Shown here: positions 1 through 64,000 of the stretch, piece by piece | How the letters are laid out: every line of letters starts with the position of its first letter | Position numbering within the stretch: the first letter of the stretch is position 1 | Assembly (NCBI GenBank): GCA_964291625.2 | Contig: OZ220089.1 | Coordinates: 2,304,001-2,368,000 of the forward strand | Direction of reading: 5' to 3' | Source: Candidatus Latescibacterota bacterium | GTDB lineage: Bacteria; Latescibacterota; UBA2968; UBA8231 | DNA: 64,000 nucleotides | Program-made: the position numbers and the translations under genes | Notes under the pieces: model-generated | What the model was told of the DNA's origin: nothing | The model's database searches: none | What the model saw: only the letters and a program-made list of their open reading frames with translations

Positions 1-819
1 TCCGCCGAAGAGGGTTTGCCTCTATGCAACCGCCTGCTCCGGGAGGCGCATCGGATTCTTCTGACGGGCGCCCGGGGCGGCGACATGCAGCCGGGAGAGT
101 TCCGCCGATCACAGAGCTGGATCGGCGGGACTCGCCCGGGAAACGCCGCCTTCGTGCCCCCTCCTCCGGCCGAGGTGGGGGCGGCCATGTCGGACCTCGA
201 GCGGTTCGTCCACGCGTCCGGGGACGGCCTGCCCGCCCTGGTGAGGGCCGGACTCGCCCATGTCCAGTTCGAGACCATCCATCCCTTTTTGGATGGCAAC
301 GGCCGCGCGGGCAGGATGCTGATCATCCTCATGCTGATCGACCGTGGGCTCCTCTCGTCGCCCGTTCTGTACCTCAGCCTGCACTTCAAGCAGCACCGCG
401 ACCACTACTACGAGCTGCTCGACGCCGTTCGGCGCACCGGGGACTGGGAAACCTGGCTCGAGTTCTTTCTCGAGGGAGTCGGGGCCGTGGCCAACTCCGC
501 TCGCGAGACCGCCCGGCGCCTGACGGCCATGGCCTCGGCGGACCGGTCGAGGATTGCGGCCGGCGGCCGTGGCGCGAACTCCCTTCTGCGGGTCCACGAG
601 GCGCTCACCGCGGGCGTCATCGTCAACGTTGCCGAAGTCGTGGATCGCACCGGACTCTCCGCACCCACGGTCGGCAACGGCCTGAGACGGCTGTGTGCTC
701 TGAACATTGCCGAAGAGATCACCGGAGGACGCCGGAACAGGGTCTTCGTGTATGGCGAGTACCTCGAGGTACTCGCCGAGGGCACTGAACCTCTGGCCCC
801 GTCCGCCAGCCGAGCATGA
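1..819 (+). CDS. Fic family protein (adenylyltransferase) with C-terminal HTH; probably 5' truncated by the window edge
   Basis: Canonical Fic motif HPFLDGNGRAGR, plus PGEFRRSQSWIGG and HVQFETIHPF; the frame is open from base 1. Confidence 0.9.
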   Translation, partial: SAEEGLPLCNRLLREAHRILLTGARGGDMQPGEFRRSQSWIGGTRPGNAAFVPPPPAEVGAAMSDLERFVHASGDGLPALVRAGLAHVQFETIHPFLDGNGRAGRMLIILMLIDRGLLSSPVLYLSLHFKQHRDHYYELLDAVRRTGDWETWLEFFLEGVGAVANSARETARRLTAMASADRSRIAAGGRGANSLLRVHEALTAGVIVNVAEVVDRTGLSAPTVGNGLRRLCALNIAEEITGGRRNRVFVYGEYLEVLAEGTEPLAPSASRA

Positions 820-874
820 CGGCGGCGGATGCCGCACCGGGTCCTTCGCACCCCCCGACAGACCGGATCCCGTC

Positions 875-2014
875 ATGTTCGTGCTGATCTTCCTGGCCCT
901 CCTCGGCTCCGTCTATGCCTATTCGGGCTGGCGGCTCCTCCCCTATCTGCCCTCCCCGGCGGATTGGGCCGCGGCATCGGTCCTGCTCCTCCTCCTGTTC
1001 CTGCCCCTGCTGCTCTTTCGCCTGCGGTCCCGGCCGCGCCTGGCCTGGTTGGCGGATCCCCTGGCCTGGATCGCCTACCTCTCCATGGGCTTCTTCACCG
1101 TCTGCTCCACCTTGCTGGCCGTGCGCGATCTGGGCGGCCTGCTCCTGGGCCTGGTCCACCCCGTCGGAGCGGGACTCGAGGCCCGCATCGATCTGGGGGC
1201 CTTCGCTCTCGCCCTGGCCGTGACCGGCTACGGCTTCTACCAGGCCCGGCGCACGCCGGCGGTACGCCGGGTCGAGATCCCCATCCAGAACCTGCCGCCC
1301 GCCCTGGCGGGTCTGCGCATCGTGCAGATCAGCGATCTCCACGTGGGCCCCACCATCAAGGGCGCCTTCGTGGAGCGCATCGTCGCCCGGGTCCGCGGGC
1401 TGCAACCCGACCTGATCGTCTTCACCGGGGACCTCGCCGACGGGGCCGTCGAACAACTCGCGCCTCACACGGCCGCCCTGGCCCGGCTCACGGCTCCCCT
1501 CGGGCTCTACTTCTGCACCGGCAACCACGAGTACTACTCGGACCTGGAGAGGTGGACCGGGCAGGCCCGCCGCCTGGGCTTCGACGTCCTGATCAACGAG
1601 GCGCGCCAGATCGAGTACCGCGGCGCCCGCATCGCCCTGGCCGGAGCCACCGACTTCAGCGCCGGGGAGCTGGCCCCCGACCACGCGTCGGACCCGGCCC
1701 GGGCCCTTGCCGCGAGCGACGGCGCCGATGTGCGCATCCTGCTCGCCCACCAGCCGCGCAGCGTCGAGGCCGCCGCCGACGCCGGTTGCCACCTGCAGCT
1801 GTCGGGTCACACCCACGGCGGCCAGTTCGTTCCGTGGAAGTACGCGGTGCTGCTGCAACAGCCCTTCATCGCCGGACTGCACAAGGTTCGGGATACCTGG
1901 ATCTACGTCCACCGGGGCACCGGCTACTGGGGTCCCCCGCTGCGGCTCGGCGCCCCTTCCGAGATCGCCCTGCTCACCCTGACCCGGGCGCCGGATGGCG
2001 TTCACCTTCCTTGA
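875..2014 (+). CDS. Membrane-anchored metallophosphoesterase (YkuE/YaeI-like)
   Basis: N-terminal TM helices, then calcineurin-like motifs SDLH, TGDLAD, GNHE, LAHQP, SGHTHGGQ; ATG at 875 chosen over the ORF-track start. Confidence 0.9.
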   Translation: MFVLIFLALLGSVYAYSGWRLLPYLPSPADWAAASVLLLLLFLPLLLFRLRSRPRLAWLADPLAWIAYLSMGFFTVCSTLLAVRDLGGLLLGLVHPVGAGLEARIDLGAFALALAVTGYGFYQARRTPAVRRVEIPIQNLPPALAGLRIVQISDLHVGPTIKGAFVERIVARVRGLQPDLIVFTGDLADGAVEQLAPHTAALARLTAPLGLYFCTGNHEYYSDLERWTGQARRLGFDVLINEARQIEYRGARIALAGATDFSAGELAPDHASDPARALAASDGADVRILLAHQPRSVEAAADAGCHLQLSGHTHGGQFVPWKYAVLLQQPFIAGLHKVRDTWIYVHRGTGYWGPPLRLGAPSEIALLTLTRAPDGVHLP

Positions 2015-2029
2015 CAAGGGAGATCATCC

Positions 2030-2596
2030 ATGAATCGACTGGGTCTCATCGCGCTGATCCTCTCCCTCGTCCGCCCCTCCTTCGCGGTTGACGATGTAAC
2101 CGAGGCACTGGCCGACTCGTCCGGCAAGCCAGGACTCCCGTCTCAGGATCGGATTGCTCTCAAGTTGCTGGGCGGCACCGTTGCGGGAGTAGGTACTGCT
2201 ACGGCGCTCATTCTTGGGACCTATACTCTCGCCTTCTGTATTGAGTGCCCAGAAGATCCGGACGAAGATCGGTGGTCAGACAGATTGCAGGCAGGATTGC
2301 TGGTGTCGTCCATCCCGATAGGCATGGCTGCCGGCGTGAGTGCCTTCGATAGACACGACCGCCCCATCTATCCACTGGCCGCAAGCCTGTTGGGCTTTGG
2401 GGCAGGATTGGCCCTCGACATAGCATCGGCAGAGATAGGTGGCTCCATTCTGGGAGCTACCCTATGGCTGCCCGTCATCGCGGCAACCGTTGCCTCCGAG
2501 TGGTCTCGCGATCAACCCGAGTCCCGCCACTCGATTGGCTTGAGGCCGGAACCGGGCGGAGGATTATCTGCGGTCGTCTCGCTGCGATTCCAATAG
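2030..2596 (+). CDS. Hypothetical exported/membrane protein, lower GC than neighbours
   Basis: RBS GGGAGA, signal-peptide-like N-terminus, Gly-rich hydrophobic segments, C-terminal strand LSAVVSLRFQ. Confidence 0.7.
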   Translation: MNRLGLIALILSLVRPSFAVDDVTEALADSSGKPGLPSQDRIALKLLGGTVAGVGTATALILGTYTLAFCIECPEDPDEDRWSDRLQAGLLVSSIPIGMAAGVSAFDRHDRPIYPLAASLLGFGAGLALDIASAEIGGSILGATLWLPVIAATVASEWSRDQPESRHSIGLRPEPGGGLSAVVSLRFQ

Positions 2597-2667
2597 ATGG
2601 ACGGTCCAGGTGGTGCGTATCCACCAGCTACCGGGGAACATCGGCCGGCGGGGCGGCGATCGAGGAG

Positions 2668-3405
2668 TCAGCCGCCCGCCCGCTCTCCCGTCCAGTGGCG
2701 CAGGGCGGCGTCCAGCGCCACCCGGTGCACGGCCGCCCGTTTCTCCAGCGGCCACTTCGTCGGCGTCTCGAAGATGCAGGCGCGGGAAGCGTGTCCGTGC
2801 AGGACATAGGGCCCCAGCCCCTGTCGTCCCCAGGACGGGGAGATCTCGTACACCCCCCGCGACACCGGCTCGCTGTCCTCGCCGCTGTCCGGATCGATGG
2901 AGGCCCGTTCCTCCACCGCGGCTATGACCTCGGGTCCCACGGCGCGGCCTTGGCGCGGTCCCTCGTACATGTAGAAGCCGTCAGCCTCCCAGTCCTCGTG
3001 GCAGTCGACGAAGGCGTCGACCCGGCATCCCTCCAGCGCCCCCTTGAGCAGTTGCACCTCGGGCACGTCGTGGCTCCCGAAGGAGCGGTTCACATCCGAT
3101 CCCGCCCCGTTCTCGCGGGTGTCGAGGCCGTAGCCCACGGGATTGACGCAGGGTATGACCGTGAACGCCACCTGCCCGAGCCAGGAGCCCAGGTCCTCCT
3201 CGACGAAGCGCAGGACCGCCTCCACCCCGGCCGGCTCGTCGCCGTGGACACCACCGGTCAGCAGGAGACGCAACCTTCGCGGGGTGCCCGCACGGATACA
3301 GTGGACCGGATGGCCCTCGACCGTCCCGATGGTCTCCACCGTCCGGCCCTGGCTCGCCAGAGCCTCCACCCGGCGCACGACCTGCCCGTAGCAACGCCCT
3401 GTCAT
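2668..3405 (-). CDS. M14 family zinc metallocarboxypeptidase (AstE/AspA-like)
   Basis: GGVHGDEPAG (HxxE), NPVG, DVNRSF, DCHED, ETP motifs; purine-rich RBS before ATG 3405. Confidence 0.85.
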   Translation of the reverse strand: MTGRCYGQVVRRVEALASQGRTVETIGTVEGHPVHCIRAGTPRRLRLLLTGGVHGDEPAGVEAVLRFVEEDLGSWLGQVAFTVIPCVNPVGYGLDTRENGAGSDVNRSFGSHDVPEVQLLKGALEGCRVDAFVDCHEDWEADGFYMYEGPRQGRAVGPEVIAAVEERASIDPDSGEDSEPVSRGVYEISPSWGRQGLGPYVLHGHASRACIFETPTKWPLEKRAAVHRVALDAALRHWTGERAGG

Positions 3406-3470
3406 CGCTGCCCTTCTTTCCCTGCGGACGACCCCCATCCACATTCTCCCCGGAGGAGAGAGGTCCACGG

Positions 3471-3869
3471 ATGAGCGACTGGTTGAGAGACGCGGCGGTG
3501 GTCGGCCTGGGCGGGTTCTTCGGCTCCGCCGGGAGGTTTCTCCTTGGCGGATGGGTCGCGGCCCACGCCGGGTCCTTCCCCTACGGCACGTTGACGGTGA
3601 ACGTCATCGGCTCCCTGGCGATCGGCTTCCTGGCGCCGGTTCTCGCCGACCGGGTGATCGCCGCCCCCGCCGTGCGGTTGCTGGTGATGGCAGGCTTCCT
3701 CGGTGGATTCACCACGTTCTCAGCCTTCGGCTACGAGTCGCTCCAGCTGTGGCACGAGGGGCGCTGGACCGCCATGCTGGCCAACATCGGCCTGAGCGTC
3801 GGCGGCTGCCTGCTGGCGGCCGCCGCCGGGATGGCGGCCTCTCGGGCGCTGATGGCGGGGGAGTCCTGA
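3471..3869 (+). CDS. crcB: Fluoride efflux channel FluC/CrcB
   Basis: GGFFGSAGRF, FPYGTLTVN, GFLGGFTTFSAF signature; four TM segments. Confidence 0.95.
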   Translation: MSDWLRDAAVVGLGGFFGSAGRFLLGGWVAAHAGSFPYGTLTVNVIGSLAIGFLAPVLADRVIAAPAVRLLVMAGFLGGFTTFSAFGYESLQLWHEGRWTAMLANIGLSVGGCLLAAAAGMAASRALMAGES

Positions 3870-3927
3870 GAAGCCTGGGGTTCGGGCTCAGGTCCTGCCG
3901 GGGCCTTCGATGCGGTGCACCTGGCCG

Positions 3928-5322
3928 CTACCCCGCCACCTCCGTCCGGTTGAAGGCCCACAGGGCGAAGAAGAAGGCCAGGGCCGTCTCCAGCACCAGG
4001 ATCAGGATCGGCGCCAGGCCGGCGGCGAGGCTCTCACTCAGCGGCAGGGGGACCGCCTCGAAGCGCGGGATGTGGCGCGGGTCCAGCTTCTCCTGCGACA
4101 TGTAGCCCACCAGGAACAGCACGTGGGGCGAGTCCGGGTCGGCCGCGTCGCGGGCCCTCAGGAACTCGCGCAGGGTCCCGCGGTAGTCCCAGCCCTGGCG
4201 GGTGAAGCTGCGGAAGCGCTCGATGCCGTTGCGCAGCAGCGCCTCCAGGGAGTACTGGAAGGCGAACCCGGGGGAGAGCATGTTCACGCTCCGGGCCACC
4301 TCGAACTGCCGGATCTCCTGGTCCAGCGCCTCCAGGCGGATGCGGTCCTTGCCCTTCTCCATCTCCCGGATGCGCTGCGCGTAGCGCTTCTCCAGGGCGT
4401 AGTCGTCGACCCGGGCCAGCTCCGGGGGCCGCGGCTCGACCCCCTCCCGCTGCAGGGCCGTGCGCACCTCCCTCTCGTGGGTGTCGATCTGCTGCCAGAT
4501 CCCGCCCGGGGACTTGACCGCGGTCACCGCTGCCAGGTACGAGGTCTGCGGGATGACCACCATGAGCACGGTCCAGGCGGTGACCAGCAGCACCAGCGAC
4601 GAGGCCGAGCTGCGGGCCAGGGCGGAGATGCCCGTGGCCAGAAGCAGGAAGAAGGTGATGAAGACGGTGGTGCCCAGCAGGAAGAAGGCGTAGCTCAGCC
4701 ACACCCCGCCGTCCGGCTCGAGCACCCCTCCGAGGACGAGGATGAGCAGACTGAGCAGGCTGCCCGCCAAGGTGGCGGCCAGCAGGGTGGCCAGGTGGGC
4801 GCCGACCTTGGCCAGCAGGAAACGGCCGCGGGAGAGGGAGTTGGTCAGCACCAGCAACAGGGTGCCGTTCTCGCGCTCTCCGCAGACGGCGTTGTAGGCC
4901 AGGACGACGCACAGGAAGGAGAGCACGTAGCGAACGATGACGGCCCAGTCGACGACCTCGAAGCGGCGCATCCAGCGGTTGGTGGTGCGCGAGCTGGCGA
5001 ACCCGGGGATCTCGCCGGAACCCGGGTTGACGTACATGGCGTAGCGGAACCAGTCGGAGCCGGCCTCGGCCATGAACTCGGTGCCCACTTCGGCGCAGCG
5101 GATCTTGTAGCTGGTGGAGGCCGCATCCGCCGTGGTCTCCACGCGCCCGTAGCGCTCTTCGTTGAGGCGGGTGATGCGGGTCACCTCGTCGGCCAGGTTG
5201 CCCGTCTTCATCGTGTAGATGACGCCGTTGGCCCCGAAGAACAGCAGCAGGATGACCAGGCTGATCTGGAAGCGCAGCGACTGCAGGTTGTCGCGAAGTT
5301 GATGCAGGAAGATCGCTGCCAT
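3928..5322 (-). CDS. ABC-2 type transporter permease with large extracytoplasmic domain
   Basis: AYNAVCGERENGTL and SRGRFLLAK motifs; multiple TM helices. Confidence 0.85.
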   Translation of the reverse strand: MAAIFLHQLRDNLQSLRFQISLVILLLFFGANGVIYTMKTGNLADEVTRITRLNEERYGRVETTADAASTSYKIRCAEVGTEFMAEAGSDWFRYAMYVNPGSGEIPGFASSRTTNRWMRRFEVVDWAVIVRYVLSFLCVVLAYNAVCGERENGTLLLVLTNSLSRGRFLLAKVGAHLATLLAATLAGSLLSLLILVLGGVLEPDGGVWLSYAFFLLGTTVFITFFLLLATGISALARSSASSLVLLVTAWTVLMVVIPQTSYLAAVTAVKSPGGIWQQIDTHEREVRTALQREGVEPRPPELARVDDYALEKRYAQRIREMEKGKDRIRLEALDQEIRQFEVARSVNMLSPGFAFQYSLEALLRNGIERFRSFTRQGWDYRGTLREFLRARDAADPDSPHVLFLVGYMSQEKLDPRHIPRFEAVPLPLSESLAAGLAPILILVLETALAFFFALWAFNRTEVAG

Positions 5323-5337
5323 GGGACTACTCCCGAC

Positions 5338-6900
5338 TCAGCGCGGATCGTAGCGCAGGAAACGCGCGATGGTGACCATCACCGCCAGGCCGAAGCTCAG
5401 CACCAGGATGGCGAGGCCCGGCATCATCACCCCGAAGGAGGCGCCCAGGGACCGCTGCCACGGTCCGCCGAAGCGGGGCATGTCGGTGAGGTCCAGCCCC
5501 ACCGCGCCGGCGGACCGGCTCTCTTCCCGGGCCTCCGCCCAGGCCATGCGCTCCCTCATGAACGGCGTGTCGGCGGCCAGCATCGCACCGGTCACCGACG
5601 CCGGATCGGCGATCATCGGCTCCTGGCCCTCGGGATCGTCGCTGAACCAGCGGCGGCTGGCAAACGCATCCTTGCCGCGCAGGTACTCGATCCAGGTCCG
5701 GCGGTAGTCGCGGCCCTCCTCGACGAGGTGGAAGCGGTCATCCAGGGTGGTGCGCGCCAGCAGGTAGGAGAGCACCTGGTAGTTGGTGAAGGGCGACAGG
5801 ATCGACCACTCGTCGACGACGTAGCTCATCCGCGCCAGGGGCTCCCAGTTGGCCCAGTGGTAGCGGTAGCGGCGGTCGGCCAGCTCCAGGCGCCTGTCCA
5901 TGGCGGCGGCGTTCCTCCGCTGCATCCACTCGTAGCCCACGGGATGGGCGTAACGCAGCACGCGGCCTCTCTCCAGGCCCTTGAGATAGGCGGGCGGCGG
6001 CGGGGGATTCCTCTCGTCCCACTCCTCCATCGTCCTCTCGAACTCGTTCCAGAGCTGCCGGTTCTGGTCGCGGAACTCGTCGGCGGGCGGAGCCTTCACC
6101 CCGTAGCGGCTCAGCGAGGGCAGGACGTTGATGTATCCCACGCCGCCCACCAGCCAGGCGAAGAGGCAGATGATCAGGGCCGTGTCGGTGCCGCGGACCA
6201 GGGAGGAGACCATCAGGCTCAGGGCGAAGACCTGGCCGAGGAACAGGCAGGAGAGGACGAAGAAGACGCCCAGGCGCACCCAGTCGCCGCCGGCCAGGTG
6301 CACGTCGGGGTGGGCCACCAGGATGAGCAGGGAGAGGACGAAGGCCAGGGCGAAGGGGATCCACAGGGAGATCATGCCGCCCAGCAGCTTGGCCAGGACC
6401 ACGTGGGCCCGGGGAACCGGGTTGACCAGGAGCTGCTTGAGGGTGCCCCTCTCGCGCTCCCCGCAGATGCCGTCGAAGCCGAGGACGACGGCCAGGAAGC
6501 TGAGCAGCAGGGCCACCACCGTGGCGAAGTCGATCTGCACCAGGATCCTCATGAAGTTGCTGTCGAAGCTCTCCGCCAGCTCCCAGGCCGAGACCGGCAC
6601 CTGGTCGAGGCTGATCCAGATCGACTGTCCCGCCGTGCTCACCACGCCCCGGCAGAGGATGGCCAGGGGCTGGGGCGGTACGATGACCCGCGGGCCGATC
6701 TGCGAGTAGATGGTCACCTCTTCCAGACGCTCTTCGGTCTCCCGGATCTCGCGTTCGTACACGTCCACGTTGCGGGCGTAATCCACGGTGCCGATGAAGG
6801 TGGTCAGCACCGACAGGACGACGCTGAAGATCACCGCCACGCCAAGACGCAAGGTGAGCAGGTTGGTCAGCAGCTCCTTGCGTACGAGGGTCCCGATCAT
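5338..6900 (-). CDS. ABC-2 type transporter permease with large extracytoplasmic domain
   Basis: MIGTLVRKELL start; GFDGICGERERGTLK and PVPRAHVVLAK motifs; paralogous to the downstream permease. Confidence 0.85.
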   Translation of the reverse strand: MIGTLVRKELLTNLLTLRLGVAVIFSVVLSVLTTFIGTVDYARNVDVYEREIRETEERLEEVTIYSQIGPRVIVPPQPLAILCRGVVSTAGQSIWISLDQVPVSAWELAESFDSNFMRILVQIDFATVVALLLSFLAVVLGFDGICGERERGTLKQLLVNPVPRAHVVLAKLLGGMISLWIPFALAFVLSLLILVAHPDVHLAGGDWVRLGVFFVLSCLFLGQVFALSLMVSSLVRGTDTALIICLFAWLVGGVGYINVLPSLSRYGVKAPPADEFRDQNRQLWNEFERTMEEWDERNPPPPPAYLKGLERGRVLRYAHPVGYEWMQRRNAAAMDRRLELADRRYRYHWANWEPLARMSYVVDEWSILSPFTNYQVLSYLLARTTLDDRFHLVEEGRDYRRTWIEYLRGKDAFASRRWFSDDPEGQEPMIADPASVTGAMLAADTPFMRERMAWAEAREESRSAGAVGLDLTDMPRFGGPWQRSLGASFGVMMPGLAILVLSFGLAVMVTIARFLRYDPR

Positions 6901-6983
6901 GCGGCTCTTTCCGGACGGCGCGGCGCTTCCGCCCCGGGTCCGTTGCGCCGGGAAGCCTGGCTCCGGCGATCAGGGGTCATTCA

Positions 6984-9155
6984 CTACTCGATGTACAGCA
7001 GCCGCCGGCCGTGCACGGCGCCGGGGTGGATCAGCCGCGCGAGGTAGACGCCCGCCGCCACCGCCGCCCCGCTCCGGTCGCGGGCGTCCCAGTGGACCCG
7101 GTAGGCTCCGGCGGCCTGGAACTCGTCCACCAGGACGCGCACCCGCTGGCCGAGCATGTTGCAGATCTCCAGGCGCACGTGTCCCGGGGCGGCCAGGCGG
7201 TAGGGAATCCAGGTGGATGTGTTGAAGGGGTTGGGGACGTTGGGCTCGAGGCCGCTGGAGGGAGCCGCCTCTCGAGGGGCCGCCTCCCTGGCCGCACCGG
7301 GCCTGATCCTGCCCCTGAGGGCCTGCACCTCGGAGGCCGTCAGAGCCCTGTCGTATATCCAGAGGTCGTCCAGCGACCCCTGAAATGCCTGGCTCGAGTC
7401 GAACCCTCCGCCCAGCCGGTCCTGGTCCTGGCCGAGGACCAGGCCCCCGTCCTCGACCGACAGGGCCCTGTACTCGAGATGCCCGCAGAGACCGGTCTGG
7501 CCTCGGCCGTCCACGTAGAAATCGGAGTATCCCTCGGCGGCGTTGCGGACCCAGGCGACGTGATGCCAGCGCCCGTCGGCGATCGGCTCGACGTCCACGG
7601 CGCATTCGAACTGGAGCTGACCGGCTCTCCCATGAGAGAACAGGATGAACTGCTCTTCCCTCGGCAGGTAGAGGAGATGCTCGTTGTCGTTGCTCCGGTT
7701 GGCTCCGCTGAGGATGGACTGGGTGCCGGACTTGGCGGTCTTCAGCCACAAGGAGATGCTCACGTCGCGCAGGCCGTCGAGCACCTTGTGGGGCAGATCG
7801 ATGCGGTCCCTCGTCCCCCGGAAGAGCAAGGCGCCGGCCTGGTTCCCGAATCGATCCTCGCCGGCCTGCGTACCCCTCTGGATTCCGTGATGCCCGTTGC
7901 CGCTGGCATCCCGGGCATCCCCGTTCATGGGGTAGTAGGCGACCAGCGGGGTCGTCCGCTCTGCGGAAGGCTCCTCCGCTTCCATGTCGAAGAGCGCCCG
8001 GACCTCGGCCGAGGAGAGCACCTTGTCGTATATCCTCAGGTCGTCCAGGGTCCCGTCCAGGACCTGGTTGGGGTCGAAGTCGCCGCCCAGCCGGTCCTGC
8101 TCCTGGCCGAGGATCAGCCCGCCCTCGTCGACCGTCAGCGCTCCGTACTCGAGGTTGCCGCAGCGATCGGTCCGGCCGGCGCCGTCCACGTAGAAGGCGG
8201 CGTTCCCCTCGGCGGCGTTGCGGATCACGACGATGTGATGCCACCGCCCGTCGGCGATCGGCGGGATGCCTACTACGCAGTTCCTGCTCTGGTGACTGTG
8301 CCTCCCGTGCGAGAGGAAATGGATGGTCCTCTGGTCCCACAGGTAGACGATATGCTCGTTGTCGTTGCTCCGGTTGGCGGCGCTCAGGACGGCCTGACTG
8401 CCGGGCTTGGTGGTCTTGAGCCAGAAGGAGATGCTCACGTCCCGCAGGCCGTCCAGCACCTCGTGGGGCAGATCGATGCGGTCCTGCGTCCCCTGGAAGA
8501 ACAGCGCCCCGGACTCGTTGCCGAAGCGGTCCTCCCCGGGCTCAACGCCCGACGGGGTGCCGTGATAGGCGTTGCCGCTCGCGTCCCTGGCGTCTCCGTC
8601 GAGCCGGTAGTGGGCTACCAGCCCTGCCTCCGGCGCCGGCAGGCGGCGCACCCCGCCCGAGCCCAGTGCAAGTTCCAGCCCCTGGCGGCGCCCGCGGTCG
8701 ACGGGGATGCGGCGCCACTGGCCAACCACCTCGCCGTAGAGGTTGACGGCCCTCGCCTGGTAGTCACCGCTGACCAGGGACTGGTCGGTGGCGGGGATGG
8801 TGAGCACCAGCCGGCCGGAGATGTCGGTGACCCCGCTCCAGGTGTAGTCGGGCCGGCGCCCCTGGATCGATCGCGCGAACTCGACGACCAGGCCCCAGGC
8901 TTCGCCGCCCTGGAGGGTTGCCTCGATCACCGTGGATCCCTCGTCGGCCATCGACTCCGTCCATGCCGGACCGGTGACCAGCAAGGCGGCCACCAGAGAG
9001 AGCCGGATTCCTGGCCCGCCTGCTGGTTGCGCCCGGGTCGGCGAAGCATCCCCGGCAGGGGATCGCGCACGGGCCAGCCCTGCGGCATGCAGAACCCGCC
9101 AGCCCCCCTCGCACGAGGCCTCCCCGCAAGGCGTCCTGGCCTGGCACTCATGCAT
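6984..9155 (-). CDS. Secreted protein with two LamG/pentraxin-like domains and a C-terminal FlgD-Ig (T9SS-type-A-like) domain
   Basis: Two repeats containing DGRWHH, FYVDG and LGQ(E/D)QD-LGG-FD; C-terminal PNPFN...LGQRVRVLV...WDARD...GVYL; start codon uncertain. Confidence 0.8.
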   Translation of the reverse strand: MHECQARTPCGEASCEGGWRVLHAAGLARARSPAGDASPTRAQPAGGPGIRLSLVAALLVTGPAWTESMADEGSTVIEATLQGGEAWGLVVEFARSIQGRRPDYTWSGVTDISGRLVLTIPATDQSLVSGDYQARAVNLYGEVVGQWRRIPVDRGRRQGLELALGSGGVRRLPAPEAGLVAHYRLDGDARDASGNAYHGTPSGVEPGEDRFGNESGALFFQGTQDRIDLPHEVLDGLRDVSISFWLKTTKPGSQAVLSAANRSNDNEHIVYLWDQRTIHFLSHGRHSHQSRNCVVGIPPIADGRWHHIVVIRNAAEGNAAFYVDGAGRTDRCGNLEYGALTVDEGGLILGQEQDRLGGDFDPNQVLDGTLDDLRIYDKVLSSAEVRALFDMEAEEPSAERTTPLVAYYPMNGDARDASGNGHHGIQRGTQAGEDRFGNQAGALLFRGTRDRIDLPHKVLDGLRDVSISLWLKTAKSGTQSILSGANRSNDNEHLLYLPREEQFILFSHGRAGQLQFECAVDVEPIADGRWHHVAWVRNAAEGYSDFYVDGRGQTGLCGHLEYRALSVEDGGLVLGQDQDRLGGGFDSSQAFQGSLDDLWIYDRALTASEVQALRGRIRPGAAREAAPREAAPSSGLEPNVPNPFNTSTWIPYRLAAPGHVRLEICNMLGQRVRVLVDEFQAAGAYRVHWDARDRSGAAVAAGVYLARLIHPGAVHGRRLLYIE
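7316..8621 (-). repeat. Intragenic tandem duplication of a LamG/pentraxin domain, period about 675 bp
   Basis: LVAHYRLDGDARDASGN at about 8621 and LVAYYPMNGDARDASGN at about 7946; long near-identical DNA tracts such as TGCTCGTTGTCGTTGCTCCGGTTGG occur in both copies. Confidence 0.9.
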
Positions 9156-9184
9156 CGTCGGATGCCCTGGTTCCTTGCTGCGAG

Positions 9185-9829
9185 TCAACTCGACCCCGCC
9201 CACCTCACGCCCTGGATCATGAGCCGCTGCATGGCGGGGCGGCGGAAGGTGTCGGCCGTGTGGCCCAGGGTGGTGTAGAACACGCGGCCCTCCTCGTAGG
9301 ACCGGACCCAGGCCATGGGATGCTGCTTGCCGCTCCACTCGGCGGTGGCCAGGATCCGCAGGCCGGGGTCCCAGGCGGACATGTAGATCTCGTCCTCCAC
9401 CTCGAAGTCGGAGAGGCCCCGGGTCACGGGATGGGACGAGTCCTCGATGTTCACCGTGAAGGTCAGTCCCGGCGGGTGCCAGTTGGCGTGGCCTCCGAGG
9501 AGGGTGACGGCGCGGGCGTCCACCCACCAGGCGGTGCCGTGGACGCCGGCCAGGCCCCTGCCGCCGGCGACGTAGTCGAAGAGCCCGTCCTCCTGGTCCG
9601 GTGTGAGGTCGCGCTCGCGGACGACCTCGCCGTCCGGGCCTACGACGGCGCGGGTGAACCCGGTTCCGAAGAGAAGGACATCGAACTCGCGCAGGGACGG
9701 GGAGGTGAGGACGTCCTTGTCGCTGTCGAGTCGAACCTCCAGGTCATCGGCCGAATCGAGAAACCCGTGGATCACCGCGGCGCTCTTGTCGAAGCCGTGG
9801 TTCTCGCCTGACAGAATGAGAACTCGCAT
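9185..9829 (-). CDS. ThuA-like domain protein
   Basis: MRVLILSG, GGRGLAGVH, HPVTRGL, DEIY, GRVFYTTLGH motifs; RBS GGAGAG. Confidence 0.85.
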   Translation of the reverse strand: MRVLILSGENHGFDKSAAVIHGFLDSADDLEVRLDSDKDVLTSPSLREFDVLLFGTGFTRAVVGPDGEVVRERDLTPDQEDGLFDYVAGGRGLAGVHGTAWWVDARAVTLLGGHANWHPPGLTFTVNIEDSSHPVTRGLSDFEVEDEIYMSAWDPGLRILATAEWSGKQHPMAWVRSYEEGRVFYTTLGHTADTFRRPAMQRLMIQGVRWAGSS

Positions 9830-9905
9830 CTTCTCTCTCCTTTGACCGGGCCGTCGCCCGGAACCTAAAATCCGCGCCCGACAATCGCCAGAAGGAATTG
9901 TCTTC

Positions 9906-11369
9906 ATGTCCAACGACCCGCCAGCCCCACTCCCGCGGGAGCAGGCCGACCAGTTCGCCGACCTGGCCTGCCTGGCCTACTTCGGCGTCGATCACGTCAG
10001 CCGCCGCGAGCAGGCGGCGCGGATCCTCGCCGAGACACCGGAGATCACCGCCGCCAGCTGCCATGCCGCGGCCGCCGCCTTCGACGTGAAGGCCCTGAGG
10101 GAGCACCTGTCGGCGGACAGTTCCGCCGCCGGCGCCGCCGGCGGTCCCCGGAACTGGCCGCCCCTGCTCTACGTCTGCTACAGCCGGATACCGGAGGACC
10201 CCCCGGAGCGCGACGCCGTGGCTGCCCTCGAGGTGCTGCTCGCCGCAGGCGCCGACGGCACCGCCTTCCTGGTCTCCAGGGAGCTGGGCGGCTGGCGCTG
10301 GTCGGGACTCACCGGGGCCATGGGCGAAGGCGAGGAGGGCCTCCTGCAGCAGCCGCCCCACGCGAGGGCCCGCGAGCTGGTCGAGATCCTGCTCGGCGCC
10401 GGCGCCGACCCGAACGATTCCCAGGGTCTCTACAACACCATGTTCACGCCGGATGACGAGTGGCTGGAGCTGCTGCTGGCGCACGGGCTGAAGGCCTCGG
10501 ACGTGGTCGACCCCGACGGGGACCCGCCGATCCGGACCCTCGACTACCAGCTCTGCCAGGCGGTGAAGATGGGCATGGCGCAACGGGTGTCGCTGCTGCT
10601 CGACCACGGCGCCGACGTCCATGCGGCCGACATCTACAACGGCCGCTCGAACTACGCCAACGCCCTGCTCCGCGGCCATCCGGAGATCGCGGCCCTGCTG
10701 GTCGAGCGCGGCGCCGAGATCCGGGAGCTGTCCCTCGAGGACCGGTTCGCCGCCGCCGTGATGGGCGGCGACGAGAACGCCGCCCGACAGCTGCTGGAGG
10801 CCGAGCCCGGCCTGATCGAGAACCCGGAGCTGCTGCAGGAAGCGGTCGACAAACCGGATACGACCCGGCTGCTGCTGGAGCTGGGCGCCGATCCGAACGC
10901 GCCCAACGAGAAGGGCCGCGTCCCCCTCCATTGGGCGGCCTGGGCCAACAACACCGAGGTCGTCGGGCTCCTTCTGGCCCGCGGCGGCAACTGCGAGATC
11001 CGCGAACACGAGCACAACGCCACGCCGGTGGGATTCGCCAACCACGCCGGCCACTTCGAGTTGCGGGATCTGCTGCTCGATCACAGCCGCAACGCATTCG
11101 ACCTGGCAGCCTTCGGCCGGACGGAGCAGCTGGCCGAAGTCCTGGCGACCGACCCGGAGCAGGCCAAGGCTCGCGGCGCTGGCGGACACACCCTCTTCCA
11201 CGCCGTCCCGGCAGGCTCCTCCTGCGAGCAGATGCTCGACCTCCTCGCCGCCCACGGCGCCGACATCGACGCCGCCGCCAACGACGGCGCCACGCCCCTC
11301 TCCGCCGCCGTCGAGCGAGGAGACGAGCAGCTCGCGGCGATGCTGCGGGCTCGCGGCGCCCGCGAGTGA
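9906..11369 (+). CDS. Ankyrin repeat protein
   Basis: Repeated LL..GADPN, PLHWAA and TPLSAA ankyrin motifs. Confidence 0.9.
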   Translation: MSNDPPAPLPREQADQFADLACLAYFGVDHVSRREQAARILAETPEITAASCHAAAAAFDVKALREHLSADSSAAGAAGGPRNWPPLLYVCYSRIPEDPPERDAVAALEVLLAAGADGTAFLVSRELGGWRWSGLTGAMGEGEEGLLQQPPHARARELVEILLGAGADPNDSQGLYNTMFTPDDEWLELLLAHGLKASDVVDPDGDPPIRTLDYQLCQAVKMGMAQRVSLLLDHGADVHAADIYNGRSNYANALLRGHPEIAALLVERGAEIRELSLEDRFAAAVMGGDENAARQLLEAEPGLIENPELLQEAVDKPDTTRLLLELGADPNAPNEKGRVPLHWAAWANNTEVVGLLLARGGNCEIREHEHNATPVGFANHAGHFELRDLLLDHSRNAFDLAAFGRTEQLAEVLATDPEQAKARGAGGHTLFHAVPAGSSCEQMLDLLAAHGADIDAAANDGATPLSAAVERGDEQLAAMLRARGARE

Positions 11370-11415
11370 GCCCTCATTCGGCCGGCCGACACGGCGGCCC
11401 ATCCGGAGAACCGAC

Positions 11416-12291
11416 ATGGCCAAGCGCGACGTGAATTACGATGCCGCCGAAGAGATCGGATTCATGAACATCGACGAGACCGACTACGCGTCGATGACCC
11501 TGGGCGAGAAGATGCGCCACCTCGAGGTCGAGGGGTACGTGGTCCTCCCGGACGCGCTCGACGCCGCCCACATGGACCGGATCAACGCAGAGATGGCGGA
11601 CGCGCCCATGGGGACCAAGGACTACAGCGACTGCCAGACCTTCCACAAGGAGCCCCAGTGGCACAGCCCGGCGTTGGCGGAGGTGATCGCCAATCCCCCG
11701 GTTGTCGAGTTCCTCGAGGCCCTCTGCGGGGAGGAGATCGTCTTCACCCGCGGGCTCTTCACCCGCACCCTGGCCGGTTCGCCCCCCATCTCGCTGCACA
11801 CCGACGGCCAGCCCTTCGGCTCCTCGATCTTCGGGTACGAGGGCAGCTCCCCCCGGCTGCTGCGCGTCCTCTACTATCTCGACGACCTCACCCCGGACCG
11901 GGCGCCCCTGCGCGTCCTGCCGCGCTCCCATCTCTCCTTCCACGCCGACGCCAACCCGTACGTCCGCTACACGTCGCACCCGGGCGAGGTGACCATCTGC
12001 GCGAAAGCCGGGACCGCCGTCGTCTTCCCCGTCAACATCTTCCACGGCACCCACCCCAACCGGGACGACTCGCTGCGCACGCTGATCCAACTGGGCTACC
12101 GCCCCGCCTGGGCCGGTCCCATCCAGCCGATGGAGGAGTGGGATCCCGAGCTGGTGGCGGCGGCGCCGGCCGTGGCGCGACGCTTCCTGCAGAGCCTCAA
12201 CACATCCGGCGTCGACTGGGAGCAGCCCCACAAGCCGCTGGGCATGAAGTCGGACGCGCCGGCCATCGCTCCCGAGCGCTGGGACCGCTGA
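11416..12291 (+). CDS. Phytanoyl-CoA dioxygenase (PhyH) family Fe/2OG oxygenase
   Basis: GYVVLPDAL, LHTD (HxD), LRVLPRSH, distal FHG. Confidence 0.9.
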   Translation: MAKRDVNYDAAEEIGFMNIDETDYASMTLGEKMRHLEVEGYVVLPDALDAAHMDRINAEMADAPMGTKDYSDCQTFHKEPQWHSPALAEVIANPPVVEFLEALCGEEIVFTRGLFTRTLAGSPPISLHTDGQPFGSSIFGYEGSSPRLLRVLYYLDDLTPDRAPLRVLPRSHLSFHADANPYVRYTSHPGEVTICAKAGTAVVFPVNIFHGTHPNRDDSLRTLIQLGYRPAWAGPIQPMEEWDPELVAAAPAVARRFLQSLNTSGVDWEQPHKPLGMKSDAPAIAPERWDR

Positions 12292-12350
12292 GCCGTCGGC
12301 ACGGCCGCCCTCTCGAGCTGAACGGACCCTGAAGCGACCCGCCGGCGCCG

Positions 12351-13322
12351 ATGCTCCGAGTGGCCCTCATCGGTTGCGGCGCCAAGGCCGGCCCCTACCT
12401 CACGGCGGCGCGGCACCTCCCCGGCGTGGAGATCGCGGCCGTCGTAGACCCGGACTCCGATCGGGTGGCCCGGGCGGCCCTCCCGGCAGGTGTCCAGCTC
12501 CAGGCCGCCTCCCTCGACGAGCTGCTCGACGCCGCCGCCGAAGCCTTCGACGCCGTCATCGTCACCACCCCTGCCTCGACACGGGCTTCCCTGATCGAGC
12601 AGGCGGCCGAAGCCGGGAAGCACGTCCTCGTCGAGCCTCCCCTGGCGGGGACCGCCAGCGAGGCGGAACACGCCGCCGCCTGCGCACGCGCCTCCGGAGT
12701 GCGGCTCATGCCCGCCCACGGGGACCGCTTCCGGGCCGACTCCCGCACCGTCAGGGCCAGCCTCGACCAGGGTGAGCTGGGGCGGCCGGGGCTGCTTCGC
12801 ATCCACGATTGGTCCCCGGCCGCTGAGGGCGGCCACAGCGATCCCGCTGGCCTGGCCGCCCTGGACCTGGCCCTCTGGATGTTCGACGGCCCGCCCATCT
12901 GCGTCTACGCCGGGGGGCGGCCTCCCCGGGCGGGTCTCGGAGAAGCGGAGTACCTCCAGGTCCACCTCGGCTTCGAGGGGGGCGGCATGGCCCTCATCGA
13001 CGTGGCCCGCTGTCTGCCGGCCGGCGACGGGTACCGTTCCCTCGCCCTGATCGGCTCCCTCGGAGCCGCCCACTCCGACGACCACCACAACGTGCAACTG
13101 CTCTACGGCGGAGGACGGGCGCAGGCGGTGCTCACCGAAGCCGATGAATCCGTGCCGGCCCTGGTGCTGTCGGAATTCGCCGCGGCCGTCGGCGGGGGGC
13201 GGGAACCCGCCGTGAGCGGCGAGGACGGTGCGGCGGTGCTCAGGGTCGCCGAGGCGGCGGCCTCCTCTTGGGCCGCCGACGCGGCCTTCCGGATGTGGGG
13301 AGGGCGGTATGAGCGCGCCTGA
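12351..13322 (+). CDS. Gfo/Idh/MocA family oxidoreductase with degenerate catalytic motifs
   Basis: VALIGCG Rossmann motif, AGKHVLVEPP, HSDDHHN. Confidence 0.8.
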   Translation: MLRVALIGCGAKAGPYLTAARHLPGVEIAAVVDPDSDRVARAALPAGVQLQAASLDELLDAAAEAFDAVIVTTPASTRASLIEQAAEAGKHVLVEPPLAGTASEAEHAAACARASGVRLMPAHGDRFRADSRTVRASLDQGELGRPGLLRIHDWSPAAEGGHSDPAGLAALDLALWMFDGPPICVYAGGRPPRAGLGEAEYLQVHLGFEGGGMALIDVARCLPAGDGYRSLALIGSLGAAHSDDHHNVQLLYGGGRAQAVLTEADESVPALVLSEFAAAVGGGREPAVSGEDGAAVLRVAEAAASSWAADAAFRMWGGRYERA

Positions 13323-14364
13323 GGTGCTGCCCGTACTGGTCCTGGGCGGGGTGAAGCACCTGTACATCGTGCAGGGGGTGGCGGCCCATCCCCGCTTCGA
13401 GCTGGTGGCCCTGGCCGACGAGGAAGAGGCGCCGGACTGGGTGCACGAACGCAACGAGACCGCGGCCTCCGCCTTCGGCTGCCCGTACGTGCGCGGGGTG
13501 TCCGCGGCCCTGGATCGGTACCGGCCCCGCGTCGCCTGCGTCACCCCCGAGACCGGACGCCATGCGCGGCTGAGCGCGATCGCCGCCGAGGCCGGCCTGC
13601 ACATCGTCCAGGACAAGCCGATGGCGCTGACCCTGGCCGAGTGCGACCGCATCGTCGCGGCCGTGGAAGAGGCCGGCGTGCGGTTCCTCATGTGGAACCG
13701 CAACACCTTCCCCTCCATCCTGCAGGCGCGGGAGGTCCTCGCCGGCGGCGGCCTCGGCGATCCGCTCGCCATGCACGTGGACTTCTTCTTCGCCAAGGAC
13801 GCCGGCCCGCTCGTCGGCTCCGGAGAGCCGGAGGAGATCCCCGCCGGCCACGAAGTCCTGGGGGAGCTGACCGTCGAGGGGATCTACCCCCTGGCCTACT
13901 TCCACGCGCTCCTAGGCGTCCCCGTGCGGCGCGTCTTCGCCCGGACGACCGCCCACTTCTTCCAGCGCCACGCCGACCGCGGCGTGGAGGACCTGGCTTC
14001 GGTCACGCTCGAGATGGAGGACGGGACCCCTGGCTCCCTGTGCATCGGCCGCATCGGGGAGCCTTCCCACCCCAACATCGGCGAGTTGCGGCTCCATATC
14101 CTCGGGACCCGGGGGGCCTTCGTCACCGCCGAGCCGCGGCCCGAGGTCTCGGTCCATGCCAGGTCCCTGAAGCCGGAGGACCACCGCCAGCGGCGCGTCG
14201 GCGTCGACTACGAGCGGCGCCTGCTGGACGACTTCGCCCGGGCCATCGACTCGGGGACCGACACCCTGTTGGGCGCGCGGGACAGCCGGGCGATCGCCGC
14301 CACGGTGTTTGCTGCGGTGGAGTCGGGGCGGACCGGGCGGGTCGTGGACGTGGGGAAGGGTTGA
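13309..14364 (+). CDS. Gfo/Idh/MocA family oxidoreductase
   Basis: AGLHIVQDKPMA, C-terminal AAVESGRTGRVV; overlaps the upstream gene by 14 bp. Confidence 0.85.
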   Translation: MSAPEVLPVLVLGGVKHLYIVQGVAAHPRFELVALADEEEAPDWVHERNETAASAFGCPYVRGVSAALDRYRPRVACVTPETGRHARLSAIAAEAGLHIVQDKPMALTLAECDRIVAAVEEAGVRFLMWNRNTFPSILQAREVLAGGGLGDPLAMHVDFFFAKDAGPLVGSGEPEEIPAGHEVLGELTVEGIYPLAYFHALLGVPVRRVFARTTAHFFQRHADRGVEDLASVTLEMEDGTPGSLCIGRIGEPSHPNIGELRLHILGTRGAFVTAEPRPEVSVHARSLKPEDHRQRRVGVDYERRLLDDFARAIDSGTDTLLGARDSRAIAATVFAAVESGRTGRVVDVGKG

Positions 14365-14398
14365 CTGCAAAGGGTATGTGTATTACGTATACACATAC
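14361..14398 (+). promoter_or_regulatory. vapBC promoter/operator with a perfect 10-bp inverted repeat
   Basis: TTGACT at 14361; GTATGTGTAT-N5-ATACACATAC at 14374-14398, directly upstream of the antitoxin. Confidence 0.7.
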
Positions 14399-14418
14399 GC
14401 ATAGAATAGGCGGAGACA

Positions 14419-14694
14419 ATGGCAAGGGTTCAGCTCGTGATGCCCGACGAGGATCGGGACCGCTTCGTCCATCAGGCGCGGACGGAAGGCATGACTCTGA
14501 GCGCATGGCTCAGGAGCGCTGCCCGCCGGCGTCTGGAGGAGCAGCAGCAATCCCGCACCTTCGAGTCTCCGGACGATCTCGAGAGATTCTTCCGCGCCTG
14601 CGACGCGCTGGAAGGCCCCGGGGTGGAACCGGACTGGGAGGAGCACCTCACCGTCATCGACGAATCGAGAAAGCGGGGCTCCTCCAGCACGTGA
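14419..14694 (+). CDS. vapB: Antitoxin, ribbon-helix-helix VapB-like
   Basis: MARVQLVMPDE...GMTLSAWLRSAA RHH pattern; GTGA overlap with the PIN gene. Confidence 0.8.
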   Translation: MARVQLVMPDEDRDRFVHQARTEGMTLSAWLRSAARRRLEEQQQSRTFESPDDLERFFRACDALEGPGVEPDWEEHLTVIDESRKRGSSST

Positions 14695-15089
14695 TCTTCG
14701 TCGATACCAACATCTTCATGTACGCCGTAGGCCGGGCGCATCCGCTCCGCGATCCGGCGCGGGGGTTCTTCGCCGACTGCATCCGCTCCCGAACGCCCTT
14801 GTGCACCTCGGCCGAGGTGCTGCAGGAGCTGGCCCACGCCTACCTGCCCGTCGGGCGGAAGCAGACCCTCGACGCCGCCCTGTCGCTGGTCACCAGGTCC
14901 CGCGTGGAAGTGTGGCCTCTGGAACAGGAGGATGTCGTCCTGGCGCGCCAGCTCCACGAGCAGCATCCGGCCCTGGGCGCCCGGGACCTCTGCCACCTGG
15001 CCAGCTGCAGGCGCCGCGGAGTCAGGGAGGTTCGGACTTTCGATCAGGGACTGGCCGCCGCCGCCGGAGGGGCTGGACCGAACCCCTGA
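14691..15089 (+). CDS. vapC: PIN-domain toxin VapC
   Basis: IFVDTNIFMYAVG, EVLQE, ARDLCHLA, TFD acidic PIN motifs; GTG start. Confidence 0.9.
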   Translation: MIFVDTNIFMYAVGRAHPLRDPARGFFADCIRSRTPLCTSAEVLQELAHAYLPVGRKQTLDAALSLVTRSRVEVWPLEQEDVVLARQLHEQHPALGARDLCHLASCRRRGVREVRTFDQGLAAAAGGAGPNP

Positions 15090-15118
15090 AGGCCATCGGC
15101 CGGTGAGGCTCGGGGTAG

Positions 15119-15158
15119 AGAAAGGGCAGCCACGAATCCCAGCACGGGCTGCCCTCTT
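15119..15158. terminator. Probable bidirectional intrinsic terminator between vapC and tRNA-Ala
   Basis: AGGGCAGCC (15123-15131) pairs with GGCTGCCCT (15147-15155); pyrimidine-rich tails on both strands. Confidence 0.6.
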
Positions 15159-15231
15159 GGATAACCAGGGGGTTATGGACTTTAGGTAAGGAAACCTACC
15201 TAAGCCGAAACCAGCATGTTGCGCTGATAAG

Positions 15232-15307
15232 TGGTGGAGCTGAGGGGAATCGAACCCCTGACCTCCTGAATGCCATTCAGGCGCTCTCCCAACTGAGCTA
15301 CAGCCCC
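15232..15307 (-). tRNA. tRNA-Ala (anticodon GGC), CCA encoded
   Basis: Reverse complement GGGGCTGTAGCTCAGTTGGGAGAGCGCCTGAATGGCATTCAGGAGGTCAGGGGTTCGATTCCCCTCAGCTCCACCA; G3:U70 Ala identity pair. Confidence 0.98.
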
Positions 15308-15322
15308 CCAGGAAGGCCTCAG

Positions 15323-15351
15323 AACGTAACCCCCGGCCGTCATATCGTCAA
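15323..15351 (-). promoter_or_regulatory. Sigma70-type promoter of tRNA-Ala
   Basis: TTGACG-17 bp-TACGTT on the minus strand. Confidence 0.7.
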
Positions 15352-15376
15352 CGGCCGCAGGCACCTGCGCCAACCG

Positions 15377-15949
15377 CTAGGGCTTGAGGGTGATCCCCAC
15401 GCCCAAGTCGGAGTCGTACTCGTCGCGCTCGCTGGAGCTGGGTCCGAGGGACAGGCTGGTGAGGACCAGCCGGACCTCGCTGGAGGCGTCGTACCCGGAG
15501 GCGGTGCGGACCCGCATCGTCGCCAGGATCTGGCTGCCGCTGACCGAGGTGGTCAGGCTGGCTCCCAGGACCCGCACTTCGGCGCCGCTCACCACCAGTC
15601 CGTTGGGGGCTGGCGTGACGAAGGGCGTCTCCAGGGTGGCCTCGGCGTTCTCCAGGTCGAAGGCGGCCGCAGGCTCGGCCTCCAGCTTGATGTCGAACTG
15701 ACGCAGCTGGTCGGCGCCGTCGACCTCGAAGATGAGGCTGATCTCCTGCCCGGCCCCGGTGATGTCGAGACCGTCGCCGACGATGCGGAAACGCTCGGCG
15801 AAGGAGCCGGACAGGTCGGCCAGCTGGCGCAGGCCCCCCTCGTCCACCGGGGCGACGACCCCGTCGGTGCCGGGAGGATTGACCACCGAGTCCGACTCAG
15901 CGCAGGCGGACAGGCCGGCGAGGGATGCGAGGGCGATGCGAAGCAGCAT
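15377..15949 (-). CDS. Lipoprotein with beta-sandwich (cohesin-like) domain
   Basis: RBS AAGGAG; lipobox LSAC in MLLRIALASLAGLSAC; beta-rich mature region. Confidence 0.65.
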   Translation of the reverse strand: MLLRIALASLAGLSACAESDSVVNPPGTDGVVAPVDEGGLRQLADLSGSFAERFRIVGDGLDITGAGQEISLIFEVDGADQLRQFDIKLEAEPAAAFDLENAEATLETPFVTPAPNGLVVSGAEVRVLGASLTTSVSGSQILATMRVRTASGYDASSEVRLVLTSLSLGPSSSERDEYDSDLGVGITLKP

Positions 15950-16017
15950 GGGGGACTCCTTTCCTGGTCCAGCGTCCTGGAGAGAGAAGATCGCCCGCCC
16001 CCGCCCACTCCGCAAAG

Positions 16018-16803
16018 TCAGCGGCAGGCCCTGCCGGCCGACCACGAAGGCGTGGCACCGAGCTGGTGGTGGGACCGCAGGTGCACCCCCATGCGCAGGC
16101 TGCGCGCCCCGGCCTCCACCCCCAGGCCGTACTGGCGCGGACGGTCGAGCCCGTCGAGGGTCATCGCCGCCGGCCCCCCGAGGGGCAGGGACAGGCGCAT
16201 CTCGGGCCGCAGGGCCGGCCCCCGCCAGGCAACCCCGAGGGAGAGGGTTGCTTCCGGCCCTTCGCGGCGCAGCCGCACGGAACCCCTCCGCTCCAGCAGG
16301 CCCCCCGCGCCGCCCTGCCACCACCCCTCCACCTGCCATCGGCGGAGGAGATCCGCGCGCGCCCCCAGGATCGGCACCCGCCCACGCCAGACCGGCTGAC
16401 CGCTCCACTGCAGGCGCGCCTCCAGCAGGGCGGCGCCGAGATCCAGCCCCCCTGTCAGCGAGACCGCGACCGCAGCCAGCACCGCCTGCTCCCGGTGCCG
16501 CGGGGGCCCGCGCACCGCCAGCCCGAACCCTCCCCGCAACATGCCGAGGCGGGGCGCCGCCAGCAGCAGGTGCTGCCCCGCCAGCTCGTGCAGCCCGAAG
16601 GGCCGGTCGTGGACGAGATGGCCGCAGAGGGAGGCGGTGACCGACGCGAGGCGGGCGGGGTTGGCGCCCAGCCGGTCCGGCGCCGGCAGCGGGTCGGCGA
16701 AGGGTCCCCGCTCGAAGGCGGCGACGGCCGCTCCCGCGGTGGCGAGCAGCAGCAGGGCGGCGACCAGCGGAAGCCGGGTGGAGGTGCCAGGGCGGGAGTC
16801 CAC
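16018..16803 (-). CDS. Hypothetical exported protein, possibly a degenerate PorV-like beta-barrel
   Basis: Signal peptide ending AVA-AFE, NPARLA motif, alternating beta strands. Confidence 0.5.
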   Translation of the reverse strand: MDSRPGTSTRLPLVAALLLLATAGAAVAAFERGPFADPLPAPDRLGANPARLASVTASLCGHLVHDRPFGLHELAGQHLLLAAPRLGMLRGGFGLAVRGPPRHREQAVLAAVAVSLTGGLDLGAALLEARLQWSGQPVWRGRVPILGARADLLRRWQVEGWWQGGAGGLLERRGSVRLRREGPEATLSLGVAWRGPALRPEMRLSLPLGGPAAMTLDGLDRPRQYGLGVEAGARSLRMGVHLRSHHQLGATPSWSAGRACR

Positions 16804-16917
16804 GGGAAAGACAACGCAACTCCGGGACCACCGATGGTCCCCGGGGCTTCTGGGCGGCCCCCGGGGCGATGGATGTCACCCGGGGCACACGGCCCCGGGT
16901 TCCCTGGTGGCACGCCC

Positions 16918-17676
16918 TCAGGCCGGGACGGCCCTCCGGACGGTCCAGCGGTCCTCGTACTCGCCGCGGCGGAAGCGCTCCAGGTCCAGGCCGCCGGGCA
17001 CGTAGTGCCAGGCCGTGGAGTAGCGGGTGCGGGCCGGGTCCTCGTTGTCGGCGGTGCCGTGCAGGAGGTTGGCCGAGAACAGGACCACCGTCCCCGGCGC
17101 GACGGCCACGTCCACGGCGCGGGACTCCTCGACCTGGGTCCAGGACCCGTGCATGCCCTGCTCCCGCTGGTGGTCGACGATCACCCCGTCGTGGTGGCTG
17201 CCGGGGACGACCCGCAGGCAGCCGTTGCGGCGGTCGGCCTCCTGCAGGTAGACGCCGCAGGACAGGATCCGCCGCGAGTTGGTGCCGAAGTAGAAGTTGT
17301 CCTGGTGCCAGTGCGTGGACGTGCCGCCGCCCGGAAGCTTGGGGAAGAACTTGGTGCCGAAGACGTCCACTTCCTCGCAGCCGAGCAGCTCCGCCGCCCT
17401 GTCGACGATGGCGGGCTCCCGGGCGAGGTCCAGGATCCTGGAGTCGACGACGCACACGCCCTGCACCTTGTGCAGCAGCCCGGGCACAGGCTGGCCGTCG
17501 GCGCCGAGTTCGAGGCTGAAGTGTCCCTCCGGCTCGCTCAGAGCGCGGCCTCGTTCGACCAGCTCGTCGAGGGCCGACAGGTAGTGGGCGAGGCGGGCGC
17601 CCCCCAGCACGCCCTCGAAGACCAGGTACCCGCGGTCGTCAAACTCCTGCCTATGCGCATCGGTGAGCATCGGCAT
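16918..17676 (-). CDS. PhyH family dioxygenase
   Basis: FDDRGYLV, WHQDNFYF, NGCLRVVPGSH, LLHG; RBS AAGGAGG. Confidence 0.9.
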   Translation of the reverse strand: MPMLTDAHRQEFDDRGYLVFEGVLGGARLAHYLSALDELVERGRALSEPEGHFSLELGADGQPVPGLLHKVQGVCVVDSRILDLAREPAIVDRAAELLGCEEVDVFGTKFFPKLPGGGTSTHWHQDNFYFGTNSRRILSCGVYLQEADRRNGCLRVVPGSHHDGVIVDHQREQGMHGSWTQVEESRAVDVAVAPGTVVLFSANLLHGTADNEDPARTRYSTAWHYVPGGLDLERFRRGEYEDRWTVRRAVPA

Positions 17677-17690
17677 CTTTCCCTCCTTTC

Positions 17691-18248
17691 CTATGGACCC
17701 CATCGGATGGTCAGCCGGACCCCGGACGACTCCAGGTTCCCGGCGTCGAGGTCGAAGTCCTCCAGATGGGCGTCGACGTAGGCGTCCACGGCGGACAAGG
17801 TAGCGGTCAAGAGATAGAGCAGGACCCGCGTGTTGCGCCGGGCCGCGCGGTCTTCGTGCTCCTGCGGCGTCGGTGCGTCGGCCACGCGGGAGCTCTCGAC
17901 CACGGCGGACGTCAACCAGCCGGCGCCGGCGCCGGCGAAGAGCAACGCCTTCACCCAGTGCCCGCCGGCGGCCTGGCCCCATCCCGGCAGGACAGCGGAG
18001 CGCACCAGGGCTGCCCGAGGGGACAGCCGCCCGCCCGCCTGCACCGGGTCGGCCACCGCTGGCTCCGCGGGTCCGGATGGCTGGGTCAGGCGGGGCAACG
18101 GGGGATCCTCGGTCCGCCCCGCGGAATCGGCCTCGACCTGCACGCTGGGTGCGGACTCCGGGGCAGCCGCTGCCGGGCCCGTGACCAGCACGACCAGCAG
18201 GCCGGCGAGCCCCCAGGCCCCGGGCTCAGCCCTGGTCACCGCTCTCAC
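17691..18248 (-). CDS. DUF5683-like membrane protein
   Basis: SAVLPGWGQ and DAYVDAHL motifs; start uncertain. Confidence 0.75.
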   Translation of the reverse strand: MRAVTRAEPGAWGLAGLLVVLVTGPAAAAPESAPSVQVEADSAGRTEDPPLPRLTQPSGPAEPAVADPVQAGGRLSPRAALVRSAVLPGWGQAAGGHWVKALLFAGAGAGWLTSAVVESSRVADAPTPQEHEDRAARRNTRVLLYLLTATLSAVDAYVDAHLEDFDLDAGNLESSGVRLTIRWGP

Positions 18249-19179
18249 CGCCTAGGCGGTCCCCCGGACGCAACGGATAGCCCCGGGCAAAGGCCCCGCC
18301 CGACATCCGCTCTCGGCCGGCCGGCTGCACCTCGCCGAGACGCACGGCCCCGTCGGCGCAGGCCACGACCACTCCGTCCTCCGAGCCGCAGCGGAGCACC
18401 TCGCCCGGGCCCGCCGCTCGGGCGGCCGGCTCCACCCGCTCGACCCGATGCACCTTGAGCACGCCTCCCGCCCACTCGGTGAAGGCACCCGGCCACGGGT
18501 TGGCGCCGCGCACCCGGTTGCGCACCCGCTCGGCCGGCCAGCTCCAGTCGATGCGGCCGTCCTCGCGCGTCAGCTTCGGGGCCCGCGACACCCCCTCTTG
18601 CGGCTGGGGCCTCGGGCGCAGGCTGCCGTCCTCCATCCCGTCGAGGGACCGGATCAGCAGCCGGGCGCCGTCCTCGGCCAGCCGCGCCTCCAGCTCTCCG
18701 GCGGTCTCGTCGCCGCCGACGGTCACCTTCTCCTGGAGCAGGATGTCGCCCGCATCGACCCGCCGGTTCAGCAGAAAGGTGGTGACCCCCGTCTCGGTGC
18801 ACCCGTCGAACAGGGCCCACACGATGGGCGCCGCCCCCCGGTAGGCGGGCAGCAGGGACGGGTGCACGTTGACCGAGCCCAGGCGGGGCACGCGGAGCAG
18901 ACGCTCCGGAAGGATGGAGTAGGCGACCACCCCGAGGGCGTCCGGGGCCAGGGCCTTCAGCTGCTCTGCCAGGGCCGGGTCGCGCGGGGAATCGGGCTGG
19001 AGGACGGGGAGGCCGAGAGCGGCGGCGGCGGCCTTGACCGGCGGGGGCCGGAGCTGGCGGCCGCGGCCGGCGGCGCGGTCGGGATTGGTGACCACGGCGG
19101 CCACCTCGTGCCGGCTGGCGGCGAGGCGGCGCAGGGAGGGTACCGCGAAGTCGGGGTTGCCGAGGAGGACGACCTTCAG
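18226..19179 (-). CDS. fmt: Methionyl-tRNA formyltransferase, probable CTG start
   Basis: LKVVLLGNPDFA, VVTNPDR..GRG, NVHPSLLPAYRGAAPI, DAGDI, PWPGA. Confidence 0.92.
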   Translation of the reverse strand: MKVVLLGNPDFAVPSLRRLAASRHEVAAVVTNPDRAAGRGRQLRPPPVKAAAAALGLPVLQPDSPRDPALAEQLKALAPDALGVVAYSILPERLLRVPRLGSVNVHPSLLPAYRGAAPIVWALFDGCTETGVTTFLLNRRVDAGDILLQEKVTVGGDETAGELEARLAEDGARLLIRSLDGMEDGSLRPRPQPQEGVSRAPKLTREDGRIDWSWPAERVRNRVRGANPWPGAFTEWAGGVLKVHRVERVEPAARAAGPGEVLRCGSEDGVVVACADGAVRLGEVQPAGRERMSGGAFARGYPLRPGDRLGGESGDQG

Positions 19180-19514
19180 GACTTGGACTCGCCCTCGTCG
19201 CGGACTCGCGACACGGCGGAGCGGGACATCTCGACGCGGACGTTCTCGGCGATCTTCACCGTGATCACCTCGTCCTTCAGGTTGAGGATCACCCCGTGGA
19301 GGCCGCCGCTGGTGACGATCTTGTCCCCCTTCTTCAACTCGGAGATCATCTTCTGCTGCGACTTCTGCTTCTTGATCTGCGGCCTCAGGATCAGGAAGTA
19401 GAGGACGACGAACATCAGGACGTACGGCAGGATGACCAGGGGCGTGCCGCCCTGGCCTTCGCCGCCGCCGCCCATGGCGTGGGCGGGCTCCGCAAGGAGG
19501 AAGAGCAGGGTCAC
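19176..19514 (-). CDS. yajC: Preprotein translocase subunit YajC
   Basis: YFLILRPQ, LKKGDKIVTSGGLHG; tgt-yajC synteny. Confidence 0.95.
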   Translation of the reverse strand: MTLLFLLAEPAHAMGGGGEGQGGTPLVILPYVLMFVVLYFLILRPQIKKQKSQQKMISELKKGDKIVTSGGLHGVILNLKDEVITVKIAENVRVEMSRSAVSRVRDEGESKS

Positions 19515-19560
19515 ATCGGGCCTTTCGTGAGGGAGGATCGACCCGGAAAAATAGGCGCTC

Positions 19561-22262
<2,702 letters not shown>

Positions 22263-22277
22263 GGGTCTTCCCTCCTG

Positions 22278-23036
22278 CTACTGCGCGAACTCGCCCCGCA
22301 ACTCGGTGAGGGTGCGTTCGGAGGACGGCTCGCGAAAGTCCTGCCAGCGACGGATGGACCAGGTGGGATTCTCGTCGCTCGTCGTCACCAGGTCGATCTG
22401 CATGCGCCCTCGCACCTCGAAGATGCGCGCCTCCTGCTCGTCGCCGGGCTGGGTGGTGAAGTCGATGATGTACGGGAAAATATACGTCTCCAGCCGGGGA
22501 TCGTCCGGGTACAGCCTCTGCTCGTCCTCCTTCGCATCGAACCAGCGGCTGATGTTGATGCGCTGGAAGTTGCTGCGGTCGAGTAGATTGAAGGCGAAGC
22601 GGCGCTCGTCCTCGCGGGTCCACAGGGTGTCGGTGTCGGGGGGGTCGGGATGGTACCCGGGGGGCAGGTCGAAGACCTCCCCGAAGGGCTCCACCCCGGC
22701 GAGCTCGGGCGCGAAGAGGAAGTCCTCCGAGAGCTGGTCCATGTACTGGGTGGGGCTGAAGCCCTCGATGGAGTCTTCGAGGTTGAAGACGACCGCCTCC
22801 GACATGGTCGGGTCCCGAAGAAAGAGGAGGTCGCCGCTCGGACACTCCGGCAGGCGCGTCGACAACGGGCTCGACACACCGGAGTCGGCCTCGATGGCGG
22901 CGTCCCTGCACCGCGGGAAGGCGGTGAGATCCGTGTCCTTCGCGCAACGGCACTCGACCTCCGTGCCCTCCTCGAGTCCGCAGGCGGCCAGGAGCCACAG
23001 GGCCGGGGGCAGCAGGTAGCGAAGCCTGGAACTCAT
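22278..23036 (-). CDS. Lipoprotein, paralogous to the downstream lipoprotein
   Basis: Lipobox LAAC; YMDQLSEDFLF and WSIRRWQD. Confidence 0.75.
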   Translation of the reverse strand: MSSRLRYLLPPALWLLAACGLEEGTEVECRCAKDTDLTAFPRCRDAAIEADSGVSSPLSTRLPECPSGDLLFLRDPTMSEAVVFNLEDSIEGFSPTQYMDQLSEDFLFAPELAGVEPFGEVFDLPPGYHPDPPDTDTLWTREDERRFAFNLLDRSNFQRINISRWFDAKEDEQRLYPDDPRLETYIFPYIIDFTTQPGDEQEARIFEVRGRMQIDLVTTSDENPTWSIRRWQDFREPSSERTLTELRGEFAQ

Positions 23037-24076
23037 CCCGCCATCTCGGAGAGCGGCACCAGGGTGAAGCACAGGACCAGGAGGACGAAGCACAGGACCG
23101 CGATCGCCCGGCGGCGGCCGTCCAGGGGGATCGCGGCATGGTACGGAGGCGGGTGGCGGCGGCCGACGAGGGCCAGCAGCAGGGCGATCAGCAGCCACCC
23201 GGGCCACCCCCGCGGCAGGTCCCAGAGGACCGACATCACCCCGTAGAGGCCCATGGCCAGCAGGGTGGCGAAACACAGCCGGCTGACGGCGTGATGGCGG
23301 TCGCCGAGGAGGGCATAGGCGATGTGTCCGCCGTCGAGCTGGCCCACGGGCAGCAGGTTGAAGGCGGTGATCACCAGGCCCACCCACCCGGCGAAGGCGA
23401 CCGGGCTCAGGAGGACGATGCTGTCGTCGGCGGCGGGAAGCAGCCACGCCGAGAGCCCCTCGAACAACAGCGGCGAGCCCAGTTGCAGGACCCCGGGCCG
23501 CATGCTCTCCGGCAGCTCCAGCAAGTAGCCGGGCTCCACCACCTTGGACATGGGCAGCCCAACCAGGCAGGCGGCGACGGCCACAACCAGACCCGCCAGC
23601 GGGCCCGAGGCGCCGATGTCGAGAAGGGCGCGCTTGTGCGGGATCGGCGAGCGGATGCGGATCACGGCGCCGAGGGTGCCCAGCGGGGACAGGTAGGGCA
23701 GGGGGATGAAGTAGGGCAGGGAGGCCTTCACCCCCCACCTGCGGGCGGCGAAGTAGTGGCCGAACTCGTGCACCGTCAGAATGCCGAGGAGGGTGGCCGC
23801 GAAGGGCCAGCCCTCCACGAGGTGAACGAGCTGGCCGAGCTCCATCAGGGGGTCGACGCCCTGCTGCATGGCGCCGGCCACCATCATGGAGAACAGGGTC
23901 ATCAGGAACAGCAGCAGGTGGGTGGAGGGCCGCGGCGCCGTGGACGGCGGCGGGCGTCGGGCCTCGGACCAGGCCCCCTCGACTCCATACCTGGGTGAGT
24001 ACGGAGAGGATCCGTCCCAGTCCTCGAGGGGCTCCGTCGGGCGGAGCGGCATCCGTTGCCTCCGCCACCACTTCAT
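23033..24076 (-). CDS. Site-2 protease (M50) family intramembrane metalloprotease
   Basis: HEFGH zinc motif, GASGPLAG, NLLPVGQLDGGH. Confidence 0.92.
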   Translation of the reverse strand: MKWWRRQRMPLRPTEPLEDWDGSSPYSPRYGVEGAWSEARRPPPSTAPRPSTHLLLFLMTLFSMMVAGAMQQGVDPLMELGQLVHLVEGWPFAATLLGILTVHEFGHYFAARRWGVKASLPYFIPLPYLSPLGTLGAVIRIRSPIPHKRALLDIGASGPLAGLVVAVAACLVGLPMSKVVEPGYLLELPESMRPGVLQLGSPLLFEGLSAWLLPAADDSIVLLSPVAFAGWVGLVITAFNLLPVGQLDGGHIAYALLGDRHHAVSRLCFATLLAMGLYGVMSVLWDLPRGWPGWLLIALLLALVGRRHPPPYHAAIPLDGRRRAIAVLCFVLLVLCFTLVPLSEMAG

Positions 24077-24077
24077 C

Positions 24078-24998
24078 TCAGGCCCCCCGCATGACCAGAC
24101 TCACCCGGTGGCCGGCACCGAGTCCGTCCCCGAAGGGCAGGAAGGCGTAGTCCAGCTGCCAGGGGCGGGCCGTCAGGCCCAGCCCGAAGGCCGGACTCCC
24201 GGAGGCGGGAGTGCCGTACCCGGTGCGCACCACCAGGCGCGGCGACAGACGCCACTCCGCCCCCAGGTGCAGGCTCGGGCCGGTGCCCCGGCTCGCGCCC
24301 ACGTCGGCGGCGGCGGTCAGGGCGCCCCGCGCCAGGACCGCGCCGAGGCGGGCCTGCAAGGGCAGCTCGGTGGCCTCCCGGTCGAGGGCGTTCATCCGCC
24401 CCAGGTTGCGCACCGCCGCCCCGAGCCTCCAGGGGCCGCTCCCGTAGAGCAGCCCCAGGTCGGCGGCCAGTCCCGCGGAAGCCTCCACGTCGATCGACTG
24501 GCGCACCACCTTGGCGCCGATTCCCGTCCGCAGGCGCTCCCCCCAGGGGCGGGACCAGGCGGCGCCCGCCGTCCACTCGTAGAGGCCGAACTCCCCCAGG
24601 GGATCCCGGGTCGGGCCCAGACGGCGCTCCAGCCCTCCCGCATGGGCCAGGCGCACGTCGACAGCCAACACGTCGCCCGCCGCTCCCGTCCACAAGGCCG
24701 CGGCCTGCTCGTGGCGCATGCCGCCGATCCACTCCGTATGGCTGAGCACGGCCGAGGCGCCCGGGGCCAGGGCCGCCGGATTGAGGCTGGCCGCCGACGG
24801 ATCGGCGAGGGCCGTCGCCGCTCCCCCCAGGGCCGCGGACCGGGCCCCGGCGTCCTGGCGCAGGAATCCGAGACCGGTGTCGGCGTCGATGCCGCCGGGC
24901 CTCCAGCAGGCCCAAAGCGCGATCAGGACCGCCGGCAGAACCCGCCGCGGCCGGATGGGTTCCGGCCTTCGCACGGCCCCGGGCGCGCGGACCTTCAT
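24078..24998 (-). CDS. PorV/PorQ-like (FadL-related) outer-membrane beta-barrel
   Basis: GARSAALGGA...NPAALA hatch motif, ADLGLLY, LDYAFLPFGDGLG.GHRVSL. Confidence 0.8.
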   Translation of the reverse strand: MKVRAPGAVRRPEPIRPRRVLPAVLIALWACWRPGGIDADTGLGFLRQDAGARSAALGGAATALADPSAASLNPAALAPGASAVLSHTEWIGGMRHEQAAALWTGAAGDVLAVDVRLAHAGGLERRLGPTRDPLGEFGLYEWTAGAAWSRPWGERLRTGIGAKVVRQSIDVEASAGLAADLGLLYGSGPWRLGAAVRNLGRMNALDREATELPLQARLGAVLARGALTAAADVGASRGTGPSLHLGAEWRLSPRLVVRTGYGTPASGSPAFGLGLTARPWQLDYAFLPFGDGLGAGHRVSLVMRGA

Positions 24999-25948
24999 GG
25001 CAGTCGACCCGCAAGGCTGAAGACGGTGCGGGCGCCGGCGCCGATCTCGTCCGCCACGTACGCGTAGTGAACCTCGAAGGCCTCGACGCGCATGGGCCGG
25101 ACGGTGACACCGAAGGTGGGCCGGCCCACGCCCTCCCCCGCACCGGCGCGGTGCAGTCCTCCGCGCAGGGTCAACAGGTCGCCCAGCCTCCACTCGAGAC
25201 CGAGATGCCCGCGCAGCTCGCGGTCCCCCGCCGGGTCGAGGACCTCCGCCTCCACGGCGGCCATGGCCCCCGGGCGGAGGACGTGCGAGACCCCCACGGA
25301 GAGGGCGGATCGCAGGGCCTCCTCGGTGACGCTGGTCTGGTCGGAGAGCCGCTGCACCTTCCACGACAGCTTGTCGAGCAGGTTGCGCGCCGTTACCCCC
25401 AGGGCGGTCCGGGAGGACAGGCTCCAGCGAACCCCCAGATCGGCGCCGCGGCCGGTGGCCGTCGAGGCGCCGCTCACCGGCACCTCGATGCGATGCCGGA
25501 GGATCTTCAGGCTGGCGCCGATCTGCAGACGCACCGCGGGACGAAGGCCGAGGCCGAAGATCACGGCATCCTCGGCGCTCCCCAGGTCGCCGGTGGCCTC
25601 GCCCGAGCCGCTGCGCCCCCGCAGGCCGCCCACCCCGGCGTGCAGCCAGGCCAGGCCGAAGGCCAGGTCTCCCCTGGGGTTGATGGCCACCGCCAGTCCG
25701 GACCGCGTGCGGTCGAGGGACATGGGCTGGTACGAGGCCAGCATTCCCTTGCCGGTCGAGGTGGCCAGTCCCGCGGGGTTGTAGAGCACGGCGGCGGGCC
25801 CCTCGGCGGAGGCCGCCTGAGCGCCGCCCAGACCGAGGGCCCGGGCGCCGAGGCCGGTCTCGAGATAGGCGCCGCCGAGGCGCCCGGCAGCGGCCGGAGA
25901 CGCCGCCTGCCACACGATCAGGGCCGCGAGGGCGAGGGTGCGCCGCAT
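24995..25948 (-). CDS. PorV/PorQ-like outer-membrane beta-barrel
   Basis: GARALGLGGA...YNPAGL, GADLGV, VHYAY; signal peptide. Confidence 0.8.
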   Translation of the reverse strand: MRRTLALAALIVWQAASPAAAGRLGGAYLETGLGARALGLGGAQAASAEGPAAVLYNPAGLATSTGKGMLASYQPMSLDRTRSGLAVAINPRGDLAFGLAWLHAGVGGLRGRSGSGEATGDLGSAEDAVIFGLGLRPAVRLQIGASLKILRHRIEVPVSGASTATGRGADLGVRWSLSSRTALGVTARNLLDKLSWKVQRLSDQTSVTEEALRSALSVGVSHVLRPGAMAAVEAEVLDPAGDRELRGHLGLEWRLGDLLTLRGGLHRAGAGEGVGRPTFGVTVRPMRVEAFEVHYAYVADEIGAGARTVFSLAGRLP

Positions 25949-27632
25949 CAGTCCAGGACCACCACGTTGCCGAAGGCCCGGCTGCCGGACGCGGTCTCGA
26001 CGCGGAAGAAGTAGACGCCGTTGGCCACCTGGCCGCCGCCGTCGTCCAGGCCGTCCCAGGACTCGCGGTGGTGGCGGCCCCCCGGGCGGCTCTCGCCGTC
26101 CACGAGGGTGCGCACCTTGCGGCTCGAGAAATCGTAGATGTCGACGCTCACCTCGTCCGCCTCGGCCAGGCTGTACACGACCATGCAGCGCTGTCCCCGG
26201 GACGGCGCGAAGGGGCTCGGGGCGGCATAGGTCTTGGCCCCCCGGGCGTCGACCAGCCCCTCCCCCTCGATCATCCGGCCGGTGTCGATGGCCCGCACGC
26301 GCACCGGGAAGCTGAGGACCGTCCAGGTCCGGCCACCGTCCAGGGAACGGCCCAGGCCGTTGTCGGCACCGGCCCACAGGGCGACGCGCCCGTCGGGCAG
26401 GGAGAACCGCTCGACCCCGATGAAGGGGGCCCGCAGGAGATCCTGGTTCAGGATGTCCTGCACCGGCACCTCGACCCAGCTCTGCCCGTGGTCCGGGCTC
26501 AGGAGCAGACCCTCTTCGGTGCCCGCCCACACCGAGTCGGCGGCAAAGGCGAAATCCCAGGCGAAGGTGGGACCCGAGGAGGTCCAGGTGGCGCCGTCGT
26601 CCTCGGTGCGGTGGATGGACCGAACCTGCCCGGGGGGGTCGTCGGTGACGTCGGTACCGACCCAGACGACGGATCTCCCGTCGGGCCGGATCTGCCGCTC
26701 CACCGCCACCCCCCAGTTGGCGGAGAGGTGGCCCGGAAGAGCCTGGCCGGACTCGTCCCGCCGCGACCGGTGCACGGTCCAGGTGCGGCCGAAGTCGAAG
26801 CTGGAGGCCACGCCGAGGGCGGTGCCGATCCACACGGTGTCGCCGTAGGCGGCGACGGAGAAGGTGCGGTGGAGATAGCTCAGGGCGTCGACACTGTCGG
26901 CTTCGGCCTGCGCCCGGGCGATGACGTCCTCGGCAGCACCAGCCCTCTCGAGGCTGTCGACGCGGATCCGTTCGGTCTTGTCGTTGTAGACGATCCTGTC
27001 CGCCCCGCCCGGCAGCACCCGCTCCCAGGTCCGGCCGAAGTCGGTGGAGCGCACCGCCGAGCCGGCGAAGAACGTGGCCCACACGGTGTCGCCCTCGACG
27101 GCCAGCCCGAAACAGGCGTTCTCCACCGGACTCCATGGGCCGTCCTCGAACTCGGGGCGCAGCGTGTCGAAGAGGGCCTCGTTGGAGATCCGCTGCCAAC
27201 GGGCGCCGGCGTCGGTGGACCAGGAGATCCCGCTGCCGACCTGCCGGCTGCGATTGCCCACGGTCAGGGAATCGAAGAGGGTGGCCGCCCAGACCGTGTC
27301 TCCGTGGGCGGCCAGGGCGCTGACCGCACCCCGGCCCAGGCCGTTCTCTTCCGTGAAGGTGACCCAGTCGCCGGCCTCGAAGCCTTCCCCCCGTGAGCGA
27401 TCCAGGCGGGCCAGGCCCCGTTCCGTGGAGACCCACAGGTAGCGGCCGCTCCATACGACATCGGTGATGCTGGAGCCGAGCATGCCCGGCGTCGGGGGTG
27501 ACTCGGCATCCTGCAGAATCCGGTTGGAACGGCGCCGCGGCCGGGTGTCGAGGCCAGGAGCACGGCCACCAGACACGGGAGCCCGCCGTATCGAAGGAAG
27601 GGGACGGATGCCGCCGATCGCGCCTCAGGCAT
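25948..27632 (-). CDS. Secreted beta-propeller (Asp-box/BNR) protein with C-terminal FlgD-Ig domain; apparent frameshift near 27516
   Basis: Multiple SxDxGxTW Asp-boxes; PSPFAP...WDG...ANGVYF; the signal peptide is in a different frame from the body. Confidence 0.75.
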
Positions 27633-28455
27633 AGGTGGCGGCGCGCTCGTTCAGCGCCTCCACGGCCTCGCAGCCGATGCCGCAGTCGCCGACCCGCGGG
27701 CCCTCGGGTTCGCCGTGGCTGTCGGAGCCGCCGGACATGAGAAGGCCGTAGCGCCTGGAGATGCTCTGGTAGTGCTCGATCTGGGGCGGCTTGTGGGAGG
27801 GGTGGTAGACCTCGACACCGTCGAGGCCGGCGTCGACGAGCTCGGCGATCACCGTCTCCGAGACGGCCAGACCGGGATGAGCGAGAACGATGACGCCGCC
27901 GAGCTCGTGGACCAGACCGATGACCTCGGCCGCCGGGCTGCGCGGCTTCGGCACGTCGGCGGGCCGGCGGTCGCCGATGAAACGGTGGAAGGCCTCCTCC
28001 TTCGTCGGCACCGCCCCGATGGCGACCATGGCCGCGGCGATGTGGGGGCGTCCCAGGGGCCCGCCGGCGGCCCTCACCAGCACCTCCTCGAGGCTGACTC
28101 CGACACCGAGCTGATTGAGGCGGTGCACGATCGCCTCCCCGCGGTCGCGGCGGCGCTGGTGGAGAAGCTCGACGTAGGAGTCCAGGCGGCGGTCCTCGTA
28201 GTCGATGAAGTAGGCGAGCAGATGCAGTTCGCGGTCGTTGACGTGGGCGCTGAGCTCGGTGCCCGGAACCGTCACCACGCCGAACTCCCGTCCGGCGGCC
28301 GTCGCCTCCGCCACCCCCTCCACGGTGTCGTGGTCGGTCAGGCTCAGGACGCGGACCCCGGCGGAGGCCGCCTCCTCCACCACCTCTCGGGGTGTGCGCT
28401 GGCCGTCGGAGCAGGTCGAATGGGAATGCAGGTCGGCGAGATTGTACTGGGCCAC
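27625..28455 (-). CDS. PHP-domain phosphoesterase (TrpH/YciV-like)
   Basis: DLHSHSTCSDG, LTDHD, GRPHIA, LAHP, GGSDSHG. Confidence 0.92.
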   Translation of the reverse strand: MAQYNLADLHSHSTCSDGQRTPREVVEEAASAGVRVLSLTDHDTVEGVAEATAAGREFGVVTVPGTELSAHVNDRELHLLAYFIDYEDRRLDSYVELLHQRRRDRGEAIVHRLNQLGVGVSLEEVLVRAAGGPLGRPHIAAAMVAIGAVPTKEEAFHRFIGDRRPADVPKPRSPAAEVIGLVHELGGVIVLAHPGLAVSETVIAELVDAGLDGVEVYHPSHKPPQIEHYQSISRRYGLLMSGGSDSHGEPEGPRVGDCGIGCEAVEALNERAATYA

Positions 28456-28613
28456 CGGGGGCTTCCTTCAGTCTGGAAATCGAGCGCAACGGAGACGGAA
28501 GTCTCCCGCGGGCGAACAGGGGAAGATAGTGCCCTGCCGGAATCCGCGCGCAGTGCCGTCTCCGACACCGACTACCCCGGCCACGGTTCGGTTCCCCGTT
28601 CCCCGAACCGCGG

Positions 28614-30458
28614 CTAGCTCGCGGCGCCCTCCTGCAGCGGCAGCACGATGTGCGACGGGTGCCCCGGACTGTGGAGGATCGTCTGGTGGGCGATCTCCCA
28701 GCGGCTCTCGAGGCCGAGAGGCCCCCCGGTGTTGGGGTTGACGTCGAAGCGCGGCCAGTTGCTGCTGCTGATGTCCAGGCGGATGCGGTGGCCGCGGCGG
28801 AAGATATTGGATGTCGGATAGAGGTGGAACACGAACTCGTAGGGCGTCCCCGGCTCCATCAGCTCCGGCTGCGTCCAGCCGTTGCGGTAGCGGGCGCGGA
28901 GGATGGAGTCGGTGACGTTCATGGCGAATCCGTCCGGGTAGTCGGCCGACGGCGGATGGACGTCGATGAGCTTGGCGGTGAAGTCGGTGTCCCGCGCCGA
29001 CGAAGCCGCCCACAGATGCATGACGATGTGGCCGGTGACCTCCGTGTCCTCCTCCAGCTCCGGCGTCTGGAAGGTGAGGATGTCGCGGCGGCTGTTCAGC
29101 GGCAGCTCGTCGACGCAGCCGTAGAAGTCGGGCCGGCCCCGCTGGTCGAAGGCGCCGGGCGGGATGATGGTGTCGGCGGCCGAGATGCCACCCCCCATGG
29201 TGGGCACGGGATCCCGGGGGTCGAAGGTGTAGCCGGTGGACTGCGCCTCATCCGCCGCGGGCTCCTCGCGGGTGAGGCCGCCGCCGGCCCGCAGGTACCA
29301 GGACGACTCCACCGTGCCCGGCAGGGGCCAGTCGGGCTCGCTGCGCCAGTAGCCGCCGTGGTCGAGGCGGCGGTCGTAGTCGTGCTTGTTCATCCGCTGG
29401 CTGCCGGTGCCCATGGTGAAGATGCGCACCGGCGACCAGTCGGCGAACTCCGTCTCCATGCCCTTGAGGTAGTGGTCGAACCAGGCCAGCCGCAGGTCGT
29501 TCTGGTTGATGTGCGAGTGGGTCCCGAAGTCGACGTCCCCGGCGTGGGTCACCTCGTAGCCGCCGTGCGTCCAGGGCCCCATGAGCAGGACCTGCGGCGA
29601 CTGCTTGATGTCGCTGAGCTTGCGGTAGCTCGTGGGGGTGTTGCGGGCGTAGGAGTCGTACCAGCCGCCGAGATACAAGGTCGGCACGTCGGCGTGCTCG
29701 TCGTAGTACTCGTCGATGGCGTAGCCCCGCTGCTTCCAGTAGTCGTCGAACTCCCCGTGGGTCAGGATGTCGATGGCCCACTGCTCGTAGGACGGCAGCC
29801 GGCGCAGCACCGTGGCCCCCTTCCGCAGCGGGAACCGGCGCACGATGTCGGGCATGTCCTGGGTGAAGGCCTTCATGATTTCGGCCTGCAGGCCGGGGTC
29901 GGCCATGGCCTCCTTGCTCGTCATGGCCATGCGGAAGACGTATACGTGGAAGCGCTGCTCCAGGGCGCCGTTCTGGCGCATCGAGCCGTGGTAGTAGTTG
30001 GATGCGCCCACGGCCACGACCATGGTCCTCAGGTGCGAGGGCGCCAGAGTCGCGAGGGCGCTCTGGTCGCTGCCGGCGTACGAGCCTCCCATGGTGCCGA
30101 CCTCGCCGTTGCTCCACTCCTGGCCCCCGAGCCACTGGACCGTGTCGAAGCCGTCCGGCGCCTCCCGGGCGAAGGCGTACCACTCCCCCTCGGAGGCGAA
30201 GCGGCCGCGGACGTCCTGGATGACGGTCGCGTACCCCCGCCGGGCGAAGTACTCCGCATTGGTCACCTGCCGCGGCGCCGCCTTGTCGTACGGGGTCCGC
30301 TCGAGGATGACGGGAAAACGGCCGGCCGCGGGATCTTCCCCCACCGCGGGGAGGTAGACGTCGGCGGCGAGCCCCACGCCGTCGCGCATGGGGACCATGA
30401 CGTTCTTCCGGCAGATCACGTCGTAGGCGATGGGGGAACCATCGTATGGAGCCGTCAC
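28614..30458 (-). CDS. CocE/NonD family serine hydrolase
   Basis: MRDGV.LAADVY, RTPY, DVRGRF.SEG, nucleophile GGSY, GPWTH, SSSNWPRF. Confidence 0.92.
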   Translation of the reverse strand: MTAPYDGSPIAYDVICRKNVMVPMRDGVGLAADVYLPAVGEDPAAGRFPVILERTPYDKAAPRQVTNAEYFARRGYATVIQDVRGRFASEGEWYAFAREAPDGFDTVQWLGGQEWSNGEVGTMGGSYAGSDQSALATLAPSHLRTMVVAVGASNYYHGSMRQNGALEQRFHVYVFRMAMTSKEAMADPGLQAEIMKAFTQDMPDIVRRFPLRKGATVLRRLPSYEQWAIDILTHGEFDDYWKQRGYAIDEYYDEHADVPTLYLGGWYDSYARNTPTSYRKLSDIKQSPQVLLMGPWTHGGYEVTHAGDVDFGTHSHINQNDLRLAWFDHYLKGMETEFADWSPVRIFTMGTGSQRMNKHDYDRRLDHGGYWRSEPDWPLPGTVESSWYLRAGGGLTREEPAADEAQSTGYTFDPRDPVPTMGGGISAADTIIPPGAFDQRGRPDFYGCVDELPLNSRRDILTFQTPELEEDTEVTGHIVMHLWAASSARDTDFTAKLIDVHPPSADYPDGFAMNVTDSILRARYRNGWTQPELMEPGTPYEFVFHLYPTSNIFRRGHRIRLDISSSNWPRFDVNPNTGGPLGLESRWEIAHQTILHSPGHPSHIVLPLQEGAAS

Positions 30459-30531
30459 TCGTGCTCTCCTTGTGGAGGGATTGTCCCGGCCGGGAGCCCC
30501 CGCGCGGACCGGGAGTAGGTCCTTTCCGCGA

Positions 30532-32025
30532 TCAGCTTTCGGAGGCCGGGGAGTCGGGCAGCAGCCCGCGGAACCGGCCGTAGGCCTCCTCCCAGCGGCC
30601 GGCGTCGCCGGAGGGGGTGAAGGTCCGGGGCTCGAAGGAGGCGCGGACCACGGCACGGATATCGCCGACGGAGGCGAGGCGGCCCAAGCCGAGGGCCTGC
30701 ACCAGCAGGTTGCCGATCGCCGTGGCTTCCGCCGGCCCGGCGACGACCGGACGGCTGGTGGCGTCGGCGGTGAGCTGGCAGAGCAGGGTGTTGCGGATGC
30801 CGCCGCCGACGACGTGGATCGGCTCCAGGCGCCGGCCCAGAACCTCCTCGAGGCGCTCGAGGACCCAGCGGTACTTCAGGGCCAGGCTCTCCAGCAGACA
30901 GCGGATCACGGCGCCCTCGCCGGCGGGCTCGGGCTGTCCGGTGTCGCGGCAGAAGGCGGCCACCCGGCCGGGCATGTCCCCCGGAGGCAGGAAGCGCCCG
31001 TCGTCGGGGTCCACGAGGGGACCGAAACCGGGGGCCTCCGCCGCGGCCCGGGTGAGCTCGTCGTAGGAGAGGTCGCGGCCGGCCGCCGCCCAGGTCCGGC
31101 GGCACTCCTGCACCAGCCACAGACCCATGATGTTCTTCAGAAAGCGGAAGGTGCCGCCCACGCCGCCCTCGTTGGTGAAGTTGTACCTCAGGGCGCCGTC
31201 CGAGAGATCCGGGGCCTGCAGCTCGGCGCCCATGAGCGACCACGTTCCGGAGCTGATGTAGGCGAAGTCGGCGCCCTCGGCGGGCACGGCGGCCACGGCG
31301 GCGCCGGTGTCGTGGGTGGCCGGCGCCACCACCGGGATCCCGGAGGCCAGTCCGCAATCGCGGGACACGCTCTCCAGAAGCGGTCCGATCCGCGTGCCCG
31401 GCGGGACGATCTCGGGCAGGATGCCGTGCGGCAGGCCGAAGGCCTCGAGGAGCTCCCTCGACCAGCGCCCCTGCCGCGGATCGTAGAACTGGGTGGTGGT
31501 GGCGTTGGTGAACTCGCAGACCTGCTCCCCCGTGAGGAAGTAGTGCAGCAGGTCGGCCATCATCAGCAGCCGGTGGGCGGCGCCCAGTTGGGGAGCGGAC
31601 TGCTCCTGCATGGACAGCAGTTGGAAGAGGGTGTTGATCGGCAGGAGCTGCACCCCCGTTGCGGCGAACACGCGCTCCCGGGAGACGCGCTCCAGGGCCC
31701 GGTCCAGCACGCCCTCGGTTCGCGGGTCCCGGTAGTGGCGGGGGTTGTCGACGAGAGATCCATCGGCGGCCAGCAGGCCGAAGTCCACCCCCCAGGTGTC
31801 GACCCCCACGGAGGCGATCCCGGCCCCGGCAGCCGCCCGCAGCCCCTGCTTGATCCCGTCGTGCAGGCGCAGCACGTCCCAGTAGAGCCGGTCGAGGACC
31901 GCCGTGCCTCCCGTGGGGAACCGGTGCAGCTCCTCCAGCTCCAGGCGCTCGCCGTCGAAGCGGCCGAGAATGGCGCGGCCGCTCTCGGCGCCGAGGTCGA
32001 AGGCGAGGAGCGGGTTGCCGGTCAC
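30532..32025 (-). CDS. rhaB: Rhamnulokinase family (FGGY) sugar kinase
   Basis: AFDLGAESGR, DTWGVDF, HYRD.RT, HDT, SSGTWSL, FTNEGG, KNIMGLW. Confidence 0.88.
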   Translation of the reverse strand: MTGNPLLAFDLGAESGRAILGRFDGERLELEELHRFPTGGTAVLDRLYWDVLRLHDGIKQGLRAAAGAGIASVGVDTWGVDFGLLAADGSLVDNPRHYRDPRTEGVLDRALERVSRERVFAATGVQLLPINTLFQLLSMQEQSAPQLGAAHRLLMMADLLHYFLTGEQVCEFTNATTTQFYDPRQGRWSRELLEAFGLPHGILPEIVPPGTRIGPLLESVSRDCGLASGIPVVAPATHDTGAAVAAVPAEGADFAYISSGTWSLMGAELQAPDLSDGALRYNFTNEGGVGGTFRFLKNIMGLWLVQECRRTWAAAGRDLSYDELTRAAAEAPGFGPLVDPDDGRFLPPGDMPGRVAAFCRDTGQPEPAGEGAVIRCLLESLALKYRWVLERLEEVLGRRLEPIHVVGGGIRNTLLCQLTADATSRPVVAGPAEATAIGNLLVQALGLGRLASVGDIRAVVRASFEPRTFTPSGDAGRWEEAYGRFRGLLPDSPASES

Positions 32026-32081
32026 GCGCGGAGGGTGCCCCGGCGCCGGCCTGTCGGCCCCCTGCGTACGCCGCCGTACAC

Positions 32082-32360
32082 TTACAGGTAGTTCAGGCCG
32101 AGCTCGGCGATCAGCTGGCGAGTGGGGTTGTGCAGCAGGGAACAGATGAGGGCGACGCCGAACTCGCGCTCCAGCCCGGCGGCGTAGGTGGACTGCTCGT
32201 CGCGGTAGTTGAGCCGCTGGAAGCCGAGGACGGTGTCCTTGAACTGGTCGGTGCGCTCGCAGATCACCAGCTCCGCCAGCTCGGAGTGACGCAGGGCCTC
32301 CTCGACGTAGTCCTCGCCGAAGATCTCCTCCAGGGCTGTTCGCAGCTGACGGTGAAGCAC
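32082..32360 (-). CDS. Hypothetical 92-aa protein
   Basis: Typical high-GC3 codon usage and acidic/helical composition; same strand and close spacing as purC and rhaB. Confidence 0.7.
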   Translation of the reverse strand: MLHRQLRTALEEIFGEDYVEEALRHSELAELVICERTDQFKDTVLGFQRLNYRDEQSTYAAGLEREFGVALICSLLHNPTRQLIAELGLNYL

Positions 32361-32372
32361 GGGGAGGCTCGC

Positions 32373-32648
32373 TCAGAAGGGGAAGATCTCGTCGAGACGC
32401 CGGAGGGTGCGGCTGCGGGCGTCCGTGGCGGGAGACGGCGCGATCGAGAGCAGGGAAGCCCCGGGGACCCGCGCCCGGTCCACGGGCATCTGGATCACCG
32501 GCCGCCGCAGCCATGCCAGCAGGACGAGACCCGCGTCGATCGCCGGCAGCCGCAGCTCCAGTCGGAACACGAGCACGGCGCCCAGGAACCGGCCGAGAAC
32601 CGACCGGCGGGCCGGCGCGCTCCGCAGCTCCGCGGCCCCGGTGCTCAC
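32373..32648 (-). CDS. Hypothetical 91-aa protein
   Basis: GTG overlaps the purC stop (GTGA); fills the gap before the next gene. Confidence 0.45.
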   Translation of the reverse strand: MSTGAAELRSAPARRSVLGRFLGAVLVFRLELRLPAIDAGLVLLAWLRRPVIQMPVDRARVPGASLLSIAPSPATDARSRTLRRLDEIFPF

Positions 32649-33646
32649 ACCGGTTTGCCCCCGGGAGCGAAGAACGGCTCGATCGCTCTTTCGATGCGGT
32701 CCCTCACGGAACCGTCCTCCCCCAGGTCTGGCTCGAAGGCCCGCCCCGTCACCCGCTCGAAGAGATCGACGTAGCGTCCTGCCACCTCGACGCGGATATC
32801 GTCGTCGAGATGGGGGATGTTGTCGTCGGAGATGCCCTTGTCCTTCAGCCACAGACGGAGGAACTCCTTGTCCAGGCTCTCCGGCTCGTCGCCGCGCCCG
32901 TGGCGCTCCTCGTAGCTGTCCAGATTCCAGTAGCGGGAGGAGTCGGGCGTGTGGATCTCGTCGGCCACCGCGATCCGCCCCTCGGCGTTGCGGCCCATCT
33001 CGTACTTGGTGTCCACCAGGATCAGCCCCTGCTCCGCCGCCAGTTGTTGCCCCCGGGCGAACAACTCCAGGGCGATCTCTTCGATCCGGCGCCAGGTCCT
33101 CTCGTCGACCAGGCCGCGCTCGACGATCTGCTCTGCGGAGATCGGCTCGTCGTGGTCCTCGGACTTGGTGGTGGGCGTGATGATCGGCGCCTCGAATGGC
33201 TGGTTCTTGATCATGCCGTCGGGGAGCCGGTTGCCGCACAGCTCCCGCACCCCGCGCGCGTAGTGGGTCCAGGCCGAGGTCTCGGTGCTGCCCGTCAGGT
33301 AGCCCCTCACGACGACCTCCACGGGGAACATGTCCAGCTCCTCGGCAACGGTGACGCTGGCGTGCGGCACCTGGAGGACGTGGTTCGGCACGATGTCGGC
33401 GGTACGCTCGAACCAGTACTGGGCGATCCGGTTGAGAACCTGCCCCTTCAGGGGGATGGTGCCCAGGACGTGATCGAAGGCGCTCTGCCGGTCGGTGGTG
33501 ATCAGGATGCGGCGGTCCGCAATGCGGTAGATATCGCGGACCTTCCCCTGGTGGTAGGAGTCGGCCCAGCGCTCGAAGCGAGCTTCGAGCAGGCAGTCGT
33601 CAAGCAGGTTGCGGAGCTGTTCGCGGCTGACCAACAGTGCCTCCAT
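32645..33646 (-). CDS. purC: SAICAR synthetase
   Basis: GKVRDIY, TDRQSAFD, EVVVRGYLTGS, LVDTKYE, DEIHTPDSSRYW, DKEFLR. Confidence 0.97.
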   Translation of the reverse strand: MEALLVSREQLRNLLDDCLLEARFERWADSYHQGKVRDIYRIADRRILITTDRQSAFDHVLGTIPLKGQVLNRIAQYWFERTADIVPNHVLQVPHASVTVAEELDMFPVEVVVRGYLTGSTETSAWTHYARGVRELCGNRLPDGMIKNQPFEAPIITPTTKSEDHDEPISAEQIVERGLVDERTWRRIEEIALELFARGQQLAAEQGLILVDTKYEMGRNAEGRIAVADEIHTPDSSRYWNLDSYEERHGRGDEPESLDKEFLRLWLKDKGISDDNIPHLDDDIRVEVAGRYVDLFERVTGRAFEPDLGEDGSVRDRIERAIEPFFAPGGKPV

Positions 33647-33672
33647 CGGGTGCAGGTGAAGGGGGTTTGGTG

Positions 33673-33701
33673 AAGGTATCCCGGCCTCCGCAACCCGTCA
33701 A
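33673..33701 (-). promoter_or_regulatory. Sigma70-type promoter for the purC operon
   Basis: TTGACG-17 bp-TACCTT on the minus strand. Confidence 0.6.
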
Positions 33702-33827
33702 CGAAGCGCCTTGCCTTCGGCTTTCGGGGCGTTGTATGTTACGGCCGAGCCCGTCATCGGCGGCGCCCCTGGCGCTGCCGGGCGGGCCCTCGCGTGGAAC
33801 CTGCACCACCTACGCCTGGAGGTCGAA

Positions 33828-34310
33828 ATGGTACGGGGGCTGCTGCTCACACTCACGTTGGCGGTGGGGCTGACCGGATGCGGCAGGGAGGAGGAGATCG
33901 CCGAACTGAAGCAGTATGTGAAGTCGATCCAGGAGTTTCAGGACTTCAACGAGCGCGTGGAGCGGACGATCCTGCGTTTCGACGATCCAAGCGTGCCGGT
34001 CACCAATGCCGACATCGAGGCAGCCAGGGCCATGCTCGACGAGTACGCCGACGCCGTGAACACCATCCCGGCCCTCGACGAGCGCACGATCCGCAACACC
34101 CACGACCTCTACCAGCGGGCCTTCGAGCAGGCCCGCCGCCTGGCGCGAGACGAGACCGGCGACACCCGGCGGCAGGCGCACTCCGTGGCCATCGGCCTGC
34201 GGAACCTGCGCCGCGACATCGAGCAGCGCGTCTACCCGTCGTTGATCGTCCTCCTGGCGCGGGAGCAACTGGAGGGCGGCGAGTACGAACTGGCCTGGCC
34301 GGAACTCTGA
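33828..34310 (+). CDS. Hypothetical helical lipoprotein
   Basis: RBS GGAGG; lipobox LTGC. Confidence 0.75.
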   Translation: MVRGLLLTLTLAVGLTGCGREEEIAELKQYVKSIQEFQDFNERVERTILRFDDPSVPVTNADIEAARAMLDEYADAVNTIPALDERTIRNTHDLYQRAFEQARRLARDETGDTRRQAHSVAIGLRNLRRDIEQRVYPSLIVLLAREQLEGGEYELAWPEL

Positions 34311-34490
34311 AGCGCTCATCCTGACGTAGGCCGTTACGCGGCCGGGCCCTCTGACCGGGTCCCGGCCGTCCCCCTCGTCCAGCGCGGCCCCCGCATTTCC
34401 CCTGGCCGAGCGCGCCTCGGCGGGCCCGCCGTGCCACGGCCGGTGCCCTCGACAATCCCGAACCTCAAGACCTGGAGGGCCCGCCGCCGA

Positions 34491-36047
34491 TCAGGCGCCG
34501 GCGGCTGAGCGCAGTCCTCTCCCATCCCTGGTCCTGGCACCGAGCCACCGCAGGCCCGCGAGACCCAGCCAGGGCTGCAGGCCGGAGAGCGTTCCGGTGT
34601 ACAGGAACCCCGCGTGAAAGAGCAGCAGGAAGGGGATCCCCAGGTAGAGCTGCGCCTCCAAGGCTCGAAGGATGACCAGCACGAAGTAGCCGGCCATCGC
34701 CAGCTCCGCCAGGGCCACCAGGGTTTTCGACCCCGCGTACTTCGCTCCGGGAAGGGAACCGCCGGAACCCACGCCGTACTTGGGCGTGCGCTGAAAACCG
34801 GTCCTGTAGCCCAGCAACCCTTCCAGGACCGCCCGGGCATTGTTGACGCACAGGCTGATGCCGATCGCCATCAGCAGCGGCAGGTATTTGATCGAGCTCT
34901 TCCAGTCTTCGTACAGGGCCTTCTGCGAGACCAGGTAGTAGCTCCCGATGGCCATCGTCGCCATCGAGAACAGGGGCAGGTCGATGAGAAACAACCGGTG
35001 CTCCCAGGGCATCGACTGCCGGATCCCGAGGACCGGCAGCATGAGCACCGCCATGAGCAGCATGAGCACGTAGCAGATGTTCGCCGTCAGGTGCACGGTG
35101 GCCTCCACCTTCACCTTCAGGGGCAGCCGTGCCCGCCACACGCGGGGCAGGATCTTGCGGGCGGTCTGCACCGCGCCCTTGGTCCAGCGATGCTGCTGGG
35201 TCTTGAAGGCGTTGATCTCCACGGGCAGCTCCGCCGGCACCTCGATGTCGGGCAGGTAGAGGAACCTCCATCCGGCGAGTTGCGCCCGGAAGCTCAGGTC
35301 GAGGTCCTCGGTGAGTGTGTCGTGCTGCCAGCCGCCGCCGTCGACGATCGCCTGGCGACGCCAGAGTCCGGCGGTACCGTTGAAATTGAAGAACCGGCCC
35401 GAGCGGTTGCGCGCGGTGTGCTCGATGACGAGATGGCCGTCGAGGAAAATCGACTGGATGCGGGTGAGCAGTGAGAAGCGCCGGTTGAGGTGGCCCCAAC
35501 GCAGCTGCACCATGCCGATGCGATCGTCGGTGAAGTGATGGATGGCCTTCTTCAGGACATCGGGGGGCGGCACGAAGTCGGCGTCCAGAAGGAAGATGAA
35601 CTCGCTGCGGGTCCGGGACAGGCCGGCCGCGAGGGCTCCGGCCTTGTACCCCTCGCGGTTGTCCCGGCGCAGGTAACGAGCGTCCACCCCCTGCCCCCGC
35701 AGGCGCTCCACGGCGGCCACCGCCCGTCCGCGGGTCTCGTCCGTCGAGTCGTCGAGGACCTGCACCTCGAGCCGGTCCTTCGGGTAGTGGAGGGCGCCGA
35801 TGCTGTCCACGAGGCGGTCGACGACGTGGTACTCGTTGTAGATGGGCAGCTGCACCGTCACTCGGGGCAGCTGGGGGAAGCGCCCCGGAGGCTCGGGGGT
35901 CTCCCGGCGGTGACGGCAGTAGAGGCGCAGCATGAACCAGCGGTGGAACCCGTACAGGCTCAGGAGGCCGACGGTGACGCAGTAGAGAGTGAGGAGGGCG
36001 ATCTGCGCCGCCGAAAGAGCCCCCAGGCCGTCGATCGTCTCAGCCAT
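34491..36047 (-). CDS. GT2 processive glycosyltransferase (CslA/cellulose-synthase-like)
   Basis: QLPIYNE, LDDSTD, KAGAL, DADF, TEDLDL, QQHRW. Confidence 0.92.
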   Translation of the reverse strand: MAETIDGLGALSAAQIALLTLYCVTVGLLSLYGFHRWFMLRLYCRHRRETPEPPGRFPQLPRVTVQLPIYNEYHVVDRLVDSIGALHYPKDRLEVQVLDDSTDETRGRAVAAVERLRGQGVDARYLRRDNREGYKAGALAAGLSRTRSEFIFLLDADFVPPPDVLKKAIHHFTDDRIGMVQLRWGHLNRRFSLLTRIQSIFLDGHLVIEHTARNRSGRFFNFNGTAGLWRRQAIVDGGGWQHDTLTEDLDLSFRAQLAGWRFLYLPDIEVPAELPVEINAFKTQQHRWTKGAVQTARKILPRVWRARLPLKVKVEATVHLTANICYVLMLLMAVLMLPVLGIRQSMPWEHRLFLIDLPLFSMATMAIGSYYLVSQKALYEDWKSSIKYLPLLMAIGISLCVNNARAVLEGLLGYRTGFQRTPKYGVGSGGSLPGAKYAGSKTLVALAELAMAGYFVLVILRALEAQLYLGIPFLLLFHAGFLYTGTLSGLQPWLGLAGLRWLGARTRDGRGLRSAAGA

Positions 36048-36072
36048 GGCCTACCTTCCCGCCCCGCCCCCT

Positions 36073-39000
36073 TCAGCCCTTGCCGTGGCAATGCTTGAAC
36101 TTCTTGCCGCTGCCGCAGGGGCAGGGCTGGTTCCGGCCCACCTTCGGACCGGCCCGCACCGGCGCTCTCTTCGCCGGCCCGCCGCCCTCGCTGCCCGCCG
36201 CTACCAGCTCCTGATCGTCCCGGGGGGCCCCGGCCGGGCGCCCCAGGGGCATTCCGTCACCCGCGGGCGCACCCGGCGCCGAGGCCTCGGCGGGACCGGC
36301 CGGTGCGCCGCGGAAGCCGAGGTTCGTCGCCTCCCGATGGATGTCGCTGAACCGGCCCCGGCCGGCGGGCGCCCGTCTCTCCGGTACCGGCCCCGCCTCG
36401 ACGCGAAGCTGGAACAGGTTGCTCAGCGACTCGGTATCGATCCGCCCGATGAGACTCTCGAACATCTCGAAAGCCTCCTTCTGGTACACCAGCAGGGGGT
36501 CCTTGCCGCCCACCCCGGCGAACCCGACCCCCTCCTTCAACTCGTCCATCTCGTAGAGGTGTTCCTGCCAGCACGTGTCGATGGTGTGCAGCAGGATCGC
36601 CTTCTCCACCTCGTTGAAGGTGTTCTCGTCGACGGCCTGGCGGCGGTGCTCGTACGCGGCCCGGGCGGCCTCGAGGAGGCGCGCTTCCAGGGCGGAGGAC
36701 TCGACGCCGTCGCGCTCGGCCACCTCCACCGGGAAGGGGGTGTAGAACCGGGTCGAGAAGTCGTCGGCCAGGTCTTCCCAGGTCCACTCGGAGGAGTGCG
36801 TGTCGGCCTGGGCGTGGGCGGCGACCAGGCCGGAGACGGTCTCGGCGATGATGTCGAGCACCTGGTCCCGGGCGGTGTCCCGCTCGAGGATGTCGCGCCG
36901 ACGGTTGTAGATCACCTGGCGCTGCTGGTTCATCACGTCGTCGTATTTCAGCAGGTGCTTGCGGATCTCGAAGTTGCGCGCCTCCACTTTCTTCTGGGCC
37001 CGCTCGATGGAGCGCGTCACCATGCGGTGCTCGATGACCTCTCCCTCCTCTGCCCCGAGGCGGTCCATCACCGAGGCGATGCGCTCCGAGCCGAAGAGCC
37101 TCATCAGGTCGTCCTCGAGGGAGAGGTAGAAGCGCGAGCCTCCGGGATCGCCCTGCCGGCCGGCGCGGCCCCTCAGCTGCCGGTCGATGCGGCGCGACTC
37201 GTGCCGCTCGGTGCCGATCACCTGCAGGCCGCTCGGGTTCTCGGTGAGCTCCTCGGCCAGAGGGCGGCCGTCGACGGCATCCTCCAAGGTCGTCTCCGAC
37301 TCGATCAGCTCGCGGTCGATGTGGACGACACCGGGGTTCAGCTTTATGTCGGTACCCCGCCCGGCCATGTTGGTGGCGATGGTCACCGTGCCCGGCTGGC
37401 CGGCGTCGGCCACCACCTGCGCCTCCTTCTCGTGGAAGCGGGCGTTCAGCAGCTGGTGCTGGATCCCCTTGCGCTTGAGCATGCGCGACAGCAGCTCGGA
37501 GATCTCCACCGAGATCGTGCCTACCAGCACGGGCAGTCCGCGCTCGTGAAGCCAGCCGATCTCCTCAATGATGGCGGTGTACTTCTCGCGCTTGGTGCGG
37601 AAGATCTGGTCCTCGTGGTCGAGGCGGCGCACCGGCCGGTGGGTGGGGATGACGACGACGTCGAGCTTGTAGATCTCCCACAGCTCCGCTGATTCGGTCT
37701 CGGCCGTACCGGTCATGCCGGCCAGCTTGCGATACATGCGGAACAGGTTCTGCAGGGTGATGGTGGCCACCGTCTGCGTCTCCTGCTCGACCTTGACTCC
37801 CTCCTTCGCCTCCAGGGCCTGGTGCAGCCCGTCGGCGAACCTCCGCCCGGGCTGGGGCCGGCCGGTGGACTCGTCGACGATGACGACCTTCCTGTCCTCG
37901 GTCACCATGTACTGGACGTCGCGCTCGAAGAGGGTGTAGGCGCGCATGAGCTGGTTGATGTTGTGCACCGCCTCGGTGCGCTGCTGGTGGTCGCGGTAGG
38001 CTTCGTCCTCGGCCGTGCGCCGCTCCTCCTCGCCCCGCGACTCGTCCTTGCGGATGCGGCCGATCTCCTCGCTCACGTCGGGAAGGACGAACAGGGCCTG
38101 CTCGTCGGGGGACAGCAGGTCCCGCCCCTTGTCCATCAGGTCGATGGTGTGGGCCTTCTCGTCGACTGCGTAGAACAACTCGTCGTCGATCTCGGTCATG
38201 CGCTTGTCGCGCATGAAGTCGGCCTCCACACGGCCGATGAGGCGCTTCGTGCCCTCCTCCTGCAGCGTCTTCATGAGACGCCGGTTCTTCGGGGCGCCGC
38301 GGACCGCGCGCAGCAGGGCGATGCCGGCCTCGTACTCGCCGTCCGCCTGCTGGCGTTTGCTCTCGGCCTCGGCCACGAGCTTGTTGACGAGGTTCGTCTG
38401 CGCCCGCAGCAGCCTCTCCACCATGGGCTTGAACTCGGCGTAGCGGTTCGTCGCCTCGGGCACGGGACCCGAGATGATCAGCGGCGTGCGGGCGTCGTCG
38501 ATCAGGTTGGAGTCGGCCTCGTCGACGATGGCGTAGTTGAACTCCCGCTGCACCATGTGCTCGCGGCGGGTGGCCATGTTGTCGTAGAGGTAGTCGAACC
38601 CGACCTGGTCCTTGGTGGCGTAGACGATGTCGGCCCGGTAGGCCTCGTGCCGGGTGGCCGGCCGCCAGACGAACTCCTCCGGGGGCGACTCCGGCGCCGG
38701 CAGCAGGTAGGCCTCGGCGCCGCCGGTCTGGCGCTGATCCTGGATCACGCCCACGGACAGACCGAGGAAGTTGTAGACGCCGCCCATCCACATGGCGTCG
38801 CGCTTGGCCAGGTAGTTGTTGTGGGTGATCAGGTGCACGCCGCGGCCCGGCAGAGCGTTGAGATACAGGGGCATGGTAGCCACCAGGGTCTTGCCCTCGC
38901 CGGTGGCCATCTCGGCGATCTTGCCCTCGTGCAGCACGGTGCCGCCGAAGAGCTGCACGTCGTAGGGCACCATGAACCACTCCTCGGGACCCCCGACACC

Positions 39001-39378
39001 TTCCCAGGTGCGCCCCACCAGCCGGCGGCAGGCCTCCTTGACCAGGGCGAAGGCCTCCTCCTGGATCTCCTCGAGGGCCTCGCCCTCGGCGGCGTGAATC
39101 TCCTCGTTCAGGGCCTCGTGGCGATCGTTGAGATCCTCGCGCTCCCCGGGCTCGAGGTCGCTGCGCAGCTGCTCCTCGATCTCCCGCAGCTCCCCGGCGC
39201 GGGGGCCGACGTGATCGCGGATCCGCTCCCGGAACCCCGCCGTGCGGGCGAAGAGCTCGGCGTCGGAGAGCGTCCTCAGCCCTGCCAGTTCCTCGTTGAT
39301 GTCGGCGAGGGCCGGCGAGGCCTTCCTGAACTCCCGCTCCGCCTGGGAGCCGAAGAGCTTCTTTATTGAACCCAGCAT
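36073..39378 (-). CDS. secA: Preprotein translocase ATPase SecA
   Basis: MATGEGKT, IVDEAD, GMTGTA, TNMAGRGTDI, RGRAGRQGDPG, C-terminal CPCGSGKKFKHCH. Confidence 0.98.
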   Translation of the reverse strand: MLGSIKKLFGSQAEREFRKASPALADINEELAGLRTLSDAELFARTAGFRERIRDHVGPRAGELREIEEQLRSDLEPGEREDLNDRHEALNEEIHAAEGEALEEIQEEAFALVKEACRRLVGRTWEGVGGPEEWFMVPYDVQLFGGTVLHEGKIAEMATGEGKTLVATMPLYLNALPGRGVHLITHNNYLAKRDAMWMGGVYNFLGLSVGVIQDQRQTGGAEAYLLPAPESPPEEFVWRPATRHEAYRADIVYATKDQVGFDYLYDNMATRREHMVQREFNYAIVDEADSNLIDDARTPLIISGPVPEATNRYAEFKPMVERLLRAQTNLVNKLVAEAESKRQQADGEYEAGIALLRAVRGAPKNRRLMKTLQEEGTKRLIGRVEADFMRDKRMTEIDDELFYAVDEKAHTIDLMDKGRDLLSPDEQALFVLPDVSEEIGRIRKDESRGEEERRTAEDEAYRDHQQRTEAVHNINQLMRAYTLFERDVQYMVTEDRKVVIVDESTGRPQPGRRFADGLHQALEAKEGVKVEQETQTVATITLQNLFRMYRKLAGMTGTAETESAELWEIYKLDVVVIPTHRPVRRLDHEDQIFRTKREKYTAIIEEIGWLHERGLPVLVGTISVEISELLSRMLKRKGIQHQLLNARFHEKEAQVVADAGQPGTVTIATNMAGRGTDIKLNPGVVHIDRELIESETTLEDAVDGRPLAEELTENPSGLQVIGTERHESRRIDRQLRGRAGRQGDPGGSRFYLSLEDDLMRLFGSERIASVMDRLGAEEGEVIEHRMVTRSIERAQKKVEARNFEIRKHLLKYDDVMNQQRQVIYNRRRDILERDTARDQVLDIIAETVSGLVAAHAQADTHSSEWTWEDLADDFSTRFYTPFPVEVAERDGVESSALEARLLEAARAAYEHRRQAVDENTFNEVEKAILLHTIDTCWQEHLYEMDELKEGVGFAGVGGKDPLLVYQKEAFEMFESLIGRIDTESLSNLFQLRVEAGPVPERRAPAGRGRFSDIHREATNLGFRGAPAGPAEASAPGAPAGDGMPLGRPAGAPRDDQELVAAGSEGGGPAKRAPVRAGPKVGRNQPCPCGSGKKFKHCHGKG

Positions 39379-39577
39379 GGTCTGTGTGCGGTTCGGTGTG
39401 ATGGGGAACAGATCGGGATTCCGAATGCCAGGCGCGCGGGGCCACCGGAGCATCTGCCGGCGGCCAGGTTCCTCACGGCAGGGGAAGGGGTCCCGCAACC
39501 GGACCTGCGGGAACCAGCGCGGTTAAGATACTCGACGCTCCCGAAAACGGCCACCGGCGCACCGGCCCCGGGGCGGG

Positions 39578-40036
39578 TCACAACCGGATGCCGCGGGCCC
39601 TCGCGATTCCGTCCAGAACCCCGTTCACGAAGGCATGCGACTGGCCTCCGCCGTAGGTGCGGGCCAGCTCTACGGCCTCGTCGATCGCCACCCGGCCGGG
39701 AACGTCGTCGAAGTAGAGCAGCTCGGCGGCCCCGAGCCGAAGCACGAGCCCGTCGAGGCGGGCGATGCGGTCGCTGGTCCAGTTGGTGGCGGTGGAGGAG
39801 ATCAGGCCATGGAGCTCCTCGGCGTGCTCCACGGCCGCCCGGGCCAGACGGCTGGCGAACTCGAGGTTCTCCCGCCGGAGGCCGGCGGCGGTCGCCCGCT
39901 GCCGCAGGGCCTCCTCGAGCTGTCCCGGTGAGGCCACTTCCCAGTAGAGGACCTCGAGAGCCAGCCGCCGGGCGCCGGTACGACTGTCCGGCAGTTCCTC
40001 CTCTTCCACTCCCCACTCGTCGGCGGCGCCGGTCAC
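39578..40036 (-). CDS. nusB: Transcription antitermination factor NusB
   Basis: ARRLALEVLY, NW..DR, AIDEAVELA, FVNGVLD; ribH-nusB synteny. Confidence 0.92.
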   Translation of the reverse strand: MTGAADEWGVEEEELPDSRTGARRLALEVLYWEVASPGQLEEALRQRATAAGLRRENLEFASRLARAAVEHAEELHGLISSTATNWTSDRIARLDGLVLRLGAAELLYFDDVPGRVAIDEAVELARTYGGGQSHAFVNGVLDGIARARGIRL

Positions 40037-40044
40037 GGCCTCTT

Positions 40045-40512
40045 TCAGTCCATCCCGGCCATCAGGTCGGCCATCTCGATGGCGTTCATCGCCGCGTCCC
40101 ATCCGCGGTTGCCGGAACGCACACCGGCCCGGTTGACGGCCTGCTCGGTATCGTCGGTGGTGATGACGCCGAAGGTCACCGGGGTGCCGCTGTCGAGGCC
40201 GACGCGGGCGATGCCGCGAGCCGTCTCGGCGGCGACGAAGTCGAAGTGAGGGGTCTCGGAGCGGATCACGGCGCCGAGGCAGATGACCGCGTCGAAGCGC
40301 CCGGTGACCGCCAGCCGGCGCGCCACCAGAGGCAGCTCGAAGGAGCCGGGGACCCAGGCGATCTCGACGTTGTCCTCCGGGCATCCGTGGCGCCGCAGGC
40401 AGTCCAGCGCGCCGTCGAGCAACCTGCCCGTGATCAGACTGTTGAAGCGGGCCACGACGATGGCGAAGCGCCGGCTGCCGGCCTCGAGCTTGCCCTCATG
40501 CACTTTCGGCAT
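40045..40512 (-). CDS. ribH: 6,7-dimethyl-8-ribityllumazine synthase
   Basis: [25 protein letters not shown]. Confidence 0.97.
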
Positions 40513-40521
40513 CGGGTCCCC

Positions 40522-41757
40522 TTATTCGGAGAGCAGGTTGGTGTGCCCCATGCGGTCTCGCTTGGTCCGCAGGTAGCGGATGTTGTGCCGGTTGGGCTCC
40601 GCCGCCAGCGACACTTCCTCGACCACGGTCAGCCCGTAGCCCTCGAGTCCGACGCGTTTGCGCGGGTTGTTGGTCAGCAGCCGCAACTGCCGCAGGCCGA
40701 GGTCGTAGAGGACCTGGGCGCCGATGCCGTAGTCCCGGGCGTCGGCGGGCAGGCCGAGGGCGTGGTTGGCCTCGACGGTGTCGAGACCCTGGCTCTGCTG
40801 CAGCTCGTAGGCCTTGAGCTTGTGAATCAGCCCGATGCCGCGGCCCTCGTGACTCTGGATGTAGACGATCACCCCCCGGCCCTCGGAGGCGATCAGAGAC
40901 ATGGCCCGCTCCAGCTGCTCGCCGCAGTCGCACAGGTGCGAACCGAGGGCGTCGCCGGTGACGCAGGAGGAGTGCATGCGCACCAGTGTCGGCGCGCCGT
41001 CGGCCACATCTCCCATGGCCAGGGCGATGTACGGACTGCCATCGACCAGGGAGCGGTAGGCGTAGACGGTGAACTCGCCGTGCCCCGTGGGCATGGGGGT
41101 CCGGGCCTGCAGCTCGATCAGCTTCTCGGACCGGCGCCGATGGGCGATCAGATCGCGGATGGTGGCGATCTTGAGGCCGTGGCGGGCTGCGAACTCGAGG
41201 AGGTAGGGGGTGGACGCCAGCTCTCCGTCGGCGTCGAGGACCGAGGCCAGGAGCGCTACCGGCTCGACGCCGGCCAGCCGGGCGAGGTCGACGGAGGCCT
41301 CGGTGTGGCCCGCCCTCCGCAACACGCCTCCGGGTTGGGCGGCGATGGGCGTCACGTGGCCGGGCTGCACGAAGTCGGCTCCGCGGCTGTCCGGATCGGC
41401 CAGCCGGCGGATGGTGAGGGCGCGTTCCTGGGCCGAGACCCCGGTGCCCGTCACCTCGCGGGCGTTGACCGAGGTCATGCAGGCCGCGCTCCGCGGGCCA
41501 CCGCCGCCGGGGCGGGCCAGCTCCAGGCCCGACGCCTCGAGCCGCTCGCGGTCGGCGGCGACGTAGACCGGGCCTCCCGCGTGCCGGGTGATGAAGTTGA
41601 CCGAGGCGGCGTCGGCAAGCTCGGCGACCATGACCAGCTCACCCTCGCCCACGACGTCGGACCCGTCCACGTCGACGGCGCGTTCGTCCACCAGGACCAC
41701 CATGCGGCCGGCGGCCAGGTCGTCGATGCTCTCTTCGATGTTGTTGAAGTCGGACAA
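40522..41757 (-). CDS. ribBA: RibBA fusion: degenerate-looking DHBP synthase domain plus GTP cyclohydrolase II
   Basis: RAGHTEASVDLA in the N-domain; HSSC.TGD, CDCG, EGRGIG, LTNNP in the C-domain; TTG start. Confidence 0.9.
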   Translation of the reverse strand: MSDFNNIEESIDDLAAGRMVVLVDERAVDVDGSDVVGEGELVMVAELADAASVNFITRHAGGPVYVAADRERLEASGLELARPGGGGPRSAACMTSVNAREVTGTGVSAQERALTIRRLADPDSRGADFVQPGHVTPIAAQPGGVLRRAGHTEASVDLARLAGVEPVALLASVLDADGELASTPYLLEFAARHGLKIATIRDLIAHRRRSEKLIELQARTPMPTGHGEFTVYAYRSLVDGSPYIALAMGDVADGAPTLVRMHSSCVTGDALGSHLCDCGEQLERAMSLIASEGRGVIVYIQSHEGRGIGLIHKLKAYELQQSQGLDTVEANHALGLPADARDYGIGAQVLYDLGLRQLRLLTNNPRKRVGLEGYGLTVVEEVSLAAEPNRHNIRYLRTKRDRMGHTNLLSE

Positions 41758-41789
41758 GGTCAGAAAACGCCCGGCCGAAGCCGGGCGTT

Positions 41790-42440
41790 TCAGGTGTATC
41801 CCAGGTCCCGGAGAGCGTCGAGGGTGAGGCCGCCGGGGATGGCGGAGCGGCCGGTCAGAAGGCGCTCCACATAACGGGCGACCACGTCGATCTCGAGGTT
41901 TACACGGGCACCCGCGCGCACCTGTGAAAGGTTCGTATGTACTAATGTATGCGGTATGATAGCGATGGTAAAGGTGCCGTCGGCGGCGACTTCGACGAGG
42001 GTCAGGCTGATGCCGTCGACGGCGACGCATCCCTTGGCTGCCAGGTAGCGTGCCAACTCCGCCGGGGGAGCCACCTGGAGGACGGTGTCGCCGGCGGCGG
42101 CGTCGAGCCGGCGCACGGTTCCGACCCCGTCCACGTGGCCGAGGACCAGGTGCCCCCCCAGCCGGTCGGTGGGCCGCAGCGAGCGTTCCAGGTTGACGGG
42201 CGATCCCGGCCGCAGCTCCCCAAGGGTCGTGCGCCGAAGGGTCTCGGCCACCGACTCGACGAGAAAGCTGCCGCCCTTCAGGTCCACGGCGGTCTGGCAG
42301 GCGCCGTTGATGTTGACGCTGTCCCCGGTCTTCAGGTCCTCGCAGATACCCGGGGCCTCGATCTCCAGGCGCCGCAGAGCTTCCCCCCGGGCCTCGACCC
42401 GTCGGACGGTGCCCACCTCCTCGATCAGTCCGGTGAACAT
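41790..42440 (-). CDS. ribE: Riboflavin synthase alpha chain
   Basis: MFTGLIEE, GACQT, VNLER, GGHLV.GHVD, IIPHT, VNLEID. Confidence 0.97.
   Translation of the reverse strand: MFTGLIEEVGTVRRVEARGEALRRLEIEAPGICEDLKTGDSVNINGACQTAVDLKGGSFLVESVAETLRRTTLGELRPGSPVNLERSLRPTDRLGGHLVLGHVDGVGTVRRLDAAAGDTVLQVAPPAELARYLAAKGCVAVDGISLTLVEVAADGTFTIAIIPHTLVHTNLSQVRAGARVNLEIDVVARYVERLLTGRSAIPGGLTLDALRDLGYT
41944..41972 (-). promoter_or_regulatory. Putative internal sigma70 promoter inside ribE driving ribBA-ribH-nusB
   Basis: TTTACC-17 bp-TACATT inside an abrupt AT-rich patch of synonymous codons. Confidence 0.55.
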
Positions 42441-43522
42441 GGGTAGACCACCTTCCCGGTGTAGAGCAGATCCTCTCCCAGGCGCCGGGTTCGCGCCTGC
42501 TCGATGATCGGGGTCTCCGCCAGGGAATCCAGGCCCAGCTCGCCGACGCCGGGCAGGGCATCGCCGCCCAGCAGCCGGGGGGCGATGTAGAGCATGACCC
42601 GATCGACCGACCGGGTCCGCAGGGCGGCGCCCGCCAGCCCGCGGCCGCCTTCCACGAGGACGCTGGTCAGACCCGCCGCGCCGGCCCGGGCCCACAGCTC
42701 TCCCAACTCGAAGGTCCCGCCCCTGTCGGCCAGCGTCCAGACCTCGACGCCGCGCTCGGCGAACCGCCGGCGCTCCGCCTCCGGGGCCGATGCCGATGTC
42801 GCCAGGATCGGCTCCCGGCCCCCGAAGACCTTCGCCGTCGGCGGGCAGCGCAGGCGCCCGTCCACGACAATAGGCCGCGGGTCCCGGCCTTTCACGTGGC
42901 GCACCGTCAGGGCCGGATTGTCGGCGATCACGGTGCCGGCCCCCACGGCCACCGCGTCGGTCCAGGAACGCCAGCGGTGGGCGTGCCGCCGGGCCGGCTC
43001 GCCGGTGATCCACCGCGAGGCCCCCGAGGCCGTGGCGATGCGCCCGTCGAGGGACTGGCCCAGCTTGAGCACCACCAGCGGCCGTCCGGTCCGCCGGTGG
43101 TGCAGGTAGGCGGCATTCTGCTCCTCCGCCTCGGCCGCGCGGACGCCCACCTCGACCTCGATACCGGCCTCCCGGAGGCGCCGGAAGCCCCGGCCGTCGA
43201 CCCGCGGGTCGGGGTCCTGCAGGGCGCAGACGACCCGGCGCACGCCGGCGGCGGCCACCGCCTCGGCGCACGGGGGGGTTCGACCGTGAAAGGAGCAGGG
43301 CTCCAGGTTGCAGAACAGGGTGCCGCCGCGGGCCCTCTCGCCGGCCGCCCGCAGGGCTTCGACCTCGGCATGGGGGCCGCCGACCCTGCGGTGCCAGCCT
43401 TCGCCGACGACGGTTCCGGAACGGTCGGCGACGACGGCGCCGACGAGCGGGTTCGGGCTCACTCTGCCTCGGCCCCGGGCGGCCAGGACCAGGGCCCGGC
43501 CGAGTGCCTTGGCGTCGTCCAA
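42425..43522 (-). CDS. ribD: Bifunctional diaminohydroxyphosphoribosylaminopyrimidine deaminase/reductase
   Basis: PNPLVGA, HAE, LEPC..HGRTPPC, SLDG, WIT, EGG. Confidence 0.96.
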   Translation of the reverse strand: MDDAKALGRALVLAARGRGRVSPNPLVGAVVADRSGTVVGEGWHRRVGGPHAEVEALRAAGERARGGTLFCNLEPCSFHGRTPPCAEAVAAAGVRRVVCALQDPDPRVDGRGFRRLREAGIEVEVGVRAAEAEEQNAAYLHHRRTGRPLVVLKLGQSLDGRIATASGASRWITGEPARRHAHRWRSWTDAVAVGAGTVIADNPALTVRHVKGRDPRPIVVDGRLRCPPTAKVFGGREPILATSASAPEAERRRFAERGVEVWTLADRGGTFELGELWARAGAAGLTSVLVEGGRGLAGAALRTRSVDRVMLYIAPRLLGGDALPGVGELGLDSLAETPIIEQARTRRLGEDLLYTGKVVYPCSPD

Positions 43523-43529
43523 CCCGGGG

Positions 43530-45572
43530 CTACTCGACTTCCACGAGAATGCGGGCCACGCCGACGTTGTCGAGAGCGTCCCACGCCTGCACGGAGATGA
43601 CGTGCTCTCCCGGTTCCAGGTCCTCCACCCGGAAGGCCGCCTCCTCCCGCCCGCCGTCGAAGACCCCGTCGACGGCGGCCAGGCGCGTGCCCTCGTCGTC
43701 GTAATCGACGCAGTAGCGGGCCCCGTGGATCGCGGTGACGGCGTCCTCGATCTCCGCGTGGAGCCGGATCCCGCCACCCTCCCGGCTCGCCGTCAGACGG
43801 ACCCGGGGCGGGGTGTTGTCGATGGGGAAGGGAGCGCTCACGTAGTCGTCCTCAAGGGCCAGCTCCCGTGGGTTGTCCGGGGCGTCGGAAGCGACCACAC
43901 GCAGCTGCGTCGTGCCCTCGGGCATGCTCTCCGTGTCCCAGAACAGGGTGGTCTGGGCGATCCGGTCCTCCACCAGCTTCCACTCCCGCTGATTCTCGCC
44001 GCGCAGGTAGACGCGGTAGCTGAGCTCGTCGCCGTTCGGGTCCTGTGCCTGCCAGCGCACCAGACGCAGGCTCTTGCTCCGGGGGAGTCCCCGGTTTCCG
44101 TCGCGGGGTCCGTTCTGGGGCGGCGCAGGAGGTCCCTGGCCCTGGGGGTTGCCGCGATAGGCAAAGGTGCTCACCTCGGAGATGCGGGGAGGGAGGTTCG
44201 TCGGCCGGGCGGCGATCGATACCCTCCGGACCAGGGGCGAGTTCCGCGGGTCCCGCGACGACAGGACCAGGCGGTATTGCAGGTAGCGCGCCGGGGGGCT
44301 GGCGATCGCCGTGCCGGACTCCCCGACCCTCTCCGACCACTCGCTCCAGGTCTCGTCCGGCGTGGCGGTGTTGCCCGAGCGGGTCCGCAGAAAGAGCCGG
44401 GTGCCATCGGGGACCGTGGCCTCCCAGGTCACCGCCCCCCAGTGTCCGTGGCCCCCGAGGTCCTCCACCGGGGCGTCGAAGAACCCGCTGTCGGCGGCGC
44501 TGGGGGTCAGGCGCGACAGACGCCCCGTGAGCCCGTCGCCGAGGATCCAGTCGCCCCCATGGAGGAGAAGCGCGTTCGGCGACAAGGAATCGGCGGCGGC
44601 GAGGCGCTCGATCAACAACCCCTCGGTGCACACCCGCAGGGCCTGTGCCGGATCGCGCAGGACCGCGGCCAGCCAGCCGCCTCCGAGGTCGGCGATGCCG
44701 GCCCACACTCCACGGCCGCGCCACAAGGGGTAGGACCCCCCGTCCGGATCGATCCTCAGCAGAGTCGCCAGCGACTCCGGGCCTCCCCCCTTCGGGGCCG
44801 GTCCCGTGCCGACGACGGCGGCGAAGAGAGTGTCCCCCACGGCGAGGAGATGGGTCACCTCCTCTGCGTCGGTCTCAACCACCAGGCGGGCTCCCGATTC
44901 GGTGAGCTCGTAGATCCGGGCCCGGGCCGGTGGCCTCGAAGCGTCCTCTCCCGGCCCGGAGACGGCGGTGCCGGCATACCACCGCGAGCCGGCGCCCGCC
45001 AGGGCGCGCACATGGTCAGCGGTGCCTCCCTGGAACAGGGTGTCCACCTCGCCGCCGGCCAGGCGCAGCACACGCGCCGGTCCGCCGGCGGCGACGAGCA
45101 GCCGCCCCCGGCGGTCGAGGGCAAGATCCCAGACATAGCGGCTCCCCGAGCTTGTCTCCGAGGCCACCTCCCCCTGGGGGTCGAGGCGGTAGACGAGCCC
45201 GCCGGGTGAAGTGCCGGCGAAGAGCCCGCCCTCCGACGGCTGCAGGGCCTGTACCCCGACTTCGGGAGAGTCGAAGAGCAGATGGGGCCGGGTATCCTTG
45301 TCCGTGAACCGGAAAATGCGGCCGTCGTCTCCCGTGCCGACCCACAGATCGGCCCCGTGGGCCGCCAGGGTCCAGATGCGGCGGCCATCGACCTCGGCCA
45401 GGGGAACCAGGACCGGGCCGAGGGCGAGCTCGCCCTCGGAGAGCAGGGCGACGCCTTCGCCGGTGCCGGCCTCGAAGTCGGAGTACCGGGCCTGGTGGAG
45501 GGTGACCGGATCGACGCTCCACCCGGGGGCGGCCAGCAGGCAGAGGAGCAGTTGGCGAAGCAGTGGTTTCAT
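43530..45572 (-). CDS. Secreted beta-propeller protein with FN3/Ig-like C-terminal domains
   Basis: Signal peptide; propeller blades (VGTG, AGTSPGG, YVWDL); RTRSGNT..PD.TWSEWS; DPNGD.L.Y; IDNTPP. Confidence 0.8.
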   Translation of the reverse strand: MKPLLRQLLLCLLAAPGWSVDPVTLHQARYSDFEAGTGEGVALLSEGELALGPVLVPLAEVDGRRIWTLAAHGADLWVGTGDDGRIFRFTDKDTRPHLLFDSPEVGVQALQPSEGGLFAGTSPGGLVYRLDPQGEVASETSSGSRYVWDLALDRRGRLLVAAGGPARVLRLAGGEVDTLFQGGTADHVRALAGAGSRWYAGTAVSGPGEDASRPPARARIYELTESGARLVVETDAEEVTHLLAVGDTLFAAVVGTGPAPKGGGPESLATLLRIDPDGGSYPLWRGRGVWAGIADLGGGWLAAVLRDPAQALRVCTEGLLIERLAAADSLSPNALLLHGGDWILGDGLTGRLSRLTPSAADSGFFDAPVEDLGGHGHWGAVTWEATVPDGTRLFLRTRSGNTATPDETWSEWSERVGESGTAIASPPARYLQYRLVLSSRDPRNSPLVRRVSIAARPTNLPPRISEVSTFAYRGNPQGQGPPAPPQNGPRDGNRGLPRSKSLRLVRWQAQDPNGDELSYRVYLRGENQREWKLVEDRIAQTTLFWDTESMPEGTTQLRVVASDAPDNPRELALEDDYVSAPFPIDNTPPRVRLTASREGGGIRLHAEIEDAVTAIHGARYCVDYDDEGTRLAAVDGVFDGGREEAAFRVEDLEPGEHVISVQAWDALDNVGVARILVEVE

Positions 45573-47290
45573 CGGCGGCCCTCCGGGTCCACCTCGAGGA
45601 CGAGGCTCTGCTCCCCGCGCAGGACGAAACCGGCGGGGACGCGTTCTTCCATCAGGACCCGCCAGGCCACCATGCGGGTGCTGCCCGCCACCGGCGACTG
45701 CGACAGCAGCCGGTGCACCGAGGGAGGCGGCGACGGCAGCTCGCGACCGTCCACGGTCAGACCCGGCTCGGCGACGGTCAGTTGCACGACCAGCTCGTCC
45801 TCCCGCCGGGGCCGGTTCAGACGCCTCAGCAACTCCTCGGAGTCTGCCGGCGGTCCGGCGCCCAGGCGCTCCTCCTCCCAGCCGTTGGCAGAGCGACCCG
45901 ACCCAACCCTCACCCCCAGCTCTCCGGCCGCGTCGGCCGGAACCCGCACCGGGACCTGCAGGACTCTCTCGGCGCTTCTGTAGGGTGACAGCCGCACCGA
46001 GACCGTGACCTCCTCCCCGGCGCGGACCCTTGGCCGGTCGAGGCTCGCCCCCGAGAGACGCGCGACACGCACCTCCTCCCTCACATCGGCCCGCATCCGC
46101 ACGCCGGCCAGGCGGACCCTTTCGAAGGAGGAGCGGACCAGGGCTCGCAGAGGTGTGCCGGCATCGATGGCGGCGCCGAAGGTGGCGTCGACCCCGCTGT
46201 AGATCTGGTCCCACGTCACCTTGCGGCCGTCGTCCAGCTCGATGTCGATGTTCAGATCGATCGAGGCCTCGCCCATCACCTTGGAGGTGGACTCCAGGGC
46301 CCCTATCAACGCCGACTGGATCAGGCCGGCGGTGAAGAACCGGTGACGGGCGACCTCGAACCGGAACTCCCGGGTCTCGCCCTCCGGGGCGATGGCCATT
46401 TCCACCGGGAGAACGCCCGCCCTCGCCCCGGTGAGGCCGGCGATCCCCCCGAAGCGGTCCTGCCGGACGGCACCGACGGTGGCCGTGGCCGCGCCCAGCT
46501 TGAAGGAGCGGAACCGGTGGTCGAGGACGCCGAAGATGTGGGCCCCCGTCATCGGCAGGTCGATGGCGCCGCTGCCGACGAAGTCGTGGCCGAAGGCGAC
46601 CAGGCGGTCTCCGTCCACATGGGTCACCGTGCCGATTCCGACCATGCTCAGATCGCCGCCGACCAACTGCACTCCCACGGCGCTGCCCGCCCGGAGCGGC
46701 GGCGTCTCCAGGGAGGGATCGTCTCCAGCCGGCGACAGGAGGGGCTCGAGGCCGAGGGGCGACAGGAGCTCGGTCATGCGTTGCGCGGTCCCGCGGCCGA
46801 CGCCCGACACCCAGACGGGCGCCGCCAGGCGCACCAGGCCGGAGGGCCGCGCCGGCGCCGGCGCCGCGGCGGATCCCCGGGCCGGGGTCGACAGGTCCCG
46901 CTCCATGACCGCGAGCATTTCGTGGATCGGGGTGAGCAGGCCCACCGGCTCGTCGGCGGCGAACCAGCCCCAGGCCACGGCCCCGACCAGGCGTCCTTCG
47001 ACGTACACCGGACTGCCGCTCATGCCGGCCACGAGACCCGTCTCCTCCAGCCCCAGGCCGGACAGCCGGACGAGGATGACGTCGCGCCCGGGAAGCATCG
47101 AGTTGCGCTCGACCCCCAGGATCTCCACGCCGAAGGTGTCGATGCGGGTGCCCTCGACGACGGTCAGGCCGTATCCGCGCATCCCCCGGGCGAGCTCCGA
47201 CACCGGCGCCAGCTCGACCGCAGGAGCCGGGGCATGGAAGAGCAGGATGCAGGAAGCGGCGCGAAGCAGACGGCGGGAGATCCCGCCCAA
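45569..47290 (-). CDS. SpoIVB/S55 peptidase-domain secreted protein
   Basis: GMRGYGLTV, GMSGSPVY (catalytic Ser motif), AFGH, GT.T; start uncertain. Confidence 0.85.
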   Translation of the reverse strand: MGGISRRLLRAASCILLFHAPAPAVELAPVSELARGMRGYGLTVVEGTRIDTFGVEILGVERNSMLPGRDVILVRLSGLGLEETGLVAGMSGSPVYVEGRLVGAVAWGWFAADEPVGLLTPIHEMLAVMERDLSTPARGSAAAPAPARPSGLVRLAAPVWVSGVGRGTAQRMTELLSPLGLEPLLSPAGDDPSLETPPLRAGSAVGVQLVGGDLSMVGIGTVTHVDGDRLVAFGHDFVGSGAIDLPMTGAHIFGVLDHRFRSFKLGAATATVGAVRQDRFGGIAGLTGARAGVLPVEMAIAPEGETREFRFEVARHRFFTAGLIQSALIGALESTSKVMGEASIDLNIDIELDDGRKVTWDQIYSGVDATFGAAIDAGTPLRALVRSSFERVRLAGVRMRADVREEVRVARLSGASLDRPRVRAGEEVTVSVRLSPYRSAERVLQVPVRVPADAAGELGVRVGSGRSANGWEEERLGAGPPADSEELLRRLNRPRREDELVVQLTVAEPGLTVDGRELPSPPPSVHRLLSQSPVAGSTRMVAWRVLMEERVPAGFVLRGEQSLVLEVDPEGRR

Positions 47291-47357
47291 GGGCTTGCCG
47301 GGTGCTCGTAACTGACTGTACCCCAAAGAGGTGCGTCTCCAGGAGAGGGAGCCGGTC

Positions 47358-47386
47358 AATGTACCCGGCCACTCCCTTCGCGTCAA
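47358..47386 (-). promoter_or_regulatory. Sigma70 promoter heading the S55-propeller-rib-nusB operon
   Basis: TTGACG-17 bp-TACATT. Confidence 0.65.
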
Positions 47387-47417
47387 TCGCGGCAGCCGAT
47401 CCACCCTCTCGGATTGC

Positions 47418-47447
47418 TTGACACCTGCGCGGACCGGACGGCATTCT
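47418..47447 (+). promoter_or_regulatory. Putative ftsY promoter (divergent)
   Basis: TTGACA-18 bp-CATTCT. Confidence 0.45.
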
Positions 47448-47548
47448 GTGTACCGACCCGCCCTCCAGGGAAGAAGCATGCACCCGACCCAACGACCCGC
47501 CGCCGGACGGGGTCACCGCCCGGTCCGCGGCTGAGGCGCCGGCCCGCC

Positions 47549-48457
47549 TTGCAGGGGTTTTTCGACCGCATCCGCGCCGGCCTGTCGCGCACGCGCTCCG
47601 CCGTGGTCGAGGCCGTCGCCGACGCCGTGGGCGACCGCCGCCTCGACGACGATCTCCTCGACGAGATCGAAGAGATCCTGATCTCGGCCGACGTGGGCGT
47701 CGACACCTCGGCGGCCATCGCCGGCGGCCTGCGCACCCGGGTGCGAGACTCGGAGGGGGACGCTCTCGAGCTGCTGGCAGCGGAGCTGGAGGCGATCTTC
47801 CCCCATGGAGAAGGCTTCGACGTCACCCACCTGCCGGCGCGCCCCTGGGTGATTCTGGTGGCCGGGGTCAACGGCGCCGGCAAGACGACCACCATCGGCA
47901 AGCTCGCGCAGCGCTACGCCGGCGAGCACCGCAAGGTGATGATGGCGGCCTGCGACACCTTCCGGGCCGGCGCCGTGGCCCAGCTTCAGGTGTGGGCCGA
48001 ACGCGCCGGCGCCGAGATCGTGCGCTCCCGGCAGGGGGCGGATCCGGGGGCGGTCGCCTTCGACGCAGCCCAGGCCGCCCGGGCCCGGGACGCGGACGTG
48101 CTCCTCGTCGACACGGCGGGTAGGCTCCACACCCACGTGAACCTCATGGAGGAGCTGAAGAAGATCCGCCGGTCCCTGGCCCGGTGCCTCGACGGGGCCC
48201 CCCATGAGAGGCTTCTCGTCCTCGACGCCACCACCGGCCAGAACGCCCAGGCCCAGGCGCGGGAGTTCCACTCGGCCCTGGAGCTGACGGGGCTGGCCCT
48301 CACCAAGCTCGACGGCACCGCCCGCGGCGGCATCGCCTTCGCGCTGCGCCGCGAGCTGGACGTGCCGATCCGCCTGATCGGCCTGGGCGAGGGCCTCGAC
48401 GACCTGCAGCCATTCGACGGCCGGGAGTTCGTTCGCGCCCTCCTGGATCGGGGCTGA
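47549..48457 (+). CDS. ftsY: SRP receptor FtsY (short NG-only form)
   Basis: GVNGAGKTTT, DTFRAGA, DTAGR, TKLDGTARGG. Confidence 0.96.
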   Translation: MQGFFDRIRAGLSRTRSAVVEAVADAVGDRRLDDDLLDEIEEILISADVGVDTSAAIAGGLRTRVRDSEGDALELLAAELEAIFPHGEGFDVTHLPARPWVILVAGVNGAGKTTTIGKLAQRYAGEHRKVMMAACDTFRAGAVAQLQVWAERAGAEIVRSRQGADPGAVAFDAAQAARARDADVLLVDTAGRLHTHVNLMEELKKIRRSLARCLDGAPHERLLVLDATTGQNAQAQAREFHSALELTGLALTKLDGTARGGIAFALRRELDVPIRLIGLGEGLDDLQPFDGREFVRALLDRG

Positions 48458-48512
48458 GCCGAGGCTGCCGCGAGCCCCGGTTTGGTGCGGTCCCCCCGGG
48501 CTGGCGGCGACG

Positions 48513-48542
48513 TTGACACGTTTTGCCATGGACCGTTAGACT
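48513..48542 (+). promoter_or_regulatory. Putative gltA promoter
   Basis: TTGACA-18 bp-TAGACT. Confidence 0.55.
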
Positions 48543-48578
48543 GGTATCCCCTCTCCCCTACCTACAGAAGAGGCTCCA

Positions 48579-49865
48579 ATGCCGGAAACGGCCAACCTGC
48601 AGCTCGGCGAGAAGAAGTTCGACCTCCCCGTCGTCGTGGGCAGCGAGAACGAGCACGCCATCGACATCAGCAAGCTGCGCGACCAGACCGGGTACATCAC
48701 CCTCGACGAAGGCTATGGCAACACCGGCTCCTGCCAGAGTTCCATCACCTTCATCGACGGCGACCGGGGGATCCTCCGCTACCGCGGCGTCCCCATCGAG
48801 GACCTGGCCGAGCAGAGCTCCTTCATCGAGACCGCCCACCTGCTGATCTGGGGGCAACTGCCTTCGTCGGAGCAACTCGACAGCTTCAGCCGTCACCTGA
48901 CCCATCACCAGTTCCTGCGCGAGCAGCTCCGCCAGCACTTCGAGGTCTTCCCCCCGGGATCTCCGCCCATGGCGGTCCTGTCGGCGGTGCTCAACTCCCT
49001 CGCCTGCTTCTATCCCGAGCTGCTCGACACCGAGGACGAGGAGCTCTTCGAAGAGGCGGCGGCCCGGCTGATCTCGAAGGTGCGCACCATCGCCGCCTAC
49101 TCGTACAAGCACGACATGGGCCACTACCTGGTGTACCCGCACCCCGAGAAGGACTTCTGCGAGAACTTCCTGCACATGATGTTCTCCGAACCCTACAGGG
49201 ACTACGAGCCCGACCCGGCCCTGGTGCGGGCCCTGGACGTGCTGCTGCTGCTGCACGCCGACCACGAGCAGAACTGCTCCACCTCGACGGTGCGCATGGT
49301 GGGCAGCTCCGGGGCCAACCTCTTCGCCTCGGTGGCGGCGGGGGTCTCGGCCCTCTGGGGCCGCCTTCACGGCGGTGCCAACGTGGCCGTGGTGAGCATG
49401 CTCGAGTCGATCCTCGAGCAGGGGATCTCGGTGAAGGACTATGTGCAGCAGGTGAAGGACAGGAAGGCGGGCATCCGGCTCATGGGCTTCGGCCACCGCG
49501 TGTACCGCAACTTCGACCCGAGGGCGAAGATCATCAAGAAGCAGGCGGAAGCGGTTCTGGCGAAGATCCAGCGGGACGATCCGCTGCTGGGCCTGGCCGA
49601 GGAGCTGGAGGGCGCCGCCCTGGCGGACGACTACTTCAAGGAACGCAGCCTCTACCCGAACGTCGATTTCTACTCAGGCGTGATCCTCCGCGCCCTGGGC
49701 ATTCCGACGAGCATGTTCACGGTCATGTTCGCCATGGGTCGCATGCCCGGCTGGATCGCCCAGTGGTACGAGGACCGCTTCGTCACCAAGGGCCGGATCC
49801 ACCGTCCGCGGCAGGTCTACACCGGGCCGACCGAGGTCTGCTACGTGCCCTTGAACCACCGCTAG
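48579..49865 (+). CDS. gltA: Citrate synthase
   Basis: LHADHEQNCST, LHGGAN, MGFGHRVY, YPNVDFYSG. Confidence 0.97.
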   Translation: MPETANLQLGEKKFDLPVVVGSENEHAIDISKLRDQTGYITLDEGYGNTGSCQSSITFIDGDRGILRYRGVPIEDLAEQSSFIETAHLLIWGQLPSSEQLDSFSRHLTHHQFLREQLRQHFEVFPPGSPPMAVLSAVLNSLACFYPELLDTEDEELFEEAAARLISKVRTIAAYSYKHDMGHYLVYPHPEKDFCENFLHMMFSEPYRDYEPDPALVRALDVLLLLHADHEQNCSTSTVRMVGSSGANLFASVAAGVSALWGRLHGGANVAVVSMLESILEQGISVKDYVQQVKDRKAGIRLMGFGHRVYRNFDPRAKIIKKQAEAVLAKIQRDDPLLGLAEELEGAALADDYFKERSLYPNVDFYSGVILRALGIPTSMFTVMFAMGRMPGWIAQWYEDRFVTKGRIHRPRQVYTGPTEVCYVPLNHR

Positions 49866-49927
49866 GAGCGGGCCTCGGCTTCGAGGGTGGACGCGTTGCG
49901 GCGTCCACTCCACTCCAGGAGCCCAAG

Positions 49928-50905
49928 ATGCAAACCAAGAAGCTCGGACGGACGGGCCTGGAGGTCTCCATCGTCGGTCTGGGAACCGCCTTCCTCGGCA
50001 TTCCCGGCGCCAACGAGGCGGCCCGGGCCTACTCCGTGCCCGGCGCCCCCTGGGAGGTGGAGGTCGATCCCGAGATGGGCGCCCAGGCCGTCATCGCGGC
50101 CATCGAAGGCGGCTGCACCCTCGTCGACACCGCGCCCCTCTACCTGGCCACCGGGTCGGAGAGGATGATCGGCGACGCCCTGCGCCAGCGCCCCGATCTG
50201 AAGTCCCGGGTCACCGTGACGACGAAGGTGGGCCAACTCTACAACGACATCGACCACTCCAGGGATGCGGTGCTGCGGCACGTGGAGGGGAGCCTCGAGC
50301 GCCTCGGCCTCGAGCGCTTCGACCTGCTCTACATCCACGACGCCATGGACGTGCCCATGGCTCGGGTCATGGCCGACGACGGCGCCCTCGGGGCCCTGCG
50401 CCAACTGCAGGACGAGGGCGTGGTCGCCTGGGTCGGCACGGCGTCCAATGTTCCCGCCACCAACGTGGAGTACATCGAGACCGGAGCCTTCGACGCCGCC
50501 GTGATCCCCGAGTGCTGGAGCCTGCTCAACCAGCGCGCCGCCGAGCGCATCCTGCCGGCGGCGCAGAAGCACGGCGTGGGACTCGTGGGGGCCACGCCCC
50601 TGGAGCGCGGACTGCTGGCCACCGGCCAGGTGCGGGGCCGCAGCTACCTCGCCAGGCGCTTCACGCCCGAGGTCATGGATCACGTCGCCCGCATCCAGGG
50701 GCTCTGCGCCGATCACGGGGTGGCGATGAACGCCGCGGCGCTGCAGTGGTGCACCCGCCATCCCCTGGTGGCCTCGACCATTCCCGGAGCGCGAACCACC
50801 GCCGAGGCCGAGGCCAACGCGGTGGCCGGATCCGCCTCGATCCCCGAGGCCTTCTGGCAGGACCTGGAGCCCCTTGTCCGGCACTTTCCCGTGAGCGAGG
50901 TGTGA
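49928..50905 (+). CDS. Aldo/keto reductase
   Basis: LGRTGL.VS..GLG, DTAPLY, TKVG, SLERL, IPGA. Confidence 0.92.
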   Translation: MQTKKLGRTGLEVSIVGLGTAFLGIPGANEAARAYSVPGAPWEVEVDPEMGAQAVIAAIEGGCTLVDTAPLYLATGSERMIGDALRQRPDLKSRVTVTTKVGQLYNDIDHSRDAVLRHVEGSLERLGLERFDLLYIHDAMDVPMARVMADDGALGALRQLQDEGVVAWVGTASNVPATNVEYIETGAFDAAVIPECWSLLNQRAAERILPAAQKHGVGLVGATPLERGLLATGQVRGRSYLARRFTPEVMDHVARIQGLCADHGVAMNAAALQWCTRHPLVASTIPGARTTAEAEANAVAGSASIPEAFWQDLEPLVRHFPVSEV

Positions 50906-50959
50906 CCCGCCGAGGCCGACCGCCGGCCTCGGACCTACACCATCGAAGAGGAGGACATC

Positions 50960-51265
50960 ATGGCTGTGCGAATCGACGCGAAGAGCACGAAGCTGTCCGA
51001 GTCGACGAAGGAGCACATCGAGGGGGTCTGCGCCAAGTTCGACCAGTTCTTCGACCGCATCGTCGACACCGAGGTCATCCTCGACACGCAGGCGAAGCAC
51101 CGGCACGCCACGTCGGTGGAGATCATCGTCAAGGTTCCCAACCAGCGCATCGTGGGCAAGGGAGAGACGGCGGACAACAACCTCTTCAAGGCCGTCGACG
51201 ACGCCGCCCACCGCGTCGAGTCCCAGCTCAAGAAGTACCACGACAAGCTCGTGGCCCGTCGCTGA
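50960..51265 (+). CDS. hpf: Ribosome hibernation factor (short HPF/RaiA)
   Basis: HPF-like pattern ending NLFKAVDDA..RVESQLKKYHDK; RBS GAGGAGG. Confidence 0.88.
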   Translation: MAVRIDAKSTKLSESTKEHIEGVCAKFDQFFDRIVDTEVILDTQAKHRHATSVEIIVKVPNQRIVGKGETADNNLFKAVDDAAHRVESQLKKYHDKLVARR

Positions 51266-51292
51266 CGCGCCGGGAAACCTCCAGCGGCTTCC

Positions 51293-52636
51293 ATGATCGG
51301 CCGGTTCCGGCTCGAAGAGCACGGCACCACCGTGCGGCGCGAGGTCCGCGCCGGGGTGACCACGTTCCTGACGATGTCCTACATCGTCGTCGTGAATCCC
51401 CTCATCCTGTCGCAGGCGGGCATGCCGGCCGACGGGGTCCTGGCGGCGACCTGCCTGGCGGCCGCGCTCGGCAGCGCCCTCATGGGCCTGCTGACCAACT
51501 ACCCCTTCGCCCTGGCCCCGGGCATGGGGCTGAACGCCTTCTTCACCTACACCGTCGTGCTCTCCCTGGGCCTGCCCTGGCAGGGAGCCCTGGCCGCGGT
51601 CTTCGTGTCGGGGGTGATCTTCCTGGGGCTGACGCTGACGCGGCTGCGCGAGGCGGTGGTCAACGCCATCCCCCTGGGCCTGAAGTGCGCCATCAGCGTC
51701 GGGATCGGGTTCTTCATCGCCCTCATCGGGCTGAAGAACGCCGGCCTCGTCGTGTTCCATCCGGGCACCGGCAGTCTCGGCCTGGTGGACGGCCGCTACT
51801 TCGACGACGCCGAGTTGCGCGCCCTGCTCCCGCCGGGCACCTCCATGGCCAGCATCGGCGTGGCCCTCGCGGGGCTGGCGGTCACCGCCGCCCTCGTCGT
51901 GCGCCGCGTCCGGGGAGCGCTGCTGTGGGGCATGGTCGTCACCACCCTCGTCGGCCTGCCCCTGGGGGTGACCGGAAGCGGCACGGGGGGTATCGTCAGC
52001 TGGCCCACGGGGCTGGGCGAGACCTTCCTCGCCCTCGACTTCGCGGCGCTCACGGGCGCCGGCCTGCTGACGGTGATCCTCACCTTCACCTTCGTCGACC
52101 TCTTCGACACCACCGGCACCCTCGTCGGCCTGGCGGGGAAGGCCGGCTACCTCGACGAGCAGGGACGGCTGCCGCGAGCCCGCCGGGCGCTGATGGCAGA
52201 CTCCCTGGCCACCATGGGGGGCGCGCTCTTCGGGACCAACACCACCACCACCTACGTCGAGAGCGCAGCCGGCGTCGCCGACGGGGGCCGCACCGGGCTG
52301 ACGGCGCTGACCACGGCGGCCCTGTTCCTCGTGGCCCTGTTCTTCGCGCCCCTCGTGGGCCACGTGCCGGCGGTGGCCACGGCGCCGGTGCTGGTGATCG
52401 TCGGCGTCTTCATGATGGAGCCGGTGACCCGCATCGACTTCACGGACTACGCCGAGGCCGTGCCCGCCTTCCTGACGATCGCCGCCATGCCCCTGACCTA
52501 CTCGATCTCCGAGGGCATCGCCGCCGGGCTCCTGTCCTACACGCTGCTGGCCGTCGTCCGCGGCCGGGCGGGCCGGCTGGGGCCGGCCCTCTGGGTGCTC
52601 AGCGCCCTCTTCGTCATCCGCTACGTCTTCACCTGA
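51293..52636 (+). CDS. NCS2 family (AzgA/PbuG-like) purine permease
   Basis: AGVTTFLTMSYI, APGMGLNAFF, FDTTGT, YVESAAGV..GGRTG. Confidence 0.93.
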   Translation: MIGRFRLEEHGTTVRREVRAGVTTFLTMSYIVVVNPLILSQAGMPADGVLAATCLAAALGSALMGLLTNYPFALAPGMGLNAFFTYTVVLSLGLPWQGALAAVFVSGVIFLGLTLTRLREAVVNAIPLGLKCAISVGIGFFIALIGLKNAGLVVFHPGTGSLGLVDGRYFDDAELRALLPPGTSMASIGVALAGLAVTAALVVRRVRGALLWGMVVTTLVGLPLGVTGSGTGGIVSWPTGLGETFLALDFAALTGAGLLTVILTFTFVDLFDTTGTLVGLAGKAGYLDEQGRLPRARRALMADSLATMGGALFGTNTTTTYVESAAGVADGGRTGLTALTTAALFLVALFFAPLVGHVPAVATAPVLVIVGVFMMEPVTRIDFTDYAEAVPAFLTIAAMPLTYSISEGIAAGLLSYTLLAVVRGRAGRLGPALWVLSALFVIRYVFT

Positions 52637-52664
52637 CGGCGCGGGTGGACGCCGCCGCTCCCTC

Positions 52665-53240
52665 TCATCCCACGTAGATCGCCTCGTCCGGCCAGTCGGC
52701 GGCCAGTCGGGCTCCCTCCATGTTGACCGCGGGCAGGTAGTTGTGCTCGCGGCGGATGAGCCCGAGGACGCGCATGGTCCGCACCTCCTCGATGCAGTCG
52801 TCGCCGTGGTTGTTGCGGATCGACGGGATGATCTGGACCTGGAGGCTGTCGGTCACGTCGGAGTCGGAAGCTCCCTCCACGACCATCACCAGGGCGATGT
52901 GGCCATCGGTCTCGGCCAGGTAGCTGTCGCGGATCAGCTCGGAGAACACGTTGGCCACGTTGGGCTCCTCGCGGATCTCCTGCTCGACCTGGGCCCGGGT
53001 CACACCCAGCCGGAACTTGATGATGACCATGTGCCGGGTGGTACGCCCCGCGCCCGGGGAACCCTCCCGGTCGACGGCCGCGTAGTACTTCAGGACCCCC
53101 CGCTCCTCGAGCCGCTGGCGCTTGCGCCGCACCGAGCGCACCGGAACCCCGGTCTCCCTGGCGATACGGTTTTCCGGGGCCCTGGGACTGCGGATCAGGG
53201 CACGAAGGATGAGCCGCTCCTGCTCGTCGAGATCATGCAT
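52665..53240 (-). CDS. Lrp/AsnC family transcriptional regulator
   Basis: LDEQERLILRAL, HTH, LEERGVL; divergent from gltB. Confidence 0.75.
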   Translation of the reverse strand: MHDLDEQERLILRALIRSPRAPENRIARETGVPVRSVRRKRQRLEERGVLKYYAAVDREGSPGAGRTTRHMVIIKFRLGVTRAQVEQEIREEPNVANVFSELIRDSYLAETDGHIALVMVVEGASDSDVTDSLQVQIIPSIRNNHGDDCIEEVRTMRVLGLIRREHNYLPAVNMEGARLAADWPDEAIYVG

Positions 53241-53349
53241 GGCCTTATTTGTACCTTTGAATAGGGGCGAACGACCAATTTAGGCCATATTTCGCCATTG
53301 TGGTAGACCTAACCAACCGATTCCACCCCGAATCCTGGCAAGAAGATCG

Positions 53350-53378
53350 TTGACATCATCCTCCGCCAGGGCTATGTT
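53350..53378 (+). promoter_or_regulatory. gltBD promoter
   Basis: TTGACA-17 bp-TATGTT. Confidence 0.7.
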
Positions 53379-53453
53379 ACGCCGTTCACTTCGAGAAACG
53401 AGCCCTCCGCGCCCCTCCTCCCACGCAAGGGCGCCTCCCCAAAGGATCCCCAT

Positions 53454-58055
<4,602 letters not shown>

Positions 58056-58075
58056 CGAGAGGGCGATTCCCGGAC

Positions 58076-59563
58076 ATGGGCAAACCGACCGGATTCATGG
58101 AGTTCGAGCGCGAGCTGCCGGCCGACCGCGACCCCGTCGAGCGCCTGCGGGACTTCGACGAGTTCCACCGGCACCTGAGCGACGAGCGGGTCCGCGACCA
58201 GGGGGCCCGGTGCATGGACTGCGGGATCCCCTTCTGCCACACCGGGACGACCCTGCCCGAGGACTCGCCCTTCGCCTCGGGCTGTCCCATCAACAACCTG
58301 ATCCCCGAGTGGAACGACCTCGTCTACCGCGGCATGTGGCAGGAGGCGCTCGAGCGCCTGCACAAGACCAACAACTTCCCCGAGTTCACCGGGCGAGTCT
58401 GCCCGGCCCCGTGCGAGGGCTCGTGCGTGCTGGGCATCAACGAGCCGGCGGTGACGATCAAGAACATCGAGGTCTCCATCATCGACAAGGCCTGGGGCGA
58501 GGGCTGGGTCGTCCCGGAACCGCCGGAGCGGCGCACGGGCAAGCGGGTGGCCGTCGTCGGCTCCGGTCCCGCGGGCCTCTGCTGCGCCATGCAGCTGAAC
58601 CGCGCCGGCCACCGGGTCACCGTGTACGAGCGTTCCGACCGGGCCGGCGGGCTGCTGATGTACGGCATCCCCAACATGAAGCTGGACAAGCGCCTCGTGC
58701 AGCGGCGGATCGACCAGATGGCGGCCGAGGGCGTCACCTTCGTGACCAGCACCGAGGTCGGCGTCGACATCGAGGCGCAGCAACTCGTTGAGGACTTCGA
58801 CGCCGTGGTGCTGTGCACCGGGGCCCTGAAGCCGCGCGACCTCGACGTGCCGGGCCGCCAGCTCGAGGGCGTCCACCAGGCCCTGGACTTCCTCCACGTC
58901 AACACCAAGTCGCTGCTCGACTCGGGGCTCGCCGACGGCGAGTACATCTCGGCGAAGGACAGGAACGTCATCGTCCTGGGGGGCGGGGACACCGGCACCG
59001 ACTGCGTCGGCACCTCCCTGCGCCACGGCTGCAGGAGCCTCTTCCAGTTCGACATCATCCCGGCGCCGCCGGACGAGCGCACCGCCGGCAACCCCTGGCC
59101 GGAGTGGCCGAAGGTCTACAACCTCGACTACGGCCAGGAAGAGGCCGCCGCCCTCTTCGGCGACGACCCCCGCAAGTACCTGCTGAGCACCGTGGAGCTC
59201 CTCGACGACGGCGGCGGCCGCCTCCGCGGCCTGGTGACCCGCGACGTGGAGTGGGTGCCCGATGGCGGCCGCCCCTTCCGCGAGGTGCCCGGCACCGAGA
59301 AGGAGTGGCCGGCGGAGTTGGTGCTGCTCTCCATGGGCTGGCTGGGCCCGCAGGACACCCTGCCCGACGCCCTGGCCCTGGAGCGGGACCCGCGCTCGAA
59401 CGTCAAGGCCGAGGAGGGCCGGTACGCCACCAGCGTCCCCGGCGTCTTCGCCGCCGGCGACGTGCGCCGCGGCATGAGCCTGGTGGTCTGGGCCTTCAAG
59501 GAGGGCCGGGAGGCCGCCCGCGAGTGCGACCGCTACCTGATGGGCACCACCAGCCTGCCCTGA
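58076..59563 (+). CDS. gltD: Glutamate synthase small subunit
   Basis: [41 protein letters not shown]. Confidence 0.97.
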
Positions 59564-59611
59564 GGGCCGGCGGGCCCGACAGCCTTCTAACCCCCCAGAA
59601 GAAGGGTACAG

Positions 59612-60532
59612 TTGAAACGCCTCGGAAAGCTGGCACGGGTGGACCTTCGGGAAGTCTGGCCGAACGAAGCCGGTGACTTCACGCCATGGCTAGCAAGGGA
59701 GGAGAACCTCGAGTCCCTCGGTGATGCCCTTGGGATGGAGATAGAACTCGAGGCCACCGAAAAGAAGGCTGGTCCCTACTCCACAGATATCCTCTGCAAG
59801 AGCGAGGATGGGAACATCGTCATTGAGAACCAGCTTGAAACGACAAATCACGATCACTTGGGCAAACTCCTGACCTACGCTGCGCATTTCAACGCCCATA
59901 CCTTAGTGTGGGTCGCCAAGGAATTCACTGATCAGCACCGAGCGGCCATCGACTGGCTCAACGAGAACTCGACCCAGGGCACCCGATACTTCGGTCTCGA
60001 GATCGAAGTCTGGCGCATCGGGGAGTCAGAGCCCGCGCCCAAGTTCAACATTGTCGCTCGACCGAACGATTGGACCAGAGCCAGGAAGGCTCTAACCAAG
60101 GACCAGCAGCTTCGAGTAGAATTCTGGACCGGCTTCCGTGCCCACCTTGCTGCCAACGCAACGCGAGTAGAATCGACTTCCGATGCAAAGGGAGGCGGCC
60201 CTGTCCCGTGGATGAGACCCTGTCATGTGGCAGTTCCCGGCTTCAACCTCGTCGCGGCGACCTTTGTCAAGAAGAAAGAGATAAGGGCTACCCTGAGAAT
60301 CAGAAAGGGAGCCAAGACGGACGGTTACTTCTCGCAGCTTGAAGCCCAACGGGACCGCATCGAGCAGGAGATAGGCCGGGAACTGATTTGGGAGAAACCC
60401 ACCATCTATCTTCGACAGGACGGTGACCTTTACGATGAGGACGCTTGGTCCCAGCAGTATGCGTGGCTTCTCGATGGACTGGAAGACCTTCACCGGGGCT
60501 TTGAGAGCCCGGTTCGCGATCTTCCCACCTAG
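59612..60532 (+). CDS. DUF4268-domain protein with N-terminal PD-(D/E)xK-like (NucS-like) domain, lower GC
   Basis: LREVWPNEA.DFTPWL, DILC, IENQL..TNHDHLGKLLTYAA, FWT.F, IEQEIG..LIW. Confidence 0.8.
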   Translation: MKRLGKLARVDLREVWPNEAGDFTPWLAREENLESLGDALGMEIELEATEKKAGPYSTDILCKSEDGNIVIENQLETTNHDHLGKLLTYAAHFNAHTLVWVAKEFTDQHRAAIDWLNENSTQGTRYFGLEIEVWRIGESEPAPKFNIVARPNDWTRARKALTKDQQLRVEFWTGFRAHLAANATRVESTSDAKGGGPVPWMRPCHVAVPGFNLVAATFVKKKEIRATLRIRKGAKTDGYFSQLEAQRDRIEQEIGRELIWEKPTIYLRQDGDLYDEDAWSQQYAWLLDGLEDLHRGFESPVRDLPT

Positions 60533-60607
60533 CCGACAAACACATTGCAGCTAGGCCTCCTCACAGGGGCGCGCCTCTCGACAACCTACCCTTACTCCGC
60601 GCAAGAC

Positions 60608-61054
<447 letters not shown>

Positions 61055-61075
61055 GCCCGCCCTCCTCCCGAACCC

Positions 61076-61146
61076 CTGAACACGTTTAACACGCTGCTCC
61101 CGATCCCCTGTTGACACTGTGGGGACCTCCGGTTAACGTCGTTCAC
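61076..61146 (+). promoter_or_regulatory. Promoter and probable TetR operators of the efflux operon
   Basis: TTGACA(61111)-17 bp-TAACGT(61134); imperfect palindrome GTTAAC-N3-GTTCAC over the -10 and a related inverted copy at 61076-61090. Confidence 0.7.
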
Positions 61147-61148
61147 TC

Positions 61149-63221
61149 ATGGACCGGAGCGACATCCTCACGAGGGCCTGCGAGCTCTACCTGGAGGACG
61201 GCGTCGAAGCCGTCTCCATGCGCCGGTTGGCCCGCGATCTCGGGGTGACGGCCCCGGCCCTCTACCGCCACTACGCCAGCCGCGAGGAGATGCTCCTCGA
61301 CGTCGTCGCCGAAGCCTACCGGCGGCTGAGCGAGCGCCTCTACGGCGCCCTCTCGGGCCGCACCCCCGCCCAGCGGTTGTTCCTGGCGGGGCAGGCCTAC
61401 CTCGACTTCGCCCTCGATCAGCCGAAGTACTACGAGATGCTCTACACGCCAGCCCACACCCTCGGCGCCGAGGCCTTCCCGGAGCAGGTGACGGAGCAGG
61501 TCGCCAGCGTCGGCCGGTTCTTCAACGACCGCGTGCGCGAGTGCATCGACGCCGGCCTCTTCCAGCCCATCGATCCCGCCGACGTCTCCGGCACCCTGTG
61601 GGCCCACGCCCACGGCCTGATCTCCATCTACCTGCGCGGCTGCCTCGACATGGACGCCGAGGAGTTCCGCCGCCACTACCGGGCCTCGAGCCGGCGGGCG
61701 ATCACCGGCATGGCCACCCCCGCCTACGAGGTGGAGATGGACCGCGCCGTCGAGAGTCTGTCGCAGTCGACGGCCGCCCCCGCCTCCGGCGGCAGGGGCC
61801 GCCTGCGCGCCCGGGTCTCGTCCGCCCTGACCTGGCTCCTGGTGGGCTGGGGGGCGCCCGTTGCCGCGGAGGGCGCCTCCCCCGGCGGCGAGCTGCTGCT
61901 GGGCATCGACGAGGCCGTCGAGCTGGCCCTGGAGCGCAGCCGCGAGCTGGAGGAAGCCCGCCTGCTCCTGACCGAGGCCGAGGAGCAGAGCGCCGAGGCC
62001 TGGGGGGACGTCTGGCCGCGCGTCGACTTCTCGGCCAGCTACGTGCGCAACATCTCGCCGCCGGTCTCCTTCGTGCCGGCGAGGATCTTCAACCCCGGAG
62101 CCCCCCCCGGGGAGTTCATCTCCCTGGAGTTCGGCGCCGACAACAGCTGGCAGAGCGCCGTCACCCTGCGCCAGCCTCTCTTCGACCCGAGGGCCCTCGT
62201 CGGCCTCGGCGCCGCCGGTGAGTTCCTGCGGCTGCGCGCGGAGATGGTCCGCGGCCAGTCGCAGCAGGTGGCGACCCGGGTGCGCCTGCTCTGCTACGAC
62301 CTGCTGCTGCGGGGCGAGGAGGTGCGCCTCACCGAGCGGTCCCTCGACCGCCTGCGGCTGGCCCTGGAGGAGACGCGCGGCCGGGCCCGGGCGGGCCTGG
62401 CCTCCGACTACGACGTGCTGCGCCTCGAGGTCGAGCTGGCCAACCTCGAGCCGAGACTGCTCGAGGCCCGCAACGCCCGGGCCTCGGCGCGCCGCCGGCT
62501 GGGCCTGGAGCTGGCCCTCGACGAACCCGGCCGCCTGCGGTTGTCCGAGGCCACAACCCTCACGGCCGCGGAGTCGGCACCGGATCTGCCGGACGGGGAC
62601 CTCCTGCTGACGGCGCTGGCTCACCGCTCCGACGTGCGCCAGCTCGAGCAGACCGCCGAGCTGGGCCGGCGGCAGGTTCGGCTCGAGCAGGTGGAGTACC
62701 TGCCCAAGATCTCCCTCTTCGCCACCTGGGACGTGCAGGCGCAGCAGGACGGCCGACCGGACTTCTTCGGCAGCGCCCGCACCCGCGCCACCAGCAAGAT
62801 GGCCGGCCTCTCCGTGGAGCTGCCCCTGTTCAGCGGCCTGCAGCGGGACGCCCGCATCGACCAGAGGCAGGCCGCCCTGCGGCAGGTGCAGGTCCGGGCC
62901 CGGATGGCCCGCGACCAGGCGGCGGTCCAGATCCGGGATCTGGAGGAGGCCCTGGCCGAGGCCGACCGGCGCGAGGAAGGCCAGCGCCTCGCCGTGGCCC
63001 AGGCCCGGCGGGGGTGGGAGATCGCCAGCGCCCGCTTCCGCGAGGGAGTGGGAAGCCGGCTCGAGGTGACCGACGCCGAGGTCGCCCTGCGGCAGAGCGA
63101 ATTCAACATGGCCCGGGCGGCCCACGACCGGCTCGCCCGTCGGGCCCAGCTGGGCCTCGCCATCGGACGGGTGCCCCCCGTCGACGGCGAGGCCGCCATC
63201 GACCCGGAGGAGACGGAGTGA
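61149..63221 (+). CDS. TetR-family regulator fused in frame to a TolC-family outer-membrane efflux protein
   Basis: aa1-196: SMRRLARDLGVTAPALYRHY and LWAHAHGL; aa~241-690: EAVELAL, WPRVD, YLPKISL, LPLFSG, RFREGVGSRLEV.DAE; no stop codon between the two. Confidence 0.88.
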   Translation: MDRSDILTRACELYLEDGVEAVSMRRLARDLGVTAPALYRHYASREEMLLDVVAEAYRRLSERLYGALSGRTPAQRLFLAGQAYLDFALDQPKYYEMLYTPAHTLGAEAFPEQVTEQVASVGRFFNDRVRECIDAGLFQPIDPADVSGTLWAHAHGLISIYLRGCLDMDAEEFRRHYRASSRRAITGMATPAYEVEMDRAVESLSQSTAAPASGGRGRLRARVSSALTWLLVGWGAPVAAEGASPGGELLLGIDEAVELALERSRELEEARLLLTEAEEQSAEAWGDVWPRVDFSASYVRNISPPVSFVPARIFNPGAPPGEFISLEFGADNSWQSAVTLRQPLFDPRALVGLGAAGEFLRLRAEMVRGQSQQVATRVRLLCYDLLLRGEEVRLTERSLDRLRLALEETRGRARAGLASDYDVLRLEVELANLEPRLLEARNARASARRRLGLELALDEPGRLRLSEATTLTAAESAPDLPDGDLLLTALAHRSDVRQLEQTAELGRRQVRLEQVEYLPKISLFATWDVQAQQDGRPDFFGSARTRATSKMAGLSVELPLFSGLQRDARIDQRQAALRQVQVRARMARDQAAVQIRDLEEALAEADRREEGQRLAVAQARRGWEIASARFREGVGSRLEVTDAEVALRQSEFNMARAAHDRLARRAQLGLAIGRVPPVDGEAAIDPEETE

Positions 63222-64000
63222 GAGATCCCCTGCCCTGGGGGCGCCGAGTCCGCGGCGCCCTGTTGCCGGCCGCCGCCGCGGCCCTGCTCGCCCTCGGCGG
63301 CTGCGGAGAGGCGCCGGCCGCGGACGAGTCCGCCGCCATGGAGGACACCGACACCCGCCGCGTCATCAACGTCGAGGTCGAGACCCTGGCGCCGCGCCCC
63401 TTCACCGACATGATCCGCCTCACCGGCACGGTCAACGCCGACCGGGAGGTGACCGTGGCCGCCGAGGAGGGCGGGACCGTGGCCGCGATCCTGGCCGACA
63501 AGGGCGACGGGGTGCGCCGCGGGCAGGCCCTGGTCCGTCTCGACGACGAGCTGCTGCGCGCCCAGCGCGGCGAGGCCCAGGCCCAGGCGGCCCTGGCGGC
63601 CGACCGCTGGGCGCGCAAGAAGCAGCTCTACGAGGAGGAGGACATCGGCACCGAAGGGGAGTACGTCGAGGCCCGTCTCGCCGCCGAGCAGACCCGGGCC
63701 CGGCTGGAGCTGATCGAAGCGCGGCTCCGGCGCACCGTGGTGCGGGCGCCCTTCGACGGGCTCCTCGACCAGCGCCTCGTGGAGGTCGGCTCCGTCATCG
63801 CCCCTGGCCAGGCGGTGGCCCACATCCTCGACCTGGAGCCGCTCAAGGTGACCGCCGGCGTTCCCGAACGCTACGCGGCGGAGGTGAGCGCCGGCGACCC
63901 GGCGACGGTCGCCTTCGCCGATCTCGCGGACACCTGCGCGGCCGCGGTGACCTACGTGGGGGCCGCCATCGACGGCCGCCACCGCACCTTCCCCGTCGAG
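63218..64000 (+). CDS. RND efflux periplasmic adaptor (membrane fusion protein), 3' truncated
   Basis: GTG overlapping the upstream TGA; lipobox LGGC; GDGVRRGQAL and VRAPFDG lipoyl motifs. Confidence 0.9.
   Translation, partial: MRDPLPWGRRVRGALLPAAAAALLALGGCGEAPAADESAAMEDTDTRRVINVEVETLAPRPFTDMIRLTGTVNADREVTVAAEEGGTVAAILADKGDGVRRGQALVRLDDELLRAQRGEAQAQAALAADRWARKKQLYEEEDIGTEGEYVEARLAAEQTRARLELIEARLRRTVVRAPFDGLLDQRLVEVGSVIAPGQAVAHILDLEPLKVTAGVPERYAAEVSAGDPATVAFADLADTCAAAVTYVGAAIDGRHRTFPVE

Follow-up and report, generated by a model that had tools for sequence, protein, structure and literature searches.

How can one uninterrupted open reading frame (ORF) supply both a TetR-family repressor and a TolC-type outer-membrane channel? 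Such a frame lies near the end of the window, by which we mean the whole 64,000-nucleotide stretch of DNA that was analysed. Mature outer-membrane factors have their N-terminus near the outer membrane, and an uncut chain spanning both membranes is ruled out on topology. A repressor and a channel cannot both work uncut, yet the chain has been kept, and so either translation must have a second, internal start within the ORF or the product must be cut at an internal signal peptide; both are uncommon solutions. The fusion itself is real and unusual, and our literature search found no paper on a TetR–outer-membrane factor fusion, the accessible part of a review of tripartite pumps (PMC8277102) included. 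The parts of the locus are as follows.

61149..63221, + strand: fused tetR-tolC ORF, from ATG 61149 to TGA 63219-63221, 690 aa, stop-free inside
61149..61736, + strand: TetR-family repressor domain, residues 1-196, without a stop codon of its own
61737..61868, + strand: linker and signal-peptide-like segment, residues 197-240, aligning with relatives' signal peptides
61869..63221, + strand: mature outer-membrane factor (TolC/OEP family), residues 241-690 and the stop codon
63218..64000, + strand: periplasmic adaptor (MFP) gene, its GTG 63218 overlapping the TGA (GTGA), extending beyond the window end

In the repressor half, TetR_N (PF00440) matches residues 6-51 (43.9 bits against a cut-off of 24) and TetR_C_33 (PF13305) matches residues 80-171 (49.8 bits, cut-off 26.8), giving the fused ORF the N-terminal helix-turn-helix (HTH) and all-helical C-domain of the TetR family. 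The nearest solved chains of this half are the TetR regulators 3on2 and 2oi8 (E 2.8e-10 and weaker). Beyond the linker, OEP (PF02321) matches in two stretches, the last reaching residue 673 (166.7 bits, cut-off 22); this is the tandem repeat of outer-membrane factors, and VceC (1yc9) is the nearest solved chain. The TolC half scores under the cut-offs of the NodT subfamily (TIGR01845; 85.8 bits against 210.05) and of the type-I TolC subfamily (TIGR01844), and residues 197-250 hold no lipobox Cys, which places it outside the NodT/OprM lipoprotein subfamily. The whole-chain AF2 model is mediocre (mean pLDDT 65.4, pTM 0.47) and was not used in fold searches. It has helices to residue 181, with pLDDT of 43-82 per 10-residue block in the TetR C-domain, a stretch below 50 at 206-246 containing a short helix (223-231), and long helical hairpins at pLDDT 85-95 in the TolC half.

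The linker reads M197...GGRGRLRARVSSALTWLLVGWGAPVAA, then E241. Its n-region is long and charged (+5/-2), its h-region is ALTWLLVGWG, and the predicted cut falls after A240, at the end of APVAA. In TolC relatives with a gene of their own, the N-terminal signal peptide is what aligns with this linker. All 17 fused sequences compared have the n-, h- and c-regions and a small-x-small site; linker dN/dS is 0.12-0.83, and indels between members are of whole codons only. Over 12 residues the highest Kyte-Doolittle mean of these 17 sequences is 1.24-2.26, versus 2.29-3.03 in five relatives with split genes; being less hydrophobic, and with its n-region unusually long, the segment would be a marginal signal peptide. 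It is N-terminal only if translation begins at Met197. Tat export was ruled out by eye, as GRGRLRARV carries no twin-arginine motif.

The adaptor downstream is of the RND type (TIGR01730, 133.6 bits against 94.9; also HlyD_D23). The pump that follows it was read in another locus (L013), where the adaptor ends at 4309 and a 1131-aa ACR_tran gene starts from ATG 4306 in an ATGA overlap. The gene order is thus tetR-tolC-mfp-rnd, with mfp and rnd each coupled through a stop/start overlap. The initial annotation had described an uninterrupted 690-aa ORF with TetR in residues 1-196, a linker of the same letters as ours, TolC after it and a translationally coupled MFP gene, and in all of this it was right.

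The same uninterrupted ORF is found in 7 of 168 genomes of the phylum, from two genera (G000, G002, G004, G006, G007, G122, G123), and 15 protein clusters (689-691 aa, 81%-97% identity) have it too; the architecture therefore recurs in six further species genomes as well as in these clusters. Two further DNA runs, made in other studies, have contigs that cross the junction with no gaps (X2, 61514-62049; X4, 61691-62052). In all ten genome pairs dN/dS is 0.10-0.20 for TetR and 0.16-0.42 for TolC; both halves remain under purifying selection, TetR strongly. The fused ORF is hence real and inherited, fixed in a clade that covers two genera, and the assembly error that the initial annotation had listed as an option is refuted. 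Since TetR is selected for and has no stop, every TetR chain must run on into TolC, so that some polyprotein form stays necessary.

The carriers of the fusion are a small group of sponge-associated bacteria. A contig from an RNA library (X21 record 17) covers 61104-61808 with no gaps and may be DNA carry-over. Four more genomes (G015, G018, G021, G026) have open frames of 683-708 aa around TolC and were rejected as further fusions; these are stop-poor GC-rich frames, with TetR separate or in another frame.

Split relatives indicate how the fusion arose. All six that were read (G001, G005, G008, G009, G014, G167) join tetR and tolC by an ATGA stop/start overlap, from which it follows that the fusion arose when the frames of two translationally coupled genes merged. 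Their tetR ends in ASG followed by the stop in the overlap, and the fused clade continues at the same place as ASGG(R/K)G, with AGG or AAG now at the ancestral tolC start position. The site in the window is approximate, the exact indel not being reconstructible:

61794..61796, + strand: approximate place of the lost tolC ATG/tetR TGA overlap, codon 216 (AGG)

The split relatives have the same TetR subfamily (58%-66% identity), a TolC at 57%-61%, the same promoter/operator layout and the same downstream adaptor gene. They differ in that their own tetR TGA overlaps the tolC ATG, whereas the fused ORF is without a tetR stop, and in that their signal peptides are short (n-region of 5-10 residues) and more hydrophobic than the fused linker. 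An upstream glutamate-synthase-like gene, recognized by eye from translations, is common to the window and the split locus of G014. In a quick TolC tree, 20 fused sequences together with P0016 and P0018 form one group (SH-aLRT 100), and on this tree the fusion has one origin. A sister lineage (P0019, P0020, G155, G019) is without the TetR HTH and has kept TolC; there the coding sequence of the decayed repressor is now the front of the TolC signal peptide. The recent stop-codon loss proposed earlier was of about the right kind, but what happened was a frame merger at an ATGA overlap, old enough for two genera to have it in common. Separate genes are indeed what close relatives have, their stop lying at the equivalent of ~61795; the initial annotation had coupled this situation with a read error in its case against the fusion, but the reads are without error.

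Upstream of the ORF two elements bear on how the repressor is made and where it might act.

61111..61139, + strand: promoter-like element, TTGACA at 61111-61116, a 17-nt spacer, TAACGT at 61134-61139
61132..61146, + strand: operator-like near-palindrome GTTAAC-GTC-GTTCAC, overlapping the -10 element, at a conserved position

All 13 loci examined keep the TTGACA-N17-TAAC(A/G)T layout. With only 9 nt between the element and the tetR ATG, the mRNA would have almost no leader, and tetR is apparently without a Shine-Dalgarno (SD) sequence. A promoter/terminator consensus scan of 60900-62100 gave no sites, missing this element because its second hexamer matches at only 3/6 positions. The operator-like site has a mismatch in one arm in the window and is a perfect GTTAAC-ATC-GTTAAC at the equivalent place in G009, G122, G123 and G121; a search of 61040-61160 for inverted repeats (6-nt seed) found none. 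The near-palindrome is probably the TetR binding site. With both scans negative, it is cross-species conservation only that speaks for the promoter and operator.

The strongest indication of how TolC is made comes from a second start site at the beginning of the linker.

61728..61739, + strand: Shine-Dalgarno-like GAGGTGGAG at 61728-61736 and internal ATG (Met197) at 61737-61739

The ATG is kept in eight of eight genome DNAs, and Met in all 18 aligned proteins that cover the column. GAGG stands at -9..-6 in seven of the eight DNAs, ending a short 5 nt ahead of the ATG, and all eight have one or more SD 4-mers in the 9 nt upstream; the 16S rRNA 3' end has the anti-SD CCTCC. Between this ATG and the hydrophobic segment, fused members have no further in-frame ATG, GTG or TTG. 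In this genome an SD 5-mer precedes 26% of 362 coupled starts versus 5.4% of 7973 internal ATGs, and overall SD motifs are 3-5 times as frequent at true coupled starts as at internal ATGs. The kept Met197 and its SD-like motif, as the only in-frame start before the h-region, suggest that TolC is probably made from ATG 61737, and of the routes that the initial annotation had offered this one is best supported.

The case is one of conservation over 12 nt, and the same 12 nt encode a conserved peptide, YE.EM[DG]RA. Synonymous sites in codons 188-196 have no visible extra constraint relative to the rest of tetR, a comparison with too few sites to be informative (0-2 synonymous differences per pair). 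Met is also present at the aligned column in one of five split relatives (G014), so that Met197 is not exclusive to the fused clade. When the RNA of 61697-61786 was folded, z was -1.0 and no specific feature appeared at the internal start.

We propose the following course of events. In the ancestor, tetR and tolC would have headed a tetR-tolC-mfp-rnd efflux operon as its first two genes, coupled by ATGA, until an indel at the overlap put both frames in register and removed both the tetR stop and the tolC start. TolC would now be made mainly as its own precursor, from Met197 behind the Shine-Dalgarno-like GAGGNGGAG; the signal peptide of this precursor, long at 44 residues, would be cut after VAA (A240). 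Ribosomes starting at the nearly leaderless tetR ATG would meet no stop and would make the 690-aa TetR-TolC chain, whose TetR part would be the sole source of repressor; its TolC part may be degraded, or Sec may export it and signal peptidase cut it off at this VAA site. The repressor would then act on the palindrome at its own promoter. That the coupled frames merged, with TolC coming mainly from the Met197 start and repressor from the read-through chain, is the reading we favor, with somewhat better than even confidence.

The alternative that survives best, although we consider it unlikely, is that all TolC comes from the 690-aa chain. TetR would fold in the cytoplasm, the signal segment would insert N-in/C-out, Sec would move TolC across, and signal peptidase would cut after VAA, leaving TetR on a short membrane stub until this is taken off or slips out. 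Repressor and channel would then be made 1:1, and release of the repressor may depend on export. Such a scheme accords with the strong selection on a TetR without a stop, for which the TetR-TolC chain must be made, and with the n-, h- and c-regions and small-x-small site kept in the 17 fused sequences; HCV core-E1, the anti-sigma factor RsiV and FbcH offer precedents. Three clusters are listed in the Atlas with TetR_N + OEP in 98%-100% of their members (98, 170 and 54 members) and with Gemmatimonadota, Elusimicrobiota and Verrucomicrobiota as commonest phyla; the Atlas clusters from phyla other than the window's are absent from the best 150 representatives and from a length-restricted TetR search. 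Among the best 150 representatives there are also four single-ORF ACR_tran+OEP proteins, and the only one read (P0217) has a signal-like segment before OEP. Against all this, a conserved ATG and SD-like motif follow TetR in eight of eight DNAs, exactly where a separate TolC precursor would begin, whereas the exported part of a polyprotein is expected to be without its own start. The weak h-region would, moreover, be poor for co-translational recognition behind a folded domain of 220 residues.

It is also possible, if unlikely, that the fusion has no function of its own and that TolC comes only from the internal start. The read-through chain would then be wasteful, its TolC part unexported and degraded in the cytoplasm, with TetR left over or destroyed along with it. 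Few chains may be made from a nearly leaderless tetR without an SD, and the sister lineage that keeps TolC without the TetR HTH implies that TolC expression is independent of TetR translation. But the fused frame persists across two genera with TetR so constrained, and a stop codon restoring the split, although a one-step change, is seen in none of the seven intact genomes.

A bolder extension of the first alternative, which we regard as decidedly doubtful, would make the locus a working bacterial polyprotein, in which TetR is born on the TolC precursor, held at the inner membrane by the internal signal segment and freed only after Sec export and the signal-peptidase cut. Repressor supply would report channel export, a speculative coupling through tethering and release that the initial annotation had also proposed, and the TetR_N+OEP arrangement would have arisen independently in Elusimicrobiota and Verrucomicrobiota. 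There is next to no chance that the frame is a sequencing or assembly indel or a dead, decaying gene pair: frameshifted variants do occur in metagenome assemblies (P0269, P0270, P0157, P0017 and G121, the last matching as two pieces, 1-345 and 343-690), but for the window this is refuted by the recurrence of the frame in seven species genomes and 15 protein clusters, the gap-free junction in other runs, dN/dS far under 1 in both halves and the whole-codon linker indels. In three of the variants (P0269, P0270, P0157), at 89%-92% identity, the frame shift lies inside the linker; if real rather than assembly indels, these shifts would break both TolC routes in those strains.

By forcing the cell into either an internal start or a cut, the fusion is a natural test case of how bacteria handle a mid-protein signal peptide. 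It also provides a dated, stepwise example of an ATGA-coupled pair becoming a fusion, and of the aftermath. For annotation it is a warning that a database entry of the TetR_N+OEP or ACR_tran+OEP type may conceal two products.

The known repressors closest to this one are the local TetR/AcrR-type repressors of RND efflux operons, such as AcrR, TtgR and SmeT. The repressor described here resembles them in its N-terminal TetR HTH and all-helical C-domain, in heading a tolC-mfp-rnd operon, and in the 15-bp palindrome, a candidate operator, that overlaps the promoter. Unlike them it has no stop and continues in frame into the outer-membrane factor, and it is co-directional with the pump genes and was ancestrally translationally coupled to them. 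With TolC, OprM and VceC the channel half shares the two OEP repeats, VceC as its nearest chain and the helical hairpins of the AF2 model; it differs in having its signal peptide internal, behind 196 residues of cytoplasmic regulator, in having no lipobox Cys and in scoring below the NodT and type-I TolC cut-offs.

The ACR_tran+OEP proteins (P0239, 1488 aa; P0252, 1529 aa; P0258; P0217), known from protein sequences, likewise have OEP at the C-terminus after a part that ends in the cytoplasm. Their partner, however, is an inner-membrane pump, already at the translocon, and they are unrelated to the fused clade (25%-31% identity in OEP). Bradyrhizobium FbcH, the cytochrome b/c1 precursor, is cut at an internal signal peptide. 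HCV core-E1 is reported to be cut by signal peptidase and then by SPP (PMC5402940), and a report on the anti-sigma factor RsiV offers a further precedent for the polyprotein route (PMC4183432). FbcH and HCV core-E1 share with the fusion the order of a cytoplasm-facing part, a signal-like segment and an exported part, the topology required for signal-peptidase cleavage. In both, cleavage has been demonstrated and no internal start is known, whereas here cleavage is predicted, the internal start is conserved, and the upstream part is a soluble DNA-binding protein.

The window closes with a gene fusion within an efflux operon under TetR control, in which a repressor and an outer-membrane factor of the OEP family (TolC) occupy one reading frame. 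The parts described in the initial annotation (690-aa ORF, TetR, signal-like linker, TolC and coupled periplasmic adaptor gene, MFP) were all found:

61149 (ATG) to 63219–63221 (TGA), + strand: fused TetR-TolC ORF, 690 aa, no interruption
Residues 6–51 of the fused ORF: TetR_N (Pfam, above curated cut-off)
Residues 80–171: TetR_C_33 (Pfam, above curated cut-off)
Two stretches, to residue 673: OEP (Pfam, above curated cut-off)
M197-DRAVESLSQSTAAPASGGRGRLRARVSSALTWLLVGWGAPVAA-E241: linker between TetR and OEP
From GTG 63218, within a GTGA overlap: RND-type adaptor gene (TIGR01730, 133.6 bits vs 94.9)
Outside the window: ACR_tran pump gene, 1131 aa, in ATGA overlap with the adaptor gene

No published account of a TetR-TolC fusion was found in the literature searched or in passages of one review. 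Over ten pairs of five genomes, dN/dS is 0.10–0.20 for TetR (residues 1–187), 0.16–0.42 for TolC (256–690) and 0.12–0.83 for the linker (197–240), and TetR is the better-conserved half (90%–99% identity vs 81%–97% for the whole fused protein). A functional TetR domain without a stop codon means that each TetR chain continues into TolC.

TolC is probably made by internal initiation at Met197, as a precursor with a 44-residue signal peptide. All 18 proteins whose alignment spans the position have Met197, ATG encodes it in 8/8 genome DNAs, and from the end of the TetR domain to the hydrophobic segment there is no other in-frame ATG, GTG or TTG. A GAG-GNN-GAG motif lies 5' of it (GAGG at -9..-6 in 7/8, at least one SD 4-mer in 8/8), and the 16S rRNA 3' end reads ...CACCTCCTTTCT. 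SD 4-mers precede 42% of 362 ATGA/GTGA-coupled starts in this genome vs 13.5% of 7973 internal ATGs; for 5-mers the figures are 26% and 5.4%. Together these observations favor the start at ATG 61737 that the initial annotation had listed as an option. Support is moderate, because this stretch doubles as coding sequence for a conserved peptide, a constraint test has too few synonymous sites to work with, the SD-ATG spacing is short, and Met also occupies this column in one of five relatives with separate (split) tetR and tolC genes, G014.

The TetR-initiated chain may also be a polyprotein, cut by signal peptidase at the internal signal-like segment; FbcH is a precedent for cleavage at such a segment. 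In alignment, the segment of the fused ORF matches genuine N-terminal signal peptides of the split relatives, and its basic residues, h-region and small-x-small site are retained in 17/17 fused rows. The order of cytoplasmic domain, signal-like segment and exported domain is the topology that signal peptidase needs, and two articles provide precedents for cleavage at internal signal segments (PMC5402940, PMC4183432). Nevertheless, a weak h-region after a 220-residue folded domain is a poor prospect for efficient targeting: the best 12-residue Kyte-Doolittle mean is 1.24–2.26 in fused rows vs 2.29–3.03 in split relatives. The n-region of fused rows is long (24–33 residues ahead of the most hydrophobic 12-mer), and AF2 gives pLDDT <50 at residues 206–246, with a short helix at 223–231. 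More dully, the unexported part of the TetR-initiated chain may be degraded. Nothing in the data examined here supports a designed tether-and-release circuit, and nothing speaks against one.

Assembly error, another option of the initial annotation, is refuted by the same ORF in seven genomes and in protein clusters, and by gap-free contigs from other runs; separate genes do occur in close relatives, but those contigs carry no error at the junction. The full stop-free ORF is present in five genomes of the window's genus (G000, G002, G004, G006, G007) and two of a second genus (G122, G123). In G121 the junction is intact, and the fused protein is matched as two pieces (1–345 and 343–690). Matches at E <= 1e-45 occur in 16 of the 168 phylum genomes. 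Contigs of two further DNA runs, which come from other studies, cross the junction without gaps (X2, 61514–62049; X4, 61691–62052), as does an RNA-library contig for which DNA carry-over is possible (X21, 61104–61808). Runs containing the fused stretch bear sponge-metagenome labels; source names of TolC relatives at 50% identity, and the Atlas, indicate Gemmatimonadota. When 5.8 billion proteins were searched with a word index, 475 matched. The architecture that the initial annotation had proposed to look for in related genomes, TetR_N+TetR_C+OEP, is present in 16 of the 120 matches listed. Fifteen are 689–691 aa long at 81%–97% identity; the sixteenth, P0017, has 640 aa and an out-of-frame C-terminus.

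Split tetR and tolC genes are found in sister species of the window's genus (G001, G005, G008, G009) and in another genus (G014, G167), and in 6/6 the tetR TGA and tolC ATG overlap as ATGA. The G014 locus has an upstream glutamate-synthase-like gene in common with the fused locus, by eye from translations. The split TetR tail, ...ASG*, aligned with ...ASGG(R/K)G-RLR of the fused clade, points to an indel at the overlap, which would have brought the two frames into register and removed the tetR stop. The former tolC start is AGG or AAG in the fused clade (codon 216, 61794–61796). In a quick maximum-likelihood tree of TolC parts (58 rows), 20 fused rows cluster (SH-aLRT 100) with P0016, a 500-aa protein from a 2-kb contig, and P0018, whose 435 aa begin at the V256 equivalent; P0019/P0020 are their sister (99), and split genomes lie elsewhere. 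A search with the TetR part only, among proteins of 379–1208 aa (2078 candidates scored), gave 17 matches: the 16 known fused proteins and one unrelated TetR fusion. We therefore take the fusion event to be single and clade-limited at the sequence range searched.

Split-gene species in the window's genus (g1) have TolC just 57%–59% identical to the window's, and another genus, g22, has the fused gene at 82%–84% identity. The operon tree therefore departs from genus labels (g1 vs g22, g11, g14), a pattern that suggests replacement or transfer of this locus.

The sister lineage (P0019, P0020, G155 at locus L021, and G019 at L011 1240–2475) carries TetR fragments (about residues 74–95 and 150–188) in frame ahead of TolC, with the HTH gone and fused-form residues 190–226 deleted. 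P0020 begins at the Met188 equivalent (MAITWLLLAC...); the G019 TolC frame departs from P0019 past residue 347, then soon stops. Remnants of the TetR C-domain seem to have been taken over as the n-region of a signal peptide that resembles those of lipoproteins (...LLLAC|G). Since the HTH is lost and TolC retained, the repressor can decay while TolC persists, starting within former TetR sequence; decay either followed the frame merger or came through independent deletion.

Frame breaks also occur within the fused clade. Three clusters at 89%–92% identity, namely P0269 (226 aa, from a contig of 796 kb), P0270 (313 aa) and P0157, shift within the 45-codon linker, and two members break in TolC (P0017; G121, locus L020). 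If real, the linker shifts break both TolC routes. The P0269 tail is an exact +1 reading of the G006-type linker, P0269 and P0004 agree over their first 55 residues, and the P0004 cluster holds 22 intact sequences vs 2 for P0269, which suggests an assembly indel. Assembly indels in GC-rich runs could account for the breaks overall, as could genuine re-splitting and decay.

Upstream of the operon lie the following:

53454–59563: 1533-aa ORF and next ORF, resembling glutamate synthase large and small subunits by eye
59612–60532: DUF4268 protein, in the interval that separates the efflux operon from the glutamate-synthase-like genes
60545–61054: small protein with terminal SEC-C zinc-binding motif, in the same interval
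61077–61091: box TGAACACGTTTAACA, ~60 nt 5' of the operator-like GTTAACGTCGTTCAC and like its reverse complement
9 nt 5' of the tetR ATG: promoter-like TTGACA-N17-TAAC(G/A)T, from cross-locus conservation
61132–61146: near-palindrome GTTAAC-N3-GTT(A/C)AC, operator-like GTTAACGTCGTTCAC, overlapping the promoter-like element

The promoter-like element and near-palindrome are both retained in 13/13 loci examined, fused and split; consensus scans of the window's upstream region reported neither. The arrangement suggests an autoregulated, nearly leaderless tetR. Boxes similar to TGAACACGTTTAACA are also present in split relatives, and this box may be a candidate second TetR site. The SEC-C gene is kept 5' of fused loci. 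Beyond the window, 3' of the RND gene, locus L013 encodes an Xre/MbcA/ParS-type antitoxin-domain protein (8831–9316) and a Fic/DOC-domain protein (9846–11093), about 8.8–11.1 kb past window position 60001, which may be a toxin-antitoxin-like pair.

Three ESM Atlas clusters (sizes 98, 170 and 54), with TetR_N and OEP in 98%–100% of members and Gemmatimonadota, Elusimicrobiota and Verrucomicrobiota as commonest phyla, are leads to a wider recurrence of the architecture. An exhaustive HMMER search gave 23057 matches (E <= 0.001). The 150 best representatives include a single TetR+OEP protein, this clade's P0002, and four ACR_tran+OEP single ORFs encoded outside the window (P0239, 1488 aa; P0252, 1529 aa; P0258, 930 aa; P0217, 661 aa). 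In these four ORFs a complete AcrB-type RND pump is followed by an OEP channel at the C-terminus, and P0217, the sole one read, has a signal-like hydrophobic segment between the two. They are possibly another class of pump-channel polyproteins.
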